Positions 1 through 64,000 of a DNA stretch of 64,000 nucleotides are shown here, in pieces. The notes under the pieces were generated by a model. It ran no database searches, was not told the DNA's origin, and saw only the letters and a list, made by a program, of their open reading frames with translations. Numbering within the stretch: position 1 is the stretch's first letter; each line of letters begins with the position of its first letter. The position numbers were made by a program, and so were the translations under genes. Origin of the DNA: Candidatus Eremiobacteria bacterium (GTDB lineage: Bacteria > Vulcanimicrobiota > Vulcanimicrobiia > Vulcanimicrobiales > Vulcanimicrobiaceae); the NCBI GenBank assembly GCA_963737065.1, contig CAVTRC010000002.1, positions 128,001 to 192,000 on the forward strand, in the 5' to 3' direction.

Positions 1-248
1 CCTGCGGAAACGAATTATTTTCCTCAGATTCAAAATTCGACTCGCATTGCGGATGGCCGTCGTTCACCCATCCCGAGCAACAGAAAAACGTGCGCCTCGT
101 AGAAGACCGCAGCCACGGCATGCTTCGCACCGAAGTGCGATGCGCGCGTTGCGATTCGCATCTCGGCCATGTCTTCGATGACGGACCCGGTCCGCGTGGG
201 ACGCGGTACTGCATCAACTCGCTCTCGCTCGACTTCAAGGGGCGGTGA
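1..248 (+). CDS. msrB: Peptide-methionine (R)-S-oxide reductase, 3' part (truncated by window edge)
   Basis: Manual translation from nt 3 gives [21 protein letters not shown]...[21 protein letters not shown]...RYCINS, with TGA at 246-248. These are the MsrB signature motifs. Confidence 0.95.
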
Positions 249-885
249 TGTCGGGTGCGCTTTCCGGGCGCGATTCGAGCGTGCCGGTGGTCGTGGTTGT
301 TTCGTGGAATGGGCGCGACGTCTGCTGCCAGCATTCCGAGATAGCTTGACGGCTGCGATCGACGGTTGCCGAATCGATTGTGAGTCCGTTCGTCTGCAAT
401 TCGCGGATAACGATCCCTGGGACGTATTCGCCGATCTTCATGATGGCGTTCGCGTAGTCCGCGAGGTGCCGTTTGGCGACCTCCGCAATGTCGCGGTCGT
501 TCATTGCATCCGCGGTCGTTATCAACTCCGAATATACGATCGTGCAGAGCGCGAGCGCCGTGTAGTCGTCTCGCATCGACTTCGACACATTCGATGCATT
601 CGATTTTCGAATCTTATCGAACGCGCCCGTTAGCGCGCCTTCGACTTGCGTCACGGCGCTCTTGATCGGCGATGCTTCACTGCCGCCAAGCCGCTCCAAT
701 TGCGCGACGAGTGCGTCGATGTGCATGTCCGAGAGCGCCACGAGACGCGTGACGACGTCTGCAGCATCGGAGTATTCCATCACGTCTTTGTCGGTATGCT
801 GTGTGTCGAAAGATTTACGAATGTCGCGCTCGAGCGCCAACACGTCCCTCACATACGTGGCGAGGCTTTGCTGCTCGTTTCCCAT
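235..885 (-). CDS. Ferritin-like domain stress protein (DUF892/YciF-like)
   Basis: 216 aa helical ORF with ferritin-like pattern (DVLALERDI...HIDAL...MRDDY...Y..L...A). Confidence 0.65.
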
Positions 886-895
886 GGCGACGTTC

Positions 896-921
896 TACCC
901 GGCGAGATAGCAGGCGAAAGC
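896..921 (-). promoter_or_regulatory. Putative SigB/SigF-type promoter
   Basis: Minus strand reads GCTTT-N16-GGGTA, 10 nt before the ATG at 885. Confidence 0.5.
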
Positions 922-996
922 GATTGTCGTCCTGCGAACGAACGCACTCTCGTCGGGCCGTCGCTTGCTACAATGAGCGAAAAGGAGTTGCTCGAT

Positions 997-1317
997 ATGG
1001 CGGTTTTCGATCGCATGACCACGCCCGATATTTCGCGGCGTGAGGAAATGGCATTCCAGCTAGCGATCCTTCAGGACGCCTCGCGCCAGGCGGACGAGTA
1101 CTGGGGAAACTGGCTTTGGCGCCGCGATCAACCGTCATACGGTCCGAGCGGCGCACTGATCGACGCACTGTGCGACCGTTATGATATCGCGACGATCAAG
1201 GGCGCGTGGCTGAAGTGGTTCGACGTGTTAACCAGTTGGGAATTCGTCGACGCGCTTACCGGACGCGATATCCGAGGGATGCTGGACGAAACCGAACTCT
1301 TTCGATCAGCGCGCTGA
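997..1317 (+). CDS. Hypothetical Trp-rich protein
   Basis: AAGGAG RBS at 982-987 before ATG 997, with a TACAAT -10-like element upstream. No family recognised. Confidence 0.6.
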   Translation: MAVFDRMTTPDISRREEMAFQLAILQDASRQADEYWGNWLWRRDQPSYGPSGALIDALCDRYDIATIKGAWLKWFDVLTSWEFVDALTGRDIRGMLDETELFRSAR

Positions 1318-1656
1318 AGAGTCGTTCGATCCACTCGCGTAGGTAGCCGAGTACCGCGGAGCTTCGCCCGGCGCGTCGCATAACAGCACGACGGGTTTCG
1401 AAGCCGGACGTGAGCAGACCGGCAAGCATAAGCTCGGCTGTCCGGTCGGCGAGCAAAAGTGCACCAGCGCACGCAAGTCGGTGCACGACGCACACTGGCG
1501 TTGCCATGTTCGTAGCTGATCTTTTTTTGCCGAACTAGCAGCGCGCGTCTGCGCTTTGAGAAGTTGGTCATCCGTACTGCATCGCCGTTTCTGTACGGAC
1601 GGCAGTGTTTGCTTGCGACTTCTTGCGGGAACGAACGTCGCAAGCCGCCGGGAGGA

Positions 1657-2451
1657 ATGCACTTGTACGAAGTCCAGCGCGGGTCGCGGAGCGTCATTGG
1701 AACGACCGCGATGCAGCAGCATGCGATGTTCGGCAACCACCTGTTGGATGCGCTGCCGCGAGAAGAGGTCGCGCGCTTATCTGCGCATCTTCGCCGGGTC
1801 TTTCTTCATCGCGGGCAAGTTCTCGCATCGCCGGGTGAAGCTGCGGAATTCGTTTACTTCCCGATCGATGCACTTCTATGGAGCTGGACGACGACGACGG
1901 GCGCGGAGCGGCCAACATCGTTGTTGACGACCGGCCGGCGCGGCGCGATGTCGCTCGACAGTTTGCTCGAATTGCCGTCCACGCACGGTCACGTTGCGGT
2001 TCTTTCACCAGGCAGTGCATGGCGCGTCTCGTGCACGGCACTCGAAACGCTCTCGCACGCGAACGATTCGCCGATACGCCGCATTCTCACTCGCTTCGCA
2101 TATGCATCTTTCGCCGTGTGTGCATACCGGCTGGCATGCAATTCCGAACACAACGTCGATCGCCGGCTCGCGCGCTGGCTGCTGTTCATTATGGACGAAA
2201 CAGGGAAGCCGGAAGCCTCGCTGACGCACCAGCAGATTGCCGACGTTGCGGCAATCCGCCGTCCCTCCGTTTCGCTCGCTTTCTCGGATCTCCAACGTCG
2301 CGGGATCGTCCGCGTGCATCACGGGCTCGTGCAAATCCTCGATCGCGAACGGTTGGAGCGCGAAACGTGCCCCTGTTATACGGCGATTCGCGGCGCACTT
2401 GACGATGCGTTGACGTGCGAAAACGTTGCGGAGCTTAGTGCCAGCGGATAA
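1657..2451 (+). CDS. Crp/Fnr family transcriptional regulator (start uncertain: 1564, 1657 or 1711)
   Basis: NHLLDALP...VYFP cNMP-like domain, then RLARWLL...LTHQQIADVAAIRRPSVS HTH and a CPCY tail. Confidence 0.9.
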   Translation: MHLYEVQRGSRSVIGTTAMQQHAMFGNHLLDALPREEVARLSAHLRRVFLHRGQVLASPGEAAEFVYFPIDALLWSWTTTTGAERPTSLLTTGRRGAMSLDSLLELPSTHGHVAVLSPGSAWRVSCTALETLSHANDSPIRRILTRFAYASFAVCAYRLACNSEHNVDRRLARWLLFIMDETGKPEASLTHQQIADVAAIRRPSVSLAFSDLQRRGIVRVHHGLVQILDRERLERETCPCYTAIRGALDDALTCENVAELSASG

Positions 2452-3679
2452 ACGCGAGCGACGCGATCGTGATGACCGCGGTCACGACCCATCCCGCCGT
2501 CGCGAGCCACGCCGGCGCGATATTCCCGGACATCGTCCGTTCGGAACGACTGAGCATCACCAGTAAACCGAGCGTTACCGGCGTTCCGAAGCCGCCGGCA
2601 ATGGATGCCCAAAAGAGCAATTTGATGGGTGGTATGTGGAGCAATGCAAGCGCCGTTGCCGTCGCGACGCCGACAAATAATGTTGCATAAAAACGTCGCG
2701 CTTCGCGCCAGCCTTTATCGAGCGAGCCACCCCAGCGGAACGTTGAGCTTACTGCGCTAGCCGTCCCCGCGGCGAGCACGGGGAGCGCTAGCATCGCCGA
2801 ACCGAATAGTCCGATGCCGAAGATATCCGCAGCCCATTTACCGGCAATCGGCGCGAGCGCTTGCGCGGCCTGTTGCGCGGTGTCAACGCTCTTGTTGTGA
2901 ACGCCCAGCGTCGCAGCCGTTCCGATCAATATGAACCACAAGACCGCGCCGGTGATCACCGTGCCCGGAATCGACGCAAGCTGGAGCGCCCACACGGCGC
3001 GTTTCGGCGGAGCTTCCGCCGCGATTTCTACGGTTTGCCAATAATATGAATAGGTCGTGAGCGATGTGCCGATCAAAGCGATCACGGTTGAAATGAAGTC
3101 GTTGTTGTTGCGCAGCCGCGGAATCAGTCCGCGAGCGACCTCGTGCCAGTTGGGATGAACCAAAAATGTCGTCGCTACGTACGCGAGGAACGCGAGAGGC
3201 ATGACGATGAGCACGCGTCGCACGCGCTCCATCGAGCCGAAGATCAGCAATAGCAAAACGGCGATCGAGATCGGAAGAAGAAACCACACATACGGTATGG
3301 GCGAGAGCAAGTTCAGCGCCGCGGCTCCGGCCTCTAAATCCGCGGCATACGTGATCGTATTTACGAGAAGGATGCACGTTAGCGAAAGCATAGCGATCCA
3401 AAAGCCGTAGCGGCGGCGTACCGCGGACTGCAGGCCTTCGCGGCTCATTGCGGCTACTTGCGTCCCAATCAATTGCACGACCGTAAACATCGGCACGATC
3501 AGTATGACGAGCCATTCAAGCCCGTAGACGAGCGACGCGCCGGCGATTGCAAGCGTTGCGACCGTCGTCGGATCCACGTCGGCCGCCGCGCTGACGATCC
3601 CGGAGACAAACGAAGCCTTCGATGCTTCGAGCGCCTCGGGGTCTTGCAGAATTTGACCGAGAGTCTCTTCGTTTTCCAA
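2435..3679 (-). CDS. Nramp-family divalent metal cation transporter
   Basis: Multi-TM protein with AADVDP (DPGN-like) and GTSLTTYSYYWQ motifs. Confidence 0.85.
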   Translation of the reverse strand: MENEETLGQILQDPEALEASKASFVSGIVSAAADVDPTTVATLAIAGASLVYGLEWLVILIVPMFTVVQLIGTQVAAMSREGLQSAVRRRYGFWIAMLSLTCILLVNTITYAADLEAGAAALNLLSPIPYVWFLLPISIAVLLLLIFGSMERVRRVLIVMPLAFLAYVATTFLVHPNWHEVARGLIPRLRNNNDFISTVIALIGTSLTTYSYYWQTVEIAAEAPPKRAVWALQLASIPGTVITGAVLWFILIGTAATLGVHNKSVDTAQQAAQALAPIAGKWAADIFGIGLFGSAMLALPVLAAGTASAVSSTFRWGGSLDKGWREARRFYATLFVGVATATALALLHIPPIKLLFWASIAGGFGTPVTLGLLVMLSRSERTMSGNIAPAWLATAGWVVTAVITIASLAFIRWH

Positions 3680-3682
3680 ACG

Positions 3683-4864
3683 CTATGCCGTCACGAGACG
3701 TTGGGCGTGGACATGGCGGTCGGGCGTCGCGGCGGTTGACGGTAAGAGTTCGACCTTTAACCAACCCGGTTCGTGCCGGTCGAAGCATTCATAGGCCGAA
3801 ATCGCGTCCGTCATCGGCTGCCGCTTCGTGAGTAGACGCGCCGGTGAAATCGTCCCGTCTGCCACCATACGAACGAGCTTCGGCAAGTAGCGGCGGTGCG
3901 GGCAGTCGCCCATGCGAATCGTGAGATTCTTCCCGAACGCTTTGCCGATCGGAAATTGCGTCTGCGTTGCCGGATAAACGCCGATCAGCGAGACGTGCCC
4001 TGCTTTTGCAGCCATTTCGACCGCCCATTCCAGCGCCTGCGACGGCGCGTTGCCGGGCGCGAACCGTTTGCTCGGGGGTCCGGATTCGCTGTACGCGTCG
4101 ATGCCGACGGCATCGATGACGCAATCCGCTCCGATGCCGGCCGTAACCGATTTGACACTTTCCACCGGATCGCTCTGCGCGAAATCGATCGTCTCCGCGC
4201 CCTGTGCACGCGCCATGTCCAGACGATCCTCGACGCAGTCGATCGCAACGATGCGTCCGGCATCCATCAGTTTTGCGCTCGCGATCGCGAGTTGTCCGAC
4301 CGGTCCGCAGCCAAGTACGATCACGAGGTGGCCGGGTTTGATCGACGCCATATCTGCGGCGAAGTACGACGTCGGAAAGATATCGGAGAGGACGATCGCA
4401 TCATCATCGCTCACTTCGTCTGGAAGCTTTATTGCGCCGACGTTTGCAAACGGGATGCGCGCGTATTCCGCTTGCAACCCGTCAATGCCGCCGGCTTCTT
4501 CAGGTCCACCGAAAAATGCGGTGTTCTGAGGATTCTTCGAATTGGCGTTATTGCATTTGGAGTAATACGATGCACGGCAATAGGAGCAGTTACCGCAAGC
4601 GATCGTCGAACCGACGACGACGCGGTCGCCCGGCTTGAGGTTACGGCACGCGTCGCCGGCTTCTTCAACGATGCCAACGGCTTCATGGCCGATAATGCGG
4701 CCCTTTTTCATTCCGGGAAACGAGCCGCGCACGAAATGTAGATCGGTGCCACAGATCGCGCTCGCCGTAATGCGGATGATCGCGTCGGTCGGTTCTTGGA
4801 TGCGCGGGTCAGGAACGTCATCGAGTCGGACGTCTCCCACGCCGTGATAGACGACGGCTTTCAA
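3683..4864 (-). CDS. Zinc-dependent alcohol dehydrogenase (formaldehyde-dehydrogenase-like MDR)
   Basis: CGTDLH, GHEAVG, CGNCSYC, SDIFPT and GCGPVG motifs. Confidence 0.92.
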   Translation of the reverse strand: MKAVVYHGVGDVRLDDVPDPRIQEPTDAIIRITASAICGTDLHFVRGSFPGMKKGRIIGHEAVGIVEEAGDACRNLKPGDRVVVGSTIACGNCSYCRASYYSKCNNANSKNPQNTAFFGGPEEAGGIDGLQAEYARIPFANVGAIKLPDEVSDDDAIVLSDIFPTSYFAADMASIKPGHLVIVLGCGPVGQLAIASAKLMDAGRIVAIDCVEDRLDMARAQGAETIDFAQSDPVESVKSVTAGIGADCVIDAVGIDAYSESGPPSKRFAPGNAPSQALEWAVEMAAKAGHVSLIGVYPATQTQFPIGKAFGKNLTIRMGDCPHRRYLPKLVRMVADGTISPARLLTKRQPMTDAISAYECFDRHEPGWLKVELLPSTAATPDRHVHAQRLVTA

Positions 4865-4885
4865 GCGTTACCTCACAGAGGGAAG

Positions 4886-5269
4886 CTACGGATTCGGATT
4901 CGTAAGCGGTGTGTTTTGATCGTAAATCAGCTTCCAGTCGTCGCCGTCGCGCACGAATAGCAGAAACAGAAGAAAACGGGTGAGACCTTGCGGCGTCGAA
5001 TATCGGATCGACGTCAGCGCCCACGCTGAATCGTCGCGTTCTTGCGTCCATAAGATCGACGGCTCGAAAACCCAACCGCCCTCGATAAACCAGCCTCGGT
5101 GCGCGGCCACCGCATCGTCATACCCGTGAATGATCGATCCCGTCGGCCCGATCAAGCGGACGTCATGATGCAGCGTGCGCGCGAACCGTTCGATATCGCG
5201 AGACGAAATTGCCGCGAGATGCTCGTTCAGCGCCGTGCCGAACGCACTCTGACGGTCAATCATGGCCAA
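4886..5269 (-). CDS. SnoaL/NTF2-like (DUF4440) protein
   Basis: 127 aa; HLAAISSRD...GDDWKLIYDQNT is typical of the NTF2 fold. Confidence 0.75.
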   Translation of the reverse strand: MAMIDRQSAFGTALNEHLAAISSRDIERFARTLHHDVRLIGPTGSIIHGYDDAVAAHRGWFIEGGWVFEPSILWTQERDDSAWALTSIRYSTPQGLTRFLLFLLFVRDGDDWKLIYDQNTPLTNPNP

Positions 5270-5988
5270 GATGTCTCCTCATTGGGGCAAATGAGCAATT
5301 CGCGAACGTCGCATCCTTTCGGTTGCGAGAGCGCAAAGACGACCGCGTTTGCAACGTCCGACGGAGCGTTCAGCTGCGCGTCGGGCCCCGGCTGATACTG
5401 AGGATCGCGGCCGTCGAAGAATGACGTGCGCATTCCGCCGGGGATGAGCAGCGTGATGCCGACCCGTCCCTTCAGTTCCGCCGAGAGCGCGCGCGTGAAT
5501 CCCACGACACCGAACTTGCTGGCGCAGTACGCCGAGGCGTCCGAAAGCGCGCGTAATCCGAGCGTTGAAGCGACCGTCACGATTCGCCCGTGATCTTTTT
5601 CGAGATAGGGAAGCGCCGCGCGAACCAGTGCCGCAGTGCCCACCAGGTTGACGGTGATGACGCGTTGCCATTGCTCGAACGGAACTTTATCGAACGGCCC
5701 GCACGCGTCGATCCCCGCATTGGCGACGATGCCGCTCAAACCGCCGTATTTCTCCGCAGCGTCGTCGACCGCGCGTTGAACCGACGCAACATCGCTGACG
5801 TCGACCTTGTGATATTCGTGCCGGTCGCGTGACTCGCGTACGTCGAGAACGACCGGCGTTCCGCCGGCATCTGCGATCGCGTCCGCAACCGCCGCGCCGA
5901 GTCCCGACGCCGCGCCGGTCACGACATATGCGCCACGCAGCGTACGGCGTAGTGTGGTGCCGACCGAATCACGAGCGATCGTTTCCAT
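5260..5988 (-). CDS. Short-chain dehydrogenase/reductase
   Basis: TGAASGLG, NAG and YCASK motifs. Confidence 0.93.
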   Translation of the reverse strand: METIARDSVGTTLRRTLRGAYVVTGAASGLGAAVADAIADAGGTPVVLDVRESRDRHEYHKVDVSDVASVQRAVDDAAEKYGGLSGIVANAGIDACGPFDKVPFEQWQRVITVNLVGTAALVRAALPYLEKDHGRIVTVASTLGLRALSDASAYCASKFGVVGFTRALSAELKGRVGITLLIPGGMRTSFFDGRDPQYQPGPDAQLNAPSDVANAVVFALSQPKGCDVRELLICPNEETSWP

Positions 5989-6009
5989 GACGTTGATATC
6001 TCCTTCGCG

Positions 6010-7215
6010 TTACGACAGTGAAAGACGATTGATGACGTTTGCCGTTATCTGCACGACCGTTGGTTCCAACGAGCCCAATGCGCGTGCCCAATCGACCGTT
6101 CCGGCGGTAAAGAGCGTTCCCTGTCGTTCGAGCACTCCGAGCGTTGCGTGTGCGTCGTCGTTGACTTCACCGGATCCGTCTTGCACGGGCCAATGCGCAA
6201 TGCTCGCTTCTGCGAGCGCGGTGAATTCCGGCGGCGGCGAAACCGGTGATCCGTCGCACTCATACCCAATCACGCGCTCCTCTTCACCAAAGACGTCGCC
6301 CGTCTGCACGGGACACTTTTCAAAAATCCAATGTGGAGACCGCTCGACGCGGAATCCCGTCGGTGGACGACCGCCGATCCATTTCCCGCCGCCGAAGCGG
6401 TAACTTACGCCGAAGGTTCGTTCCTCCGGATCGTCACTCCAACGGCCGGCGCGCGAAAGCCGGCGAGTTGTGTCGTCGTAATCTGCACGGAAGAAGCACG
6501 TGTTGCCCGTAAAGAACGCGGCGTTGCCTCCTGCGTGAACGAACGCATCGAGTTGCGCGCGCATCGGCGCCGTCCAGTATTCGTGATGGCCGAACGCCAG
6601 CAGCAGCCGGTATCCCGAGAGTAGCGAGGGGTTCCGATGGAGGTCGAGATCGCAACAGTAGTCGACCTCATATCCGTTGCGATCTAGCCAAGCGATCGCG
6701 CGCGCGTCCCAATGCGCAAAGCTTTGCCTTGGTGAAGACGGATCGTAAACGTCGATGTTGCGTTCATCCCAGAGATGTCCGCCGATGCCGCCGCCGCATC
6801 GCTCGAGACTCACCGTCTTGCCAAAGTTATAGAGGCACGTGCCGTCCACGTCGAGCTCTTGGCCGACGTTGTATGCGTGGTAGGTGAAAATCGGCACGTT
6901 GTAAAGCGTCGGCGATTGCGGCGTGCGGGAGCGTACCACGAGCAACGCGCGCGCATCGCGCGCGTCCAGCCGCATTTTTCCTTCCCGTGGACGCTGTAGC
7001 ACGATGACGTAGACGCCGGAGCGCCACGTATCGGGTACCTCAATGTCGAGTTGCCGTTCACCAGCCTCGAGCGGCGTGAACGCGTACTCCGGCATGCGTT
7101 CAGGATGAGATCCGATGCGAAAGACGCATAGCGTCGTCCGGTCGTCGGAGCGAACGCACAAACGCGTTCGTTCGCCTTGCGCAACGCTCGGCGGGCTCGC
7201 ATACGCCTCGATCAC
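6010..7215 (-). CDS. N,N-dimethylformamidase beta-subunit-like domain protein
   Basis: WRSGVY, TYHAYN, GHHEYWT, GGNAAFFTGN, IGYECD and FTAGTVDW motifs of this family. Confidence 0.8.
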   Translation of the reverse strand: MIEAYASPPSVAQGERTRLCVRSDDRTTLCVFRIGSHPERMPEYAFTPLEAGERQLDIEVPDTWRSGVYVIVLQRPREGKMRLDARDARALLVVRSRTPQSPTLYNVPIFTYHAYNVGQELDVDGTCLYNFGKTVSLERCGGGIGGHLWDERNIDVYDPSSPRQSFAHWDARAIAWLDRNGYEVDYCCDLDLHRNPSLLSGYRLLLAFGHHEYWTAPMRAQLDAFVHAGGNAAFFTGNTCFFRADYDDTTRRLSRAGRWSDDPEERTFGVSYRFGGGKWIGGRPPTGFRVERSPHWIFEKCPVQTGDVFGEEERVIGYECDGSPVSPPPEFTALAEASIAHWPVQDGSGEVNDDAHATLGVLERQGTLFTAGTVDWARALGSLEPTVVQITANVINRLSLS

Positions 7216-8084
7216 CGCGCGCTCACGCTCCAGACTTCATCGATCCTCCGCTGCAGCGAGATGTCGATCGGATGTCGATTGCTCATGGCCCACGGAAGGC
7301 CGGCGAGTGCGGGCAGCAGCGCCGCGCGCGCGGCGGCATCCCGGCGCGCGCAACGCGCCGCTTCGATGGTCGCGCGCCACGCGCTTGCGCCGCGATAGCG
7401 CATCCATGCTACCCACAGCCGGTTGCGAATGAGCAACTGACGGCGGCGGGCGTCGTCGCGCTCTTCGGAACACGGCGCATGCCGCACGTGCATATCGGCG
7501 AGATAGCGAACGAGCCAACCCCGGCGATGAAGTTCGAGCGCAAGCAACGTCTCCTCACCGCCGATCATGAACCGCCGCTCGTAGCCGCCGCACTGCAGAA
7601 ACACGTCCGTTCGCACCATCGACCCGCCGGCCATGAAAAAGATGATCGGCGACCCCGGTAAACCATCGACGCTTGCGCTGGCAGACATCGCTACGCAGGC
7701 TTCATCGATGCGTCCATTGCGTTCGACGGTTATGCAAGCGTTGAGCAACGCGATGCCGCGATGTGATTCCAACACCTGCACTCCGCGCGCGACCGATCCG
7801 GGGAGCCACCAACTGTCATCGTCGCAGAATGCAATGTACGGCGTTTGCACGTGGCACGCGCCGATCGTGCGCGCGAACGCGCCCTCGTTCGCGCGTAAGG
7901 CGATAACGCGTACGTTGGGAAACGCTTTACAAACGTGAGCGACCGTGCCGTCCGCTGATGCGTTATCGACGACGATCAGATCGGCAACTTCGTCCAGCGT
8001 AACGAGGCGCTCGAGCGTGGCGGACAACTGCGTGCGGCGGTTGCGCGTAGCGATCACGATCGACGTGCGCGCGTCTCTTCTCAT
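7212..8084 (-). CDS. Glycosyltransferase family 2
   Basis: SIVIATRNR, VVDNAS, FCDDD and GGEE motifs; ATGA overlap with the upstream gene. Confidence 0.92.
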   Translation of the reverse strand: MRRDARTSIVIATRNRRTQLSATLERLVTLDEVADLIVVDNASADGTVAHVCKAFPNVRVIALRANEGAFARTIGACHVQTPYIAFCDDDSWWLPGSVARGVQVLESHRGIALLNACITVERNGRIDEACVAMSASASVDGLPGSPIIFFMAGGSMVRTDVFLQCGGYERRFMIGGEETLLALELHRRGWLVRYLADMHVRHAPCSEERDDARRRQLLIRNRLWVAWMRYRGASAWRATIEAARCARRDAAARAALLPALAGLPWAMSNRHPIDISLQRRIDEVWSVSAR

Positions 8085-9022
8085 GCCGGGACGGCCCTCT
8101 TGAACCACGCGACGGTTCGGGCGAGGCCTTCGGACATCGGCGTCTGTGCTCGCCATTTCAAGAGCGCCCGCGCCCGCGCTAAGTCCGGACGGCGTTGGCG
8201 CGGATCGTTCTCCGGAAGCGGTTTATGGCGAATACGTAACGGAACGGCGCAGAGCTCGCTGATCGTGCGCGCAATTTCGAGAATGCTGACCTCTTCATCG
8301 TTGCCGATGTTAATGACCCAATACGCGGGATCGTCGATTGCCGCAAACCGCAGGATCGCTTCAATCAGGTCGTCGACGTAGCACAGCGATCGCGTTTGAC
8401 TGCCGTCGCCAAAAATCGTCATCGGCTGGCCGGTGAGCGCCTCATTGATGAAGGTTGGAACGACGCGCCCGTCATTGCGCCGCATGCGCGGGCCGTACGT
8501 GTTGAAAATTCGAACCATCCTCGCGTCCAAGGCGGTGGTTCTGCGGTACGCGGCGATTACTGCTTCGCCGTACCGTTTCGCTTCGTCATAACACGAGCGC
8601 GGGCCAATGGAATTGACATTGCCAAAATACGGCTCACGTTGCGGATGTTCGAGAGGGTCGCCGTAAACCTCCGACGTCGATGCGTACAGCACGCGCGCTC
8701 CGTGACGCAGGGCGGTCTCGCAGCAGAGTTCCGTCCCACGCGAATTGACGCGCAGCGTAGGGAGCGGACGTTGCGCATAGTCGACCGGACTTGCCGGCGA
8801 AGCAAAGTGAAAAATGATGTCGACACGCTCGAGTTCCGGAAGCTTTTCGCTGACGTCGGCTTCGACGAAGCGGAACCGGTCATCTTCGAGAATCGTCGAG
8901 AGATTGGAAATGTCGCCCGTGATGAGATCGTCGACCCCGATCACTTCATGCCCTTCGCGAAGCAGCGCTGCGCAAAGATGCGAACCGACGAACCCTGCCC
9001 CGCCGGTAACCAGTGCGATCAT
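8081..9022 (-). CDS. NAD-dependent epimerase/dehydratase, UDP-glucuronate decarboxylase (UXS) type
   Basis: TGGAGFVG, ASPASP, STSEVYGDP, YDEAKR and RIFNTYGPRM motifs. Confidence 0.92.
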   Translation of the reverse strand: MIALVTGGAGFVGSHLCAALLREGHEVIGVDDLITGDISNLSTILEDDRFRFVEADVSEKLPELERVDIIFHFASPASPVDYAQRPLPTLRVNSRGTELCCETALRHGARVLYASTSEVYGDPLEHPQREPYFGNVNSIGPRSCYDEAKRYGEAVIAAYRRTTALDARMVRIFNTYGPRMRRNDGRVVPTFINEALTGQPMTIFGDGSQTRSLCYVDDLIEAILRFAAIDDPAYWVINIGNDEEVSILEIARTISELCAVPLRIRHKPLPENDPRQRRPDLARARALLKWRAQTPMSEGLARTVAWFKRAVPA

Positions 9023-10335
9023 GCGGAGATTGCCGCCCGTGCCGGCCGAGCGACGCCATAGTACGAGAAACCCACGCCACGGAGCCGGCCGGCGTCTAAC
9101 GCATTGCGCATATCGAAGAGATTGGCGCCATTCATCGACTCGTAAACGCGACGCCAATCCAGCGATCGGTATTCGTTCCACGGCGTCGCAACGATCACGT
9201 ACTGTGCGCCGTCCGCGGCGTCGTACGGCGTTGCCGCGTATTCGACCGCGTCTCGCAACACGCGCCGCGCGGACGCCGTAGCGGCGGGATCGTGAACGCG
9301 CAGTGCGGCTCCGCGAGTTGCAAGCGCTCGCGCAAGAGCGATTGCAGGCGATTCGCGGACGTCGTCGGTGTCCGGTTTAAAGCTCAAGCCGAGAAGCGCA
9401 CCGCGGCTTCCGTCAAGTTCGCCGATGCGCGCTTGGATTGTCGTGACCGCGCGCGCGATCTGGCGGCGGTTGACGTCGAGAACGGCGTCGAGCATTGCGG
9501 GCTCGATCGCATGCGCGCGGGCGACATGCGCAAGCGCACTCACGTCCTTCGGCAGGCACGAGCCGCCGAAACCGATTCCAGGCTGCATGTACTGCTTGCC
9601 GATCCGGCGGTCATACGCAATGCCGGCCAAGACGTCGTCAACATCTGCGCCGACCGCCTCGCAGATGTTCGAAAGCTCGTTCACAAAGGAAAGCTTCGTC
9701 GCCAGAAACGCGTTTGCGGCGTACTTGATCATTTCGGCCGTGTGTGGTTTGACGACCAAGACCGGCGCGTCGATCGGCGCGTAGACGCTTTTCAAAATCG
9801 CAGCTGCTTGCGAATCGTCCGTGCCGATCACGATCCGGTCGGGATGCATGAAATCGTCGACCGCGCTACCTTCTCGCAAGAACTCCGGATTCGATGCGAC
9901 CATGAATCGTCGTCCGGTTCCGTAGCGTTCCAAGAGGCGCGCGACCAGATCTACGGTTTCGACGGGTACCGTCGACTTGTTGACGACGAGCAAATCGCAC
10001 GAGGCATACGTGGCGATCTCTTTCGCCGCTTGGCGAACGTATGTCAGATCTGCGTCGCCGAGCGGACCGACGGGCGTGCCGACTGCGATGAAAACGATTT
10101 CGCGTCCCGCGAGTGCATCCGCCGCTGACGGCACAAACCGCAAGGTTCCTTCTTCGACGCTACGATGCACGAGCGCATCGAGCGTCGGTTCATGGAAGGG
10201 AAGTTCGCCTGCGTTCAACATTGCGATCTTCGTAAGATCGGTGTCGTAGGCAACGACGTTATTTCCGAGCCGTGCTAAGCAGGCTGCGGTCACAAGTCCG
10301 ACGTACCCGGTGCCGCAGACGGCGACGGTATGCAT
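9019..10335 (-). CDS. ugd: UDP-glucose 6-dehydrogenase
   Basis: GTGYVG, KSTVP, NPEFLREG, GFGGSCLPKD and FKPDTDDVRES motifs. Confidence 0.95.
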   Translation of the reverse strand: MHTVAVCGTGYVGLVTAACLARLGNNVVAYDTDLTKIAMLNAGELPFHEPTLDALVHRSVEEGTLRFVPSAADALAGREIVFIAVGTPVGPLGDADLTYVRQAAKEIATYASCDLLVVNKSTVPVETVDLVARLLERYGTGRRFMVASNPEFLREGSAVDDFMHPDRIVIGTDDSQAAAILKSVYAPIDAPVLVVKPHTAEMIKYAANAFLATKLSFVNELSNICEAVGADVDDVLAGIAYDRRIGKQYMQPGIGFGGSCLPKDVSALAHVARAHAIEPAMLDAVLDVNRRQIARAVTTIQARIGELDGSRGALLGLSFKPDTDDVRESPAIALARALATRGAALRVHDPAATASARRVLRDAVEYAATPYDAADGAQYVIVATPWNEYRSLDWRRVYESMNGANLFDMRNALDAGRLRGVGFSYYGVARPARAAISA

Positions 10336-10487
10336 GCATGCTATGTTGCCATCCTGCATTTATACGAAGCGGCTTCGGTGCTTTCGCTACATCGTTGTTA
10401 TGTTGCAAACACGGCGTGCGATTCGCGACACGGAACTTGGGAATCGTGCGGAGTAGTACCCCCTTTTACGAAGGACGAGTAAGCGTA

Positions 10488-12155
10488 GTGAATGTGCTTG
10501 GGATTAACGCCGTTTTCCATGACAGCAGCGCATCGCTGGTCGTGGATGGGCGTATCCTTGCAGCGGCAGAAGAAGAGCGGTTTAGCCGGCGCAAGCATGG
10601 CAAACCGTGCGTTCCGTTCAGCACGTGGGAATTACCGAGTGCGTCGGCTGCGTGGGTGTTGCAATTCGGCGGATTGCAGCCTTCAGATGTCGATGTCGTT
10701 GCATATTCATACGACCCCGATCTTGCTCCGAAGTCGAACGGCGACATTACGAAAGATGAATGGGAGGGTCTGCGCACGCTTTTCGCGCGCCGCTTTCCGA
10801 ATTTCTTGAAAACGGTCTTGCCCGGAATCGAGCGCGCGAACGTCGAGTTCGTTGCACACCATGTCGCGCACGCGGCGTCGGCATATCTCGCAGCGCCTTT
10901 TGAACGTTGCGCGGTGCTGGTGCTCGACGGACGTGGTGAATCGACATCAGGATTGCTCGGCGTCGCGCGAAACGGAAAGCTAGACGTTCTCGCAACCTGC
11001 ACGCTGCCGCACTCCTTAGGATTGCTCTACGAAGAACTGACCGCGCATCTCGGCTTCCACCGCTCGTCGGATGAATACAAGGTAATGGGCCTGGCGGGAT
11101 ACGGACGCCCGCGGTTCATCGATCGTTTTCGCGAAATCGTGCGCGTCGACGGACCCTCCTTCACCGTTGCGCCGGTGGAGCTTACGGAATTCGCTCCGCG
11201 GCGCCGCGACGGCGATGCGTTCGAAAGCGAACATGCCGACCTCGCGTGCAGCGTGCAGCAGCGTCTCGAAGAAGTGATTTTAGAGCTTGCGCGCTGGCTG
11301 GCTCGGGAAACCGGAGAAACGTCGATCGCATTGGCCGGAGGTGTCGCGCTCAACTGCGTGGCGAACGCACGTCTCGCGGCGGAAGGTCCGTTCGAACGCG
11401 TTTGGGTGCAACCCGCCGCCGGCGATGCCGGCACGTCGCTCGGTGCCGCACTCTATGCCGCGAATAAGCACGGCGACCGCGTTTCACCGATGACGACCGC
11501 TGCGCTCGGGCGCGAATGGGGCGACGACGCGATCGAGCGCTGGCTCAAGACCGCCCAAATTCCGTACGCGCGTTCAAACGACATTGCACGCGACGTCGCG
11601 CAGACGATCGCGGACGACGGCATCGTCGCCTGGTTCCAAGGACGCAGCGAATTTGGCCCGCGGGCGCTCGGCCATCGCAGTCTGCTGGCAAATCCCCGCT
11701 ACGCGGAGAACCTCGAACGACTCAACGACGTGAAGGGACGCGAGCAGTTTCGCCCCGTCGCACCCATGGTGCTCGCCGAACGTGCGCCTCAGATTTTTAT
11801 CGGACAATTGCCGAGTCCGTTCATGCTCTTTACGCATCGTGTTCGCGAGGAATGGCGCGAGCGGATCGCTGCTGCGGTTCACGTCGACGGAAGCGCGCGC
11901 ATTCAAACGGTCGACCGCAACGAAGAACCGCTTGTGGCGCGCATGCTCGATGAACTCGACCGTCTCACCGGGACGCCGGTCGTAATCAACACGAGTTTGA
12001 ACACAGCGGGCCGCCCGATGGTCGATGATGTGCGCGATGCACTGGAATGCTTTGGTTCTGCGCCTATCGATTTGCTCGCGATCGGTCCGTTTGTGATTCG
12101 TCGTCCACGCGCCTATGCGACGCAGAAAAGCCGGGAGCTGGCAGCCACACCGTGA
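10488..12155 (+). CDS. O-carbamoyltransferase (NodU/CmcH family)
   Basis: HDSSA, EEERF, HHVAHAAS, DGRGE, AGGVALN, GPRALGHRS and INTSLN motifs; GTG start with RBS. Confidence 0.95.
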   Translation: MNVLGINAVFHDSSASLVVDGRILAAAEEERFSRRKHGKPCVPFSTWELPSASAAWVLQFGGLQPSDVDVVAYSYDPDLAPKSNGDITKDEWEGLRTLFARRFPNFLKTVLPGIERANVEFVAHHVAHAASAYLAAPFERCAVLVLDGRGESTSGLLGVARNGKLDVLATCTLPHSLGLLYEELTAHLGFHRSSDEYKVMGLAGYGRPRFIDRFREIVRVDGPSFTVAPVELTEFAPRRRDGDAFESEHADLACSVQQRLEEVILELARWLARETGETSIALAGGVALNCVANARLAAEGPFERVWVQPAAGDAGTSLGAALYAANKHGDRVSPMTTAALGREWGDDAIERWLKTAQIPYARSNDIARDVAQTIADDGIVAWFQGRSEFGPRALGHRSLLANPRYAENLERLNDVKGREQFRPVAPMVLAERAPQIFIGQLPSPFMLFTHRVREEWRERIAAAVHVDGSARIQTVDRNEEPLVARMLDELDRLTGTPVVINTSLNTAGRPMVDDVRDALECFGSAPIDLLAIGPFVIRRPRAYATQKSRELAATP

Positions 12156-13135
12156 TTCCGTACAGCATCGTCATTCCGACGATCGGGCGGACGAGCTTGT
12201 ATGAATTACTCGCTTCGCTTGCGCGCGGCGACGGGCCGATGCCGCAGTCGATCGTTATCGTCGACGATCGCAAGGCCGGCGAACCGCTTGATGCAGGACG
12301 GTTCCCCGGATCGATTGCGCGGCTGATCCGCCTCGAACGCAGCGGCGGCCGCGGTCCTGCTGCAGCGCGCAATCGCGGGTGGCGCGCGACCGCGACGCCG
12401 TGGGTTGTCTTTGTCGACGACGACGTCGTGTTGAGCGAACGTTGGCTCGATGATTTGCAACGTGATCTCGCTTCGGCACCGCCGCACGTCGGCGGTATTC
12501 AAGGAAGAATCGACGTGCCGCTTCCCCGCGGTCGCGCTGCGACGGACTGGGAACGTAATGTAAGCGGCTTGGCGCAATCGGTATGGATTACCGCAGACAT
12601 GGCATATCGTCGCGAAACGCTCCTAGCGACGGGCGGGTTCGACGAACGCTTCAAACGTGCGTACCGCGAAGACGCGGATCTTGCAATACGCGCGAAAACA
12701 CGCGGATTTGCGCTCGCGTTCGGAACGCGGCAGGCGCTGCATCCGGTTCGTCCGGCCGACCGCTGGATCAGCGTTCGGCTCCAGCGCGGAAACGCCGACG
12801 ACGTGCTGATGCGCGCGCTGCACGGAGCAGCGTGGCGCTCACGTGCCGGATCCCCGCGCGGCCGCTTTGCCATGCACGCTGCGACGGTTCTCGTTGCGGG
12901 CGTAACATTGACCGCCGCACTTGAACGGCGCAACGGCGTCGCATTGCTCGGCGCGGTAGCCTGGCTCGCGCTGACGGCCGATTTTGCTTGGCGCCGTATC
13001 GAACCCGGGCCGCGCACGCCGCAAGAAGTGGCGACCATGGCGGCGACGAGCGCGCTCATTCCGTTTGCAGCCGTGTATCACAAAGTGCGCGGCGCCGTCA
13101 TGCTACCGCGAATCCTTCGCGGGGAGGCCGCGTGA
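12152..13135 (+). CDS. Glycosyltransferase family 2 with C-terminal TM helices
   Basis: SIVIPT, GPAAARN, FVDDD and GGFDERF..AYRED motifs; GTGA coupling. Confidence 0.92.
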   Translation: MIPYSIVIPTIGRTSLYELLASLARGDGPMPQSIVIVDDRKAGEPLDAGRFPGSIARLIRLERSGGRGPAAARNRGWRATATPWVVFVDDDVVLSERWLDDLQRDLASAPPHVGGIQGRIDVPLPRGRAATDWERNVSGLAQSVWITADMAYRRETLLATGGFDERFKRAYREDADLAIRAKTRGFALAFGTRQALHPVRPADRWISVRLQRGNADDVLMRALHGAAWRSRAGSPRGRFAMHAATVLVAGVTLTAALERRNGVALLGAVAWLALTADFAWRRIEPGPRTPQEVATMAATSALIPFAAVYHKVRGAVMLPRILRGEAA

Positions 13136-13659
13136 AGGACCGCGCGATTCTATTCGATCGAGACGGGACGTTGATCGTCGATCGTCCGGGAAATCGCGAT
13201 CCCAATGCGATCGAGCTGATGCCGCATGCCGCCGATGCGATCGCACTCGCACGCGAGTGGGGTTACGCGATCGCCGTCGTGACGAATCAACCGGCTATCG
13301 CCGACGGCGCGATCGACCAAACGCATCTTTTCCGTATGCACGCGCGCATCGAAGAGTTGGCGGGTCCGATCGACGGATGGTTCGTCTGCATTCATGGCGC
13401 GGCGGACGCGTGCGAGTGTCGTAAACCGCAACCCGGCCTGATCCTTGCCGCATCCACGCGGCTCGGCGTTTGTCCCGAGGACTGCACCGTGATCGGCGAC
13501 ATCGGCGCCGACATCGAGGCCGCGCATGCGGCGGGTGCGCAGGCGGTGCTTGTTCCGACGCCGGTAACGCGCGCGGAAGAGATCGAAGCAGCGCCCGTCG
13601 TCGCGAACGATGTTCTCGACGCCGTGCGGCGCGTTGTCGGCGGGACTGCATCTCAATGA
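13132..13659 (+). CDS. HAD-IIIA phosphatase (GmhB/heptose-bisphosphate phosphatase-like)
   Basis: FDRDGTL, VTNQ, CECRKPQPG and IGD motifs. Confidence 0.9.
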   Translation: MKDRAILFDRDGTLIVDRPGNRDPNAIELMPHAADAIALAREWGYAIAVVTNQPAIADGAIDQTHLFRMHARIEELAGPIDGWFVCIHGAADACECRKPQPGLILAASTRLGVCPEDCTVIGDIGADIEAAHAAGAQAVLVPTPVTRAEEIEAAPVVANDVLDAVRRVVGGTASQ

Positions 13660-14675
13660 ACCGCGTTCTCGCGATCCGCCAAGACAATAACGGCGACGTC
13701 TTGCTGATCGGGCCTGCGTTGCGCGCGATTGCGGCGCGCGCGAACGTCGATCTCGTCTGCGGTCCGCGCGGCGCTGCTGCCGGAACGTTGCTTCCCGCGA
13801 TTGACTCCGTCAGCGTTTGGGAAGCGGCATGGATCGATGCGCAGCCGCAACCGGTTTCGCGCGCAGATATCGATGCGTTTGTCGAGCGTTTTCGCGGCCG
13901 CTATGAAGAAGCGGTGATTTTCACGTCATTTCATCAGAGTCCGCTTCCGATGGCGCTCCTCTTGCGCATGGCCGGTGTGCCGCGGATCGGAGCGATCAGC
14001 GTCGACTATCCCGGATCGCTGCTTGACGTGCGACACCGTGTCGACGAAGAAGTCCACGAAGTGGAACGCGGACTCTCACTCGCCGCAGCGATGGGTTACA
14101 CGCTGCCGCGCGGTGATGATCCGCGTTTGCGGCTGCGTGCGCTACCGCACTCGCCCATGATGTCCACGCCCTACGTCGTCGTTCATCCTGGGTGCACGAT
14201 GCGCGCGCGCACGTGGAGCGCCGAGGGATTCCGCGCTGCGAGCTGCGCACTGTGCGAACGCGGGTACCATGTTGCGGTCACAGGGAGCGAAGAAGAGCGT
14301 GAACTCACCGCGTACGTCGCGGGCGCGCATGCGAGCGCGACCGATTTCGGCGGTGCCACGTCGTTTGCGGAATTCGCCGCGCTGATTGCCGGTGCGTCGG
14401 CTGTTGTGTGCGGCAATACGGCGGCGACACACGTTGCCGCGGCAGTCGGCACGCCGGTTGCTGAAATTTTCCCGCCCACGATTTCGTTTGCACGCTTTTA
14501 TCCGTGGATGGTGCCGTACGCCGTCTTCGGCGATCACGCGATTGCGTGCGCCGGTTGTCGCGCGCGCGTGTGTCCGTTCGACGAACATCCATGCGTCCGC
14601 AACGTTACCGCAACCGGCATCGCCGATGCCGTCCAACGGTTGGATCGCACCGCCGCGCTCGAGCTTGTGCCGTGA
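13656..14675 (+). CDS. Glycosyltransferase family 9 (heptosyltransferase-like)
   Basis: GDVLL..PALRA, VVHPG and NTAATHVAAAVGTP motifs. Confidence 0.9.
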   Translation: MNRVLAIRQDNNGDVLLIGPALRAIAARANVDLVCGPRGAAAGTLLPAIDSVSVWEAAWIDAQPQPVSRADIDAFVERFRGRYEEAVIFTSFHQSPLPMALLLRMAGVPRIGAISVDYPGSLLDVRHRVDEEVHEVERGLSLAAAMGYTLPRGDDPRLRLRALPHSPMMSTPYVVVHPGCTMRARTWSAEGFRAASCALCERGYHVAVTGSEEERELTAYVAGAHASATDFGGATSFAEFAALIAGASAVVCGNTAATHVAAAVGTPVAEIFPPTISFARFYPWMVPYAVFGDHAIACAGCRARVCPFDEHPCVRNVTATGIADAVQRLDRTAALELVP

Positions 14676-15604
14676 AAGTCCTCGTGTGGCACGTGCACGG
14701 TTCGTGGATGACCGCGTTCGTTCAAGGAACGCACGAGTATCTCGTTCCGGCGCTGCCCGGCCGCGGCACGGACGGACGCGGCCGTGCGGACACATGGGTG
14801 TGGCCGGATAGCGTCGTCGAGCGTTCGCCGGAACAGCTCGCGGGCGAACGTCCCGACCTTGTCGTGCTGCAGCGCCCGCATGAATACGAGCTGGTTCGCT
14901 CGTGGATGGGACTTACTCCAGGCGTCGACGTACCGGCGGTGTATCTGGAACACAACGCACCGCAAGGACGCATCAACGAGATGCGCCATCCGATGGCGGA
15001 CGTCAAAAACGTGCCCGTCGTTCACGTTACGTACTTCAATCAATTGTTTTGGGATTGCGGCGACGCGCGCACCTTTGTCATCGAACATGGCGTCATCGAT
15101 CCCGGCCGCCGGTATACCGGCGAGCTGCCGCGCTGCGCGGTGGTTATTAATGAAGCGCGCCGGCGCGCGCGCGTAACCGGGACCGACTTGCTGCCACGCT
15201 TCGATGCCGTCGTTCCCGTCGACGTGTTCGGCATGGACGCCGGGCCGATGGGCGGATACGAGAATTTACCGCAAGAACGCATGCATGACGAAATCGCGAG
15301 GCGACGTGTGTACGTGCATCCGATTCGGTGGACGTCGCTCGGACTCTCGCTCATCGAAGCCATGCATCTCGGCATGCCCGTCGTCGCCCTCGCGACGACG
15401 GAGGTTCCGCATGCCGTTCCCTCCTGCGCCGGCATCGTTTCGACCGACGTCAACGCGTTGGTTGATGCCAGCCGTACGCTACTCAACGATCTCGATCGGT
15501 GCGTCGACATGGGCAATCGTGCCCGTTCATACGCGCGCGAGCGCTTCGGCCTCGAGCGCTTTCTTGCCGATTGGGATCGCGTCATCGAGGAGATCGTCCC
15601 ATGA
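14672..15604 (+). CDS. Glycosyltransferase (GT4-like)
   Basis: WHVHGSW N-terminus and SLGLSLIEAMHLGMPVV motif. Confidence 0.88.
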   Translation: MKVLVWHVHGSWMTAFVQGTHEYLVPALPGRGTDGRGRADTWVWPDSVVERSPEQLAGERPDLVVLQRPHEYELVRSWMGLTPGVDVPAVYLEHNAPQGRINEMRHPMADVKNVPVVHVTYFNQLFWDCGDARTFVIEHGVIDPGRRYTGELPRCAVVINEARRRARVTGTDLLPRFDAVVPVDVFGMDAGPMGGYENLPQERMHDEIARRRVYVHPIRWTSLGLSLIEAMHLGMPVVALATTEVPHAVPSCAGIVSTDVNALVDASRTLLNDLDRCVDMGNRARSYARERFGLERFLADWDRVIEEIVP

Positions 15605-16812
15605 AGATTGCGTTCGTATCCGAACACGCGAGCCCGCTCGCCGTCCTCGGCGGCGTGGACGCCGGCGGACAAAACGTACACGTCGCCGCGCTCGCCGAAG
15701 CGCTGGCGCGCGGCGGGGATGAAGTCCGCGTGTATACGCGCCGCGACGATCCGCGGCTTCCCGCCACGGTTCCGTTCTGCACGGGCGTTCTCGTCGATCA
15801 TATCGACGCCGGGCCGCCGGAATCGATCGAGAAAGATCATTTGCTGCACTACATGCCGGCATTCGCGCGCGAAGTGGAACGCCGCTGGAGCGAATGGCGC
15901 CCGGATATTATTCACGCGCATTTTTGGATGTCGGGACTCGCGTCACTCGATGCTGCGTCGTCACTCGATCTTCCGGTCGTGCAAACGTATCATGCGCTCG
16001 GGATTGAAAAGAAACGTCACCAAGGCGTAAAGGATACGAGTCCGCAACAGCGGCTCGAACTCGAAGCGCACATCGCGCGGTCTGCAACGCACATCGTCGC
16101 CACATCAACGGCGGAAGCGTTCGAACTCGTCCGCATGGGCGCGAACCGCAATGATATCACGGTCGTCCCCTGCGGCGTCGATCTTTCCCAATTCGCGGCC
16201 CTCGGACCGAGCGAAGCGCGCGATCGTCACAGGCAACGCATCGTTTGTTTGAGCCGGCTGGTGGAACGAAAAGGAATCGCCGATGTCATCACCGCGCTGA
16301 AATTGCTGCCGAACACGGAATTGGTCATCGCCGGCGGACCGGACCGTGCATCGTTGTGGGAAGATGCCGAAGCCTTGCGATTGCGCGAGATTGCCCGCAA
16401 TCTCGGCGTAGAAGATCGGATCGAGTTTCGCGGACGGGTGGAGCGAACGGGCGTTGCGCGTCTGCTTCGTTCTGCGGATCTCGTCGTCTGTTACCCGTGG
16501 TATGAACCGTTCGGGATCGTGCCGCTCGAAGCAATGGCATGCGGTGTTCCGGTCGTCGTCTCGTCGGTCGGCGGCCTCGTCGACAGTGTGGTGGACGGCG
16601 TTACCGGCGTGCACGTTGAACCGCGCTCCCCGATCGCGCTCGCGCAAGCGATGCGATCGCTGCTGCAAAGCGAGCGCTTACGTTTGACTCTCGGAATCGC
16701 AGGCGCCCGCCGCGTGAACGAGCGCTACGGTTGGCCGCGTATCGCATCCGATACCAAGGCGGTGTATGCCCGAGTCATGACGGAAAAGGGCTTCGCCGCG
16801 CAAGCATCGTGA
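15601..16812 (+). CDS. Glycosyltransferase family 4 (MshA/sucrose-phosphate-synthase-like)
   Basis: DAGGQNVHV, HAHFWMSG and YEPFGIVPLEAMACG motifs. Confidence 0.93.
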   Translation: MKIAFVSEHASPLAVLGGVDAGGQNVHVAALAEALARGGDEVRVYTRRDDPRLPATVPFCTGVLVDHIDAGPPESIEKDHLLHYMPAFAREVERRWSEWRPDIIHAHFWMSGLASLDAASSLDLPVVQTYHALGIEKKRHQGVKDTSPQQRLELEAHIARSATHIVATSTAEAFELVRMGANRNDITVVPCGVDLSQFAALGPSEARDRHRQRIVCLSRLVERKGIADVITALKLLPNTELVIAGGPDRASLWEDAEALRLREIARNLGVEDRIEFRGRVERTGVARLLRSADLVVCYPWYEPFGIVPLEAMACGVPVVVSSVGGLVDSVVDGVTGVHVEPRSPIALAQAMRSLLQSERLRLTLGIAGARRVNERYGWPRIASDTKAVYARVMTEKGFAAQAS

Positions 16813-17774
16813 GGTCTGCGATTACAACGAGGCGTCCACGCCTCGTGATCCTGCGCGCCCTCGGGCTCGGCGATTTTCTCACCGCCGTTCCGGCGTACCG
16901 CGCGCTCGCCCGCGCGTTTCCCGGGCACTATCGGGTTCTCGCCGCACCGGTTGCGCTGGCTCCGCTGGCCGAGATCTGCGGTGATATCGATGAGATAGTG
17001 GACACGGCACCACTCGGCGCGCTCGATCCTGCGTTACACGGCGCGGATATCGCGGTCAATCTACATGGACGCGGACCGCAGAGTCACCGCGTGTTGCTCG
17101 AAACCGAACCGCGCCGTCTTATCGCATTCCGCAACCACGAGGTCGGCCTTCCGGACGACGCTCCGCAATTCTACGACGACGAACATGAGGTGCAGCGTTG
17201 GTGCCGGATGTTGCGGGAGTCCGGCGTCCCGGCAGATGCACGCGACCTCGACCTTCATCCCGCGCCGTATTGCGGACCGCACAGCGGCGCGGTGGTTCTG
17301 CACCCCGGCGCATCGAGCGAATCGCGCCGCTGGCCGATCGCGCGATGGATCGACCTCGCGTCGCAGTTGCAGCGCGACGGATACCGGGTGATTTTCACCG
17401 GAACGAAAAGCGAGTTCCGGCGTTGCCGCGTCATCGCGCGCAATGCGGGCATCGACATCGATCGGATTCTCGCGGGAAAAACGACGCTCGCGGATCTCGC
17501 GTCGTTCGTTGCGGCGGCGCGCGCGGTCGTGTGCGGCGATACCGGAATCGCACATCTCGCAACGGCGTTAGGAACGCCGTCGGTCGTCCTCTTCGGCCCG
17601 ATCAGTCCGGCGAAATGGGGACCGCCCGCCGAGCGCGCGCAACATCGCGTGCTGTGGCGAGGCAAACCGGGCGATCCGCATGCTTGCGTCGTCGACCCCG
17701 GCCTCGCGTCCATTACCGTTCGTGAAGTCCGCGGCGAACTCGCCGCGCTGCTCGACACGCCGCGCGCGGGATGA
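16809..17774 (+). CDS. Glycosyltransferase family 9
   Basis: ALGLGDFL, HPGAS..RRWP and DTGIAHLATALGTPSVVLFGP motifs. Confidence 0.92.
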   Translation: MRSAITTRRPRLVILRALGLGDFLTAVPAYRALARAFPGHYRVLAAPVALAPLAEICGDIDEIVDTAPLGALDPALHGADIAVNLHGRGPQSHRVLLETEPRRLIAFRNHEVGLPDDAPQFYDDEHEVQRWCRMLRESGVPADARDLDLHPAPYCGPHSGAVVLHPGASSESRRWPIARWIDLASQLQRDGYRVIFTGTKSEFRRCRVIARNAGIDIDRILAGKTTLADLASFVAAARAVVCGDTGIAHLATALGTPSVVLFGPISPAKWGPPAERAQHRVLWRGKPGDPHACVVDPGLASITVREVRGELAALLDTPRAG

Positions 17775-17777
17775 CCG

Positions 17778-18359
17778 ATGCGCGCAGAAAGCGTTGACCC
17801 GAAGTATTTCATCGAACTGTACCGACGCGAAAGCGATCCGTGGAAGTTCGCCACGAGCGCGTACGAACGCGACAAGTACGCGGTGTCGCTCGCGGTTCTC
17901 CGGCCGCGCTACCATCGCGCGCTGGAAATTGCGTGTTCGGTCGGCGTTTTTACACGCCGCCTCGCGCGCCGATGTGAACGCCTGCTCGGTATCGATCCTT
18001 CGCCTGACGCGATCGAATCCGCGCGCAGGCGATGCGCACATTTGCGCAACGTCGAGATGCGATGCGGCGCCGTTCCGGACGATTTTCCGGCAGGTTCGTT
18101 TGATCTGATAACGCTGTGCGAGGTCGGATTCTATCTCGCGCGCGACGATCTCATCGAAACGCGCGAGCGCATCGTCGCGTCATTACCAGTCGGCGGCGAG
18201 ACGCTGCTCGTTCATTGGACGCCTCCCGTGAAGGGTCATGCGCTCACGGCGGCGGAGGTGCACGATGCGTTCGCGCGACATCCGCAATTGCATGTGCTCG
18301 CGCATCGCGACGCGCCGACGTACGTCCTGGATTTATTCCGAAAAGTCGAGGGTACGTAG
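17778..18359 (+). CDS. NodS-like SAM-dependent methyltransferase
   Basis: F..LY....DPW....YE..K, LEIACSVG, FDLI...EV.FYL and VHW motifs. Confidence 0.88.
   Translation: MRAESVDPKYFIELYRRESDPWKFATSAYERDKYAVSLAVLRPRYHRALEIACSVGVFTRRLARRCERLLGIDPSPDAIESARRRCAHLRNVEMRCGAVPDDFPAGSFDLITLCEVGFYLARDDLIETRERIVASLPVGGETLLVHWTPPVKGHALTAAEVHDAFARHPQLHVLAHRDAPTYVLDLFRKVEGT
18329..18355 (+). promoter_or_regulatory. Putative SigF/SigB-type promoter
   Basis: GGATT-N16-GGGTAC matches the actinobacterial SigF consensus GGWWT-N16/17-GGGTAY. It is followed by an AGGAGG RBS and TTG at 18392. Confidence 0.6.
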
Positions 18360-18391
18360 TCGGCAGGGTACTTCGACTAAGGAGGTTTGCT

Positions 18392-19264
18392 TTGGCAACG
18401 GCACGCCAGACGACCGATCACGAGGAAATCCGTGAATGGGTCGAACGCACGGGCGGGAGACCAGCAGAAGTCGAGGGTACGGGCGGCATGCTTCGTATCG
18501 ATTTCGGCGATCAAGACGAACGTTTAGAACCAATCGATTGGGACCGCTTCTTCGAGGTTTTCGACGAAAGCGGGCTCGGCTTTTTATACGATCCCGCCGG
18601 CCGGATGAACAAGTTCATTCAAGCCCGTCACGACAAACGCGGAATCGGCAAAACGGATCCGGATGAACGCGACGAGCAACGCGCCGCGTCGCGCGGACGC
18701 TCAGGATCCCGAAAAAAGTCCTCGTCTCGAAAGAAAAGTACGGACGGCGGCAGCAAGACCAAGAAGACCGAATCATCGCGTAAGAAGAGCGAATCATCGC
18801 GCAAGAAGACGTCGGGACGCAAACAGGCATCGTCACGCAAGAAAACGTCCTCTAGGAAAAAGAGTTCAGAGCGCAAGTCCAGCGGCGGCCGCAAAAAGAC
18901 TTCGGAGCGCAAGTCCAGCGGCAGCCGCAAAAAGAGTTCGGAGCGCAAGTCCAGCGGCAGCCGAAAAAAAAGTTCGGAGCGCAAATCGAGCGGCAGCCGC
19001 AAAAAGAGTTCGTCCCGGAAAAAGAGTTCATCGAAGAAGTCCGGTGGATCGAAGAAGAGCAACGGCCGTAAGTACTCGCGTAAATCCGGCAAGAAAGTCG
19101 AACGCGCGATGCATGAGATGAAGCGCGGAAAATTGCGTTCCGGGAAGCGCGGTCCGAAAGTAAAAAACCCCAAACAGGCGATTGCGATCGGTCTTTCCGA
19201 AGCGCGTCGCGAGGGAGATCGTGTACCGCGACGCCGAAAAGGCGGCCGCCGCAAGAAGCGGTAA
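18392..19264 (+). CDS. Histone-like K/S/R-rich protein with N-terminal TTDHEEIREW domain and C-terminal DUF6496-like domain
   Basis: AGGAGG RBS plus TTG; central RKKSSERKSSGS repeats; C-terminal KVERAMHEMKRGKLRSG...KQAIAIGLSEARREG. Confidence 0.8.
   Translation: MATARQTTDHEEIREWVERTGGRPAEVEGTGGMLRIDFGDQDERLEPIDWDRFFEVFDESGLGFLYDPAGRMNKFIQARHDKRGIGKTDPDERDEQRAASRGRSGSRKKSSSRKKSTDGGSKTKKTESSRKKSESSRKKTSGRKQASSRKKTSSRKKSSERKSSGGRKKTSERKSSGSRKKSSERKSSGSRKKSSERKSSGSRKKSSSRKKSSSKKSGGSKKSNGRKYSRKSGKKVERAMHEMKRGKLRSGKRGPKVKNPKQAIAIGLSEARREGDRVPRRRKGGRRKKR
18853..19012 (+). repeat. 36-bp coding tandem repeat (RKKSSERKSSGS, about 4.5 copies)
   Basis: cgcaaaaagagttcggagcgcaagtccagcggcagc-like units read directly in the sequence. 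Confidence 0.85.
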
Positions 19265-19645
19265 CGGGTACCGTGCCGGCCGTTCGCGCGTGCGCACGGC
19301 CGGCGGTATCGGCGTGAAGCGGTCGCGCGCGATGCATCGGTCGTTCGACCGCTATTGGATCGCATGTATTTTTCGCGCGTGCATCTGGGGAAGTACATGA
19401 TGGCCGAGTTACGGTCCGCGTTTACCTTCGATCGATCATGACGCGCGCTCAAGCTGCTCGATGAAGTCTGCTGCCTGACGCAGGTAAACTGCCCGGGGAT
19501 GAAGACATCGCGCGCGTGATTTCCGTTCCGGGACGCAATGCTTCGCGCCTCGTCGACGATTTCAAGCATGGCGAGCGCGGCGTGATCCGTCCGTCCCCGG
19601 CATGACGCGTACGCGGCGCGGCGAATGAGCGGTGAGCGTTGCTGC

Positions 19646-19719
19646 GCGCTCGTAGCTCAATTGGATAGAGCAAGGCACTCCTAAGGCCGAGGTTGGCGGT
19701 TCGATTCCGCCCGAGCGCA
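19646..19719 (+). tRNA. tRNA-Arg (anticodon CCT)
   Basis: GCGCTCG/CGAGCGC acceptor stem, D arm GCTC..GAGC, loop CT-CCT-AA, T arm GGCGG-TTCGATT-CCGCC. CCA is not encoded. Confidence 0.92.
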
Positions 19720-19960
19720 CGACGTTCCGGGCGTCTCTTTGGGAGCGGTGCCGTTACCTCGGCGACTCGGCTTGGTCGCGCTGCTGCCCTTCCCGCCCCG
19801 CTTCACGTCCGCGAGGCACGACCACAAGCTCGTTTTAAGCGCGCGCCCTTCTGGAATGAAGGGGTGGCGATGTGGCGCAGGCGCTAGCGGGCTTTCGGCC
19901 CATTGAGGGCGTTCTTTAGAATGTCGCCTGGCCGTCATTGCGGCGGGGTACGATGTCGGT

Positions 19961-21262
19961 GTGGACGCGAGGGTTACCATCGGCACGGCTGAGGGGCGCT
20001 ATGGTATTTCTTCCGAGTTGCTGGCGGAGCTATGCGACCGGACGCCTGATGCGATATGTGTCATCGAACGGGGCACAAGTGCGGCGAACTTCGTTTTCCG
20101 CTATTTGAACCGCGCCTTCGAAACAATGTATGGATGCCGGCGCGACGTGACGCTCGGCTCTTCCGTCGATGCATTCATGCACGAGCGCAGCAGCGTCGAG
20201 GATCGTGAACGTGTGAATGACGCGTTGGAACGCAACGAAGCGTTTCGGATTCGTCGCGGATTTGCGCGCACCGACGGAACATTTATCTGGATCGAAGCGA
20301 ATTTTTCGCCGATTCCCTGGGACGGTGGCCAGCGTTGGATGTTCATCACGCGGGATGCGACGCGCGAAAAGCGCGCGCACGAACGGATGGTACAACTCAC
20401 GACCGCGGTTGAACACGGCTACGATCCCGTTGCGATCAGTACTGCTTCGAATCGTACGTGGCTGTTCGGATACGTGAATGACGCGTTTACGCGAACGACC
20501 GGATATTTACATGACGAAGTGCTCGGCACATCGTGGAATACGATTCTCGGCGACGATCGCGATGGGCCTCGTCTTGAAACGATCCGCGCGGCCCTGTATG
20601 CGGGTCAGCCGGTACGCACGGAACTTTCGTATCGGCGTAAAGACGGGCGCCATGGGATGTTCGAAGTTCACTTACAACCGATCCAAGAACACTCGAGCCG
20701 TGAATATACGTCGGTGGTCTCCGTTTTCCGCGATATCACCGACGCGCGTCAACGTGAAGCCAAATTGCTGTACGAGGCGGAGCACGACTTACTGACCGAG
20801 CTCTTCAATCGCCGTTATTTCGAGCGCGGACTCGAAACGGCGATCTCGATGACGAGGAAGTCGGCGATGCATGCCTTGCTCTTTGCGGATCTCGACGGAT
20901 TCAAAGAGGTCAACGACCGTCTGGGTCACGAGATCGGCGACGAAGTCCTACGCGCCGCTGCGCGCACCTTTGACTCTGCCGTCTTCCGGACCGATGTGCT
21001 CGCGCGGTGGGGAGGCGACGAGTTTGCGGCGTTGCTCTACCACTGTTCGCTCGAAAATGCGGTCCGTACGGCGAAGGACATGGCGGCGGCCTTTACCGCC
21101 TCGCCCGACCGGCGCGGTACGACGGTCAGCATCGGTATCGTGGCGATCCGTCCCGCGGAGAGCGTCGCCGATCTGATCCGCCGGGCCGACCGGATGTGCT
21201 ATAAGGCAAAAGCGGCCGGCCGTAACCGGGTGCTTGCCGAGACGGACGAACAGCAGCCGTAG
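19961..21262 (+). CDS. PAS-PAS-GGDEF diguanylate cyclase
   Basis: Two PAS/PAC repeats; HDLLTELFNRR, DLDGFKEVND and ARWGGDEF motifs. Confidence 0.93.
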   Translation: MDARVTIGTAEGRYGISSELLAELCDRTPDAICVIERGTSAANFVFRYLNRAFETMYGCRRDVTLGSSVDAFMHERSSVEDRERVNDALERNEAFRIRRGFARTDGTFIWIEANFSPIPWDGGQRWMFITRDATREKRAHERMVQLTTAVEHGYDPVAISTASNRTWLFGYVNDAFTRTTGYLHDEVLGTSWNTILGDDRDGPRLETIRAALYAGQPVRTELSYRRKDGRHGMFEVHLQPIQEHSSREYTSVVSVFRDITDARQREAKLLYEAEHDLLTELFNRRYFERGLETAISMTRKSAMHALLFADLDGFKEVNDRLGHEIGDEVLRAAARTFDSAVFRTDVLARWGGDEFAALLYHCSLENAVRTAKDMAAAFTASPDRRGTTVSIGIVAIRPAESVADLIRRADRMCYKAKAAGRNRVLAETDEQQP

Positions 21263-21273
21263 CCGAGAGCAGC

Positions 21274-21303
21274 TTGCGAGGGGAGCCGGGCGTGTGGTAC
21301 AGT
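21274..21303 (+). promoter_or_regulatory. Putative housekeeping promoter of the rpmG-secE-nusG operon
   Basis: TTGCGA-N18-TACAGT with extended -10 TG. Confidence 0.5.
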
Positions 21304-21355
21304 CTGTTGGTTGAACGCCTCGTCGGGGCGTTTATTTCATGTGTGGTAGACTGAG

Positions 21356-21520
21356 ATGGCAAAAAAAGAGAATCGTGTGATGGTAGTCATGGCTTGCAGT
21401 GAATGCAAGCGCCGCAACTACAACACGCAAAAGAACAAACAAAAAACGACGGCCCGGCTAGAGCTGAGCAAATACTGCCGCTTCTGCCGCTGCCACCGCA
21501 ACCACCGCGAAACGAAGTAG
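21356..21520 (+). CDS. rpmG: 50S ribosomal protein L33 (Zn-ribbon, C+ type)
   Basis: Manual translation [54 protein letters not shown]. It is below the ORF-track size cutoff. Confidence 0.97.
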
Positions 21521-21540
21521 CTTTTTCAAGCCCGGCGTAC

Positions 21541-21616
21541 AGGGCGGTAGCTCAATTGGTAGAGTAGCGGTCTCCAAAATCGCCGGTTGCAGGTTCGAGT
21601 CCTGTCCGCCCTGCCA
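21541..21616 (+). tRNA. tRNA-Trp (anticodon CCA)
   Basis: 76 nt cloverleaf, loop CT-CCA-AA, encoded 3' CCA, canonical position before secE. Confidence 0.97.
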
Positions 21617-21639
21617 GAATTTTCCCCGGGAGTTGACGT

Positions 21640-21885
21640 TTGGTGAACGAGCAGAAGAAGTCGATCGGTCGAGGCGCAGCCACGGCTGCCGGACAACCCG
21701 CCGGCGGAGATTTCGTGCGCGGCGTGATCACAGAACTGCGTCGCGTCACCTGGCCGACGCGTGATGAATGGGTTTCCGCCACGCTGCTCACGATCGGATT
21801 GGTGGTCGGCATCGGGCTTTTTACGTACCTGCTAGATCTGGCGTTCGGCGCGCTGTTCCAATTCATCCATCCCGTCAACCTCTGA
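21640..21885 (+). CDS. secE: Preprotein translocase subunit SecE
   Basis: ELRRVTWPTR motif plus TM helix; synteny. Confidence 0.95.
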   Translation: MVNEQKKSIGRGAATAAGQPAGGDFVRGVITELRRVTWPTRDEWVSATLLTIGLVVGIGLFTYLLDLAFGALFQFIHPVNL

Positions 21886-21902
21886 GACGATGACCTAAGA
21901 CG

Positions 21903-22622
21903 ATGACCGAATTCGAACGCGAATACGACGGCACGGCCGTCGACGTCGAAACCGACGGCACGGCCGTCGACGTCGAAACTGACGAAGAAGTCGTAACGCA
22001 AGACCCCGGCGACGGCACCGCCGGCGTCTTTGATGTGCGCGATGAAGCGCCCGAAGAAGTCGCCGAACGGCCCGCGTCCACGAAGAAGGACAACCGCAAC
22101 TGGTTCGTGATCCACACGTATTCCGGTTACGAGAACAAAGTCAAAGCGAATCTCGAACGCCGCATTCACTCGATGGGCATGCAGGACAAAATTTTCCGCG
22201 TGCTCGTTCCGATGGAGGACGAAGTCGAGTTCAAAGACGGCAAGCGTAAAATCACCCCCAAGAAAGTCTTCCCGGGCTACGTGCTCGTCGAGATGATCAT
22301 GGACGACCAGTCGTGGTACGTCGTCCGCAACACGCAAGGTGTGACCGGCTTCGTCGGCAGTCCGGGACCGGGTGAAAAGCCGGTTCCGCTGCAAGAAAAA
22401 GAAGTGAAGACGATCCTCAAGCAGATGGGCATAGAGGCGCCGAAGCTCAAGATCGACTTCAAGAAGGGCGATCGCGTAAAGGTCACGTCGGGTCCGTTCT
22501 TCGATTTCACCGGCGTCGTCGACGAAATTCAACCCGAAAAAGAACGCCTGCGCGCGCTCATCTCGATCTTCGGCCGCGAAACTCCGGTCGAGCTTGAGTT
22601 CTTCCAGGTCGAAAAGGTATGA
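21903..22622 (+). CDS. nusG: Transcription termination/antitermination factor NusG with acidic N-terminal extension
   Basis: WFVIHTYSGYENKVK, FPGYVLVEM and KOW domain with IFGRETPVEL. Confidence 0.98.
   Translation: MTEFEREYDGTAVDVETDGTAVDVETDEEVVTQDPGDGTAGVFDVRDEAPEEVAERPASTKKDNRNWFVIHTYSGYENKVKANLERRIHSMGMQDKIFRVLVPMEDEVEFKDGKRKITPKKVFPGYVLVEMIMDDQSWYVVRNTQGVTGFVGSPGPGEKPVPLQEKEVKTILKQMGIEAPKLKIDFKKGDRVKVTSGPFFDFTGVVDEIQPEKERLRALISIFGRETPVELEFFQVEKV
21926..21979 (+). repeat. Perfect 27-bp tandem duplication (DGTAVDVET x2) in the nusG N-terminal extension
   Basis: cgacggcacggccgtcgacgtcgaaac occurs twice in tandem. Confidence 0.9.
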
Positions 22623-22629
22623 AGCGTTT

Positions 22630-22715
22630 GCATTTCCGTCCCTGGTGTCGTTGAGCCGGGGATCGCGTACCATAGTACGCTTCACCCCGTCTCGCCTAAC
22701 CAGGAACGAAAATGC
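22630..22715. repeat. Single diverged copy of the hairpin element that forms the array after rplL
   Basis: Shares CCCTGGTGTCGTYGAG...ATC-stem-TTCA...CTC.CCTAACCAGGA.CGAAA with the 106-bp unit; stems differ by compensatory changes. Confidence 0.85.
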
Positions 22716-22757
22716 TGCATGCTGCGCTGCGAGTCGATGGCGCCATAAGTGAAACTT

Positions 22758-22830
22758 TCTCACGGGAGAGACCCCGGCTCGTGAGATTGCTGAGGGGCAG
22801 AGCGCCGTAGGGCGACTCGTTAAGGAGAGA
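22758..22830 (+). promoter_or_regulatory. Putative rplK leader (possible L1 autoregulatory site)
   Basis: Structured GC hairpins (tctcacg...cgtgaga; cgcc-gtag-ggcg) directly before the AAGGAG RBS of rplK. Function inferred from position only. Confidence 0.35.
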
Positions 22831-22832
22831 AC

Positions 22833-23258
22833 ATGGCGAAGAAAGTTGTAGGCAAGATCGGCCTGCAAATTCCGGCCGGCAAGGCAACGCCTGCGCCGCC
22901 GATCGGTCCGGCACTCGGTCCGTATTCATTGAATATCATGGATTTCTGCAGGCAGTACAACGAACGCACTGCGTCGCAGGCGGGCATGATCATTCCGGTC
23001 GAGATTACCGTCTATGAAGACCGCACGTTCACATTCATCACGAAGACGCCGCCGGCGTCCTTTCTGATCAAACAGGCGCTGAAGATCGACGCCGGTTCGA
23101 AGGAGCCGAACCGCAATAAAGTCGGTAAATTGACGAACGCGCAACTCGAAGAGATCGCGAAAGTGAAGATGCCCGACATCAACGCGAACGACATCGATGC
23201 AGCGAAGAAGATCATTGCCGGAACAGCGCGCTCGATGGGCGTGGAGGTCGAAGCGTAA
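22833..23258 (+). CDS. rplK: 50S ribosomal protein L11
   Basis: [15 protein letters not shown] and GTARSMGV motifs. Confidence 0.99.
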
Positions 23259-23959
23259 TGCCGCAACATCACGGGAAGCGCTACAAGAACCTCGTCGCCA
23301 ACTACGATAAGAAGGCGCTGTACACACCGGCCGAAGCGATCGACCTCGTGAAGAAAAACGCGAATGCGAAATTTAACGAGACGGTCGAAGTGCACGTGCG
23401 TCTCGGTGTGGATCCGAAGAAGAGCGATCAGAACGTTCGCGGTACCGTCCTGCTGCCGCACGGCACCGGACGTACGGTCCGCGTGATCGCGTTCGCCAAA
23501 GGAGACAATGCGAAGGCGGCGCAAGAAGCGGGGGCCGATCTGGTCGGCGACCAGGATCTCATCGATCGGCTCAAGGGCGGCTTCACCGAGTTCGACGTCG
23601 CCGTCGCGACCCCGGACATGATGGCGCAGGTCGGTAAGGAACTCGGACGCATTCTCGCGCAAAAGATGCCGAACCCCAAGGCGGGCACGGTTTCGCCGAA
23701 TATCGCCGGCGCAATTCGCGACATCAAGGCCGGTAAGGTGGAGTACCGCCTCGACAAGACCGGTATCATTCACACGATCGTTGGGAAATCCCAGTTCGAT
23801 GCGGATCATCTGCTCGAGAACTTGACGACGCTGCTTGATGCGATCGTCCGCGCAAAGCCGGCGGCTGCGAAGGGGACCTACCTGCGCAGCGTGGCGCTCA
23901 CGAGCACCATGGGACCGGGCGTGAAAGTCGACCCCAATCGCATCCGCGCGACGGTATAG
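23258..23959 (+). CDS. rplA: 50S ribosomal protein L1
   Basis: [24 protein letters not shown] and STMGPG motifs. Confidence 0.99.
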
Positions 23960-23981
23960 ACCGAAGATCATCTGAAGCAGC

Positions 23982-24008
23982 AGGGCCCGGTTCAATGAAC
24001 CGGGCCCT
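23982..24008. terminator. Strong hairpin after rplA (possibly bidirectional terminator)
   Basis: AGGGCCCGGTTC-AAT-GAACCGGGCCCT, a 12-bp perfect stem between convergent genes. No U-tract. Confidence 0.6.
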
Positions 24009-24148
24009 CATGTTATGCCGGCCGTACGCCGCGACGGCCGCACGTTTTGTCCTTCGCGCGCCGAAGTGATTCGTCGTGGTTCGCAATCCTTACCCGGAAG
24101 ATCACACATGTTGCGCGCATTCGGTCCATTCGCAACATGGACGTCCAA

Positions 24149-24745
24149 TTAGTCGAGAAACGATACAACGCCGCTTCGTAAATCGTACGTTGCACCGGCC
24201 ACGCGCAGCCGGCCGGCGCGCATTGCCTCTGCGACGATGTTCGACCGTTGTGGAATTTCAGCGGCGTTACGGCGCACGTTCTCGATGACCGCGTCGTGCC
24301 AACGGTTGGTGCCTCGCGTGGCGCGCGCAGCCGGCGCTATTGCGTCGACGAGGCGCTGAATGGCACCCGGGAGCCGGGCGTCGGTGTCGACGTAGTCAAG
24401 CGCGGCCTTCACGGCTCCGCACTGCTCGTGACCCAGAACGACGACCAGCATTGAGTTGAGAAGCGCGACCGCATATTCCATCGTCGCTAATCCGTCCTCG
24501 TTGAGGAAATTGCCGGCGACGCGGACTACGAACAGATCCCCGGGCTCCCGATCGAAAATCGCCTCGACCGGGACACGCGAATCTGAACATCCGAGGACCG
24601 TCGCAAAGGGCGATTGTCCGTTGGCGAGGTTCGCGCGCGCAGGTGGCGGGAGCGGAGCGGCGGGACGCGCTTCTACGAAGCGGCGGTTCCCTTCGACAAG
24701 GCATCGGATCGCCGCATCGGGTGAATCCGGACGAGAAATCGGCAT
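24149..24745 (-). CDS. Beta-class carbonic anhydrase
   Basis: EGNRRF, CSDSRV, VRVAGN and GHEQCGAV zinc-ligand motifs. Confidence 0.95.
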   Translation of the reverse strand: MPISRPDSPDAAIRCLVEGNRRFVEARPAAPLPPPARANLANGQSPFATVLGCSDSRVPVEAIFDREPGDLFVVRVAGNFLNEDGLATMEYAVALLNSMLVVVLGHEQCGAVKAALDYVDTDARLPGAIQRLVDAIAPAARATRGTNRWHDAVIENVRRNAAEIPQRSNIVAEAMRAGRLRVAGATYDLRSGVVSFLD

Positions 24746-24991
24746 CTGTGGTGGGTCGGTCTCATGAGACGACCCTCCTTCGTATAAGCACTTCAGCTAT
24801 TGGGCGCTTCCCGACTTTCTGCTCAGCTTCTTAGGACTTCTCACCACATTGGGCCGAACCCGAATTTCCCTGTGCCTTTACGCACGCTTTACCCAATGTG
24901 GCTCTGTCGGTAAACCGCAGTGACGGCTAACATCGCAGATACCTGCACAATACTTGTCCCCGGTGAGGGACGAAAGGATCGCTTCTCAACG

Positions 24992-25423
24992 ATGAATCGC
25001 AAACTTCTTGCATTCACTTCTTTGTTTTCTGCGTTGACGTTCGCTGCCGCGATGCCGGCGCTCGCCCTCGAAGTGGGCACGACGAACACCGTTACGCAAA
25101 CGATTACCTCGGGCCGCCTCCAGATCAACGAAACCGACAATCATTGGGATTGCGGCTATCAGAACACGTTCCAAGTCTCCGGCGACGGCACGCTCCAAGC
25201 GGGTCTCGGCGGACAGGTCGGTGGTCAGATCAGCGAAAACCGTAATTCACTCTCGGGCGGCATCTTCGGCGACGGCGACGGATACATCGGACTGACGGGG
25301 TCGGGCACGGTCTCGTACACGCACCAAGACTTCTCGGATCACAACGTCACGAAGCAGTACTTCAACGGCACGCAAACCACGAGCAGCTCGACGATCCAGT
25401 CGGCAACCTTCGTCAACTTCTAA
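24992..25423 (+). CDS. Secreted T/G/Q/N-rich beta-strand protein, unknown function
   Basis: AAGGA RBS, Sec signal peptide (..AMPALA), alternating beta pattern, C-terminal Phe. Confidence 0.8.
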   Translation: MNRKLLAFTSLFSALTFAAAMPALALEVGTTNTVTQTITSGRLQINETDNHWDCGYQNTFQVSGDGTLQAGLGGQVGGQISENRNSLSGGIFGDGDGYIGLTGSGTVSYTHQDFSDHNVTKQYFNGTQTTSSSTIQSATFVNF

Positions 25424-25450
25424 GCACGCCGCAACAAGCAGAGGATTCCG

Positions 25451-26344
25451 ATGAAAAAGTTCGTTTCACTTGCGATCGCACTCGCTATGGGTGCGGCGGT
25501 CGCTCCGGCGTTAGCGCAAACCGTTCCTCCCACGCAGAACGTTAACGCGCCTACCTCAAGCAACAACGGCGTGTCCAATCCCGTAGGTGAAAACACCAAT
25601 GTCCAAGTCAATAACTCGTACTCGGGCATGAATTCCTTTGGAGTCGGAATCCAATGCGCAACGCCGTACCTCGCCGCCGGGTTTTTCAACAACAACACCG
25701 ATATCAATGGCGGCGGGGGGATCGGCGTTAATACGGGTGTCGGCGGCAACAATACGACGGGCGCAACGCTGCAAGTCGTCGTTCCGATCGGCGGCACTCA
25801 AGGCGCCAATTGTACGGCGCTCTCCAACGAAATAGTAAAGCAGCGTCAACTCGATACGCAGATTACGCTGATTCAACGATGCGCGGACTTCGCGAAGGCC
25901 GGCATCACGCTCGATGCGCGCGTGTATCCTCAACTGGCCAGCGCGTGTGCGGGCGTCAAAGTCGCAATGAGCGGCTCGAGCTCGTCGTCTTCCCCATCGG
26001 GCAGCAGCGACGAAGCCGCAGCATCGCTCCCGAAACTCATGGTCTACGCGAGTGACTCGAAATCGCCGTCTCAGCCCTCACAGCCTAAGGCGCAGTCGCC
26101 ACAGTCTAAGCCTCAGCCGGCGCAATCGAAGGCGCAGCCCTCGCAATCGAAGGCCCAGCCGGCTCTCACTGTGGCTGCCGCATGCACCTCTCCGAAAGAG
26201 CTGAGCGATCGCGATAAGAGCTTGCTCGAACAGTGGAAGATGAGTTCATCACACCAAAACTCGGCGCTTCAGAGATCGCTGACCGCGAAGTATGCAGCGC
26301 AGCTCGCAGCGGACTGCGTCGATCCCGTCGCTTGGAATCACTAA
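25451..26344 (+). CDS. Secreted Cys-containing protein with beta-hairpin, helical region and S/Q/P linker, unknown function
   Basis: GAGGA RBS, signal peptide (..APALA), six Cys, QSKAQP repeats. Confidence 0.85.
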   Translation: MKKFVSLAIALAMGAAVAPALAQTVPPTQNVNAPTSSNNGVSNPVGENTNVQVNNSYSGMNSFGVGIQCATPYLAAGFFNNNTDINGGGGIGVNTGVGGNNTTGATLQVVVPIGGTQGANCTALSNEIVKQRQLDTQITLIQRCADFAKAGITLDARVYPQLASACAGVKVAMSGSSSSSSPSGSSDEAAASLPKLMVYASDSKSPSQPSQPKAQSPQSKPQPAQSKAQPSQSKAQPALTVAAACTSPKELSDRDKSLLEQWKMSSSHQNSALQRSLTAKYAAQLAADCVDPVAWNH

Positions 26345-26766
26345 TGCGCAACGTTGCTGTCCTTGCACTCGCAATCGCGCTCGCCGGTTCGCTTCTCAGC
26401 GTGCCGGCGCGCGCGGCGAGCGGTTCCCCGATCGTCGTTCCGATGCCGGCGGGCGCGGTTACAATCGAGACGTGCCACTGGTCTGGGAACGACCGGCATT
26501 TTACGACGGATATCAAGCTTGCGGACCACACGAATTTGAAGATCGCGAAAGCACGTCTGCTCTTGACGTTTACGAGCTCGGAAGGCGAAACGGTTTCGAG
26601 CTACGTCGACATGGTAGGCGACGTCGTTCAGCCGGCGCAAGGCGTACCGCCGGTCGGGACGTGGAAGCGCAGTGCCTTTCCACGAGATCTTCAAACGCTG
26701 CGGTGCGGTCTCGTCGGCGTGAAGTTTCAGGGATATCCGAACGTCATCTACTCTGCGGTAAAATGA
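26344..26766 (+). CDS. Secreted hypothetical protein (beta-rich, two Cys)
   Basis: TAATG coupling to the upstream gene; signal peptide ending PARA. Confidence 0.8.
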   Translation: MRNVAVLALAIALAGSLLSVPARAASGSPIVVPMPAGAVTIETCHWSGNDRHFTTDIKLADHTNLKIAKARLLLTFTSSEGETVSSYVDMVGDVVQPAQGVPPVGTWKRSAFPRDLQTLRCGLVGVKFQGYPNVIYSAVK

Positions 26767-26773
26767 GGCTGCG

Positions 26774-27247
26774 ATGCGTCATGGTCGTTTCGCGGTCGGA
26801 TTCGCCTTACTAGTCCTCATTGCGGCATCGGCCGGTGCAAAGCCGGCGCCGCGAACAGGTCACGGTGAGTGTCCCGACATCCCGCACTACTACAGCCAAC
26901 AGGACGAACGCCAGATCCTGCGCGCACAGCGGCTAATACAAAGCGAACACTTCGGAACGTTCGAACGCAACCTTCATTTCGGACGGAACTTTCAACCGGC
27001 TGTACCCGTGCGCGAGATGGCCGAAGAGTTCGCCGTCTACGGCTACGAGTACGTCGGTCAGTATCATGGCTTCATGCTCTTTCAGCAGTACGCCAACGGC
27101 TATTTTGCAGTCGGCAAGCTCGCCCGATTCCTGGCTAAGACTGGCCTCGAGCAGCCGTACGCGACCCCCGAGCGCCTCGTGCTCCAGCCGCCCTTCATCG
27201 GTGGCGTCCCGATACCGCCGGATCTCGTAGCGTTTCCCTGCCGGTAA
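26774..27247 (+). CDS. Secreted hypothetical protein
   Basis: GAGG RBS, signal peptide, Cys near both ends of the mature chain. Confidence 0.75.
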   Translation: MRHGRFAVGFALLVLIAASAGAKPAPRTGHGECPDIPHYYSQQDERQILRAQRLIQSEHFGTFERNLHFGRNFQPAVPVREMAEEFAVYGYEYVGQYHGFMLFQQYANGYFAVGKLARFLAKTGLEQPYATPERLVLQPPFIGGVPIPPDLVAFPCR

Positions 27248-27276
27248 AGGCAGTCCGCTGTAGATGGGCAGTCCGG

Positions 27277-27306
27277 TTGCACGACCGGCTGCCGATGTGG
27301 TAGTCT
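27277..27306 (+). promoter_or_regulatory. Putative rplJ promoter
   Basis: TTGCAC-N18-TAGTCT with extended -10 TG, just upstream of the L10 leader. Confidence 0.55.
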
Positions 27307-27317
27307 ATGCGACGGCT

Positions 27318-27440
27318 CCGAAGACCGTAACCGGCCATTGGCCTTGATGTTCGCGAGAACGGTTACCGAGGCGCGTGATGGAATCTCCGCATTCGTGCGG
27401 CTTTCTCGTAGCGCCCTCCGGACGGATGGAGCGCTTTTTT
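27318..27440 (+). ncRNA. L10 (rplJ) leader, ribosomal protein autoregulatory RNA
   Basis: CCGAAGAC-CGTAACC...TTGAT-GTTC-GCGA-GAAC-GGTTAC-CGAGG followed by a hairpin and T-run, upstream of rplJ. Confidence 0.8.
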
Positions 27441-27482
27441 AATTCCCTTCGGGAATTGAACTGAAGAAAGCGGCTTAATTTC

Positions 27483-28016
27483 ATGCCAACCGCACGTAAA
27501 GAAGCAGCGGTACAAGAATTACGCGATCGGCTTGCCGAGTCGCAGAACTTGTTCTTGACCGACTTTGCGGGCCTCACCGTCGAAGATATTACGAAACTTC
27601 GCGGCGAGCTTCGCAAAGACGGCAGCACGTATGCCGTCGTCAAGAACACGCTCTTCAAAATTGCCGCCGGCGATGACATCGCCAAGCAGCTCGATGGGTT
27701 TTTGGCCGGCCCGACCGGTATCGTGTTCGCCGGCACCGACCCGGTTGCACCCGCGAAGGCAATCAAGCAGTTCGCAGACGACAGCAAGAAACTGGGCATC
27801 AAAGCGGCGATCGTCGACGGCAAGTTCGCCGACAAAACGCAAATCGAAGCACTTGCGGCGCTTCCGCCCAAACCCGAGCTCATCGCGAAACTCATTGGTT
27901 CACTCGCAAGCCCGCTACGCGGTCTCGTCGCCGTGCTTTCCGGCAATCAGAGCGGCCTCGTCCGCGTGCTCAACCAAATCCGCGAGCAAAAAGAAGCCGC
28001 GGGTTCGAACGCATAA
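27483..28016 (+). CDS. rplJ: 50S ribosomal protein L10
   Basis: GLTVEDITKLR, VVKNTL and LAALP motifs. Confidence 0.98.
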   Translation: MPTARKEAAVQELRDRLAESQNLFLTDFAGLTVEDITKLRGELRKDGSTYAVVKNTLFKIAAGDDIAKQLDGFLAGPTGIVFAGTDPVAPAKAIKQFADDSKKLGIKAAIVDGKFADKTQIEALAALPPKPELIAKLIGSLASPLRGLVAVLSGNQSGLVRVLNQIREQKEAAGSNA

Positions 28017-28040
28017 AGCATTCAAGGAGACTCCAGTATC

Positions 28041-28415
28041 ATGGCAGTTGCCGATCTCATCGATCAAATCGACAAACTTACCGTTCTCGAACTCGCGGAT
28101 CTCGTCAAGCAGCTTGAAGAGAAGTATGGCGTGACCGCGGCCGCTCCCGTCGCGATGATGGCTGCGCCCGGTGCCGGTGCCGCCGCTGCCCCGGCTGTTG
28201 AGAAGACCGAGTTCGACGTGATCCTGCAAGAGGCGGGCGCGGAGAAGATCAAGGTCATCAAGGCAGTGCGCGAAATCACGAGCCTTGGTCTCACCGAAGC
28301 GAAGGCGTTCGTTGAGAGCGCACCCAAGCCGGTCAAAGAAGGCGTACCGAAAGACGAAGCCGAGGCGGTTAAAAAGAAGCTCGAAGAAGCCGGCGCCAAA
28401 GTCGAAATCAAGTAA
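28041..28415 (+). CDS. rplL: 50S ribosomal protein L7/L12
   Basis: [25 protein letters not shown] and [11 protein letters not shown] motifs. Confidence 0.99.
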
Positions 28416-29259
28416 TTCGATGCGCTCTTCCGCCCTGGTGTCGTCGAGCGCGGCATCGTGGTCCAAAGACCACTTCAACCGCTCTCTCCTAACCAGGACG
28501 AAAGATCGCATCGAATTAAGGTTGGCATGGCGCTTCCGCCCGGGTGTCGTCGAGCGCGGCATCGTGGTCCAAAGACCACTTCAACCGCTCTCTCCTAACC
28601 AGGACGAAAGATCGCATCGAATTAAGGTTGGCATGGCGCTTCCGCCCGGGTGTCGTCGAGAGCGGCATCGTGGTCCAAAGACCACTTCAACCGCTCTCTC
28701 CTAACCAGGACGAAAGATCGCATCGAATTAAGGTTGGCATGGCGCTTCCGCCCGGGTGTCGTCGAGAGCGGCATCGTGGTCCAAAGACCACTTCAACCGC
28801 TCTCTCCTAACCAGGACGAAAGATCGCATCGAATTAAGGTTGGCATGGCGCTTCCGCCCGGGTGTCGTCGAGCGCGGCATCGTGGTCCAAAACCACTTCA
28901 ACCGCTCTCTCCTAACCAGGACGAAAGAATCGCGTCGAATTAAGTTTGGCATAGCGCCGCCCGGGTGTCGTCGAGCGCGGCATCGTGGTCCAAAGACCAC
29001 TTCAACCGCTCTCTCCTAACCAGAACGAAAGAATCGCGTCGAATTAAGTTTGGCATAGCGCCTCCGCCCTGGCGTCGTGGAGCGCGGCACCGTGGTCCAA
29101 AGACCACTTCAACCGCTCTCTCCTAACTAGGACGAAAGATCGCATCGAATTGCGATTCGACCGCGCTTCCGCCCGGGTGTCGTCGAGAGCGGCATCGTGG
29201 TCCAAAGACCACTTCAACCGCTCTCTCCTAACCAGGACGAAAGATCGCATCGGATTCGC
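28413..29259. repeat. Tandem array of 8 copies of a ~106-bp imperfect hairpin element
   Basis: Core GTGGTC-CAAA-GACCAC at 28458, 28564, 28670, 28776, 28882 (1-nt deletion), 28985, 29092 and 29197. The first unit, 28413-28518, is closed by TAATTCGATGCG/CGCATCGAATTA. Confidence 0.97.
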
Positions 29260-29312
29260 TCGAAGTCGAGCGGGACGGAAACGTCTCGCTCGTTTTCTTT
29301 TGAGGAGGATTC

Positions 29313-29828
29313 GTGTCGCACGAGACGCGGCTCAGCGCAACGTCGATTCTTATTTGGATCGCGATCGTTGCTTTCATTTTCTTTCGCGCGTCGCGGCGTC
29401 AACGCATCAGCATGGGACGGATGTGGGCGCAGGCGATTGTTCTAATGCTCCTCGGCGCGTTTGTGATCTACAGCTACGAACGGCTCAATCCGGCGCCCGC
29501 GTGGGAAGTCGCCGTTGCAATCGTCATTGGAGTTGCGGCGGGCATTCCCGTTGGAATCCTACGCGGGCATCACACGCAAGTTTCGGCCACGGATCGGCAC
29601 GGCGTGATGCAGCTCGGTCCGTCGTGGGCGACGGCCGGCATTTACGTCGGCGCGTTTGCGGTTCGCGCGCTCGTGCGTTATGTCTTTCCACCCAACAGTT
29701 CACTCGGCAGTGTCGTCGGTGACGCGTTCATGGTCTTTGCAATCGCGATCATCGGTACCACGTACTATATGGTGTACCGCAAATACGAAGCCCTCGATCG
29801 CGCGATGCCGGACACTGCGCGGGATTAG
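29313..29828 (+). CDS. CcdC/DUF1453-like membrane protein
   Basis: GAGGAGG RBS, about five TM segments, R.SR.QRI...RMW pattern. Confidence 0.7.
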   Translation: MSHETRLSATSILIWIAIVAFIFFRASRRQRISMGRMWAQAIVLMLLGAFVIYSYERLNPAPAWEVAVAIVIGVAAGIPVGILRGHHTQVSATDRHGVMQLGPSWATAGIYVGAFAVRALVRYVFPPNSSLGSVVGDAFMVFAIAIIGTTYYMVYRKYEALDRAMPDTARD

Positions 29829-30178
29829 CCGCTATACGTAGCGAGTTGCCATTCATTGCCGCTCGGGTCGGCGACCATCGCGCGACGGTCGCCGTAGGGC
29901 GTGTCACACGGTTCTTCGATTGAAGTGGCGCCTGCGGCAAGCGCACGCGCGTACGCCTCGTCGGCGTCGTCCACGTAGAGATATAGAAGACTCGACGTCG
30001 GCGCGCGCGTTCCGCTGCCGCTGACCATCACGTGCGAATCACCAAGACGCAGTATCGACGGCACCTCTGAACGGAACTCACCGGCGGCGCCAAACGCGTC
30101 GACCAAAAATGCGACGAGTCGCGCCGGGTCGTCTGCGACGAGACGCGGTGTGATCGTGTGCCAGCCTTCGGGTTTCAT
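29825..30178 (-). CDS. VOC/glyoxalase (PhnB-like) protein
   Basis: HTITPRL, LYLYVDDAD and YGDRRAMVADPSGNEWQL motifs. Confidence 0.92.
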   Translation of the reverse strand: MKPEGWHTITPRLVADDPARLVAFLVDAFGAAGEFRSEVPSILRLGDSHVMVSGSGTRAPTSSLLYLYVDDADEAYARALAAGATSIEEPCDTPYGDRRAMVADPSGNEWQLATYSG

Positions 30179-30188
30179 ACATCCGTTC

Positions 30189-30222
30189 TACCATACTTGA
30201 AACGATTGTTTCAAGTATGGTA
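30189..30222. promoter_or_regulatory. Perfect palindrome, probable TetR operator overlapping divergent promoters
   Basis: TACCATACTTGAAAC-GATT-GTTTCAAGTATGGTA, with 15-bp arms, between the divergent VOC and TetR genes. Confidence 0.85.
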
Positions 30223-30232
30223 CGGTCGGGGC

Positions 30233-30835
30233 GTGACCCGGCCCGCCGACGCACACCGCCGTGCGCAATTGCTCGACGATATCATCGACTACGTCGTCGA
30301 AAACGGTTTGAGCGACCTCTCATTGCGGCCGCTCGCCGATGCGGTCGGAGCAAGCCCGCGGGTGCTGCTCTATTACTTCGGCGGCACGAAAGCGCAACTG
30401 ATCCAGGCGATCATTGCCGGCGTTCGCGAAAGGCAGGTGAAAGGATTCGCCGCTCTGCGGAGTGCGCGCCATGCGTCTGCGCGCGATGCGTGCGTCGCCG
30501 CGTGGAAGATCATGACGCAGCCGCGGCTCCAACCACTCTTTCGATTTTTCTTTGAACTGTTCGGTTTGGCGTTGCGCGATCGAAAAACATACGGCGACTT
30601 CCTCCATCATGCCGTCGAAGACTGGATCGTCTTTTTCTCCGCGCCGCTGATTGCGGCGGGTGTTCCGAAGTCCGAGGCGCGCGCACGCGGGACGATAATC
30701 CTCGCTGCGTTTCGTGGATTTCTCATGGATCTATGCGCGACGGGCGACCGAGCGCGGATCGATCGCGCCGTTGAACTGTGGTTAGATTCGCTCGATCGGT
30801 CAGAAACAAAAAAGGAGCTGCGCCGTGCTCAATAA
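30233..30835 (+). CDS. TetR/AcrR family transcriptional regulator
   Basis: GLSDLSLRPLADAVGASPRVLLYYFG HTH. Confidence 0.93.
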   Translation: MTRPADAHRRAQLLDDIIDYVVENGLSDLSLRPLADAVGASPRVLLYYFGGTKAQLIQAIIAGVRERQVKGFAALRSARHASARDACVAAWKIMTQPRLQPLFRFFFELFGLALRDRKTYGDFLHHAVEDWIVFFSAPLIAAGVPKSEARARGTIILAAFRGFLMDLCATGDRARIDRAVELWLDSLDRSETKKELRRAQ

Positions 30836-32102
30836 GCGCTCCGCGGCGATGACGTTCATCTTCGTGACCGTCGTTCTCGACATGCTCGCGCTCGGCATCA
30901 TCATTCCCGTGTTTCAGCCGCTGATCTTGATGTTTGCGCACGGAAGTTATGCGAACGCATCGATCTACAGCGGCATCTTCGCTACGATTTTTGCTGTCGT
31001 TCAATTCTTCGCATCACCCGTACTCGGCACGCTCTCCGACCGGTTCGGACGCCGTCCGATCGTATTGCTCTCCAATATCGGAACGAGCGTCGATTACGCG
31101 ATCCTCGCGCTTGCACCGAATCTCGAGTGGCTCTTCGTCGGGCGCGTGCTTTCAGGTGCAACGACGGCGAGCATCACGGTTGCAAGCGCATACGTCGCCG
31201 ACGTCACGCCGGCCGAGAAGCGCGCGGGCGCGTACGGCATGATCAGCGCCGCGTTTGGTATCGGCTTCGTCGTCGGTCCGGCGATCGGCGGTCTGCTGGG
31301 CGCGCACGACCCGCGGCTGCCGTTTTGGGTTGCCGGCGCGCTTAGTCTTGTAAATTTTTTCTACGGGCTCTTCGTACTGCCCGAGTCGCTCGGTCGCGAA
31401 CATCGCAACACGTTTTCGTGGAAGCGTGCAAATCCACTCGGCTCCCTGAAAATGCTCCGTCGCCACCACGAGCTATCGGGGCTCGCAATCGTGCTGCAAA
31501 TTGGGTACGTCGCGCACGAAGCGCTTCCGCAGCTCTTCGTGCTCTATGCGCTGTACGCGTTTGCGTGGACGATGCGAACGATCGGCGCGGCTCTTGCGGC
31601 GGTCGGGATCTTGACGATCGTCATTTCGGGATTCGTCATTCAACGCGTCGTCGATCGTTTCGGAGAACGCAAGGCGCTGCTGGCCGGTTTGTTCTTCGGC
31701 GCGGTCGGCTTTTGGATGTACAGCGGAAGCCCGTTGCTTTTCTGGATCGGTATGCCGATCAACATGTTGTGGATGATTGCCGGATCGTCGTCACAAGCAA
31801 TCATGACCCGGCGTGTCGCCAAAAACGAGCAAGGCGAACTGCAGGGCGCGATCAACATGTTGCGCAGCGTCGGCATGATCGTCGGTCCGCCGATCTTCAC
31901 CGGAATCTTTGCGTATTCGATCGGGCCCGCACATGCATGGAAGGCGCCCGGTTTGGGGTGGGTCGCGGGTGCTCTGCTCCTGTTCGTTTCGATTATTGTC
32001 GCCGCGCGCGTCACATCACCGCGCGACGACGTGCGCGAGCCGGTCGACACCGCGGCGACGATCGAGGAAACCGTACCGGCAGAGGTTCCGCTTACGCAAT
32101 AG
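30825..32102 (+). CDS. TCR/Tet family MFS efflux transporter
   Basis: LDMLALGIIIP, GTLSDRFGRRP, GPAIGG and QGELQG motifs; about 12 TM segments. Confidence 0.93.
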   Translation: MLNKRSAAMTFIFVTVVLDMLALGIIIPVFQPLILMFAHGSYANASIYSGIFATIFAVVQFFASPVLGTLSDRFGRRPIVLLSNIGTSVDYAILALAPNLEWLFVGRVLSGATTASITVASAYVADVTPAEKRAGAYGMISAAFGIGFVVGPAIGGLLGAHDPRLPFWVAGALSLVNFFYGLFVLPESLGREHRNTFSWKRANPLGSLKMLRRHHELSGLAIVLQIGYVAHEALPQLFVLYALYAFAWTMRTIGAALAAVGILTIVISGFVIQRVVDRFGERKALLAGLFFGAVGFWMYSGSPLLFWIGMPINMLWMIAGSSSQAIMTRRVAKNEQGELQGAINMLRSVGMIVGPPIFTGIFAYSIGPAHAWKAPGLGWVAGALLLFVSIIVAARVTSPRDDVREPVDTAATIEETVPAEVPLTQ

Positions 32103-32105
32103 CAG

Positions 32106-32879
32106 CTACAACGGCGTCCCGGACGCCGGATTGGGATTGAACCGTCCGAACGTCGCCGGATCGTTGCGGAATTCATTCTCGAGATCGGTGACGCGATGCG
32201 TGTCGCTTGGGTGATCCGAAAGCATTTCGATTGGAGGCGCTTGCTGCGACGAACCTTCGAATCGTCTGAAGAGCCAGACCATGCCCCATGGATTTTCGCC
32301 GGCCTGCGCGCAGATATACGCGCCTGTGTGATCGGCGGCGCTCTCCACCGGTCGCGAGTAGCTCAAGCTCTCGAGTTGCGCCCCCGTACCGACGACCATT
32401 TGGCCGATCGTGCTGTTACCGACGAGCATTCCGGCTAGGCCGGCGAGCAGCGAAAGGTTTTGTTCCTTCCGGTACAGGTTGTAGACGTCGTGATGGATGT
32501 CGTGTGAGACTTCGTGGCACAGCACGCCCGCAAGTTCTTGCTGATTCTGCGCGAACGACATCATCGACGTCGTGACGTAGACGTTTCCGCCGGGCACCGC
32601 GAACGCGTTCGGCGAGCCGTTGTTGACCAAGATGAAGCGAAACGGAACAAAGTACTGATGGTCCGCGACGCTTTTGATGCGCTTCGCGATCGGACCCAAC
32701 TTTCCGTAGAGCGGCGAAGACGTTGGAACGACCTTACTTTGAAGCTGCTCGTATTCTTGCTGGCCGACTTGCAGTTCCCATTGTTCTTGCTCGGTGTACG
32801 CCTGCGCCGGGACGGCGGCTGCGAACGTCGTGGATAACGCGAGAAGCGATGCAACGGCGAAGCGGGCAAACGTTTGCAT
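32106..32879 (-). CDS. M48 family metallopeptidase (secreted)
   Basis: Signal peptide; NAFAVPGG, HEVSH, YSRPVESAAD and SDHP motifs. Confidence 0.92.
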   Translation of the reverse strand: MQTFARFAVASLLALSTTFAAAVPAQAYTEQEQWELQVGQQEYEQLQSKVVPTSSPLYGKLGPIAKRIKSVADHQYFVPFRFILVNNGSPNAFAVPGGNVYVTTSMMSFAQNQQELAGVLCHEVSHDIHHDVYNLYRKEQNLSLLAGLAGMLVGNSTIGQMVVGTGAQLESLSYSRPVESAADHTGAYICAQAGENPWGMVWLFRRFEGSSQQAPPIEMLSDHPSDTHRVTDLENEFRNDPATFGRFNPNPASGTPL

Positions 32880-32979
32880 AGAAGACAGTATTCCCACATC
32901 TGTTAGAACGTGCAACGGGCCCGGCTGAGTGCCGTGCCCGCTGTATTTTCGCGATGAGAACTTGGTTAATTCGACGCCG

Positions 32980-35088
32980 TTAATGTGCGAGGAACCCAAC
33001 GAGCAATAATGCGACGATGTTCAGCACTTTGATCATCGGGTTGATCGCGGGACCGGCCGTATCTTTGTACGGGTCACCGACCGTATCGCCGGTCACCGCT
33101 GCTTGGTGAGCGATGGATCCTTTGCCGCCGTACTGACCATCCTCGATGTATTTCTTCGCGTTGTCCCATGCGCCACCGCCGGTCGTCATCGAAATTGCTA
33201 GAAAGAGACCCGTGACAATGGATCCGACGAGAATACCGCCCATGACTTGCGCGCCCGTGTTACCGGGCAGTACGCCGAACACCGAGAGCAACACCACGAT
33301 GATCGGAACGCCAACGGGAATCAGCGCCGGAACGACCATCTCTTTGAGAGCGGCAGTCGTCACGATGCCGACCGTCGTTGCGTAGTTCGGCTTGGCCGTG
33401 CCTTCCATGATGCCGGGAATCTCACGGAACTGACGGCGCACTTCTTCGACGACAGCACCGCCTGCGCGTCCGACCGCTTGCATCGAGAGGGATGCGAACA
33501 GATACGGAAGCAGACCGCCGATGAAGAGACCTGCGAGTACGTACGGATCACCGATCGCAAAGAGATCCGTGACGCTCGCCGCGCAATCGGCGCCGCCGGT
33601 CGCGCCGCACTTGGCTTTGATCAACTCCTGCAAGAACGAAGCAAAGAGTACGACCGCCGCGAGTGCCGCCGAACCGATCGCGTATCCTTTGGTGACAGCC
33701 TTCGTCGTATTTCCGACGGCATCGAGCGGATCGGTGACGTTGCGCACGCTCTCGGGCATGTCGGCCATTTCTGCGATACCGCCCGCGTTATCGGTAATTG
33801 GTCCGAACGAGTCGATCGCGACCACGATGCCGGCAAGTGAAAGCATCGCCATGACGGCAATGCCGACGCCGTACGTTCCGGCCAGACCGTAACTGACGAG
33901 AATACCGATCACGATAACGATTGCGGGGAGCGCCGTGCCTTGCATGGAGACCGCAAGTCCAGCAATGATGTTTGTTGCGTGTCCCGTGACCGATGCCTTC
34001 GCAATGCTGCGTACCGGCGCGAACTGCGTACCGGTATAGTACTCCGTAATGATCGTAATCAAACCGGTGACGGCAACGCCGACGAGCGCGCAGAAAAAGA
34101 TCGCAGTCGGATTGATGTCCGTCGATCCGCCGAACGTTGCTTTGGTCGCGAACCAAAATCCGATCAGCGCGAGAATACCGGCGACGATCATACCGTTGTA
34201 AAGCGACGCCATGATGCGCGTTTTCGACACGGAGCCCACGCCGACGATCCACGACCCGATGATCGATGCGACGATCGAGAGCGCCCCGAGGACGAGCGGA
34301 AACGTGGTGGCGCCGGGTACTTTGTCGCCGAAGACGAGATTGCCGAGCAACATCGCGGCAACCGTCGTGACGCAGTACGTTTCGAAAAGGTCTGCTGCCA
34401 TGCCGGCGCAGTCGCCGACGTTGTCGCCCACGTTGTCTGCAATAACGGCCGGATTGCGCGGATCGTCTTCGGGAATACCGGCTTCGACCTTACCGACCAG
34501 ATCGGCGCCGACGTCGGCCGCCTTCGTATAGATGCCGCCACCCAGACGCGCGAAGACGGAGATCAGCGAGCATCCGAACGCGAGACCGACCATTGCGCCG
34601 AGCGTGCGCGTCGTGTCGCCGCCGTTCGTGTTTTGCAGAATCGCGTAATATCCCGAAACGGCAAGCAATCCAAGGCCGACGACGAGCATGCCCGTTACCG
34701 TGCCGCCGCGGAATGCGACGTGCAGCGCCGGGCCTAAGCCGCCGCGCGCCGCTTCTGCAGTGCGCACGTTCGCGCGCACTGACACGATCATTCCGATGAA
34801 GCCGGCGGCTCCCGAAAGAATCGCGCCGATCAAGAAGCCGACTGCGGCCTCCCAGCCAAGCGGAGGCGCGAAAAAGATGATGATCGCCAGAACGATCGCA
34901 ACGATTCCAATCGTCGTGTACTGGCGCTGCAGAAAGGCCATCGCGCCTTCCTGAATGGCCGCCGCGATCGATTTCATCCGCTCGTTGCCGTCCGGCCGCC
35001 TGAGCACCCAAAAGGTGAGGACGATACCGTAAATTACGGCCAGGGCGCCACCGATCAGGCCGGCCAAAATCGCAGATTGTGCCGTCAT
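32980..35088 (-). CDS. hppA: Membrane H+-translocating pyrophosphatase (K+-independent type)
   Basis: [35 protein letters not shown] and [10 protein letters not shown] motifs. Confidence 0.97.
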
Positions 35089-35205
35089 TCATGCCCTTAC
35101 GTAGGAGTAGCAGCAAACGCAGCGCGTAAGGCGCCGCCTAAGCGCGACGGGTACCCCTAAAAAGCCTACTTTTCCTTTAGAAGCGCCGCACGCTGCGCGA
35201 CGCGA

Positions 35206-35748
35206 TTACGCTTCTTCGATTTTTATAAAGCGGTCGTACGCTTCGGCGATCACGCGGCGGGAATAGGCGGCGTCGTGCCAGCCGCGCACGGTGGTTTGCT
35301 TTCCTTCAAGTGCTTTGTATGTGTCGAAGAAGTGTGAAATCTTGCGCAGCAGGTGCGGGAAGATCTGCGAGTAGTTATGGATCTCTTCAAACGCGGGCTC
35401 GCCGACCGGTACTGCAAGCACCTTGTCGTCTTGCTTTCCGCCGTCGGTCATCTCGAGCAAGCCGATTGGACGCGCGCTTACGAGACAACCCGAGAACGTC
35501 GGTTCAATGGCGAGCACCAGCACGTCGAGGGGATCGTCATCCAGCGCCAGCGTTTGCGGCACGAATCCGTAATCGCCCGGATAGTGAATGGCCGAGTGCA
35601 GCGCGCGATCGAGCCGGAAAATGTCCAGTTGTTTGTCGTACTCGTACTTATTGCGCGACTTCTCCGGAATTTCGACGACGACGTTGATTTCGTCCGGTTG
35701 ATTTGCGCCGATCGGCAAGTGGAGATAATTTCGTCCGGGAGCGTCCAT
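35206..35748 (-). CDS. ppa: Soluble family I inorganic pyrophosphatase
   Basis: KYEYDK, YPGDYG, DDDPLDVLV and HFFDTYKALE motifs. Confidence 0.95.
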   Translation of the reverse strand: MDAPGRNYLHLPIGANQPDEINVVVEIPEKSRNKYEYDKQLDIFRLDRALHSAIHYPGDYGFVPQTLALDDDPLDVLVLAIEPTFSGCLVSARPIGLLEMTDGGKQDDKVLAVPVGEPAFEEIHNYSQIFPHLLRKISHFFDTYKALEGKQTTVRGWHDAAYSRRVIAEAYDRFIKIEEA

Positions 35749-35847
35749 AGCGAGCCCGGTTGTTCGTGTCCCGCGGCGAGGGGACCTCGATAGTCCGACA
35801 AGCTCTACCAAGGCTCAATGCGACAAGTGTGGTAGTAGCCATGAGAG

Positions 35848-37050
35848 ATGGAAGATGTCGAGTTTCTCGTCGTCGGCGCAGGTCCGGCAGGCAGCACTGC
35901 TGCGAGAGAAGCAGCGGCTTCGGGAATTGAAACGCTCGTTCTCGAGAAAGATAGCGTCGTCGGTGCCAAGCGCGTGTGCGCCGCGGGCTTGCGTCCCGGT
36001 TTTTGCGAAACGTTCGATCTTCCCCGCGACATCGTTCATTGCGACACGCCGCGTCTCGCACTCTTCGACGAGCAAGGACGCGAATACGAAGTTCTGTTCG
36101 GTCCCGGTCACACGTCGACGCGCGAAGAACTTGATGGGACGATGGCTCGACTTGCGCACGCCGCAGGCGCGGAAATTCGAACGCAATCGTTACTGAAGCA
36201 TTTCAGACGCGAACACGATAGCGCGGTCATTGAATACGCCGATCTCGCGTGCGGAGCTCGCAAGAACGTGCGCGCGCGAACCGTCTTTTTCGCCAACGGC
36301 GCCACCGCGCGGTTCGAGCGGCTGAGCGAGGAACGCGCGTTCGATGACTCGCGATGGGATGCGGGCTTGATGACGACGCTGCAGTACCGGGTGTACCTCG
36401 ACCGTCCCGCCGCCGCCATCGCGTATCAAACGCTCGAGCTTCATTATTATGTGTCGCGCGGCCGTCAGATCGTCGCATGGATGTTCCCCAAGCGCGACCA
36501 CCTGGCGATCGGGCTGGGACTCATCGGAAAACTGCCCGGAGCGCAATTGCGTGAGGAGTTGGATGCGTTTACCGGGCGCGTTCGCGGGCGGCTCTACCCC
36601 GGCGCGACCGTCACACAGGTAAAAGAGGAAGGCCACTTGCTCTTCGGCGGATGGCCGCGTGCGCAATTCGCCGAGCGCGGCGTAATGGTTGGTGGAACCG
36701 CCGCGGGGCTCGTCGATGCGACGAACGGTGAGGGAATCTTCGAAGCAGCGATGAGCGGGCGTCTCGCCGCGCACGCGGTGCAAGAGCATCGCCACGCGCC
36801 GCACGCCGCATCCGAGCGTTATCGCGACCGGCTCAACGCGCGCTTTCTCCGCCGGCTCGAACGCCGCGTGCGCCTCATGCGCTTTCTCGAGGAGCGGCCG
36901 AAACGTTACGGCCTGCTCTTCGAACAACTTGCATCGAGCCGGCGTTTCTCCAACGCGCTGTATCAGGAAGATCGCGAGCGAACAATTTTCGACCGGGCCG
37001 TCCTCTATGCGCATGCTTTACGTTTTGGCGTGAGGGCTTCGTTCGTGTAA
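35848..37050 (+). CDS. Geranylgeranyl-reductase-family FAD-dependent oxidoreductase
   Basis: VVGAGPAGS, WMFPK and G.AAGLVD..NGEGI..A motifs. Confidence 0.88.
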   Translation: MEDVEFLVVGAGPAGSTAAREAAASGIETLVLEKDSVVGAKRVCAAGLRPGFCETFDLPRDIVHCDTPRLALFDEQGREYEVLFGPGHTSTREELDGTMARLAHAAGAEIRTQSLLKHFRREHDSAVIEYADLACGARKNVRARTVFFANGATARFERLSEERAFDDSRWDAGLMTTLQYRVYLDRPAAAIAYQTLELHYYVSRGRQIVAWMFPKRDHLAIGLGLIGKLPGAQLREELDAFTGRVRGRLYPGATVTQVKEEGHLLFGGWPRAQFAERGVMVGGTAAGLVDATNGEGIFEAAMSGRLAAHAVQEHRHAPHAASERYRDRLNARFLRRLERRVRLMRFLEERPKRYGLLFEQLASSRRFSNALYQEDRERTIFDRAVLYAHALRFGVRASFV

Positions 37051-37071
37051 GCGGCGAAGCTCGCCCCACCG

Positions 37072-37893
37072 GTGTCCACTGTCGCTATTTCCGAAGCGGA
37101 GTTTCTTGCGCTGCGCGATTGTATTCGCGAGCGTTTTGGAATTTTCTACGACGATACGAAACAGTTTCTACTGCAAAGCCGCTTGCAAACGCGTCTTCTC
37201 AAAACGCGAATGCAAGATTTTCGGTCGTACTACCGGCTTCTCACTACGGCCCCCGAACGCGACGCGGAATGGGCCGAACTCGCTTCGGTCTTGTGCAACA
37301 ACGAGACGTACTTCTTTCGCGAGAGAGCGCAACTCGACATCCTCGTCACCGACGTGCTCGATGAAGCGATAAAAAACGGCGGCCGCCTCAGAGTATGGTC
37401 CTCGGCGTGTTCCACCGGCGAGGAACCGTTCACGATTGCCATGATGCTCTTGGAGAGCAAACGCATCAGCCGCGCGGCGATCACGTTGCGCGCGACGGAC
37501 CTTTCTCCGCGCGCCTTGGAAAAAGCGTCGACCGGCTTCTATCGTGAACTTTCGTTTCGCGCGACGCCGCCCGAAGTGGTGCAAAAATATTTTCGCCCGT
37601 TCGAAGGCGGCTTCTTCATCAACGACGACGTTAAGCACATGGCGCAGTTTTCGCGGATGAACCTCCTCGATGACCGCTCGGTCGCCGCGATGGGAATTCA
37701 TGACGCGATTTTCTGTCGCAACGTCTTGATCTATTTCGATAAGCCCACGCAGAAGCGCGTCGTCGAGGCATTCGCCGGCGCTTTACGGCCCGGTGGATAT
37801 TTGTTCTTGGGGCACGCGGAATCGATCATGCGGCTCACCGGCCTCTACGAGCCCGTCGTCACTGCGAAAGCGATCTACTATCGGCGGAAATGA
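37072..37893 (+). CDS. cheR: Chemotaxis methyltransferase CheR
   Basis: NETYFFRE, WSSACSTGEEP, FCRNVLIYFD and GHAES motifs. Confidence 0.96.
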   Translation: MSTVAISEAEFLALRDCIRERFGIFYDDTKQFLLQSRLQTRLLKTRMQDFRSYYRLLTTAPERDAEWAELASVLCNNETYFFRERAQLDILVTDVLDEAIKNGGRLRVWSSACSTGEEPFTIAMMLLESKRISRAAITLRATDLSPRALEKASTGFYRELSFRATPPEVVQKYFRPFEGGFFINDDVKHMAQFSRMNLLDDRSVAAMGIHDAIFCRNVLIYFDKPTQKRVVEAFAGALRPGGYLFLGHAESIMRLTGLYEPVVTAKAIYYRRK

Positions 37894-37906
37894 CGGAACG
37901 ATAGAG

Positions 37907-38977
37907 ATGATCAAAGTCTTGGTAACAGACGACTCCGCATTCATGCGGCGCGCGATCACCACGATGGTCGAAAACGAAGCGGACATGGAAGTGGTCGCCA
38001 CGGCGCGCAGCGGAGAAGAGGCGATCACCAAAGCGCTCCAGCTCGAGCCGCACGTCATCACGATGGACGTGGAGATGCCGGGAATGGGCGGCCTGGAAGC
38101 CGTACGCCAGATCGTCGCCGATCATCGTATACCGATCATCATGTGCAGTTCGCTGACGCATGAAGGTGCTGAGACGACCTTCCGCGCGCTCGAGCTGGGC
38201 GCGGTCGATTTCATTCCGAAGCCCGACGCGGCCTACGTGAACATTCAAGACGTTGCGCGCGACCTTGTTGCGAAGATCCGCGCCGTGTCGCTGCGCGGCG
38301 CGCAGCCGTTCGTGCACACGCCGCCCGCGGCTGCGGAGCGGCCACGGATCATTGCGTCGCCACCGCGCGTCACGCCGCTTGCGCGCTCGGCGTCGAAGTA
38401 TCAATGCGTCGCGATCGGGACGTCCACGGGCGGTCCCGTCGCGCTCTCACACGTCGTGCCGATCCTTCCGGCAAACTTTCCGCTCCCCGTATTGATCGTC
38501 CAGCATATGCCGATGGGCTTCACGCGTCCGCTCGCGGATCGGTTGAACGCGCAGAGCAAGTTGAACGTGCATGAAGCGGTGAACGGCATGGTGCTCGAGC
38601 CGGGAAGTGCGTTAGTGGTTCCGTCGGGTAAACAAATCGTGCTGCGTCGCGCCGCAAACGAAGTGGAACTGCGCCTCGTTGATGACGCGGGTACATCGTT
38701 ACATGTACCGAGTGTGGACCGCCTTGCCGAGCAAGTGGCCGACGCGTACGGCGGCGGCGCGATTGGGGTAATTTTGACGGGCATGGGTCAAGACGGTGTA
38801 AAGGGTTTGCGCAAGCTGAAGGAGCGCGGTGGGTATGTCATCGGTCAGAATGAAGCGACGTGCGTCGTGTACGGCATGCCGCGCGCTGCAGCGCGCGATG
38901 GACTCGTCGATCGCGAAGCTGCGCTCGACGACATTCCGCAATTACTATGCGACCTTTCGGGCGTAGCAAACTCTTAA
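37907..38977 (+). CDS. cheB: Chemotaxis response regulator methylesterase CheB
   Basis: Receiver domain plus GTSTGGP, VQHMP, LTGMGQDG and VVYGMP motifs. Confidence 0.96.
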   Translation: MIKVLVTDDSAFMRRAITTMVENEADMEVVATARSGEEAITKALQLEPHVITMDVEMPGMGGLEAVRQIVADHRIPIIMCSSLTHEGAETTFRALELGAVDFIPKPDAAYVNIQDVARDLVAKIRAVSLRGAQPFVHTPPAAAERPRIIASPPRVTPLARSASKYQCVAIGTSTGGPVALSHVVPILPANFPLPVLIVQHMPMGFTRPLADRLNAQSKLNVHEAVNGMVLEPGSALVVPSGKQIVLRRAANEVELRLVDDAGTSLHVPSVDRLAEQVADAYGGGAIGVILTGMGQDGVKGLRKLKERGGYVIGQNEATCVVYGMPRAAARDGLVDREAALDDIPQLLCDLSGVANS

Positions 38978-39076
38978 CCGTTTGTGGGGCGGACGGACTA
39001 TGGTTGTGAGTAGGAGGCTGTGCGGCAACTGTGAATATGTCGCACCGACGCGCGGTGTGCGCGTTCTCGGGGTTGC

Positions 39077-40003
39077 ATGAAGCTGAGCCGTAGTCCACGC
39101 AGCTACGTTATCGGCGGCGTCGAACTCTCGCGAGAAGAAATCGTTCACAAGTACTTGCACTTAGTGAAGTATGTGGCCGGTCGAATCTCAGTTAACTTAC
39201 CGCCGAACGTGGAGATCAACGATCTCATAAACGACGGTATTTTAGGCTTGATCGATGCCATCGAAAAATACGATGACGCGCGCGGTGTGAAATTCGAAAC
39301 GTACGCAATCACTCGCATTAACGGGGCAATCCTCGATGCGCTTCGTTCGCTTGACTGGGTCCCGCGCGCGGTTCGGCAACGCGCGCGCGAACTCGAGCGC
39401 ACACATCAAGAATTAGAAACCGAACTCGGCCGCGTGCCGACGCATGATGAGATCGCCGAGCGTATGGGCCTGTCGTCGAAAGAACTCGATCAGATCATTC
39501 AGCGGGTGCGCGGCACCGCGGTGCTTTCACTCGAAGAGTTTCTTCCGAACGAAAAGGGTTACGAGATTCCGCTCGTCGACACGTTGCGCGACGAAGACAA
39601 CGACGTGATGTTCGAAGTCGAATCCCGCGAAGTGCGTGCCGAGCTCGTGGATGCGGTCGAGAATCTGCCGCCACAAGAGCGCACGGTGATTCGTCTGTAC
39701 TACTTCGAAGGCCAAACACTCAAGGAAATCAAGGGCGCACTCGGAGTTTCCGAGTCCCGTGTTTCGCAGATTCACGCGCAGGCCGTCATTCATCTGCGCC
39801 AACGCCTGCGCGAGTTGCGCAACGATCTCGGCTACCGTGAAGACGACCCCACGATCAAGCAAAAGTACCTGCGCAAGCCGCAACCCGGTGCCGATACTAA
39901 AGTAGAACGCACCCTACGCGGGGAAGTAACGGGTGATGGCGATTCGTCCCGTGGATCTGCAACTCGCCTACCTGGCCGCCCCGCAGAGCGCGGCCCAGGT
40001 TAA
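39077..40003 (+). CDS. fliA: FliA/WhiG family sigma factor
   Basis: GLIDAIEKYD, FETYA..RINGAILDALR.LDWVPR and GVSESRVSQIH motifs. Confidence 0.94.
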   Translation: MKLSRSPRSYVIGGVELSREEIVHKYLHLVKYVAGRISVNLPPNVEINDLINDGILGLIDAIEKYDDARGVKFETYAITRINGAILDALRSLDWVPRAVRQRARELERTHQELETELGRVPTHDEIAERMGLSSKELDQIIQRVRGTAVLSLEEFLPNEKGYEIPLVDTLRDEDNDVMFEVESREVRAELVDAVENLPPQERTVIRLYYFEGQTLKEIKGALGVSESRVSQIHAQAVIHLRQRLRELRNDLGYREDDPTIKQKYLRKPQPGADTKVERTLRGEVTGDGDSSRGSATRLPGRPAERGPG

Positions 40004-40259
40004 TAGCGCGCAGCAAGCTCCCGCCGCCGCACAAGCCGCCGCACAAAACGCCTTCGCCGAACAGGTTCATAACCGGGAAGAGACGATTGCCGAAGCGGAA
40101 CATGCCAAGAACACCGGCATTCGTACGAGTCCCGACGGTCAGGACAGTAGCGGCGGCTATACGCCGGACGAACGCAAACGGCGCGAGTATCGCGCGCCCG
40201 AGGACAGTTCGCCGCTCGGATTCGCCGACGGTGAACACTTTATTGACGTTACGGTGTAG
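39936..40259 (+). CDS. Hypothetical flagellar-operon-associated protein
   Basis: MAIRPVDLQ...GEHFIDVTV pattern is typical of small genes after sigD/fliA. Confidence 0.7.
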   Translation: MAIRPVDLQLAYLAAPQSAAQVNSAQQAPAAAQAAAQNAFAEQVHNREETIAEAEHAKNTGIRTSPDGQDSSGGYTPDERKRREYRAPEDSSPLGFADGEHFIDVTV

Positions 40260-40278
40260 GGAGGCGCCTCCCTAACTG

Positions 40279-41919
40279 ATGTCCGGAATGGATCCGCTCG
40301 CCGCCATCGCGCTCCGGGCGGTTGCGAATGCACAAGCCGCGATCGAAGAAGCGACGCTCAATCTTGGCGCGGTCGTTAGCGACGTTCAGTCACAACTGAG
40401 TGTCGGTGATCTCCTGAGCGCAACGGTCCTTTCGCCGCAAGACGGCAGCGATCGCATCTCGCTCCTCGGACACACGCTGCCCGCTCAGCTTCCTTCCGGG
40501 ATCGATCCCGGCGAGACGATTGCTCTGCAAGTGACCGGATTTACAAACACCGCGATCATCGTGCGCAATCTCGGAACGGTTGATTCGCAGCAAGCGCCAC
40601 CCGAAGCCGCGGCGCCGTCGCCGCAACAGCCGCCTCGTGTACCGGTTGCGCCGCCGCGCGAACTTTTTGTTGCTGCATCGGTAAAGACGGAACGGGCGCC
40701 GGGCGCGGCCGCGCCGGCGACACCGCGCACATTTCCGCAACCACCCGCGGCACATGCGCCTGCGGAGATTGAAGCGCGACTGATTGCAACGCGCGCGAGT
40801 ACGACGATCGGCGCACCGTCGCTCAAACGTGAACCGCAAACGCCCGCGCCGCAGCGTGCGGTGCCGAGCGGAATGCCGTCACAAACCGCTCCGGCGCGTG
40901 CGCCGCTCGAACGCGCACAGCAAACGCCGTTGCCGACAACACCGCAAAGCGCATTGCTGACGCGGCTTCGCGTGCCCGTCACGCCGACGACGCTCGCAGC
41001 TGCGAAGCTCGTCGAAGCCGCCACGAAAAATGCCACAGCTGCATATGAGAAACTGGATGCGGTGCTCGCCAAGCTTCCGCCGGATCCGCGCGCCGCATCG
41101 TTGCGATCGACGTTGTCATTCGTTGCACGGTTCGATTTGCGAAACACACGCGCATTGCCCGAACAGATTGCCTCGTACGTCTCAAACGTTGTGACGAGTG
41201 CCGAATCAAAGACTGCGCAAATCGTGCGCGCGTGGACTCAGGCCGAACCCCTCGGGTTTGCGCAAGTTGCAGATCGAGCGCAGCCCTTACCGGGCGCAAC
41301 CGTGCGCGTCCCGGAAGCGCCGGTTGTATCGCAATCCATCGACCCGTCGTTGGTAAATGTCGCCGCACGTGCGGCCGAACGCGCCGTTGCGCTCGATCAC
41401 GATGTAAAGACCGCGCTCCTGCAATTGGTTGCCGATCCGCCTCCGGGGAGTTCAACGCAAGTCATTGCGGCCTTGCGCGATGCGCTTACCGCAACGACGG
41501 CGGCGCAGCTTAATGCACTTGCACCGGAAAACAATACCGCGAACACGATCGCGATTCCGTTGCCGGCGTATTTCTATGACGGCGGCCAGCCCGCGCAGGT
41601 GCGCATCTCGCGCGATGCACGCAACGGCAAGAACCCGATGGATGCCGACAATTTCCACATCGCGTTCGTGCTCGACACGAAGTCACTCGGCACCGTCGCA
41701 ATCGACGTGCAGACCGCCGGACGCAGCGTGCGCCTCGATGTAAAAACCGAAACCGCGCGCTCCGCCGATCGCTTCCGGACGTCGCTCGGCGATCTGCGCG
41801 GGCGGCTGCAGGCCTTGCATTACCGCGTCGCCACGATGGCAGCCGGCATCGCGCCGCGAGTGAAGAGGGACGGACCCGCGCCGCCGTCGCGAACGTCGAA
41901 TGTTGACACGCAGGCATGA
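40279..41919 (+). CDS. FliK-like flagellar hook-length control protein
   Basis: P/A-rich long ORF with C-terminal LDTKSLGTVAID...V FliK-C-like domain, followed by an FlhB-C-like gene. Confidence 0.7.
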   Translation: MSGMDPLAAIALRAVANAQAAIEEATLNLGAVVSDVQSQLSVGDLLSATVLSPQDGSDRISLLGHTLPAQLPSGIDPGETIALQVTGFTNTAIIVRNLGTVDSQQAPPEAAAPSPQQPPRVPVAPPRELFVAASVKTERAPGAAAPATPRTFPQPPAAHAPAEIEARLIATRASTTIGAPSLKREPQTPAPQRAVPSGMPSQTAPARAPLERAQQTPLPTTPQSALLTRLRVPVTPTTLAAAKLVEAATKNATAAYEKLDAVLAKLPPDPRAASLRSTLSFVARFDLRNTRALPEQIASYVSNVVTSAESKTAQIVRAWTQAEPLGFAQVADRAQPLPGATVRVPEAPVVSQSIDPSLVNVAARAAERAVALDHDVKTALLQLVADPPPGSSTQVIAALRDALTATTAAQLNALAPENNTANTIAIPLPAYFYDGGQPAQVRISRDARNGKNPMDADNFHIAFVLDTKSLGTVAIDVQTAGRSVRLDVKTETARSADRFRTSLGDLRGRLQALHYRVATMAAGIAPRVKRDGPAPPSRTSNVDTQA

Positions 41920-42212
41920 GCGGTTTCTTCGACTTTCGCAAACGCATATTCAAACGGCCGGCCGCCGCGGCGCTGCAGTACGACCCGTTGAAGTCGGATC
42001 CGCCGCAGGTCGTTGCCGTCGGACGCGGCGTGACCGCCGACGAGATCGTGCGCGTCGCAAAAGAGCACCACGTGCCGCTGTACGAAGACGCAGGTCTGGT
42101 TGAGGCGCTCGCGCGATTGGATGTTGCGGACTGCGTGCCGCGCGAGCTGTATGCCGTCGTCGCCGAGGTTCTGGCTTACGTGTACCGCCTCGATGAAGAC
42201 TGCGCCGGTTGA
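41916..42212 (+). CDS. EscU/YscU/FlhB C-terminal-like protein
   Basis: AAALQYD...PQVVAVGRG..ADEI...A....VP and LYAVVAEVLAYVY motifs. Confidence 0.9.
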   Translation: MSGFFDFRKRIFKRPAAAALQYDPLKSDPPQVVAVGRGVTADEIVRVAKEHHVPLYEDAGLVEALARLDVADCVPRELYAVVAEVLAYVYRLDEDCAG

Positions 42213-42222
42213 CTCGCTGTAT

Positions 42223-42236
42223 CGAACAGGTGTTCC
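42223..42236. promoter_or_regulatory. LexA-binding SOS (Cheo) box
   Basis: CGAAC-AGGT-GTTCC fits the Gram-positive-type GAAC-N4-GTTC consensus; upstream of ftsY-recA-recX. Confidence 0.65.
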
Positions 42237-42263
42237 CTATTCGGGTACTGAAGGGGTAGTTCC

Positions 42264-43193
42264 GTGAGCTGGCTTCAACGGTTGCGGACGTCGCTCGGAA
42301 AAGCGCGCGACAGCTTCGCCGCGGTTCAAAACTTGGGCCGTGCGAAGGCGCCGCTGACCGACGAATTTTGGGACGAACTCGAAGATCTGTTGATCATGGG
42401 CGACTTCGGCGTTCCGACCACGCAGAAAATTGTCGAGGGACTACGAACCGTTGCGAAACAAGAGGCGTGGAAGACGACCGACCAACCGGTCGCGCGCTTT
42501 CACAAAGACGTCGAACGTTTTCTGACGCTGCCCGGCGGTGAGCTCGAGTTCAAATCGCACCCGGCCGTCATACTGATCGTCGGCGTCAACGGCAGCGGTA
42601 AGACGACGACGATCGGCAAGCTTGCAGCGCGTTTCCATAACGAGGGCAAACGTGTGCTCGTCGTCGCCGGCGATACGTTCCGCGCCGCCGCAACCGAACA
42701 GCTGGCGATCTGGGCGCAGCGCAGCGGCAGCGAAATCGTGCGCGGCGCCGAGGGTGCTGATCCCGCCTCCGTCGTCTTCGACGGCATTCGCGCGGGCAAG
42801 GCGCGCAACGCCGACGTGATTCTCATCGACACAGCCGGGCGTCTTCAAACGAAGACGAACCTGATGGAGGAGCTGAAGAAAATCCGCCGCGTCATCGAGC
42901 GCGAACTCGGTGCGCCGCCGGACGAGACGCTCCTCGTTGTCGACGGAACGACGGGACAAAATGCGATCTCGCAAGCAAAAATCTTCAACGATACGACAAA
43001 GCTCACGGGCGTCGTCGTGACGAAGCTCGATTCGACGGCGAAGGGCGGCGTGCTCGTCGCGATCGTCGACGAGTTGGAAGTCCCGATCAAATTCATCGGC
43101 TTGGGGGAAAGCATCGACGCGCTGCGTCCATTCGTGCCGAAAGAGTTTACCGAAGCCCTGTTCGAGGATGCACCCGATTCCGTTCGCGCCTAA
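42264..43193 (+). CDS. ftsY: SRP receptor FtsY
   Basis: GVNGSGKTTT, DTFRAAA, DTAGR and TKLDSTAKGG motifs. Confidence 0.98.
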   Translation: MSWLQRLRTSLGKARDSFAAVQNLGRAKAPLTDEFWDELEDLLIMGDFGVPTTQKIVEGLRTVAKQEAWKTTDQPVARFHKDVERFLTLPGGELEFKSHPAVILIVGVNGSGKTTTIGKLAARFHNEGKRVLVVAGDTFRAAATEQLAIWAQRSGSEIVRGAEGADPASVVFDGIRAGKARNADVILIDTAGRLQTKTNLMEELKKIRRVIERELGAPPDETLLVVDGTTGQNAISQAKIFNDTTKLTGVVVTKLDSTAKGGVLVAIVDELEVPIKFIGLGESIDALRPFVPKEFTEALFEDAPDSVRA

Positions 43194-43222
43194 ATTACGG
43201 CATCGCTAAAAATGCCATGCAC

Positions 43223-43251
43223 TTGGCATTCGCAAATGAGAACGTTATAGG
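43223..43251 (+). promoter_or_regulatory. Putative recA promoter overlapping an inverted repeat
   Basis: TTGGCA-N17-TATAGG; the AATGCCA-N6-TGGCATT palindrome at 43211-43230 covers the -35. Confidence 0.5.
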
Positions 43252-43308
43252 GTGACTGTGACGATAGAACAACAACGCATAGCGAAACTACGAATGGAGA
43301 AGCGAGCG

Positions 43309-44355
43309 ATGGCAGCGCAAGACGAACGGCAAGTGGCTTTGAGCAATGCCCTGGCGCAGATCGAACGGCAATTCGGTAAGGGTTCCATTATGAAGATGGG
43401 CGACTTCCAGGAACGGATGGCGTTCGAAGTGGTGCCGAGCGGATCGATCGCGCTCGATCTTGCGCTCGGCGTCGGCGGCTTCCCGCGCGGACGCATCATC
43501 GAGATCTACGGCCCGGAGTCGAGCGGTAAGACGACGGTCGCGCTGCACGCGATCGCCGAAGCGCAAAAGAGCGGCGGCACCGCGGCGTTCATCGACGTCG
43601 AACACGCGCTCGATCCCAATTATGCCGCCGCGCTCGGCGTCGATCTCGATAATTTGCTTGTCTCGCAGCCGGATACCGGCGAACAGGCGCTCGAAATCGC
43701 GGAAATGCTCACGCGCAGCAATGCAGTCGACGTCATCGTCGTCGACTCCGTCGCCGCGCTCGTGACGAAAGCCGAACTCGAAGGCGACATGGGCGATGCG
43801 CACGTCGGTCTGCAGGCGCGTCTGATGTCGCAAGCGCTGCGAAAATTGACGGCGGCGATCTCACGCAGCAAAGCGGTGATGATCTTCATCAACCAGCTCC
43901 GCGAAAAGGTCGGCGTCATGTTCGGCAATCCGGAAACGACCTCGGGCGGCCGCGCGCTGAAGTTCTACGCGTCGGTGCGTCTCGACGTCCGCAAGCTCGA
44001 ACAGATCAAAGTCGGCCAAGACGTCGTCGGCTCGCGTACGCGCGTCAAAGTGGTGAAGAACAAAGTGGCGCCCCCGTTCCGTCAAGCCGAGTTCGATATC
44101 ACCTATGGACGCGGCATCTCGAAAATGGGTTCGATTCTCGACGTTGCGCTCGAGCAGAACATCGTCGGTAAGAGCGGTTCGTGGTACACCTACGGTGATC
44201 AACGCATCGGTCAAGGACGCGAAAATGCGAAGGCGTTCTTGGAAGAGCACAGCGACGTGGCGAGCGAGATCGAAACGAAGATCCGTGAAGCACTTGCCAA
44301 GGTCGTTTCCAAGAACGGACACGCCCAGAACGCCGCCGCGATCGCTGAAGAATAA
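43309..44355 (+). CDS. recA: Recombinase RecA
   Basis: [21 protein letters not shown] and KNKVAPPF motifs; GGAGA RBS before ATG 43309. Confidence 0.99.
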
Positions 44356-44816
44356 TGGCGACCGCGTACGCATCCGCACTTGCGATGCTTGCGCGGCAGC
44401 GGTTGACCGAAGCACAGCTTTGGCAGAAGCTGGAACGAAAAGGCTACGATGACGACTCCATTCGTGGTGTCGTCACTCGTTGCCGGGACGAACGCTTTCT
44501 CGACGACCGCCTCTATGCGCAGCTCTACGTCGAGCGCAAACGCAAAGCGATCGGCAATTCACGCCTCGTCGGCGAATTGGTCCGGAAAGGGATCGACCGT
44601 GACGCCGCCGCGAACGCCGTCGCCGCGCTCGAGGACGATGAGCGAACCCGCTGCACTCGCGCGCTCGAATCGATTCAGCGCAAGAAGCCGAACGCGTCGT
44701 ATTCCATCACCGCGCGTGCGCTCGAACGCCTCGGGTTCCCGGCCTCAATCATCTATGCGACGCTGCGCGACCAAGCCGCAATCCACTTTCCGCAACTCGA
44801 CGACGTGTCGGTCTGA
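44355..44816 (+). CDS. recX: Regulatory protein RecX
   Basis: TAATG-coupled to recA; L..KL..KG, LDD..YA and L..KGI motifs. Confidence 0.92.
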
Positions 44817-44819
44817 TGG

Positions 44820-45704
44820 CTATCCTTCGACCGGTTCCGCATTCTCCGGCGCCACTTGCGCATAATTGAGAATTGAGACGAGCAAGACGCCGCCGATGCA
44901 GTTACCGATGAACACCGGAATGAGGAAATCGAGCAAGAAGTAGCCCCACGACGCCGCACCGGCAATAACGGCGTAGAGTGCCTCGACGGAGCCCGCGATG
45001 ATGTGCGAGAGCCCGGCGGCACCGACGACGTACGTGATGATGAGCACGACCGCCAATCGTGAATGTTCCGCCGCAGGCAGCAGCCACACCATCAACGCAA
45101 TCAGCCAGCCCGCGAAGATGCCTTTCACGAGCGTCACCGCAAAGCCAAAGGACAACGTCGTCACGCCGACTTGCAGAAACGCGTGCTTGACGTCCGGTGC
45201 GAACGCACCGGTGTGAAACACTAAGAGCGCAAAGAGCAGGGCGCCGATCAGATTCGTGGCGAGGACGATGCTCCACAGACGCACGACGTTCCTGAACGTG
45301 CGCAGTTTCTCTTTACTGTCCAGCAGCGGAATGATCGCGGTGACGGTATTCTCCGTGAAGAGTTGCTGACGTCCGGCGACGACGATCATAAAGCCGAGCG
45401 TGTACCCGAGGTTAACGATCAAGGGGCGCCACGGCGCATTCGGCGGCAAGCCGGCATCGATCATGCCGGTTGCTACGAGCGAAAATCCCATGGAAAGCCC
45501 CGCCGCAAGTCCTGAAAACGCGAGCGACGCGTTGGACCGTTCCAGCTCCTGTTGTCCTTCCTGGCGAACGGTTTCAAACACTACCGCGGCGCGCGGGGTA
45601 ACACGCCGTGTTGCGTCTTTGACTTCCTGCTCGGAGAGCTGTTTGGTGCTCTCGCCGTCTTGCGACTCGCTCGAACCGCGAACGATCATCCGATCCTCAT
45701 TCAC
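44820..45704 (-). CDS. Formate/nitrite transporter family protein (YfdC-like)
   Basis: AAGLSMGFS, QQLFTENT, HIIAGS and GNCIGG motifs. Confidence 0.92.
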   Translation of the reverse strand: MNEDRMIVRGSSESQDGESTKQLSEQEVKDATRRVTPRAAVVFETVRQEGQQELERSNASLAFSGLAAGLSMGFSLVATGMIDAGLPPNAPWRPLIVNLGYTLGFMIVVAGRQQLFTENTVTAIIPLLDSKEKLRTFRNVVRLWSIVLATNLIGALLFALLVFHTGAFAPDVKHAFLQVGVTTLSFGFAVTLVKGIFAGWLIALMVWLLPAAEHSRLAVVLIITYVVGAAGLSHIIAGSVEALYAVIAGAASWGYFLLDFLIPVFIGNCIGGVLLVSILNYAQVAPENAEPVEG

Positions 45705-45713
45705 TGGCCCCTT

Positions 45714-45739
45714 GTACCCCGGTCATTTTTGCGCCAAGC
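45714..45739 (-). promoter_or_regulatory. Putative SigB/SigF-type promoter
   Basis: Minus strand reads GCTTG-N15-GGGTAC, with GGGTA 10 nt before the start codon. Confidence 0.45.
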
Positions 45740-45779
45740 GATGTCAGGTCCGGTCGTGGCTGCGGGCACTAATCGAAGC

Positions 45780-46469
45780 ATGCCTGCCCCGACGATTGTG
45801 GTCGCCGAAGACGACGTGGCGATCCGCGAGCTGCTCACGCACCATTTGGAACGCGAAGGATTTTCCGTTGTGGCGGTCGGCGACGGACAAACGGCGTTGC
45901 GTACGGCGCGGCGAGCCGCGGATCTCGTCATCCTCGACATCGGGCTGCCGGGCATTGACGGATACGACATCGCGCGAACATTGCGTCGCGAGGAGCGCGC
46001 AATTCCGATCGTCATGTTGACGGCGCGCGTCGACGAGATCGACCGCGTCGTCGGCTTCGAACTGGGTGCAGACGACTACGTCTGCAAACCCTTCTCGCCG
46101 CGTGAAGTGATCGCACGCGTGCGCGCCGTGTTGCGACGCAGCGGCACGACCGTCGACGCGCCACCGGCCTTGTTGCAGTTCGGCCGATTGGAGATCGACG
46201 AAGCCGCGCGCGAAGCTCGCGTCGATGGGGTCGACGTGCGACTCAAACCGCGTGAATTTGCGCTGTTGCTCGAATTGGCGAACAATGTCGGCATCGCGCT
46301 CTCACGCGAACGGTTACTGGAGCGCGTGTGGGGTTTCGATTTCGACGGCGACGAGCGTACGGTGGACGTGCATGTTCGGCGGCTGCGCGCAAAGATCGAA
46401 GAAGAAGCGACGCTTCCGCCGATGGTGCAAACCATCCACGGATTCGGCTATAAGTTCGTGCGCGCGTAA
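45780..46469 (+). CDS. OmpR/PhoB family response regulator
   Basis: AEDD, LDIGLP, GADDYVCKPF and RTVDVHVRRLRAK motifs. Confidence 0.96.
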   Translation: MPAPTIVVAEDDVAIRELLTHHLEREGFSVVAVGDGQTALRTARRAADLVILDIGLPGIDGYDIARTLRREERAIPIVMLTARVDEIDRVVGFELGADDYVCKPFSPREVIARVRAVLRRSGTTVDAPPALLQFGRLEIDEAAREARVDGVDVRLKPREFALLLELANNVGIALSRERLLERVWGFDFDGDERTVDVHVRRLRAKIEEEATLPPMVQTIHGFGYKFVRA

Positions 46470-46962
46470 ATGCAACACCATACGAGCCTTTGCGTCGGCT
46501 GCCGGCCGCACATGCGTGACGCAGACGTGCTGGCGCACGATGGCGCAAGCGACTGGCTTGCGGCGGCGGTGCTCTCACCGACGCGCGCGAATCGTCGAGG
46601 TTTCCGTCAACCAGCACCATCGGTTTGTTTGCGTGCGCGGCAACGTAGCGAGATACATTCCATGGAACCTTCCTCTCGACGCCTCCTAAATCAACCGGCG
46701 CCCGAACATGTCGAGAGTTCAGTTTCAATCGGGTTTCATAAAGGTCCGTTGCCCACGTGTTCTTCCGTGTCTTCAACGCCGTCGTCTCTAATGTCGTCGG
46801 GAAAGATTGGATCGTCGCTGGCTTCATCGGGTCCCGGTTCCGACGGATGAATTGTCTGGTTTCGCTCCATATCGCACTCAGTCTAACGCACGCCGAACGC
46901 TATATCTGCGCGGTTTTAGACAAAGAGCGCGGCGGCCGGTTCGTACGGCAGAAAGCTAATTC

Positions 46963-47751
46963 TTAACGCGCTGTCCCGGGCTCTTTGGAGTTGTCTGCGC
47001 CGCGAAGGAAGCCGCTGAATTGATCCCGCGCGACGGCATAGCATTCACAGGCCGTTTCTTCGAGACCCGATCGATCTTGAATCGTAATGCATCCGTGAGC
47101 GTAGTTAATATATCCAGCGCGCTGCAGCGCGGCGAGGGCTATCGTGACTCCGGAACGGCGGCTGCCCAACATCATCGCGAGATATTCGTGTGTCAACAAA
47201 ATCTCGTCGCGGCCAACACGATCGTGGGACAGTAGCAGCCAGCGGGCGCAGCGTTCGTACACGCTATGTAACCGATTGCAACCCGTAAGTTGCCCGAGAA
47301 AATTCACATAGGCCTGTAAATAGCGATTCAGTAACGCACTAAAGCGTGTGTCGGTCACTCTCAGGTGGTGAAAATGCTCCGCCGGCATCTTGATGGCGCG
47401 CCCAGGGACTTGACAATAGCTGTCATTTGCCGTCGTTGTACCGTCCATGAGCAATGGTATGCCGGAAGTTCCCTCGCGTCCGATCGTGCCGACTTCTATC
47501 TCCCCGCCCGCCTCCATGCGCGTTACGACAGAGAGCACGCAATCGATGGGGAAAAACACCTCGGCGATCGGTTCTCCGGCGCGGTAGATCGCAAAGCGAG
47601 CCGGCATTTCCAGCAGATCACCGACGCCCGCGATTTCCGCAATCCCGCGATCGCTCAGGTTCCGAAGGATTGCGTTGCCTTGGATTTCTTCGAGGGTGAG
47701 CTTGCTTCGTCGCGCGGGTAATCCGGCGTGCTTCCGGCCTTTCGTTGACAC
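46963..47751 (-). CDS. Crp/Fnr family transcriptional regulator
   Basis: EVGTIGREG, CARWLL, LTHEYLAMMLGSRRSGVT and CECY motifs. Confidence 0.93.
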   Translation of the reverse strand: MSTKGRKHAGLPARRSKLTLEEIQGNAILRNLSDRGIAEIAGVGDLLEMPARFAIYRAGEPIAEVFFPIDCVLSVVTRMEAGGEIEVGTIGREGTSGIPLLMDGTTTANDSYCQVPGRAIKMPAEHFHHLRVTDTRFSALLNRYLQAYVNFLGQLTGCNRLHSVYERCARWLLLSHDRVGRDEILLTHEYLAMMLGSRRSGVTIALAALQRAGYINYAHGCITIQDRSGLEETACECYAVARDQFSGFLRGADNSKEPGTAR

Positions 47752-48041
47752 GAGAAATTACGCTCCTACAGGTTTCTAAAACTGCTTATTGGGCGCGCAC
47801 GACCTTTCCTTGCCTAAAACCGCACAGAGATATTCTCCATCCCGCAGGTACAATGTATCTCGCACAGCGGGATGGGAGCTTACATTTGCAATTATCAACT
47901 CGGGGAAGGACGTGCATCATTCCGCTGCGTGGCGCATCCGATATTGTTCCGCCGCGGAGCGCATTGGGCCGCCTAGGCAGCGGCATCAACGATTACGGCG
48001 CGGCGTCCCACAAAGCCGTGCACCTCGTTGACTCTATAGAG

Positions 48042-48371
48042 ATGATGCACGGTCGTGTGCATCGTGCCGTACACGAGAGCAGCTCGCAGATATGTTTGCG
48101 CCTCTCCGGTGACTTCGATATCTATAATAAGCGCGAACTCGCCGCGACGCTTGCGTCCTACGTAGCGTATCCGGCCATCACGATCGATCTCGCGCAGACC
48201 CGATTTATCGACGGCGGCATTATCGGCGTGTTTGCCCGCTTTGCAACCCTACGTCGCGAGCTTGGCGGTGCACAATTGCGGATCGTCAACTGCAACACAT
48301 TTATGTTTAAGCTCTTTTCCATTTGCCGGCTCGACACGCTCTTCTGCATTGAGGAACAACGCCACGCGTAA
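48042..48371 (+). CDS. STAS domain protein (anti-sigma factor antagonist-like)
   Basis: LSGDFDI...L, IDLAQTRFID and LFSICRLD motifs. Confidence 0.8.
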   Translation: MMHGRVHRAVHESSSQICLRLSGDFDIYNKRELAATLASYVAYPAITIDLAQTRFIDGGIIGVFARFATLRRELGGAQLRIVNCNTFMFKLFSICRLDTLFCIEEQRHA

Positions 48372-48457
48372 CGCTAAACCTTTCGGTCTTCGAAGGTTTG
48401 CTTCGCTCCGATCCGCTTCATTGCCGGATCAATTCCATTACAACGAGGTGAACCAAC

Positions 48458-50244
48458 GTGACGACTAGTGATTTTCTCCTCGAACGTCTGGTCGAATGGG
48501 GGTTCTATCGCATTTACGGTTATCCCGGCGACGGCATCAACGGCATCATGGGTGCGTTCGACCGCATCGGCGACAAACTGCAATTCATTCAGGTTCGCCA
48601 TGAAGAGATGGCGGCGTTCATGGCGTGCGCGCATGCGAAGTTTACCGGCGAGATCGGCATTTGCCTCGCAACGTCCGGCCCGGGCGCGATTCATCTGCTC
48701 AACGGTCTTTACGACGCAAAGATGGATCACGTTCCGGTGGTCGCCATCGTCGGACAAGCGGCGACAACCGCGCTAGGCGGATCGTACCAGCAAGAAGTCG
48801 ATCTGCAAGTTCTGCTGCAAGACGTCACGGAATACGTTACACGGTTTCGAGCCCGGCGGCGATGCGCCACGTCGTCGACCGCGCCGTGCGCACGGCAAAG
48901 GGCATGCGCGCCGTCACCTGCGTCATCGTGCCGAAAGACGTTCAGGAGAGCCTGCGGTTCCCGAGCCGCCGCGCGCGCACAACAACATGAGCAGCAGCGT
49001 GGGATACTGCGCGCCCGTCGTCGTTCCGGCGCAGCGAGATCTGCAGCGCGCGGCGGATATCCTCAACGCCGGCGAGCGCGTCGCGATGATGGTCGGGCAA
49101 GGCGCCGCCAATGCGACGGACGAGGTGCTCGCGGTTGCCGATCGCTTGGGGGCGGGCATCGCAAAAGCGCTGCTCGGGAAAGACGTCGTTCCCGACGATT
49201 TGCCATACGTGACGGGCACGCTCGGGCTTGCTCGGAACGCGCCCGAGCTACGACATGATGAACGAATGCGACACGCTGTTGATGGTCGGCACGTGCTATC
49301 CGTACTCGGAGTTTTTGCCGAAGCAAGGCCAGGCTCGCGGCGTGCAGATCGACATCGATCCGCGCAACGTCGGCTTGCGTTTTCCGACCGAGGTGAACTT
49401 GATCGGCGACAGCCGCGATACGCTTGCCGCGCTGCTGCCGTTGCTCAAGCCGAAAACTGACACCGCGTGGCGCGAGAAGATCGAGAAGGGCCAGAAGGGC
49501 TGGCATGCCGACGAAGAGGCGCGCTGCCACGTCAAGGGCGATTTGATCAATCCGCAGCTGGTATTTTGGGAGCTGAACGAGCGCCTACCCGACAAGGCGA
49601 TTCTTACCGGCGACGCGGGCACGCCGACGAACTGGTTTGCGCGCAACATTCAGATGCGGCGCGGCATGAAATCTTCGCTCTCGGGAGGCCTGGCGACGAT
49701 GGGCTCGGCGGTTCCGTATGCGATCGCCGCGAAGTTCGCCTATCCGGATCGAGTCGTCATCGCGTGCGCCGGCGACGGCGCGATGCAGATGAACGGCAAC
49801 GCGGAGTTGCTCACGGTCAAAAAGTACTGGAAAACGTGGTCCGATCCGCGGCTGATCTTCCTCGTGCTGAACAATTCGGATCTCAACCAAGTGACCTGGG
49901 AGATGCGCGTCGAGTCGGGCAATCCGAAATACGAAGCCTCGCAAGATCTGCCGGTCTTCAACTATGCGCAGTACGCCGAATCGCTCGGTTTGCGCGGCAT
50001 TCGCGTCGAGCGATCCGAGGACATCGCGCCGGCGTGGGATCGCGCGCTTGCGTCCGACCGGCCGGTGGTTTTCGATGCGGTGGTCGATCCGAACATCTCG
50101 CAGTTGCCGCCGCACATCACGCTTGAAGAGGCGCACAACCTCTTCTCGGCGATGCGGAAGGGCGATCCCGACGAGGGCGGCGTGATCAAGGAGAGCATCA
50201 AGAGCGTGCTCGCCGGCATTCTGCCGCACCGCGGAGAGAACTAA
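48458..50244 (+). pseudogene. Thiamine-pyrophosphate enzyme (pyruvate oxidase/PoxB-like), about 3 frameshifts (possibly sequencing errors)
   Basis: YPGDGING, RHEEMAAF and GDGAMQMN motifs are split across ORFs 48458, 48987 and 49228. Confidence 0.85.
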
Positions 50245-50246
50245 AG

Positions 50247-51359
50247 GTGGCTCTGACCGCCGTGCGCGTGCAATGCCCGATCGAGCGATCGACGTGCGCG
50301 CGTATCGCATCCCGACGAAGTCGCCGGAATCGGATGGGACGCTCGAATGGGATGCGACGACGCTGGTGTACGTCGAAGTGCAGGCCGGCGGACAGACCGG
50401 CATCGGATACACGTATGCCGACGTTGCGACCGCGAAACTCGTCGAAACGATGTTGCGCAATGCCTGTTGGGCAAAGACGCGATGCAATCGGCGCGCGCTG
50501 GGACGACATGGGCAACGTTACGCGAATCTCGGACGCGACGGCATCACGTCGATGGCGATTTCGGCGGTCGACGTCGCGCTGTGGGATCTGAAAGGCAAGA
50601 TGCTGGACGGCCGGTCTGCGTGTTGCTTGGTGCGGCGCGCAAACGCGTGCCGATCTACGGCAGCGGCGGCTTCACGTCGTACACCGCGCGAACATTTGTG
50701 CGCGCAACTGCATGGCTGGGTGACCGACGGCATCCCGCGCGTGAAAATGAAGGTCGGACGCGAACCGGACGAGGACCCAAGCGCGTCGCAGCTGCGCGAG
50801 GGGCAATCGGCGACGACGCGGAACTTTTTGTCGATGCCAACGGCGCGTATTCGCGTAAAGCAGGCGCTCGCGCTGGCGCGGCGTTTCGCGGAACGGCGGG
50901 TGACGTGGTTCGAGGAGCCGGTGTATCGCGAAGATTACGAAGGTACGCGACTGGTTCGCGACGGCGCGCCGGCGAGGCATGGACATCTCGATCGGTGAGT
51001 ACGGGTACGGGCTGTACGGTTTGCGCGATGCTCGACGCGCGATGCATTGACGTATTGCAAGCCGACGCGACGCGCTGCGGCGGCTTTAGCGGCCTGCTGG
51101 CGGTTGATGGGCTTGTGCCAGACGAAGATGATGCCGCTTTCGACGCATTGCGCACCGTATGTTCATTTGCACGCTGCGCTCGCGTGCAAGCAGATTCGCC
51201 ACATGGAGTATTTCTTCGATCACGTGCGCATCGAGAAGATGCTTTTCGATGGCGCAGTCGCGCCCGCGGGCGGCCACGCTTACCGCGCATGTGAGTCGCC
51301 CGGCCGTCGGACTGGAATTCAAGCGCGCTGACGCCGCAACCGCTATCTTATCTAGGTGA
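50247..51359 (+). pseudogene. Mandelate racemase/enolase-superfamily protein, multiple frameshifts
   Basis: PESDGTLEW, AVDVALWDLK, YGSGGFTSY, VKMKVG, FVDANG, WFEEP and EYFFDHVRIE motifs occur in different frames. Confidence 0.82.
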
Positions 51360-51363
51360 GCGT

Positions 51364-54300
51364 ATGATCAAGATTCTGACGGCACTCGAAACGCACGCGC
51401 ATTCGGAGCGGACACGATCCGGCGCCCACGCAGCGTCCCGATGCGGTAAACGAAACCGACGTCGACGTTGCGGCCGCTGGAACGCGCTTTGCGCGCTAGC
51501 GTTCGAGGCGAAGTACGCTTCGATGACGGTAGCCGGGCGTTGTATTCGACCGATGCTTCGAACTACCGCCAGGTGCCCGTCGCCGTTGTGATTCCGCATG
51601 ACGCCGACGATGCTGAAGCGGCCGTGCGCCGCTTGCCGAACGTACAGTGCTCCCGATCTTTGCACGAGGTGGCGGCACGGATTTGGCGGGCAGCACGTGC
51701 AATGCCGCCGTCGTTTTGGATTTCTCCAAATACATGAACCGCGTCGTAGAGATCGATTGGGAAGCGAAAACGCGCGCGCGTTCAGCCTGGCTGCGTTCTC
51801 GACGATCTGCGTGACGCGGCCGAAAAGCGCACGCTAACGTTTGGGCCCGATCCCGCAACGCACAACCGCAACACGCTCGGCGGAATGATCGGCAACAACT
51901 CGTGCGGGATGCACGCGCAGATGGCCGGCAAAGTGGAAGAAAACACCGAAGAGCTCGAGATTCTTACCTACGATGGCCTGCGCATGCGCGTCGGGCCGAC
52001 GACCGATGAAGAGCTCGACGCGATCATCGCCGAGGGCGGCCGGCGTGGCGAAATCTATGCCAAGCTTCGCGACCTTCGGGATCGCTACGCCGATCAAATC
52101 CGCGCACGATTTCCCGCACATCCCGCGCCTGGTTTCAGGCTATCCGCTGCAGCAACTATTGCCCGAAAACGGTTTCAATGTTGCTCGAGCGCTCGTCGGC
52201 ACCGAAAATACGTGCGTGACGGTAGTCGAAGCAAAGGTGCGGCTCGTGCACAGTCCGCCGTTTCGCACGATGGTCGTCTTCGGATTTTCGGATATCGCAA
52301 CTGCTGCCGACCACGTTCCCTTCTGCAACGCGCACGGACCAATCGCGCTCGAAGGTCTTGATACAAGCATGTTCATGTACATGCATGACAAAGGGATGTC
52401 GACCAACGGGCGTGCGATGTTTCCTGACGGCAACGCGTGGCTCATCGTTGAGTTCGGCGCAGATACCGAGCAAGGAGCGAACGACAAAGCAGACGGACTG
52501 ATGGCGGCATTTAAAGCGCGTGAAATCGTGCCGAGCATGAAGCGCTTCGATGACGAACATGAGGAGCAACTGCTCTGGGAGATTCGCGAGTCCGGACTCG
52601 GCTCGACCTCGAAGATTCCGAACCTTCCGGATTTCTATCCCGGTTGGGAAGACTCGGCGGTTGGTCCCGACAAGCTCGGTCGCTTACATACGCGACTTCC
52701 AAAAGCTGATGTCGCAATATGGTTACCATGCTTCGCTCTACGGGCATTTCGGGCAAGGCTGCTTGCATTGCAGCATCGATTTCGATCTATATACCACCGA
52801 GGGAATTGCAAAGTACCGCAAGTTCGTCACCGAAGCGGCGCACATTTGCGTGAAATACGGCGGCTCGTTATCGGGCGAGCATGGCGACGGTCAAGCTCGC
52901 GGCGAGCTGCTGCCGATCATGTTCGGCGACGACTTGGTCAAAGCGTTTTGTGAATTCAAAGCAATCTGGGATCCGCAGAACAAAATGAATCCCGGTAAGG
53001 TCGTGCACCCCTATAAGCTCGATGAGAATTTGCGCTGGGGGACACACTATGCGCCGTGGGAGCCGCAAACGCACTTTGGATTCGTCGAGGACAACGGCAG
53101 CTTTACCTATGCTGCAAACCGCTGCGTCGGCACCGGAAAGTGCCGCAAGCACGATTCGGCGTGATGTGTCCGAGTTACATGGCAACGCGCGAGGAGATGC
53201 ACTCAACGCGCGGGCGCGCGCGATTGCTGTTCGAGATGCTTGAGGGCAATCCACTCACAGAACGGTTGGCAGGGATGAAACCGTCAAAGAGGCGCTGGAT
53301 CTCTGCCTCGCCTGCAAAGGCTGCAAGGGCGAATGTCCGGTCAAGTCGATATTGCGACCTACAAGGCAGAATTTCTTTCGCATTACTACGAAGGCCGCGC
53401 GCCGCCCAATCGCGGCGTACGCGTTCGGGTTAATGTACTGGTGGGCGGAAGCCGCGGCGCTCGCGCCGTCCTTGGTCAATTTTTTCACGCAAACGCCCGG
53501 GCTGCGCGATGTCGCAAAGGCGGTAGCACGGTCGCGCCGCAGCGGCGCATCCCGCTGTTTGCGCCGCAGACGTTCCGCTCATGGTTTGCCGCGCGTGCCG
53601 CCCCGCAACGTCGGAAAGCCGGACGTCATCCTGTGGCCTGACACATGGAACAATAATTTTCATCCCACGACAGCGCAGGCCGCCGTGGAAGTGCTCGAGG
53701 ATGCTGGGTTTCACGTGACCATTCCGAAGGTTGCGCTGTGCTGTGGCCGGCCGCTTTACGACTACGGGATGCTCGACTTGGCCAAAACGATGTTGCACGA
53801 GATCGTCGCTGCGCTCAAGCCGCAGATCGACGCGGGGACCTGTATCGTAGGTCTCGAGCCCAGCTGTGTGTCGGTCTTCCGCGATGAGATGCCGAATCTG
53901 CTGCACGGCGACGAGGACGCCAATCGCTTTAAGAAACAAACGTTGCTGCTCAGCGAGTTTCTCGAGCACTACGCGCCGCACTACCAGCCGCCCAAGCTGA
54001 AGCGCAAGGTTCTCGCGCAGGCGCACTGTCATCAGCGGTCCGTCCTCGATGTGTCCGCTGAAGAACATTTACTCAAAAAGCTCGGCGTTGAGTATTCGTT
54101 TCCCGACTCCGGCTGTTGTGGGATGTGCGGCGCGTTTGGTTTTGAAACCGGCGAGCACTACAAAGTTTCGATGGCAGTCGGCGAGCGCAGCTTGCTGCCC
54201 GCCGTACGTGCTGCTTCCGCCGGCACCGTTATCGTCGCGACCGGTTTCAGTTGTCGCGAGCAGATCGCGCAGACGACAAATCGCCAGGCGTTGCACCCGG

Positions 54301-54491
54301 CGCAGCTCGTCAAAATGGCGCTGGACGACCGCAACAGCGAGCGTGACGATGTGTTTCCTGAACTGCGGTACATGGCCGATCCGGCGGTTGAACGGCGCAA
54401 ACTCATGCAGCGCGCTGGGGTGGCCATCGCGATCGTGAGTGGCTTTGTGGGTGCGATCGGCATCTTCACGTTCCGCAAGCGAACGCAGTGA
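51364..54491 (+). pseudogene. FAD-binding and Fe-S (CCG) domain oxidoreductase (GlcD/GlcF-like fusion), multiple frameshifts
   Basis: YSTDASNY, GGMIGNNSCG, GEHGDG, CVGTGKC, CCGRP, CCGMCGAFG and GFSCREQI motifs in shifting frames. Confidence 0.85.
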
Positions 54492-54522
54492 AACTCACCG
54501 ATAAAGTCGCGATTATCACCGC
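54488..54522 (+). pseudogene. Truncated SDR N-terminus
   Basis: GTGA-coupled MKLTDKVAIIT; the expected TGxxxGIG is missing and the sequence switches abruptly. Confidence 0.55.
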
Positions 54523-54649
54523 AATAGCCCGGGCACTCGCTTTCGAATTCGCCGTGCGCTTCTTTGTCGAACTGCGCCTTATCGAGCGCCGCAAGCTTGG
54601 CTTTGAGATGGTCAAGTGGGTACGCGAGAGGAGCTTTGTCGAAGCGTCC

Positions 54650-54760
54650 CGATCTCCCCCCCCCTCTTCCCCCACCCCCCTCTCCCGTACTCTGCTCCGC
54701 CACACCCACCCCCCGCCCACCCCCCCCCGCGACCTACCGGCTTCCCCCGCCCCCTGCCGT
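54650..54760. repeat. C-rich low-complexity tract
   Basis: Multiple poly-C runs, unlike the rest of the window. Confidence 0.85.
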
Positions 54761-54820
54761 GGGGAAAGGCTACGGTGGCGAGAACGAAGATGACGAATAG
54801 TTCGATCTGTTACCGTACAT

Positions 54821-55561
54821 CTAATATCCCGTATATTCTTCCACGCGCACGTCATCGGGCGACACGCCGGTCGCGGCAAGCATACTTTGCAGGCTCTTCA
54901 CCATCCCCGGCGGACCGGTGATGTAATAGATCGCGTTCTTCGTTGAGCTGGCGTATTTTGCCAACAGCTCAGCGTTGATTTGCCCGGTTTCGCCCGTCCA
55001 AGGCAGCTTGGAGTCCTTCATGTCGGTCATCGTCGCTACTACGGTGTAGTTAGCGTTGGTTTGTTGTAACGCTTGGAGCTCGTTTAGAAACGCTGCATCC
55101 TCGGGACGGCGGTTTGAATAAAACAGCACGATACGATGCGGCAGCTTCAGGTGAGACGCTTGAAAGACGATGCTGCGAAACGTAGTTACACCAATCCCAC
55201 CGGTGAGCGACACCGCCGGCCGAGCAGCATCTTCGTGTAACGTTAGATCGCCGAATGGACCCTCGATCTTAGCTGTACTTTCTAATGCTTCGGACTTCAA
55301 GTCACACTTAAACGCGGTGTCTCGCATACGTGTCGCGATGAGTATCGTCTTTTCGTACGGTGCGCTTGCGATGGAAAATCCTCGCTTATTCCCTTCGCTG
55401 TCAGTCTCCGATGGATTGGGAAGGGTGATATCGATGAACTGCCCAGCGATAAACGTCCAATCCGGTGGCTTTTGAAATTCGAAGGCGATCGTGCCCTCGG
55501 CAACTTGATGACGGGCTTTGAGCGGTGATATAAACGTCGGCCACGTCGTAGCGGTTTCCAT
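54821..55561 (-). CDS. Ferredoxin-NADP reductase-like FAD/NAD(P)H oxidoreductase
   Basis: AGQF, RGFSIAS, IEGPFG, GGIGVT and YITGPPGMV motifs. Confidence 0.9.
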   Translation of the reverse strand: METATTWPTFISPLKARHQVAEGTIAFEFQKPPDWTFIAGQFIDITLPNPSETDSEGNKRGFSIASAPYEKTILIATRMRDTAFKCDLKSEALESTAKIEGPFGDLTLHEDAARPAVSLTGGIGVTTFRSIVFQASHLKLPHRIVLFYSNRRPEDAAFLNELQALQQTNANYTVVATMTDMKDSKLPWTGETGQINAELLAKYASSTKNAIYYITGPPGMVKSLQSMLAATGVSPDDVRVEEYTGY

Positions 55562-55843
55562 ATTGATTACTATACGTGAGTCTGCGATCCAGTTTTGCCT
55601 AAAAAGCGCACAGATACGCATGCCTTTAGACGGTTACACTGTATCGACAGGAGCTTAGATCGTTGAAACGCGATTTTTGCCTCATTTCGAGTATGCATAG
55701 TTGCTCGATCGAGCAACCCTATGCGACCGGCCTGATGGCACAACGGCTAATCGCGACGCCGCTAAGACCGGCGTCGCGAAGACTAACGTGTTTTGCGGTC
55801 GCGATGTGCCTTGCGTCGCGACTGAAGCGGGGAGCACGCCATC

Positions 55844-56140
55844 ATGTTTGTATCTATTCCGTTCCTGGTCGTCTACGCTATCATCCTGTTGCTGCTGATT
55901 GTCAATGCCGCGCAAATCCTCGCAAGTATTCCGGCGGCCATGCAGTTGCGTTATCTCCAAACGCTGAGCGAAATCGGCGCAGAACAAAACTCCACAACAA
56001 TCTTCCCGATGCCGATCGATCTGATCAAGCCGTTCTTGGAAATCCTCGACAAGAAGGCAGAGTTGGCGCCTTCAGTGGCCGTAACAGCGGCGCCCACCGC
56101 GACGCTGGATGGGAACGGCCGCGCGCTGATCCCGACGTGA
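55844..56140 (+). pseudogene. Stomatin/slipin (SPFH) gene with the SPFH core deleted in frame
   Basis: N-terminal TM joined directly to AAQIL...AMQLRYLQTLSEIGAEQNSTTIFPMPIDL, the stomatin C-terminal motif. Confidence 0.8.
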
Positions 56141-56154
56141 CGTAAGGCGCTCGT

Positions 56155-56916
56155 TTGAGCGAGACGCTTAGGGCGGAGGTCGGCGCTCGCGGTCTTGGCT
56201 CGACCGACCGACAGGATCGCTGGTGGATCGCGCCGGCTGTCGGGGGTTTTGGACTTGCGGTCTTCATCGTCTACTCGACCTGGGCCGCGTTTGCCGGTGT
56301 CGATTTTCGCTACGGGCCGTATCTCTCGCCATTTTATTCGCCGTATCTGCGGCCGGCGTGGTTCCCGCTTTCAGGCTCACTACTCGTCCTATGGGTTCCG
56401 CTCGGCTTTCGCGTAAGTTGCTATTACTATCGCAAGCTGTACTATCGATCGTATTTTTTGAGTCCGCCCGCCTGCGACGTGAGCGAACCGTCACGCACCT
56501 ATACCGGTGAAACCGCGTTCCCACTGAAGTATCTGCCGATCGTACACCGTTGGTTTTTGTACCTCTCGATCGTCGTGCTCATTTGGCTGTGGATGGATGC
56601 GTTCCGAGCGTTCGATTTCGGCGGCCATTTTGGGATCGGGCTCGGATCACTGGTTATGCTGCTCAACGTCGTCCTGTTAAGCGGATTCACCTTTGGCTGC
56701 CATGCGCTCCGCAACGCCGTTGGGGGGAACTTGCGCTGCTTCTCGTGCGCAACCTGCGGCGGCGTACGCTATGGCGCCTGGAGAACCGTTACCCGGCTCA
56801 CGATGCAGCATCAATTGTGGGCGTGGCTGAGTCTGTACGGCGTGGGACTCACAGACCTGTACATTCGGCTGTGCGCAATGGGGGTTTTGAACGACCCGCG
56901 GGTGACTTTCCGATGA
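56155..56916 (+). CDS. Succinate dehydrogenase membrane anchor, mycobacterial Sdh1C (Rv0249c) type
   Basis: YLSPFYSP, FRVSCYYYRKLYYRSYFLSPPAC, YTGETAFPL, HRWFLY and GCH motifs. Confidence 0.88.
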   Translation: MSETLRAEVGARGLGSTDRQDRWWIAPAVGGFGLAVFIVYSTWAAFAGVDFRYGPYLSPFYSPYLRPAWFPLSGSLLVLWVPLGFRVSCYYYRKLYYRSYFLSPPACDVSEPSRTYTGETAFPLKYLPIVHRWFLYLSIVVLIWLWMDAFRAFDFGGHFGIGLGSLVMLLNVVLLSGFTFGCHALRNAVGGNLRCFSCATCGGVRYGAWRTVTRLTMQHQLWAWLSLYGVGLTDLYIRLCAMGVLNDPRVTFR

Positions 56917-58722
56917 ACGAAAGCAGGCATCCAATCTATCGGGCGGACGTGTTGGTCATCGGCGCGGGCGGCGCGGGGCTTCGGGCGGCGATCGAAGCCG
57001 CGACGGCCGGTGCGCACGTGGCGATCGTCTGCAAATCGCTTCTCGGGAAGGCGCACACGGTCGTCGCGGAAGGCGGCATCGCTGCCGCCATCGCCAGCGT
57101 CGATCCGGATGACACGTGGCAAACCCATTTCCGCGACACGATAGCCGGCGGCAAATACGTCAACAATTGGCGGATGGCGGAGCTGCTCGCGCGAGAAGCG
57201 CCGGGTGAGATTCACAATCTCGAGCGGTGGGGCGCGCTCTTCGACCGCACGCCGGAGGGCGGCATCATGCAGCGGCTCTTCGGCGGGCATACGTACAGCC
57301 GGCTCGTCCAAGTCGCAGATCGTACCGGCATCGAGCTTATTCGAACGTTGCAAGACAGAACCGTCGAACTCAAGCTCGACGTGTACATGGAGTATACGAT
57401 TACGCGGCTGCTCCTGCGCGATGGGCGCATCGCCGGTGCAGCAGGCTACGTTCGCGAAACGGGGCGTTTTGTCGTGTTCGAAGCCGCCGCCGTTATCATG
57501 GCCACCGGCGGTTCCGGGCGGCTCTACGCCGTCACGTCAAATTCGTGGGAAGGGACGGGTGATGGCCAGGCGCTCGCATTTGCCGCCGGCGCCGAGCTCA
57601 TCGACATGGAGTTCGTTCAGTTTCACCCGACGGGAATGGTGTGGCCCTTAAGCGTGCGCGGCATTCTGGTGACTGAATCCGTGCGCGGCGAGGGCGGGAT
57701 CCTAACGAACAACACGGGCGAACGGTTCATGCAACGCTACGATCCAAAACGGATGGAACTCTCCACGCGCGATATCGTCGCGCGCGCGATTCATACGGAG
57801 GTTACGGAAGGACGCGGCTCGCCGCACGGCGGCGCATTCCTGTCGATCTCGCATAAGCCGGCCAAATTCATCAAGCGGAAGTTGCCCTCGATGTACAGCC
57901 AGTTCATGGAATTTGCCCACGTGGACATTACCAAAGAGCCGATGGAGGTTTACCCGACCACGCACTACATCATGGGCGGCATCCGTGTCGATGCTGAAAC
58001 CGCGGCGACGAACGTTCCAGGTCTGTTCGCCGCCGGCGAGTGCGCGGGTGGCCTCCACGGTGCGAATCGGCTGGGCGGAAACTCGCTCTCCGATCTTCTC
58101 GTCTTCGGCCGGCGAGCTGGTGCCGCGGCAGCAGCATACGCGCGCGGTGCAAAGCATCTTGTCCCTGAACCGCTTCGAGATCGAGCGGGCGGAGCGCGAG
58201 ATGCTCGCACCATTCGAACCCGGTGATGGCGAGAATCCGTTCGCGGTGCAGGAGGATTTGCAGACAATGATGATGGCGGATGTCGGCGTTTTTCGCACGG
58301 AGCAGGGATTGCGCGATGCGCTGGCCCGGCTGGAAGAGCTTCGGAGGCGGGTCGTCAATGTGCGCGTCAACGGCTCCCGGCTCTACAATCCCGGTTGGCA
58401 TACCGCACTTGACCTCAGGCATATGGTGCAGATCGCCGAAGCGATCGTGCGCAGCGCGTTGCTTCGCTGCGAGAGCCGGGGTGCCCACACGCGCGTGGAT
58501 TTTCCGGCTCTGAACGCTGCTCTGGAAAAAGTCAACACAGTGACAAAGCTGGTCGACGGAGTAATGCAGACGGGATTCATCGAGCGGTCTCGCATGCCCG
58601 CCAATCTCGCAGGCATCGTGTTCGAACGCGTTGCTTCCGACCGCGAACTCAAAGGGTATGATAAAACGCTGGCAGATTCGTTTCCCGCGAGCGATCCGCC
58701 GCCCGGGCCGCTGGTGATCTAG
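56913..58722 (+). CDS. sdhA: Succinate dehydrogenase/fumarate reductase flavoprotein subunit (one frameshift near 58150-58180)
   Basis: GAGGAG, AHTVVAEGG, QFHPTG, HYIMGG, HGANRLGGNSL and ESRGAH motifs across two ORFs. Confidence 0.92.
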
Positions 58723-58727
58723 TACAC

Positions 58728-59552
58728 ATGCGGCAACCTGTTGCGCTTGAAAGCATTCCAACGGATCAGCTCGCCGTACGTCGCGACCTGACGGGGCAAA
58801 CGGTAACGCTCCGAATCAATCGCGGCGAGGCCAACGATGTTGCGGGAACCTGGGTGGATTTTGCGGTCCCACTCGAGTCCGGAATGGTCGTCCTCGATGC
58901 CGTGTTATACGTTCAGGCGCACTTCGCCAACGACCTCGCCGTCCGCTGGAACTGTAAGGCGGCAAAGTGCGGCTCGTGCTCGGCCGAGGTCTGCGGCCGA
59001 CCGAAGTTGATGTGCCGGACGCGACTTGAGGAGCTGGATTGCAAGGAACCGATACTCGTGCAGCCGCTCCAGACGTTTCCGCGGATCCGCGATCTGGTTA
59101 CTGACGTCTCGTGGAACTATCGCGTCAACCAGACGATTCCGCCGTTCAAGCCGCGTTCCGACCGCGAGTGGCGGTTTTACCAGCGCGATGTCAATCGCGC
59201 GCAAGAGATGCGCAAATGCATCGAGTGCTTTTTGTGTCAAGATGTCTGCCACGTCCTGCGCTATCAAACCGAGGTAAAACCGCGCTATGCCGGCCCGCGC
59301 TTCTATGTGCGCATCCTCGGTCTGGATGCGCATCCGATGGATAACGAGAATCGCTTGGAACTGCTCAAAGGTGATGCCGGCATTGGGCTATGCAATGTGA
59401 CTAAGTGCTGCACCGAAGTGTGCCCCGCGTACATTGAGATCACCGATAATGCGATCATCCCGGCGAAGGAGCGCATCGTCGATGCGTACCAGGATCCACT
59501 CCGGAGATTGTTTCGAAAGTTGCGTCTATTCATGAAGCATAAGTCACCATAA
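58728..59552 (+). CDS. sdhB: Succinate dehydrogenase/fumarate reductase iron-sulfur subunit
   Basis: CKAAKCGSC, CIECFLCQDVC and CNVTKCCTEVCP motifs. Confidence 0.95.
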   Translation: MRQPVALESIPTDQLAVRRDLTGQTVTLRINRGEANDVAGTWVDFAVPLESGMVVLDAVLYVQAHFANDLAVRWNCKAAKCGSCSAEVCGRPKLMCRTRLEELDCKEPILVQPLQTFPRIRDLVTDVSWNYRVNQTIPPFKPRSDREWRFYQRDVNRAQEMRKCIECFLCQDVCHVLRYQTEVKPRYAGPRFYVRILGLDAHPMDNENRLELLKGDAGIGLCNVTKCCTEVCPAYIEITDNAIIPAKERIVDAYQDPLRRLFRKLRLFMKHKSP

Positions 59553-60482
59553 TGGTACTTCGTTTCGTTGCGGCGATCACTGTAGCCCTGTTCGCTTGTA
59601 GCGGAGGTCGGCGCGGGTATACGCGCTCGGCATTACCGTTTGAATCGCCCCCGCCAAGATCCAACAACGCTGTCGGGTCGAGGAACAACGATCCAAAACT
59701 CTACGTCGTGAATGCGGGCAACAGCACGGTGAGTGTTTTTGACCTGGCTAACACCAGCAGTACACCCATCGTGATCACGGGCGGCGGGCTATACGGCCCC
59801 TCCGGCGCGACGATCAACGCGAAAGGTGATCTGTACGTCACGAATCCGGTCGTCGACAGCGTGAGCGTCTTCGATACCGCGCATGCTGACGCGGTGATGC
59901 CGGAGATTACAGGCCCTCGCAATCCATACTATCCTGGCGGCGCGGCGGTTGACGAGAACGGCACTCTGTACATTGCAAATGCTGGCGTCAACAGCGTTTC
60001 TGTGTTCGACGGCCTACCCAGCGCGGTGGAGCGGACCATCACAGGAGGTGGGTTGAGCACCCCTTGGGGCGTAGCAGTCGGCGCGAATGGCAAGCTGTAT
60101 ATCGCGAACGAGAACCGCAACAGCGTGAGCGTCTTCGATACGGAACATGGCAACGTCGCGCTCAGGCCGATTAGCGGCAACGGGCTGAACTTTCCCTTCG
60201 GAATCGCGATCGCGCCGAATGGCAGGCTGTACGTCGCGAATTTAAACAGCAACAAGGTGAGCGTATTTAACACGGCGCACGCAAATGCGGCGCTCGCGCC
60301 GATTACTGGCGGCGGTTTGCGCGGGCCCTCCGGCTTGGCGCTCGATGCCGGCGGGAAGCTTTACGTTGCGAATTCCCAGCTAGCAACGCGTGAGCGTGTT
60401 CGATACGATGCACGGGAATGCGGCATTAAAGCCCATCACCGGCGGCGGCCTGAACTTTCCGTATGGCATTGCAGTCCGCTAA
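59552..60482 (+). CDS. NHL/YncE-like beta-propeller repeat lipoprotein (frameshift near 60385)
   Basis: LFAC lipobox and about six GLxxPxG...GKLYVAN...VSVFDT repeats; the last repeat continues in another frame to TAA at 60480-60482. Confidence 0.8.
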
Positions 60483-60513
60483 GAACTCATTTCCATCGGA
60501 CATCGAGCACTGA

Positions 60514-62175
60514 ATGTCGATCGTCCCTTCTCGCTACCAGCCTCCACTTCCGATTGACCGCATCATCGTTCGTGATGCGCTGGATATCGATGCCGTCACG
60601 ATGGACGTCGTGTTCGTCGGCGGCGGCCCAGCCGGATTCGCCGGGGCAATCGAACTCGCGCGTCTCGTGAAGCGAGACAACGAGGGCGGCGGTACGCTCG
60701 GCGACGTGCAGATCGCCGTGCTCGAGAAGGCTGAAGGGCTAGGCGAACACAACCTCTCGGGCGCGATCGTCAACCCGTGCGCGATCCGCGAACTCTTCCC
60801 CGAAGTCTCGGAAGCGGAGCTTCCATTCCGCGGTCCCGTGCATGGCGAACGCGTGTACCTCCTCACCGGTGAGCCGCGCATTCGGATTCCGACACCGCCG
60901 ACTATGGCGAACCATGGCTACTACATCGCATCGATATCGGAGATCGTGCGTTGGCTCGGCCAGCAGGCGGAATCGCTAGGAGTCAACGTCTTCACGGGGT
61001 TTCCGGTCGATGCATTGCTGGTCGAAAGCCAGCGCGTCATAGGCGTGCGCACCGCGCCATCCGGCCTTATGCGCGACTCCTCGCACGGTAGCGCGTACCA
61101 GCCACCGGCTGAGATTGCGGCGCGCGTCACCGTGTTGAGCGAGGGTACTCGCGGAATGCTGACGGAGGCTTACTGTGAATGGCAGCGGATCACGAGCGAG
61201 AACCCCCAAATTTTCGCACTTGGGGTAAAGGAGGTCTGGGAGACGAAGCGGCCCCTCGACCACGTCATCCACACCCTGGGCTGGCCGTTGCCGAGCGACG
61301 CGTTCGGCGGTAGTTTCATCTACCCGCTCGCGTCGAATCTCATCGCGATCGGGATCGTCGTGGGTATGGACTATCCCGAGGCGTCGCTCGACGTGCACGT
61401 GCTGCTGCAGCGCCTGAAGCTGCATCCGCTCGTGCGCCCGCTGCTTGAGGGTGGCCGCATGCTCGAATGGGGCGCGAAGACGATTCCCGAGGGTGGCTAT
61501 TACGCGCTCCGCAGCCGGCGATCGGGCGATGGGCTCGTCATCATCGGCGATGCGGCCGGCTATGTCGAGGTCGCGTCGCTCAAGGGAATCCACTACGCGA
61601 TGCAGTCGGGGATGTACGCCGCCCGCGCCATCTTCGACGCGTTGAAGTCGGGAGACACGTCGGCCCCCTCGCTACGCGCCTACGACCGCGCTGTGGACGC
61701 CAGCTACATCGTCAGCGACCTGCGCAAACGCCGTAACATGCGCCTCGCTTTCCAAGGTTCCAATCTTTACGTCGGTGGCATCAAGGCAAGCATGATGACG
61801 CTGACGAAGGGCGCTTTTCCAGGCCGGAAGATCGATTCGCGTCCCGACGCGGAAATGCCGCGCGCGCAAGCGCGTGCCGCACCAGTTCCGTTTGCTCCAG
61901 ACGGTACGATCACATTCAACAAGCTCGATGCGAACTACAGGTCCGGCAACGCGACGCGCGACGACATCCCGTCGCACCTTCTCGTCGGTACGGATATTCC
62001 CCCCGCGGTCGCAGAGCTGTATGAGCACATGTGCCCGGCGGGCGTCTACGAGCGGCGCGGTGACCAGCTCATCGTGAACCCTCCAAACTGCATCGACTGC
62101 AAAGCGACCGATGTGATCGGGCCGCGCTGGACGCCGCGCGAGGGTACGAGTGGACCGCACTATCGGCGTATGTAG
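60514..62175 (+). CDS. Electron transfer flavoprotein-quinone oxidoreductase
   Basis: VGGGPAG, LSGA, ALGVKEVW, GAKTIPEGG, KGIHYAM and CPAGVYE..NCIDCK motifs. Confidence 0.92.
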   Translation: MSIVPSRYQPPLPIDRIIVRDALDIDAVTMDVVFVGGGPAGFAGAIELARLVKRDNEGGGTLGDVQIAVLEKAEGLGEHNLSGAIVNPCAIRELFPEVSEAELPFRGPVHGERVYLLTGEPRIRIPTPPTMANHGYYIASISEIVRWLGQQAESLGVNVFTGFPVDALLVESQRVIGVRTAPSGLMRDSSHGSAYQPPAEIAARVTVLSEGTRGMLTEAYCEWQRITSENPQIFALGVKEVWETKRPLDHVIHTLGWPLPSDAFGGSFIYPLASNLIAIGIVVGMDYPEASLDVHVLLQRLKLHPLVRPLLEGGRMLEWGAKTIPEGGYYALRSRRSGDGLVIIGDAAGYVEVASLKGIHYAMQSGMYAARAIFDALKSGDTSAPSLRAYDRAVDASYIVSDLRKRRNMRLAFQGSNLYVGGIKASMMTLTKGAFPGRKIDSRPDAEMPRAQARAAPVPFAPDGTITFNKLDANYRSGNATRDDIPSHLLVGTDIPPAVAELYEHMCPAGVYERRGDQLIVNPPNCIDCKATDVIGPRWTPREGTSGPHYRRM

Positions 62176-62639
62176 AAGTGCGCGCGTCTCCTGGCGTTTC
62201 TATTTCGGCTCTTTTGTTTTCCTGACCCCAACCGCCGCTTCAATATACCGCGCAAGACGACGGCTTCGTTGTGTTGAGTATCTTTCGCACCGTAGATCAG
62301 AGTCATCGCACGTGCGTGCTTTGCGGGGGCGACGATCGCGGAAATCGCCTCACGCGCCTCAGGTTCTTTCAACTCCGCTTTATAGCGTTTCTCAAACTCT
62401 TGCCAACGTTCGGGATCATGACCAAACCATTTGCGCAAGGCTGTGCTCGGCGAAACGTCTTTCGCCCACATGTCGAGACTCAATTTGACTTTACTGATCC
62501 CGCGTGGCCACAGCCGGTCGACCAGAATGCGGACCCCGTCGCTTTTAGCGGGCTTTTCATACGCGCGCTTCAATAACAGTTCCACGTTGGGCCTTCTGTA
62601 GGCTGCATCAACGAGCCGTTGCGAGTCGATTTCGGCCAT
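62160..62639 (-). CDS. DUF488 (YeaO) family protein; start may be GTG 62585
   Basis: KRAYE, ILVDRLWPRG, PSTALRKWFGHDP and HNEAVVL motifs. Confidence 0.9.
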   Translation of the reverse strand: MAEIDSQRLVDAAYRRPNVELLLKRAYEKPAKSDGVRILVDRLWPRGISKVKLSLDMWAKDVSPSTALRKWFGHDPERWQEFEKRYKAELKEPEAREAISAIVAPAKHARAMTLIYGAKDTQHNEAVVLRGILKRRLGSGKQKSRNRNARRRAHFYIRR

Positions 62640-62949
62640 TGTTAAGCCGAAAACCGGTGTCTGCCGCGTATGGCTTGGTCCCCGACCCACAGCCGAGCAG
62701 CGTCCAAAACGACGGCGTGCGCGACAGCCGTCGGTTGGGCTACTGGAAATGCAGTATATTCGTCGCGATCGCCAAGAATCGACGCGGTTCTTGACGTCCA
62801 TAGGGCTGGCTTCCAGGGCTACAATTTCAAAAGGCCCCACCGTGCAAACGGCTCGGCCCTAAGGAGGTCACGACTCGTTCTCCGGTTAGTCCACACAAAC
62901 CGAAGAGATCCACGATTCGGTGATACCAACCATCAGAAAGAAGGCCGAA

Positions 62950-63419
62950 ATGGACGCGATCACCCTACTCAAAGCCGATCACCACGCTGTCGCAGACCTG
63001 CTAAAGCAGATCAAGGACCTCGACGAATCTGCTCACGCCCAGCGGCGAGAGCTCTTTCGACAAATTGACAAAGAACTCACCCTGCATTCGAAATTGAAGA
63101 AACAATCTTTTATCCCGCGCTCAAGCAAAAGTCGAAGTCGGAGGATGACGGCGATGCGACTCAGGAGGTCCTTGAGGCGTACGAGGAGCACGCCAACGTG
63201 AAAAGCATGCTCCAAAAATTGGAAAGCACGGATGCGGCGGATGAGACATACAATGCGAAATTGCAAGTCCTAAGCGAATTGGTGAAACATCACGTACACG
63301 AGGAAGAGCACAAGATGTTCAAAGAGGCGGAAGACTTGATGAGCGAATCGGAGCTCGAGCAGCTCGGAGCAAAACTCGCGCAAGCCAAAGAACAACTGCT
63401 AAGCAGCGCCTCTGCCTAG
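62950..63419 (+). CDS. Hemerythrin HHE domain protein (frameshift near 63095)
   Basis: DAITLLKADH, H..(I)EE.IFYPAL, EEHANVK and HHVHEEE motifs across frames. Confidence 0.85.
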
Positions 63420-63749
63420 GCGGCGTAACGTTCGGCTCGTCCGTTCGTTTATGGCGGCACGGCTGCTCACTCGGCCACGGAACGGCGCGGGAGGAAGAAC
63501 TCGCACGACGCATTCGCACAGCCGCGATCGAGTCGCTCGTCAACTCCGCACCGTCTCCAAGAGCGCCCCCCCTGGTGGCATTGCCACCGCCGGCTCATTT
63601 CCGACGCCGCGCTCCTCCTACATGCTTTCCGGTGGAACACTTGCACGACGGCAAACTTCGGCCGCACATTCCTACGGCGAGGCGTTCGTACGACGGCGGA
63701 GGGGAAACTCCGCTATGACGTACTTTCGTTCGCTGACATTATGGAGTGA

Positions 63750-64000
63750 ATGATCGATATGGCAGCACCAGACATCACGGGCGGATCGATCCACAAGAAT
63801 CCAAGGAAGCACGAGCCGTTGCAGAAAGCGTGCAGAAACTCGTGCATAAAGCGTTCGCCAGTGCGGGTCCAAGCGGTCAAAAGCTCAAGAACTTCCTGAA
63901 CGGCACCTGGCTGGGCGATCCACTGCACGTCACCCTCACCGATGTTCCGATCGGCGCCTGGACGACGGGGCTTATTTTCGATGCGTTCCAGTGGGTCAGC
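63750..64000 (+). CDS. DUF2231-type membrane protein (often Rieske-fused), 5' part with frameshift near 63780; runs off the window
   Basis: KLKNFLNGTWLGDPLHVTLTDVPIGAWT motif. Confidence 0.75.

Follow-up and report, generated by a model that had tools for sequence, protein, structure and literature searches.

A structured MITE/REP-like repeat that docks on the stop codons of ordinary genes and keeps its folded core in bacteria of distant phyla and in some archaea

Why should a bacterial genome carry the same hairpin once behind nusG and eight times in a row behind rplL? The window analyzed here, 64,000 nucleotides of a Candidatus Eremiobacteria contig (CAVTRC010000002.1), contains a solo copy in the nusG-rplK spacer and an array of 7.9 tandem 106-bp units downstream of rplL, the single array found by Tandem Repeats Finder (28427-29256; period 106, 94% matches). 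The initial annotation had described one copy after nusG and eight after rplL, homologous to one another, and both Tandem Repeats Finder and our alignment agree. It had also placed the two sites in the same gene cluster, in the same orientation and starting near a stop codon; indeed, the solo core begins 10 nt past the nusG stop at 22622 and the array 11 nt past the rplL stop. The features of this region are as follows, with bit scores from the R1 model.

21903..22622, plus strand: nusG, the gene preceding the solo copy (Pfam NusG and KOW)
22630..22715, minus strand (the better-folding strand): solo element in the nusG-rplK spacer, model core 22633-22713, 95.3 bits
28041..28415, plus strand: rplL, the gene preceding the array (Pfam Ribosomal_L12 and L12_N)
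28426..28506, minus strand: core of array unit 1, 94.6 bits
28532..28612, minus strand: core of array unit 2, 88 bits
28638..28718, minus strand: core of array unit 3, 89.6 bits
28744..28824, minus strand: core of array unit 4, 89.6 bits
28850..28929, minus strand: core of array unit 5, with a 1-base deletion in the apical loop, 77.1 bits
28953..29033, minus strand: core of array unit 6, 77.3 bits
29060..29140, minus strand: core of array unit 7, 79.6 bits
29165..29245, minus strand: core of array unit 8, 89.6 bits
29267..29292, plus strand: terminator-like hairpin and T-run directly past the array, 11 pairs, tail TTTTCTTTTG

The terminator-like hairpin was the top such site in a scan of positions 21500-30000, and its place right after the array suggests that the array lies inside the rplJL 3' UTR. 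The hairpin-then-T-run arrangement of an intrinsic terminator was found there and not at the array units or the solo copy, and a T-run follows only part of the copies elsewhere. Promoter-like sites numbered zero on either strand of 21500-30000, compared with 2.2 in shuffles, and four expression runs covered small shares of the stretch (0.05-0.06), all as contigs carrying no strand. An antisense regulator, as proposed in the initial annotation, is not supported; the spacer beside orthologous tuf-rpsJ copies was not conserved either.

All copies in the window share an 81-nt core of three helices, surrounded by a copy-specific outer stem of ~11-13 bp that brings the full element to ~105 nt; in array unit 1 this outer stem (AATTCGATGCG / CGCATCGAATT) extends into the rplL TAA stop. 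The core has two internal loops that are purine-rich on one strand, one with RAGGCG facing CAACGAMG and the other with CGAAG facing YGAG, and these loops are kept across phyla. In 11 copies from this genome, both partners have changed at 25 of the 29 pairs, and the share of paired cells is 92.2%, compared with 67.1% in shuffles (0 of 500 reached the observed value) and 39-47% with slid partners. A set of 38 distinct copies taken from other phyla shows covariation at 27 of the 29 pairs, with 88.4% of cells paired, compared with 58.6% when shuffled. The stem changes, the conserved loops and the outer CCTGG/CCAGG pointed out previously were all seen in the alignment, and the multi-position covariation claimed for them lies far above both the shuffled and the slid-partner controls.

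The two strands do not fold equally well. Fold energies were -51.4 kcal/mol on the minus strand and -42.5 on the plus strand for the solo copy (minus-strand z of -9.05), and -48.6 versus -35.3 kcal/mol for the array unit; across the family the model strand was more stable in 84 of 87 copies. G.U pairs outnumbered A.C pairs 73 to 12 and 110 to 9 in model-aligned cores and 64 to 30 in the flank helices outside the model, where a strand-neutral rule was applied (p=6e-4). These results uphold the earlier observation that the strand antisense to the operon folds better, and they support its reading as a selected single-strand structure of RNA or ssDNA. We infer that the strand antisense to the docked gene is the one whose single-stranded fold is under selection, which would imply that the element passes through ssDNA or RNA, or that its loops are read by a factor acting in trans.

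Covariation could also arise with no selection on the fold, through DNA-level copying of one arm to the other (quasi-palindrome template switching) that extended the arms into adjoining DNA. Such copying would suit the outer stems, which are copy-specific and yet paired for a median of 11 nt, often including the stop and the last codons of the gene. We nonetheless regard it as improbable, because it would erase the asymmetric internal loops that are kept across phyla, and because perfect copying predicts neither the wobble pairs found in 7-10% of stem cells nor the strand bias of those pairs. Known mutation biases should, moreover, place G.T on the other strand.

Rfam 15 yielded no match on either strand, for the whole window at gathering score or for 22500-29400 at E<=10. 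Our literature search found no description of this repeat family, which is weak evidence of its absence from print. Because the elements mimic structured RNAs and covary strongly, they may be mistaken for riboswitch-like or sRNA genes during annotation. Likenesses to SRP RNA, the k-turn, the sarcin-ricin loop, the hairpin ribozyme, boxA and attC were considered and rejected, as their defining features misfit the alignments.

The repeat is dispersed well beyond the window. We detected 28 R1 matches at 16 loci in this genome (G000), matches in 25 of 41 relatives (1-46 per genome) and matches in 60 of 151 genomes of the phylum sample (likewise 1-46), mostly in one family (55 of 70). This supports the REP/MITE-like dispersed repeat suggested at the outset and is not the pattern of a unique RNA gene. 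The same core was found in Campylobacterota, Gammaproteobacteria, Coriobacteriia, Chloroflexota and DPANN archaea. A strict pattern matched 113 stretches of the species collection and none of the viral contigs; 37 loci were tested against the model, 36 of them titled as other phyla or with no named phylum plus one (L095) with the core features of the relatives, and 36 of the 37 matched end to end and one partially, with GC of 33-77% in line with their hosts. Copies cluster by locus and not by genome: those between tuf and rpsJ (four genera), rpsR and rplI (three genomes) and nrdR and dprA (three) have loops and pairing intact, and the orthologous tuf-rpsJ, rpsR-rplI and rplL copies are retained across genera.

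Other copies are gained and lost between close relatives. The nusG-rplK spacer lacked the element in all six other genomes of the genus: it was empty, at 12-14 nt, in four (G001, G002, G003 and G005), and in the remaining two (G004 and G006) it differed and gave no match. In G169, a relative with 25 copies, the copy beside the RmuC gene was missing at the same site of a 93%-identical relative, and a second site (L175) was occupied in two genomes but vacant in another. Presence/absence polymorphism of the kind seen in MITEs therefore occurs at three loci.

The neighboring genes differ between genomes. Of the 16 loci in G000, nine adjoin translation or transcription genes or stable RNA genes (p=4e-9), and copies in other phyla follow tRNA, SRP RNA, rplA, rpsD, EF-2 or groEL genes or sit in the rRNA spacer. 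The docked genes of G169, in contrast, are ordinary, with one classic high-expression gene among 22, and we rejected a specificity for ribosomal or highly expressed genes as a rule for the family. The ribosomal/transcription-operon role given to the element in the initial annotation fails on this ground and on the absence of the nusG copy from the other six genomes of the genus; regulation of the ribosomal operon is not what sets this element apart. The same evidence makes it very improbable that this is a regulatory RNA serving the secE-nusG / rplKAJL region in particular, whether a new leader/attenuator or a cis-antisense sRNA. That both window sites lie in this gene cluster in one orientation would be expected of such an RNA, but the rest of the genus does without the nusG copy, copies elsewhere in the genome, as in other phyla, lie behind unrelated genes, and the region has no promoter-like site.

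We found that the element has a precise relationship to gene ends, which were taken from a codon-statistics ORF caller made for this analysis and not from curated annotation. At 74 of 107 loci the core lies within 45 nt of a gene end. Where it abuts a single gene, 50 loci have the better-folding strand antisense to that gene and 8 have it sense, and 49 of the 50 antisense cases sit -1 to 15 nt from the stop; at 16 of the 107 loci, and at 13 of 24 in G169, the element occupies the space between two genes that converge. Hairpin length was taken from a helix-walk with a mismatched-flank control, since the outermost MFE pair overestimated it (~25 nt per side). By this measure pairing extends past the core into the flanks by a median of 11 nt, compared with 5 in controls, as would be expected of MITE terminal inverted repeats; the outer stems often take in the stop codon and the last codons of the gene, with at least 1 nt of the stop codon inside the helix in 71 of 86 copies. 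Stops of docked genes were TAG in 42 cases, TAA in 30 and TGA in only 8, compared with a genome-wide TGA share of 36% (p=8e-8). In 47 of 131 copies the first TA on the gene-distal flank falls at a distance of 8-12 nt (~10% would be expected), and symmetric TA on both flanks was seen in 32 of the 131, compared with 12.7 in controls. Direct brackets of TTAG...TTAG and CTAG...CTAG are visible in some copies. One subfamily shares GGAAGC.../...GCTTCC termini and its ends read YTA-GGAAGC; elsewhere the ends are copy-specific.

A rival reading gives the element a host-serving role, with mobility only its mode of acquisition. In the mRNA 3' UTR, at the edge of the stopped ribosome, the hairpin could halt exonucleases, offer a site to RNase III or work as an attenuator; on the other strand it could keep antisense or convergent transcription from running into the docked gene. 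We hold this possible, if rather doubtful. Compensatory changes and conserved loops in copies kept across genera speak for it, as do the company of translation and stable RNA genes in G000 and in other phyla, the filled convergent gaps and the position of the array between the rplL stop and the operon terminator. Of the 58 cases that abut a single gene, however, 50 have the selected strand antisense to that gene, which leaves the mRNA with the weaker fold and pyrimidine loops, and no conserved promoter was found for the opposite strand. The expanded subfamily docks on ordinary genes, six genus members dispense with the nusG copy, and a T-run after only some copies fits a host function poorly.

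The reading that we prefer is that the element moves, and we searched for an enzyme that might move it. The initial annotation had looked to a RAYT/TnpA-Y1 HUH transposase encoded elsewhere, but PF01797 (RAYT/Y1 HUH) had no match in this genome (95% complete) and occurred in one of 24 genomes of the family; it was commoner, at 5 of 11, in a sister family that lacks the element. PF07282 had no match in this genome and no TnpB was found; one broken RT was seen. The best integron integrase score (TIGR02249) was 58.8 bits against a cut-off of 265. Among five multi-copy genomes PF13358 was absent, and PF01609 was present in three, with no element beside it, no R1 match within its loci and no matching ends. 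No parent IS combining matching ends with a transposase was found in the genomes searched.

Movement of a REP/BIME-type element by a RAYT is accordingly hardly credible here. The element resembles REP, BIME and REPIN sequences as a dispersed intergenic palindrome that folds in a strand-specific way, is sometimes clustered in tandem and could plausibly be recognized as a single strand. REPs are, however, palindromes of 20-40 nt with a GTAG or CGTC head motif (as given for the head in PMC3733652), whereas this element has an 81-nt core, a ~105-nt hairpin, three helices with conserved internal loops, its own ends, 16 loci instead of hundreds, and no RAYT. Integron attC sites carry paired RYYYAAC / GTTRRRY boxes at the hairpin base. 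They too are imperfect hairpins abutting an ORF stop, with structure more conserved than sequence and the folded strand antisense to the upstream ORF, following the folded-strand rule described in PMC5371416 and PMC2727003; here, in contrast, no integrase passed the cut-off, no cassette arrays were seen, and the GTT/AAC boxes of the element are flipped in order and not conserved outside the phylum.

MITEs of the IS5/Harbinger and IS630/mariner types duplicate a YTAR or TA target, which the TA at both ends of our element and the identical TTAG or CTAG on both sides of some copies recall. Terminal repeats, target duplications, long hairpins, 3'-UTR positions and effects through RNase III/E are among the MITE traits described in PMC3184786 and PMC10969869. 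As portrayed in the same two sources, ERIC/IRU, Correia/NEMIS and QMITE2 resemble our element in size (~100-150 bp), whole-element hairpin, intergenic or 3'-UTR position, copy number that varies among relatives, presence/absence polymorphism, TA-type brackets and co-transcription with the upstream gene. The comparison with ERIC and Correia is one of described features, not of sequences, and it sets our element apart by a core, rather than termini, conserved across phyla and archaea, by covarying stems with strand-biased wobble, by its 50 versus 8 orientation and by the want of a parent IS.

On balance, we think it probable, with considerable reservation, that the nine copies are members of a family of non-coding palindromic repeats, each ~105 nt long, with the behavior of miniature transposable elements. 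The hairpin base sits on the stop codon of the adjoining gene, with TA or YTAR at both ends; a preference for a TA or YTAR target would account for landing on TAA and TAG stops without destroying them. The nusG copy, seen in this genome alone among seven of the genus, would be an insertion, and the rplL copy, common to the genus, would be older and here tandemly amplified to eight units within the rplJL 3' UTR, upstream of the operon terminator. Several findings sit uneasily with a miniature transposon. No autonomous partner was found in the searched genomes, and double-strand cut-and-paste by an IS5/IS630-type DDE enzyme gives no reason for a single-strand fold constraint, with its strand-specific G.U, covarying stems and orientation bias. 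The internal core is kept and the termini vary, the reverse of classic MITEs; clustering by locus with intact loops resembles host-level purifying selection and not the decay of selfish inserts; and a strictly symmetric TA bracket occurs in only 32 of 131 copies, with no clear TA duplication at the nusG copy and none in many old ones. Tentatively, then, the 81-nt core may be a cross-domain functional module, the antisense strand of which is read single-stranded, as ssDNA or RNA, by a putative trans-acting factor. The family would in that case be a new class of single-strand-dependent mobile element for which no transposase is known, or else a signal that was domesticated and acts at the ends of transcription and translation.

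If the miniature-transposon reading holds, small hairpin repeats docked on stop codons in distant bacteria and some archaea form one widespread structured family, for which we found neither an Rfam 15 entry nor a known mobilizing enzyme. Such a family would bear on 3' UTR biology in uncultured phyla and on efforts to find new systems of single-strand transposition or recognition. Strand choice and orientation, loop conservation and long retention beside translation genes are features that a miniature transposon leaves unexplained.

A replication-orientation rule was considered for the strand choice and rejected. Lagging-strand polarity held at 14 of 16 loci in G000, where dnaA (C1:1504204) coincides with the GC-skew minimum, but at 15 of 24 in the single-contig G169. 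Within single contigs of a multi-copy genome the orientation switches back and forth, tracking gene strand, and we take the G000 pattern to follow from the co-orientation of genes.

We detected a hairpin-shaped repeat at two sites in the window, where the gene order is tRNA-Trp, secE, nusG, rplK, rplA, about 3.5 kb of unassigned ORFs, rplJ and rplL. A solo copy lies 10 nt past the nusG stop, and a homologous array, the single one reported by Tandem Repeats Finder, starts 11 nt past the rplL stop:

28427-29256, better-folding strand minus: tandem array of the element, period 106, 7.9 copies, 94% matches
29267-29292: terminator-like hairpin with T-run, 3' of the array

Because the terminator-like hairpin and its T-run come after the array, the array probably sits inside the rplJL 3' UTR. 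The best-supported reading of the element is a non-autonomous, hairpin-shaped repeat with a constraint on its single-strand fold. Such a repeat would use TA or YTAR on stop codons as its insertion target, now or formerly, would be tolerated in 3' UTRs and could amplify locally by slippage, with the single-stranded fold of one strand constrained by a putative reader.

The gap between rplKA and rplJL (23960-27482, about 3.5 kb) contains ORFs at 24920-25423, 25451-26344 and 26774-27247 with no Pfam match, a 21-nt tandem repeat at 26072-26161, and a weak L10_leader match at 27300-27449 (31.5 bits, under the gathering score of 44). The genes rpoB and rpoC are not next after rplL (29313-32102); instead, 3' of the array and terminator lie a 171-aa ORF that lacks a Pfam match, a gene of TetR type and one for an MFS transporter. 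Additionally, in nusG the NusG domain is preceded by about 65 extra N-terminal residues (21903-22100), and this extension holds about 2.5 copies of a 27-nt tandem repeat (21913-21984).

The initial annotation had described a hairpin with compensatory changes after nusG and rplL whose minus strand folds better, and both claims held up, the first through array/solo homology, RNAalifold and pairing against controls, the second through folding. RNAalifold placed the 11 copies of this genome in one long hairpin with compensatory changes in 23 of 25 pairs. For the covariation test, the structure was set by hand as three helices of 29 pairs; both-sided changes occurred in 25 of these across the same 11 copies, and paired cells made up 92.2%, versus 67.1% in shuffled controls (0 of 500 shuffles as high) and 39-47% with slid partners. 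In the copies given to the model from records of other phyla, 27 of the 29 pairs covaried. The proposed comparison with Rfam, for which release 15 was used, yielded no family matching the element on either strand.

A covariance model of the 81-nt core (R1), built on the better-folding strand (the model strand), revealed 28 matches at 16 loci in this 3.08-Mb genome. Matches were also found in 25 of 41 relatives, at 1 to 46 per genome, and in 60 of the 151 genomes of a phylum-wide sample, with carriers nearly all from one family (55/70) plus its sister family (2/2). These counts bear out the earlier suggestion of a dispersed REP/MITE-like repeat. An operon-specific RNA is a rival reading that would suit the two window sites, but with 28 matches at 16 dispersed loci, the proposed role in the ribosomal/transcription operon was not borne out. 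A second array was present elsewhere in the genome:

G000:C1:991698-992009 (locus L150): one full copy and three units truncated to 77 nt, between divergent nrdR and dprA

A copy is also kept at this site in two congeners (G001 and G002). Two further copies, G000:C1:474461-474541 and G000:C2:328430-328510, are homologous over a further 45 nt or so of their 3' flanks, where a separate small hairpin lies, which suggests composite modules.

Records found with a strict pattern were titled Vulcanimicrobiota or Candidatus Eremiobacterota, with Baltobacteraceae the majority, and the same pattern also occurred in records titled Campylobacterota, Gammaproteobacteria, Coriobacteriia, Limnocylindria, Rhodospirillales and DPANN archaea. 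We tested 37 loci with R1, namely L095, which has a core like that of the relatives, and 36 from those other records (some titled just 'bacterium' or 'metagenome'); 36 matched end to end and one (L039) partially. The copies from other phyla share the loop sequences and have a GC content of 33-77%, like their hosts; copy numbers outside the home phylum are 1 to 22. One archaeal copy lies between GatD- and GatE-type genes.

Comparison of the seven genomes of the genus revealed presence/absence differences and local amplification. The nusG-rplK spacer is 12-14 nt long and without the element in G001, G002, G003 and G005, and in G004 and G006 it has a different sequence with no R1 match, so among the seven the solo copy is specific to this genome. 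Separate copies were observed further upstream:

L205 2556-2640, L207 2552-2634 and L208 666-748, sense: copies close to secE and tRNA-Trp, some 1 kb 5' of the nusG stop, in G001, G003 and G004, absent from this genome

The rplL copy is common to G001, G005 and G006; since G001 and G006 each have one copy in their 3-kb locus, the eight-unit array represents local amplification. In a relative with 25 copies (G169), one copy is absent from the same site of a 93%-identical relative, and another site is filled in two genomes and empty in a third.

We found that the element docks on stop codons. Across 107 loci from many genomes, with gene ends called by our own ORF finder based on codon statistics, a single gene end adjoins the core in antisense at 50 loci and in sense at 8, and two convergent ends do so at 16; the other 33, some of which may lie beside RNA genes, have no called gene end within 45 nt, and the RNA-gene neighbours described below come from separate loci. 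The distance between core and stop is -1 to 15 nt in 49 of the 50 antisense cases. Pairing continues from the core into the flanks, with a median length of 11 nt (quartiles 9-13) versus 5 in mismatched-flank controls, so the whole element measures about 105 nt, and the stop codon has at least one base inside the helix in 71 of 86 copies. The stops of the docked genes are TAG (42), TAA (30) and TGA (8), where TGA makes up 36% genome-wide. Among 131 GC-rich copies, 47 have the first TA of the gene-distal flank at a distance of 8-12 nt (about 10% expected), and one expanded subfamily has ends of the form GGAAGC...GCTTCC bordered on each side by YTA, with TTAG or CTAG on both sides in some examples. 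This docking and end pattern suggests TA or YTAR insertion; such a target would reach TAA and TAG stops and leave the stop intact. TA targets are those of IS630/mariner elements and YTAR targets those of IS5/Harbinger. Stops in this genome are nearly even (TGA 997, TAA 901, TAG 839 in 2737 predicted genes), TAG being unusually frequent for 60% GC.

A REP/RAYT element is a rival that shares the dispersed hairpin form, and a RAYT/Y1 transposase had been proposed; PF01797 was absent from this genome and present in 1 of 24 family genomes, which did not bear this out. We detected no integron integrase over the cut-off and no TnpB, and the single reverse transcriptase match in this genome (C1:1823877-1824272) is broken, with two in-frame TGA codons. 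Among five multi-copy genomes, PF13358 was found in none and PF01609 in three, with no element near. According to passages of PMC10969869 and PMC3184786, known MITEs resemble the element in their hairpin form and 3'-UTR location, and act via RNase III or RNase E.

The strand, orientation, loop conservation and persistence of the element are not accounted for by a plain MITE. Folding favours the model strand in 84 of 87 copies under RNA parameters and in 80 under DNA parameters. G.U outnumbers A.C by 73 to 12 and 110 to 9 in model-aligned cores, where the alignments lean to the model strand, and by 64 to 30 in flank helices outside the model under a strand-neutral rule. Copying of the arms at the DNA level is a rival source of the pairing. 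The loops RAGGCG/CAACGAMG and CGAAG/YGAG are conserved across phyla, and the termini are variable.

Of the 58 cores that abut a single gene end, 50 have the model strand antisense to that gene, and in other phyla copies also lie antisense behind tRNA and SRP RNA genes and inside rRNA spacers, including four rRNA-spacer copies of a gammaproteobacterial record. An exception is the 16S-23S spacer copy of this genome, which is sense (G000:C2:413590-413670; L157 3591-3671). Copies group by locus rather than by genome, at tuf-rpsJ (four genera), rpsR-rplI, nrdR-dprA, rplL and ahcY-metK. The four copies between tuf and rpsJ maintain pairing with different sequences, while the neighbouring spacer is unalignable. 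A host-serving 3'-end or antisense-blocking element is the rival to which such persistence would be congenial, as would the 9 of 16 loci in this genome beside translation/transcription genes or stable RNAs. This enrichment may reflect which old copies survive, because the genes docked in G169 are ordinary.
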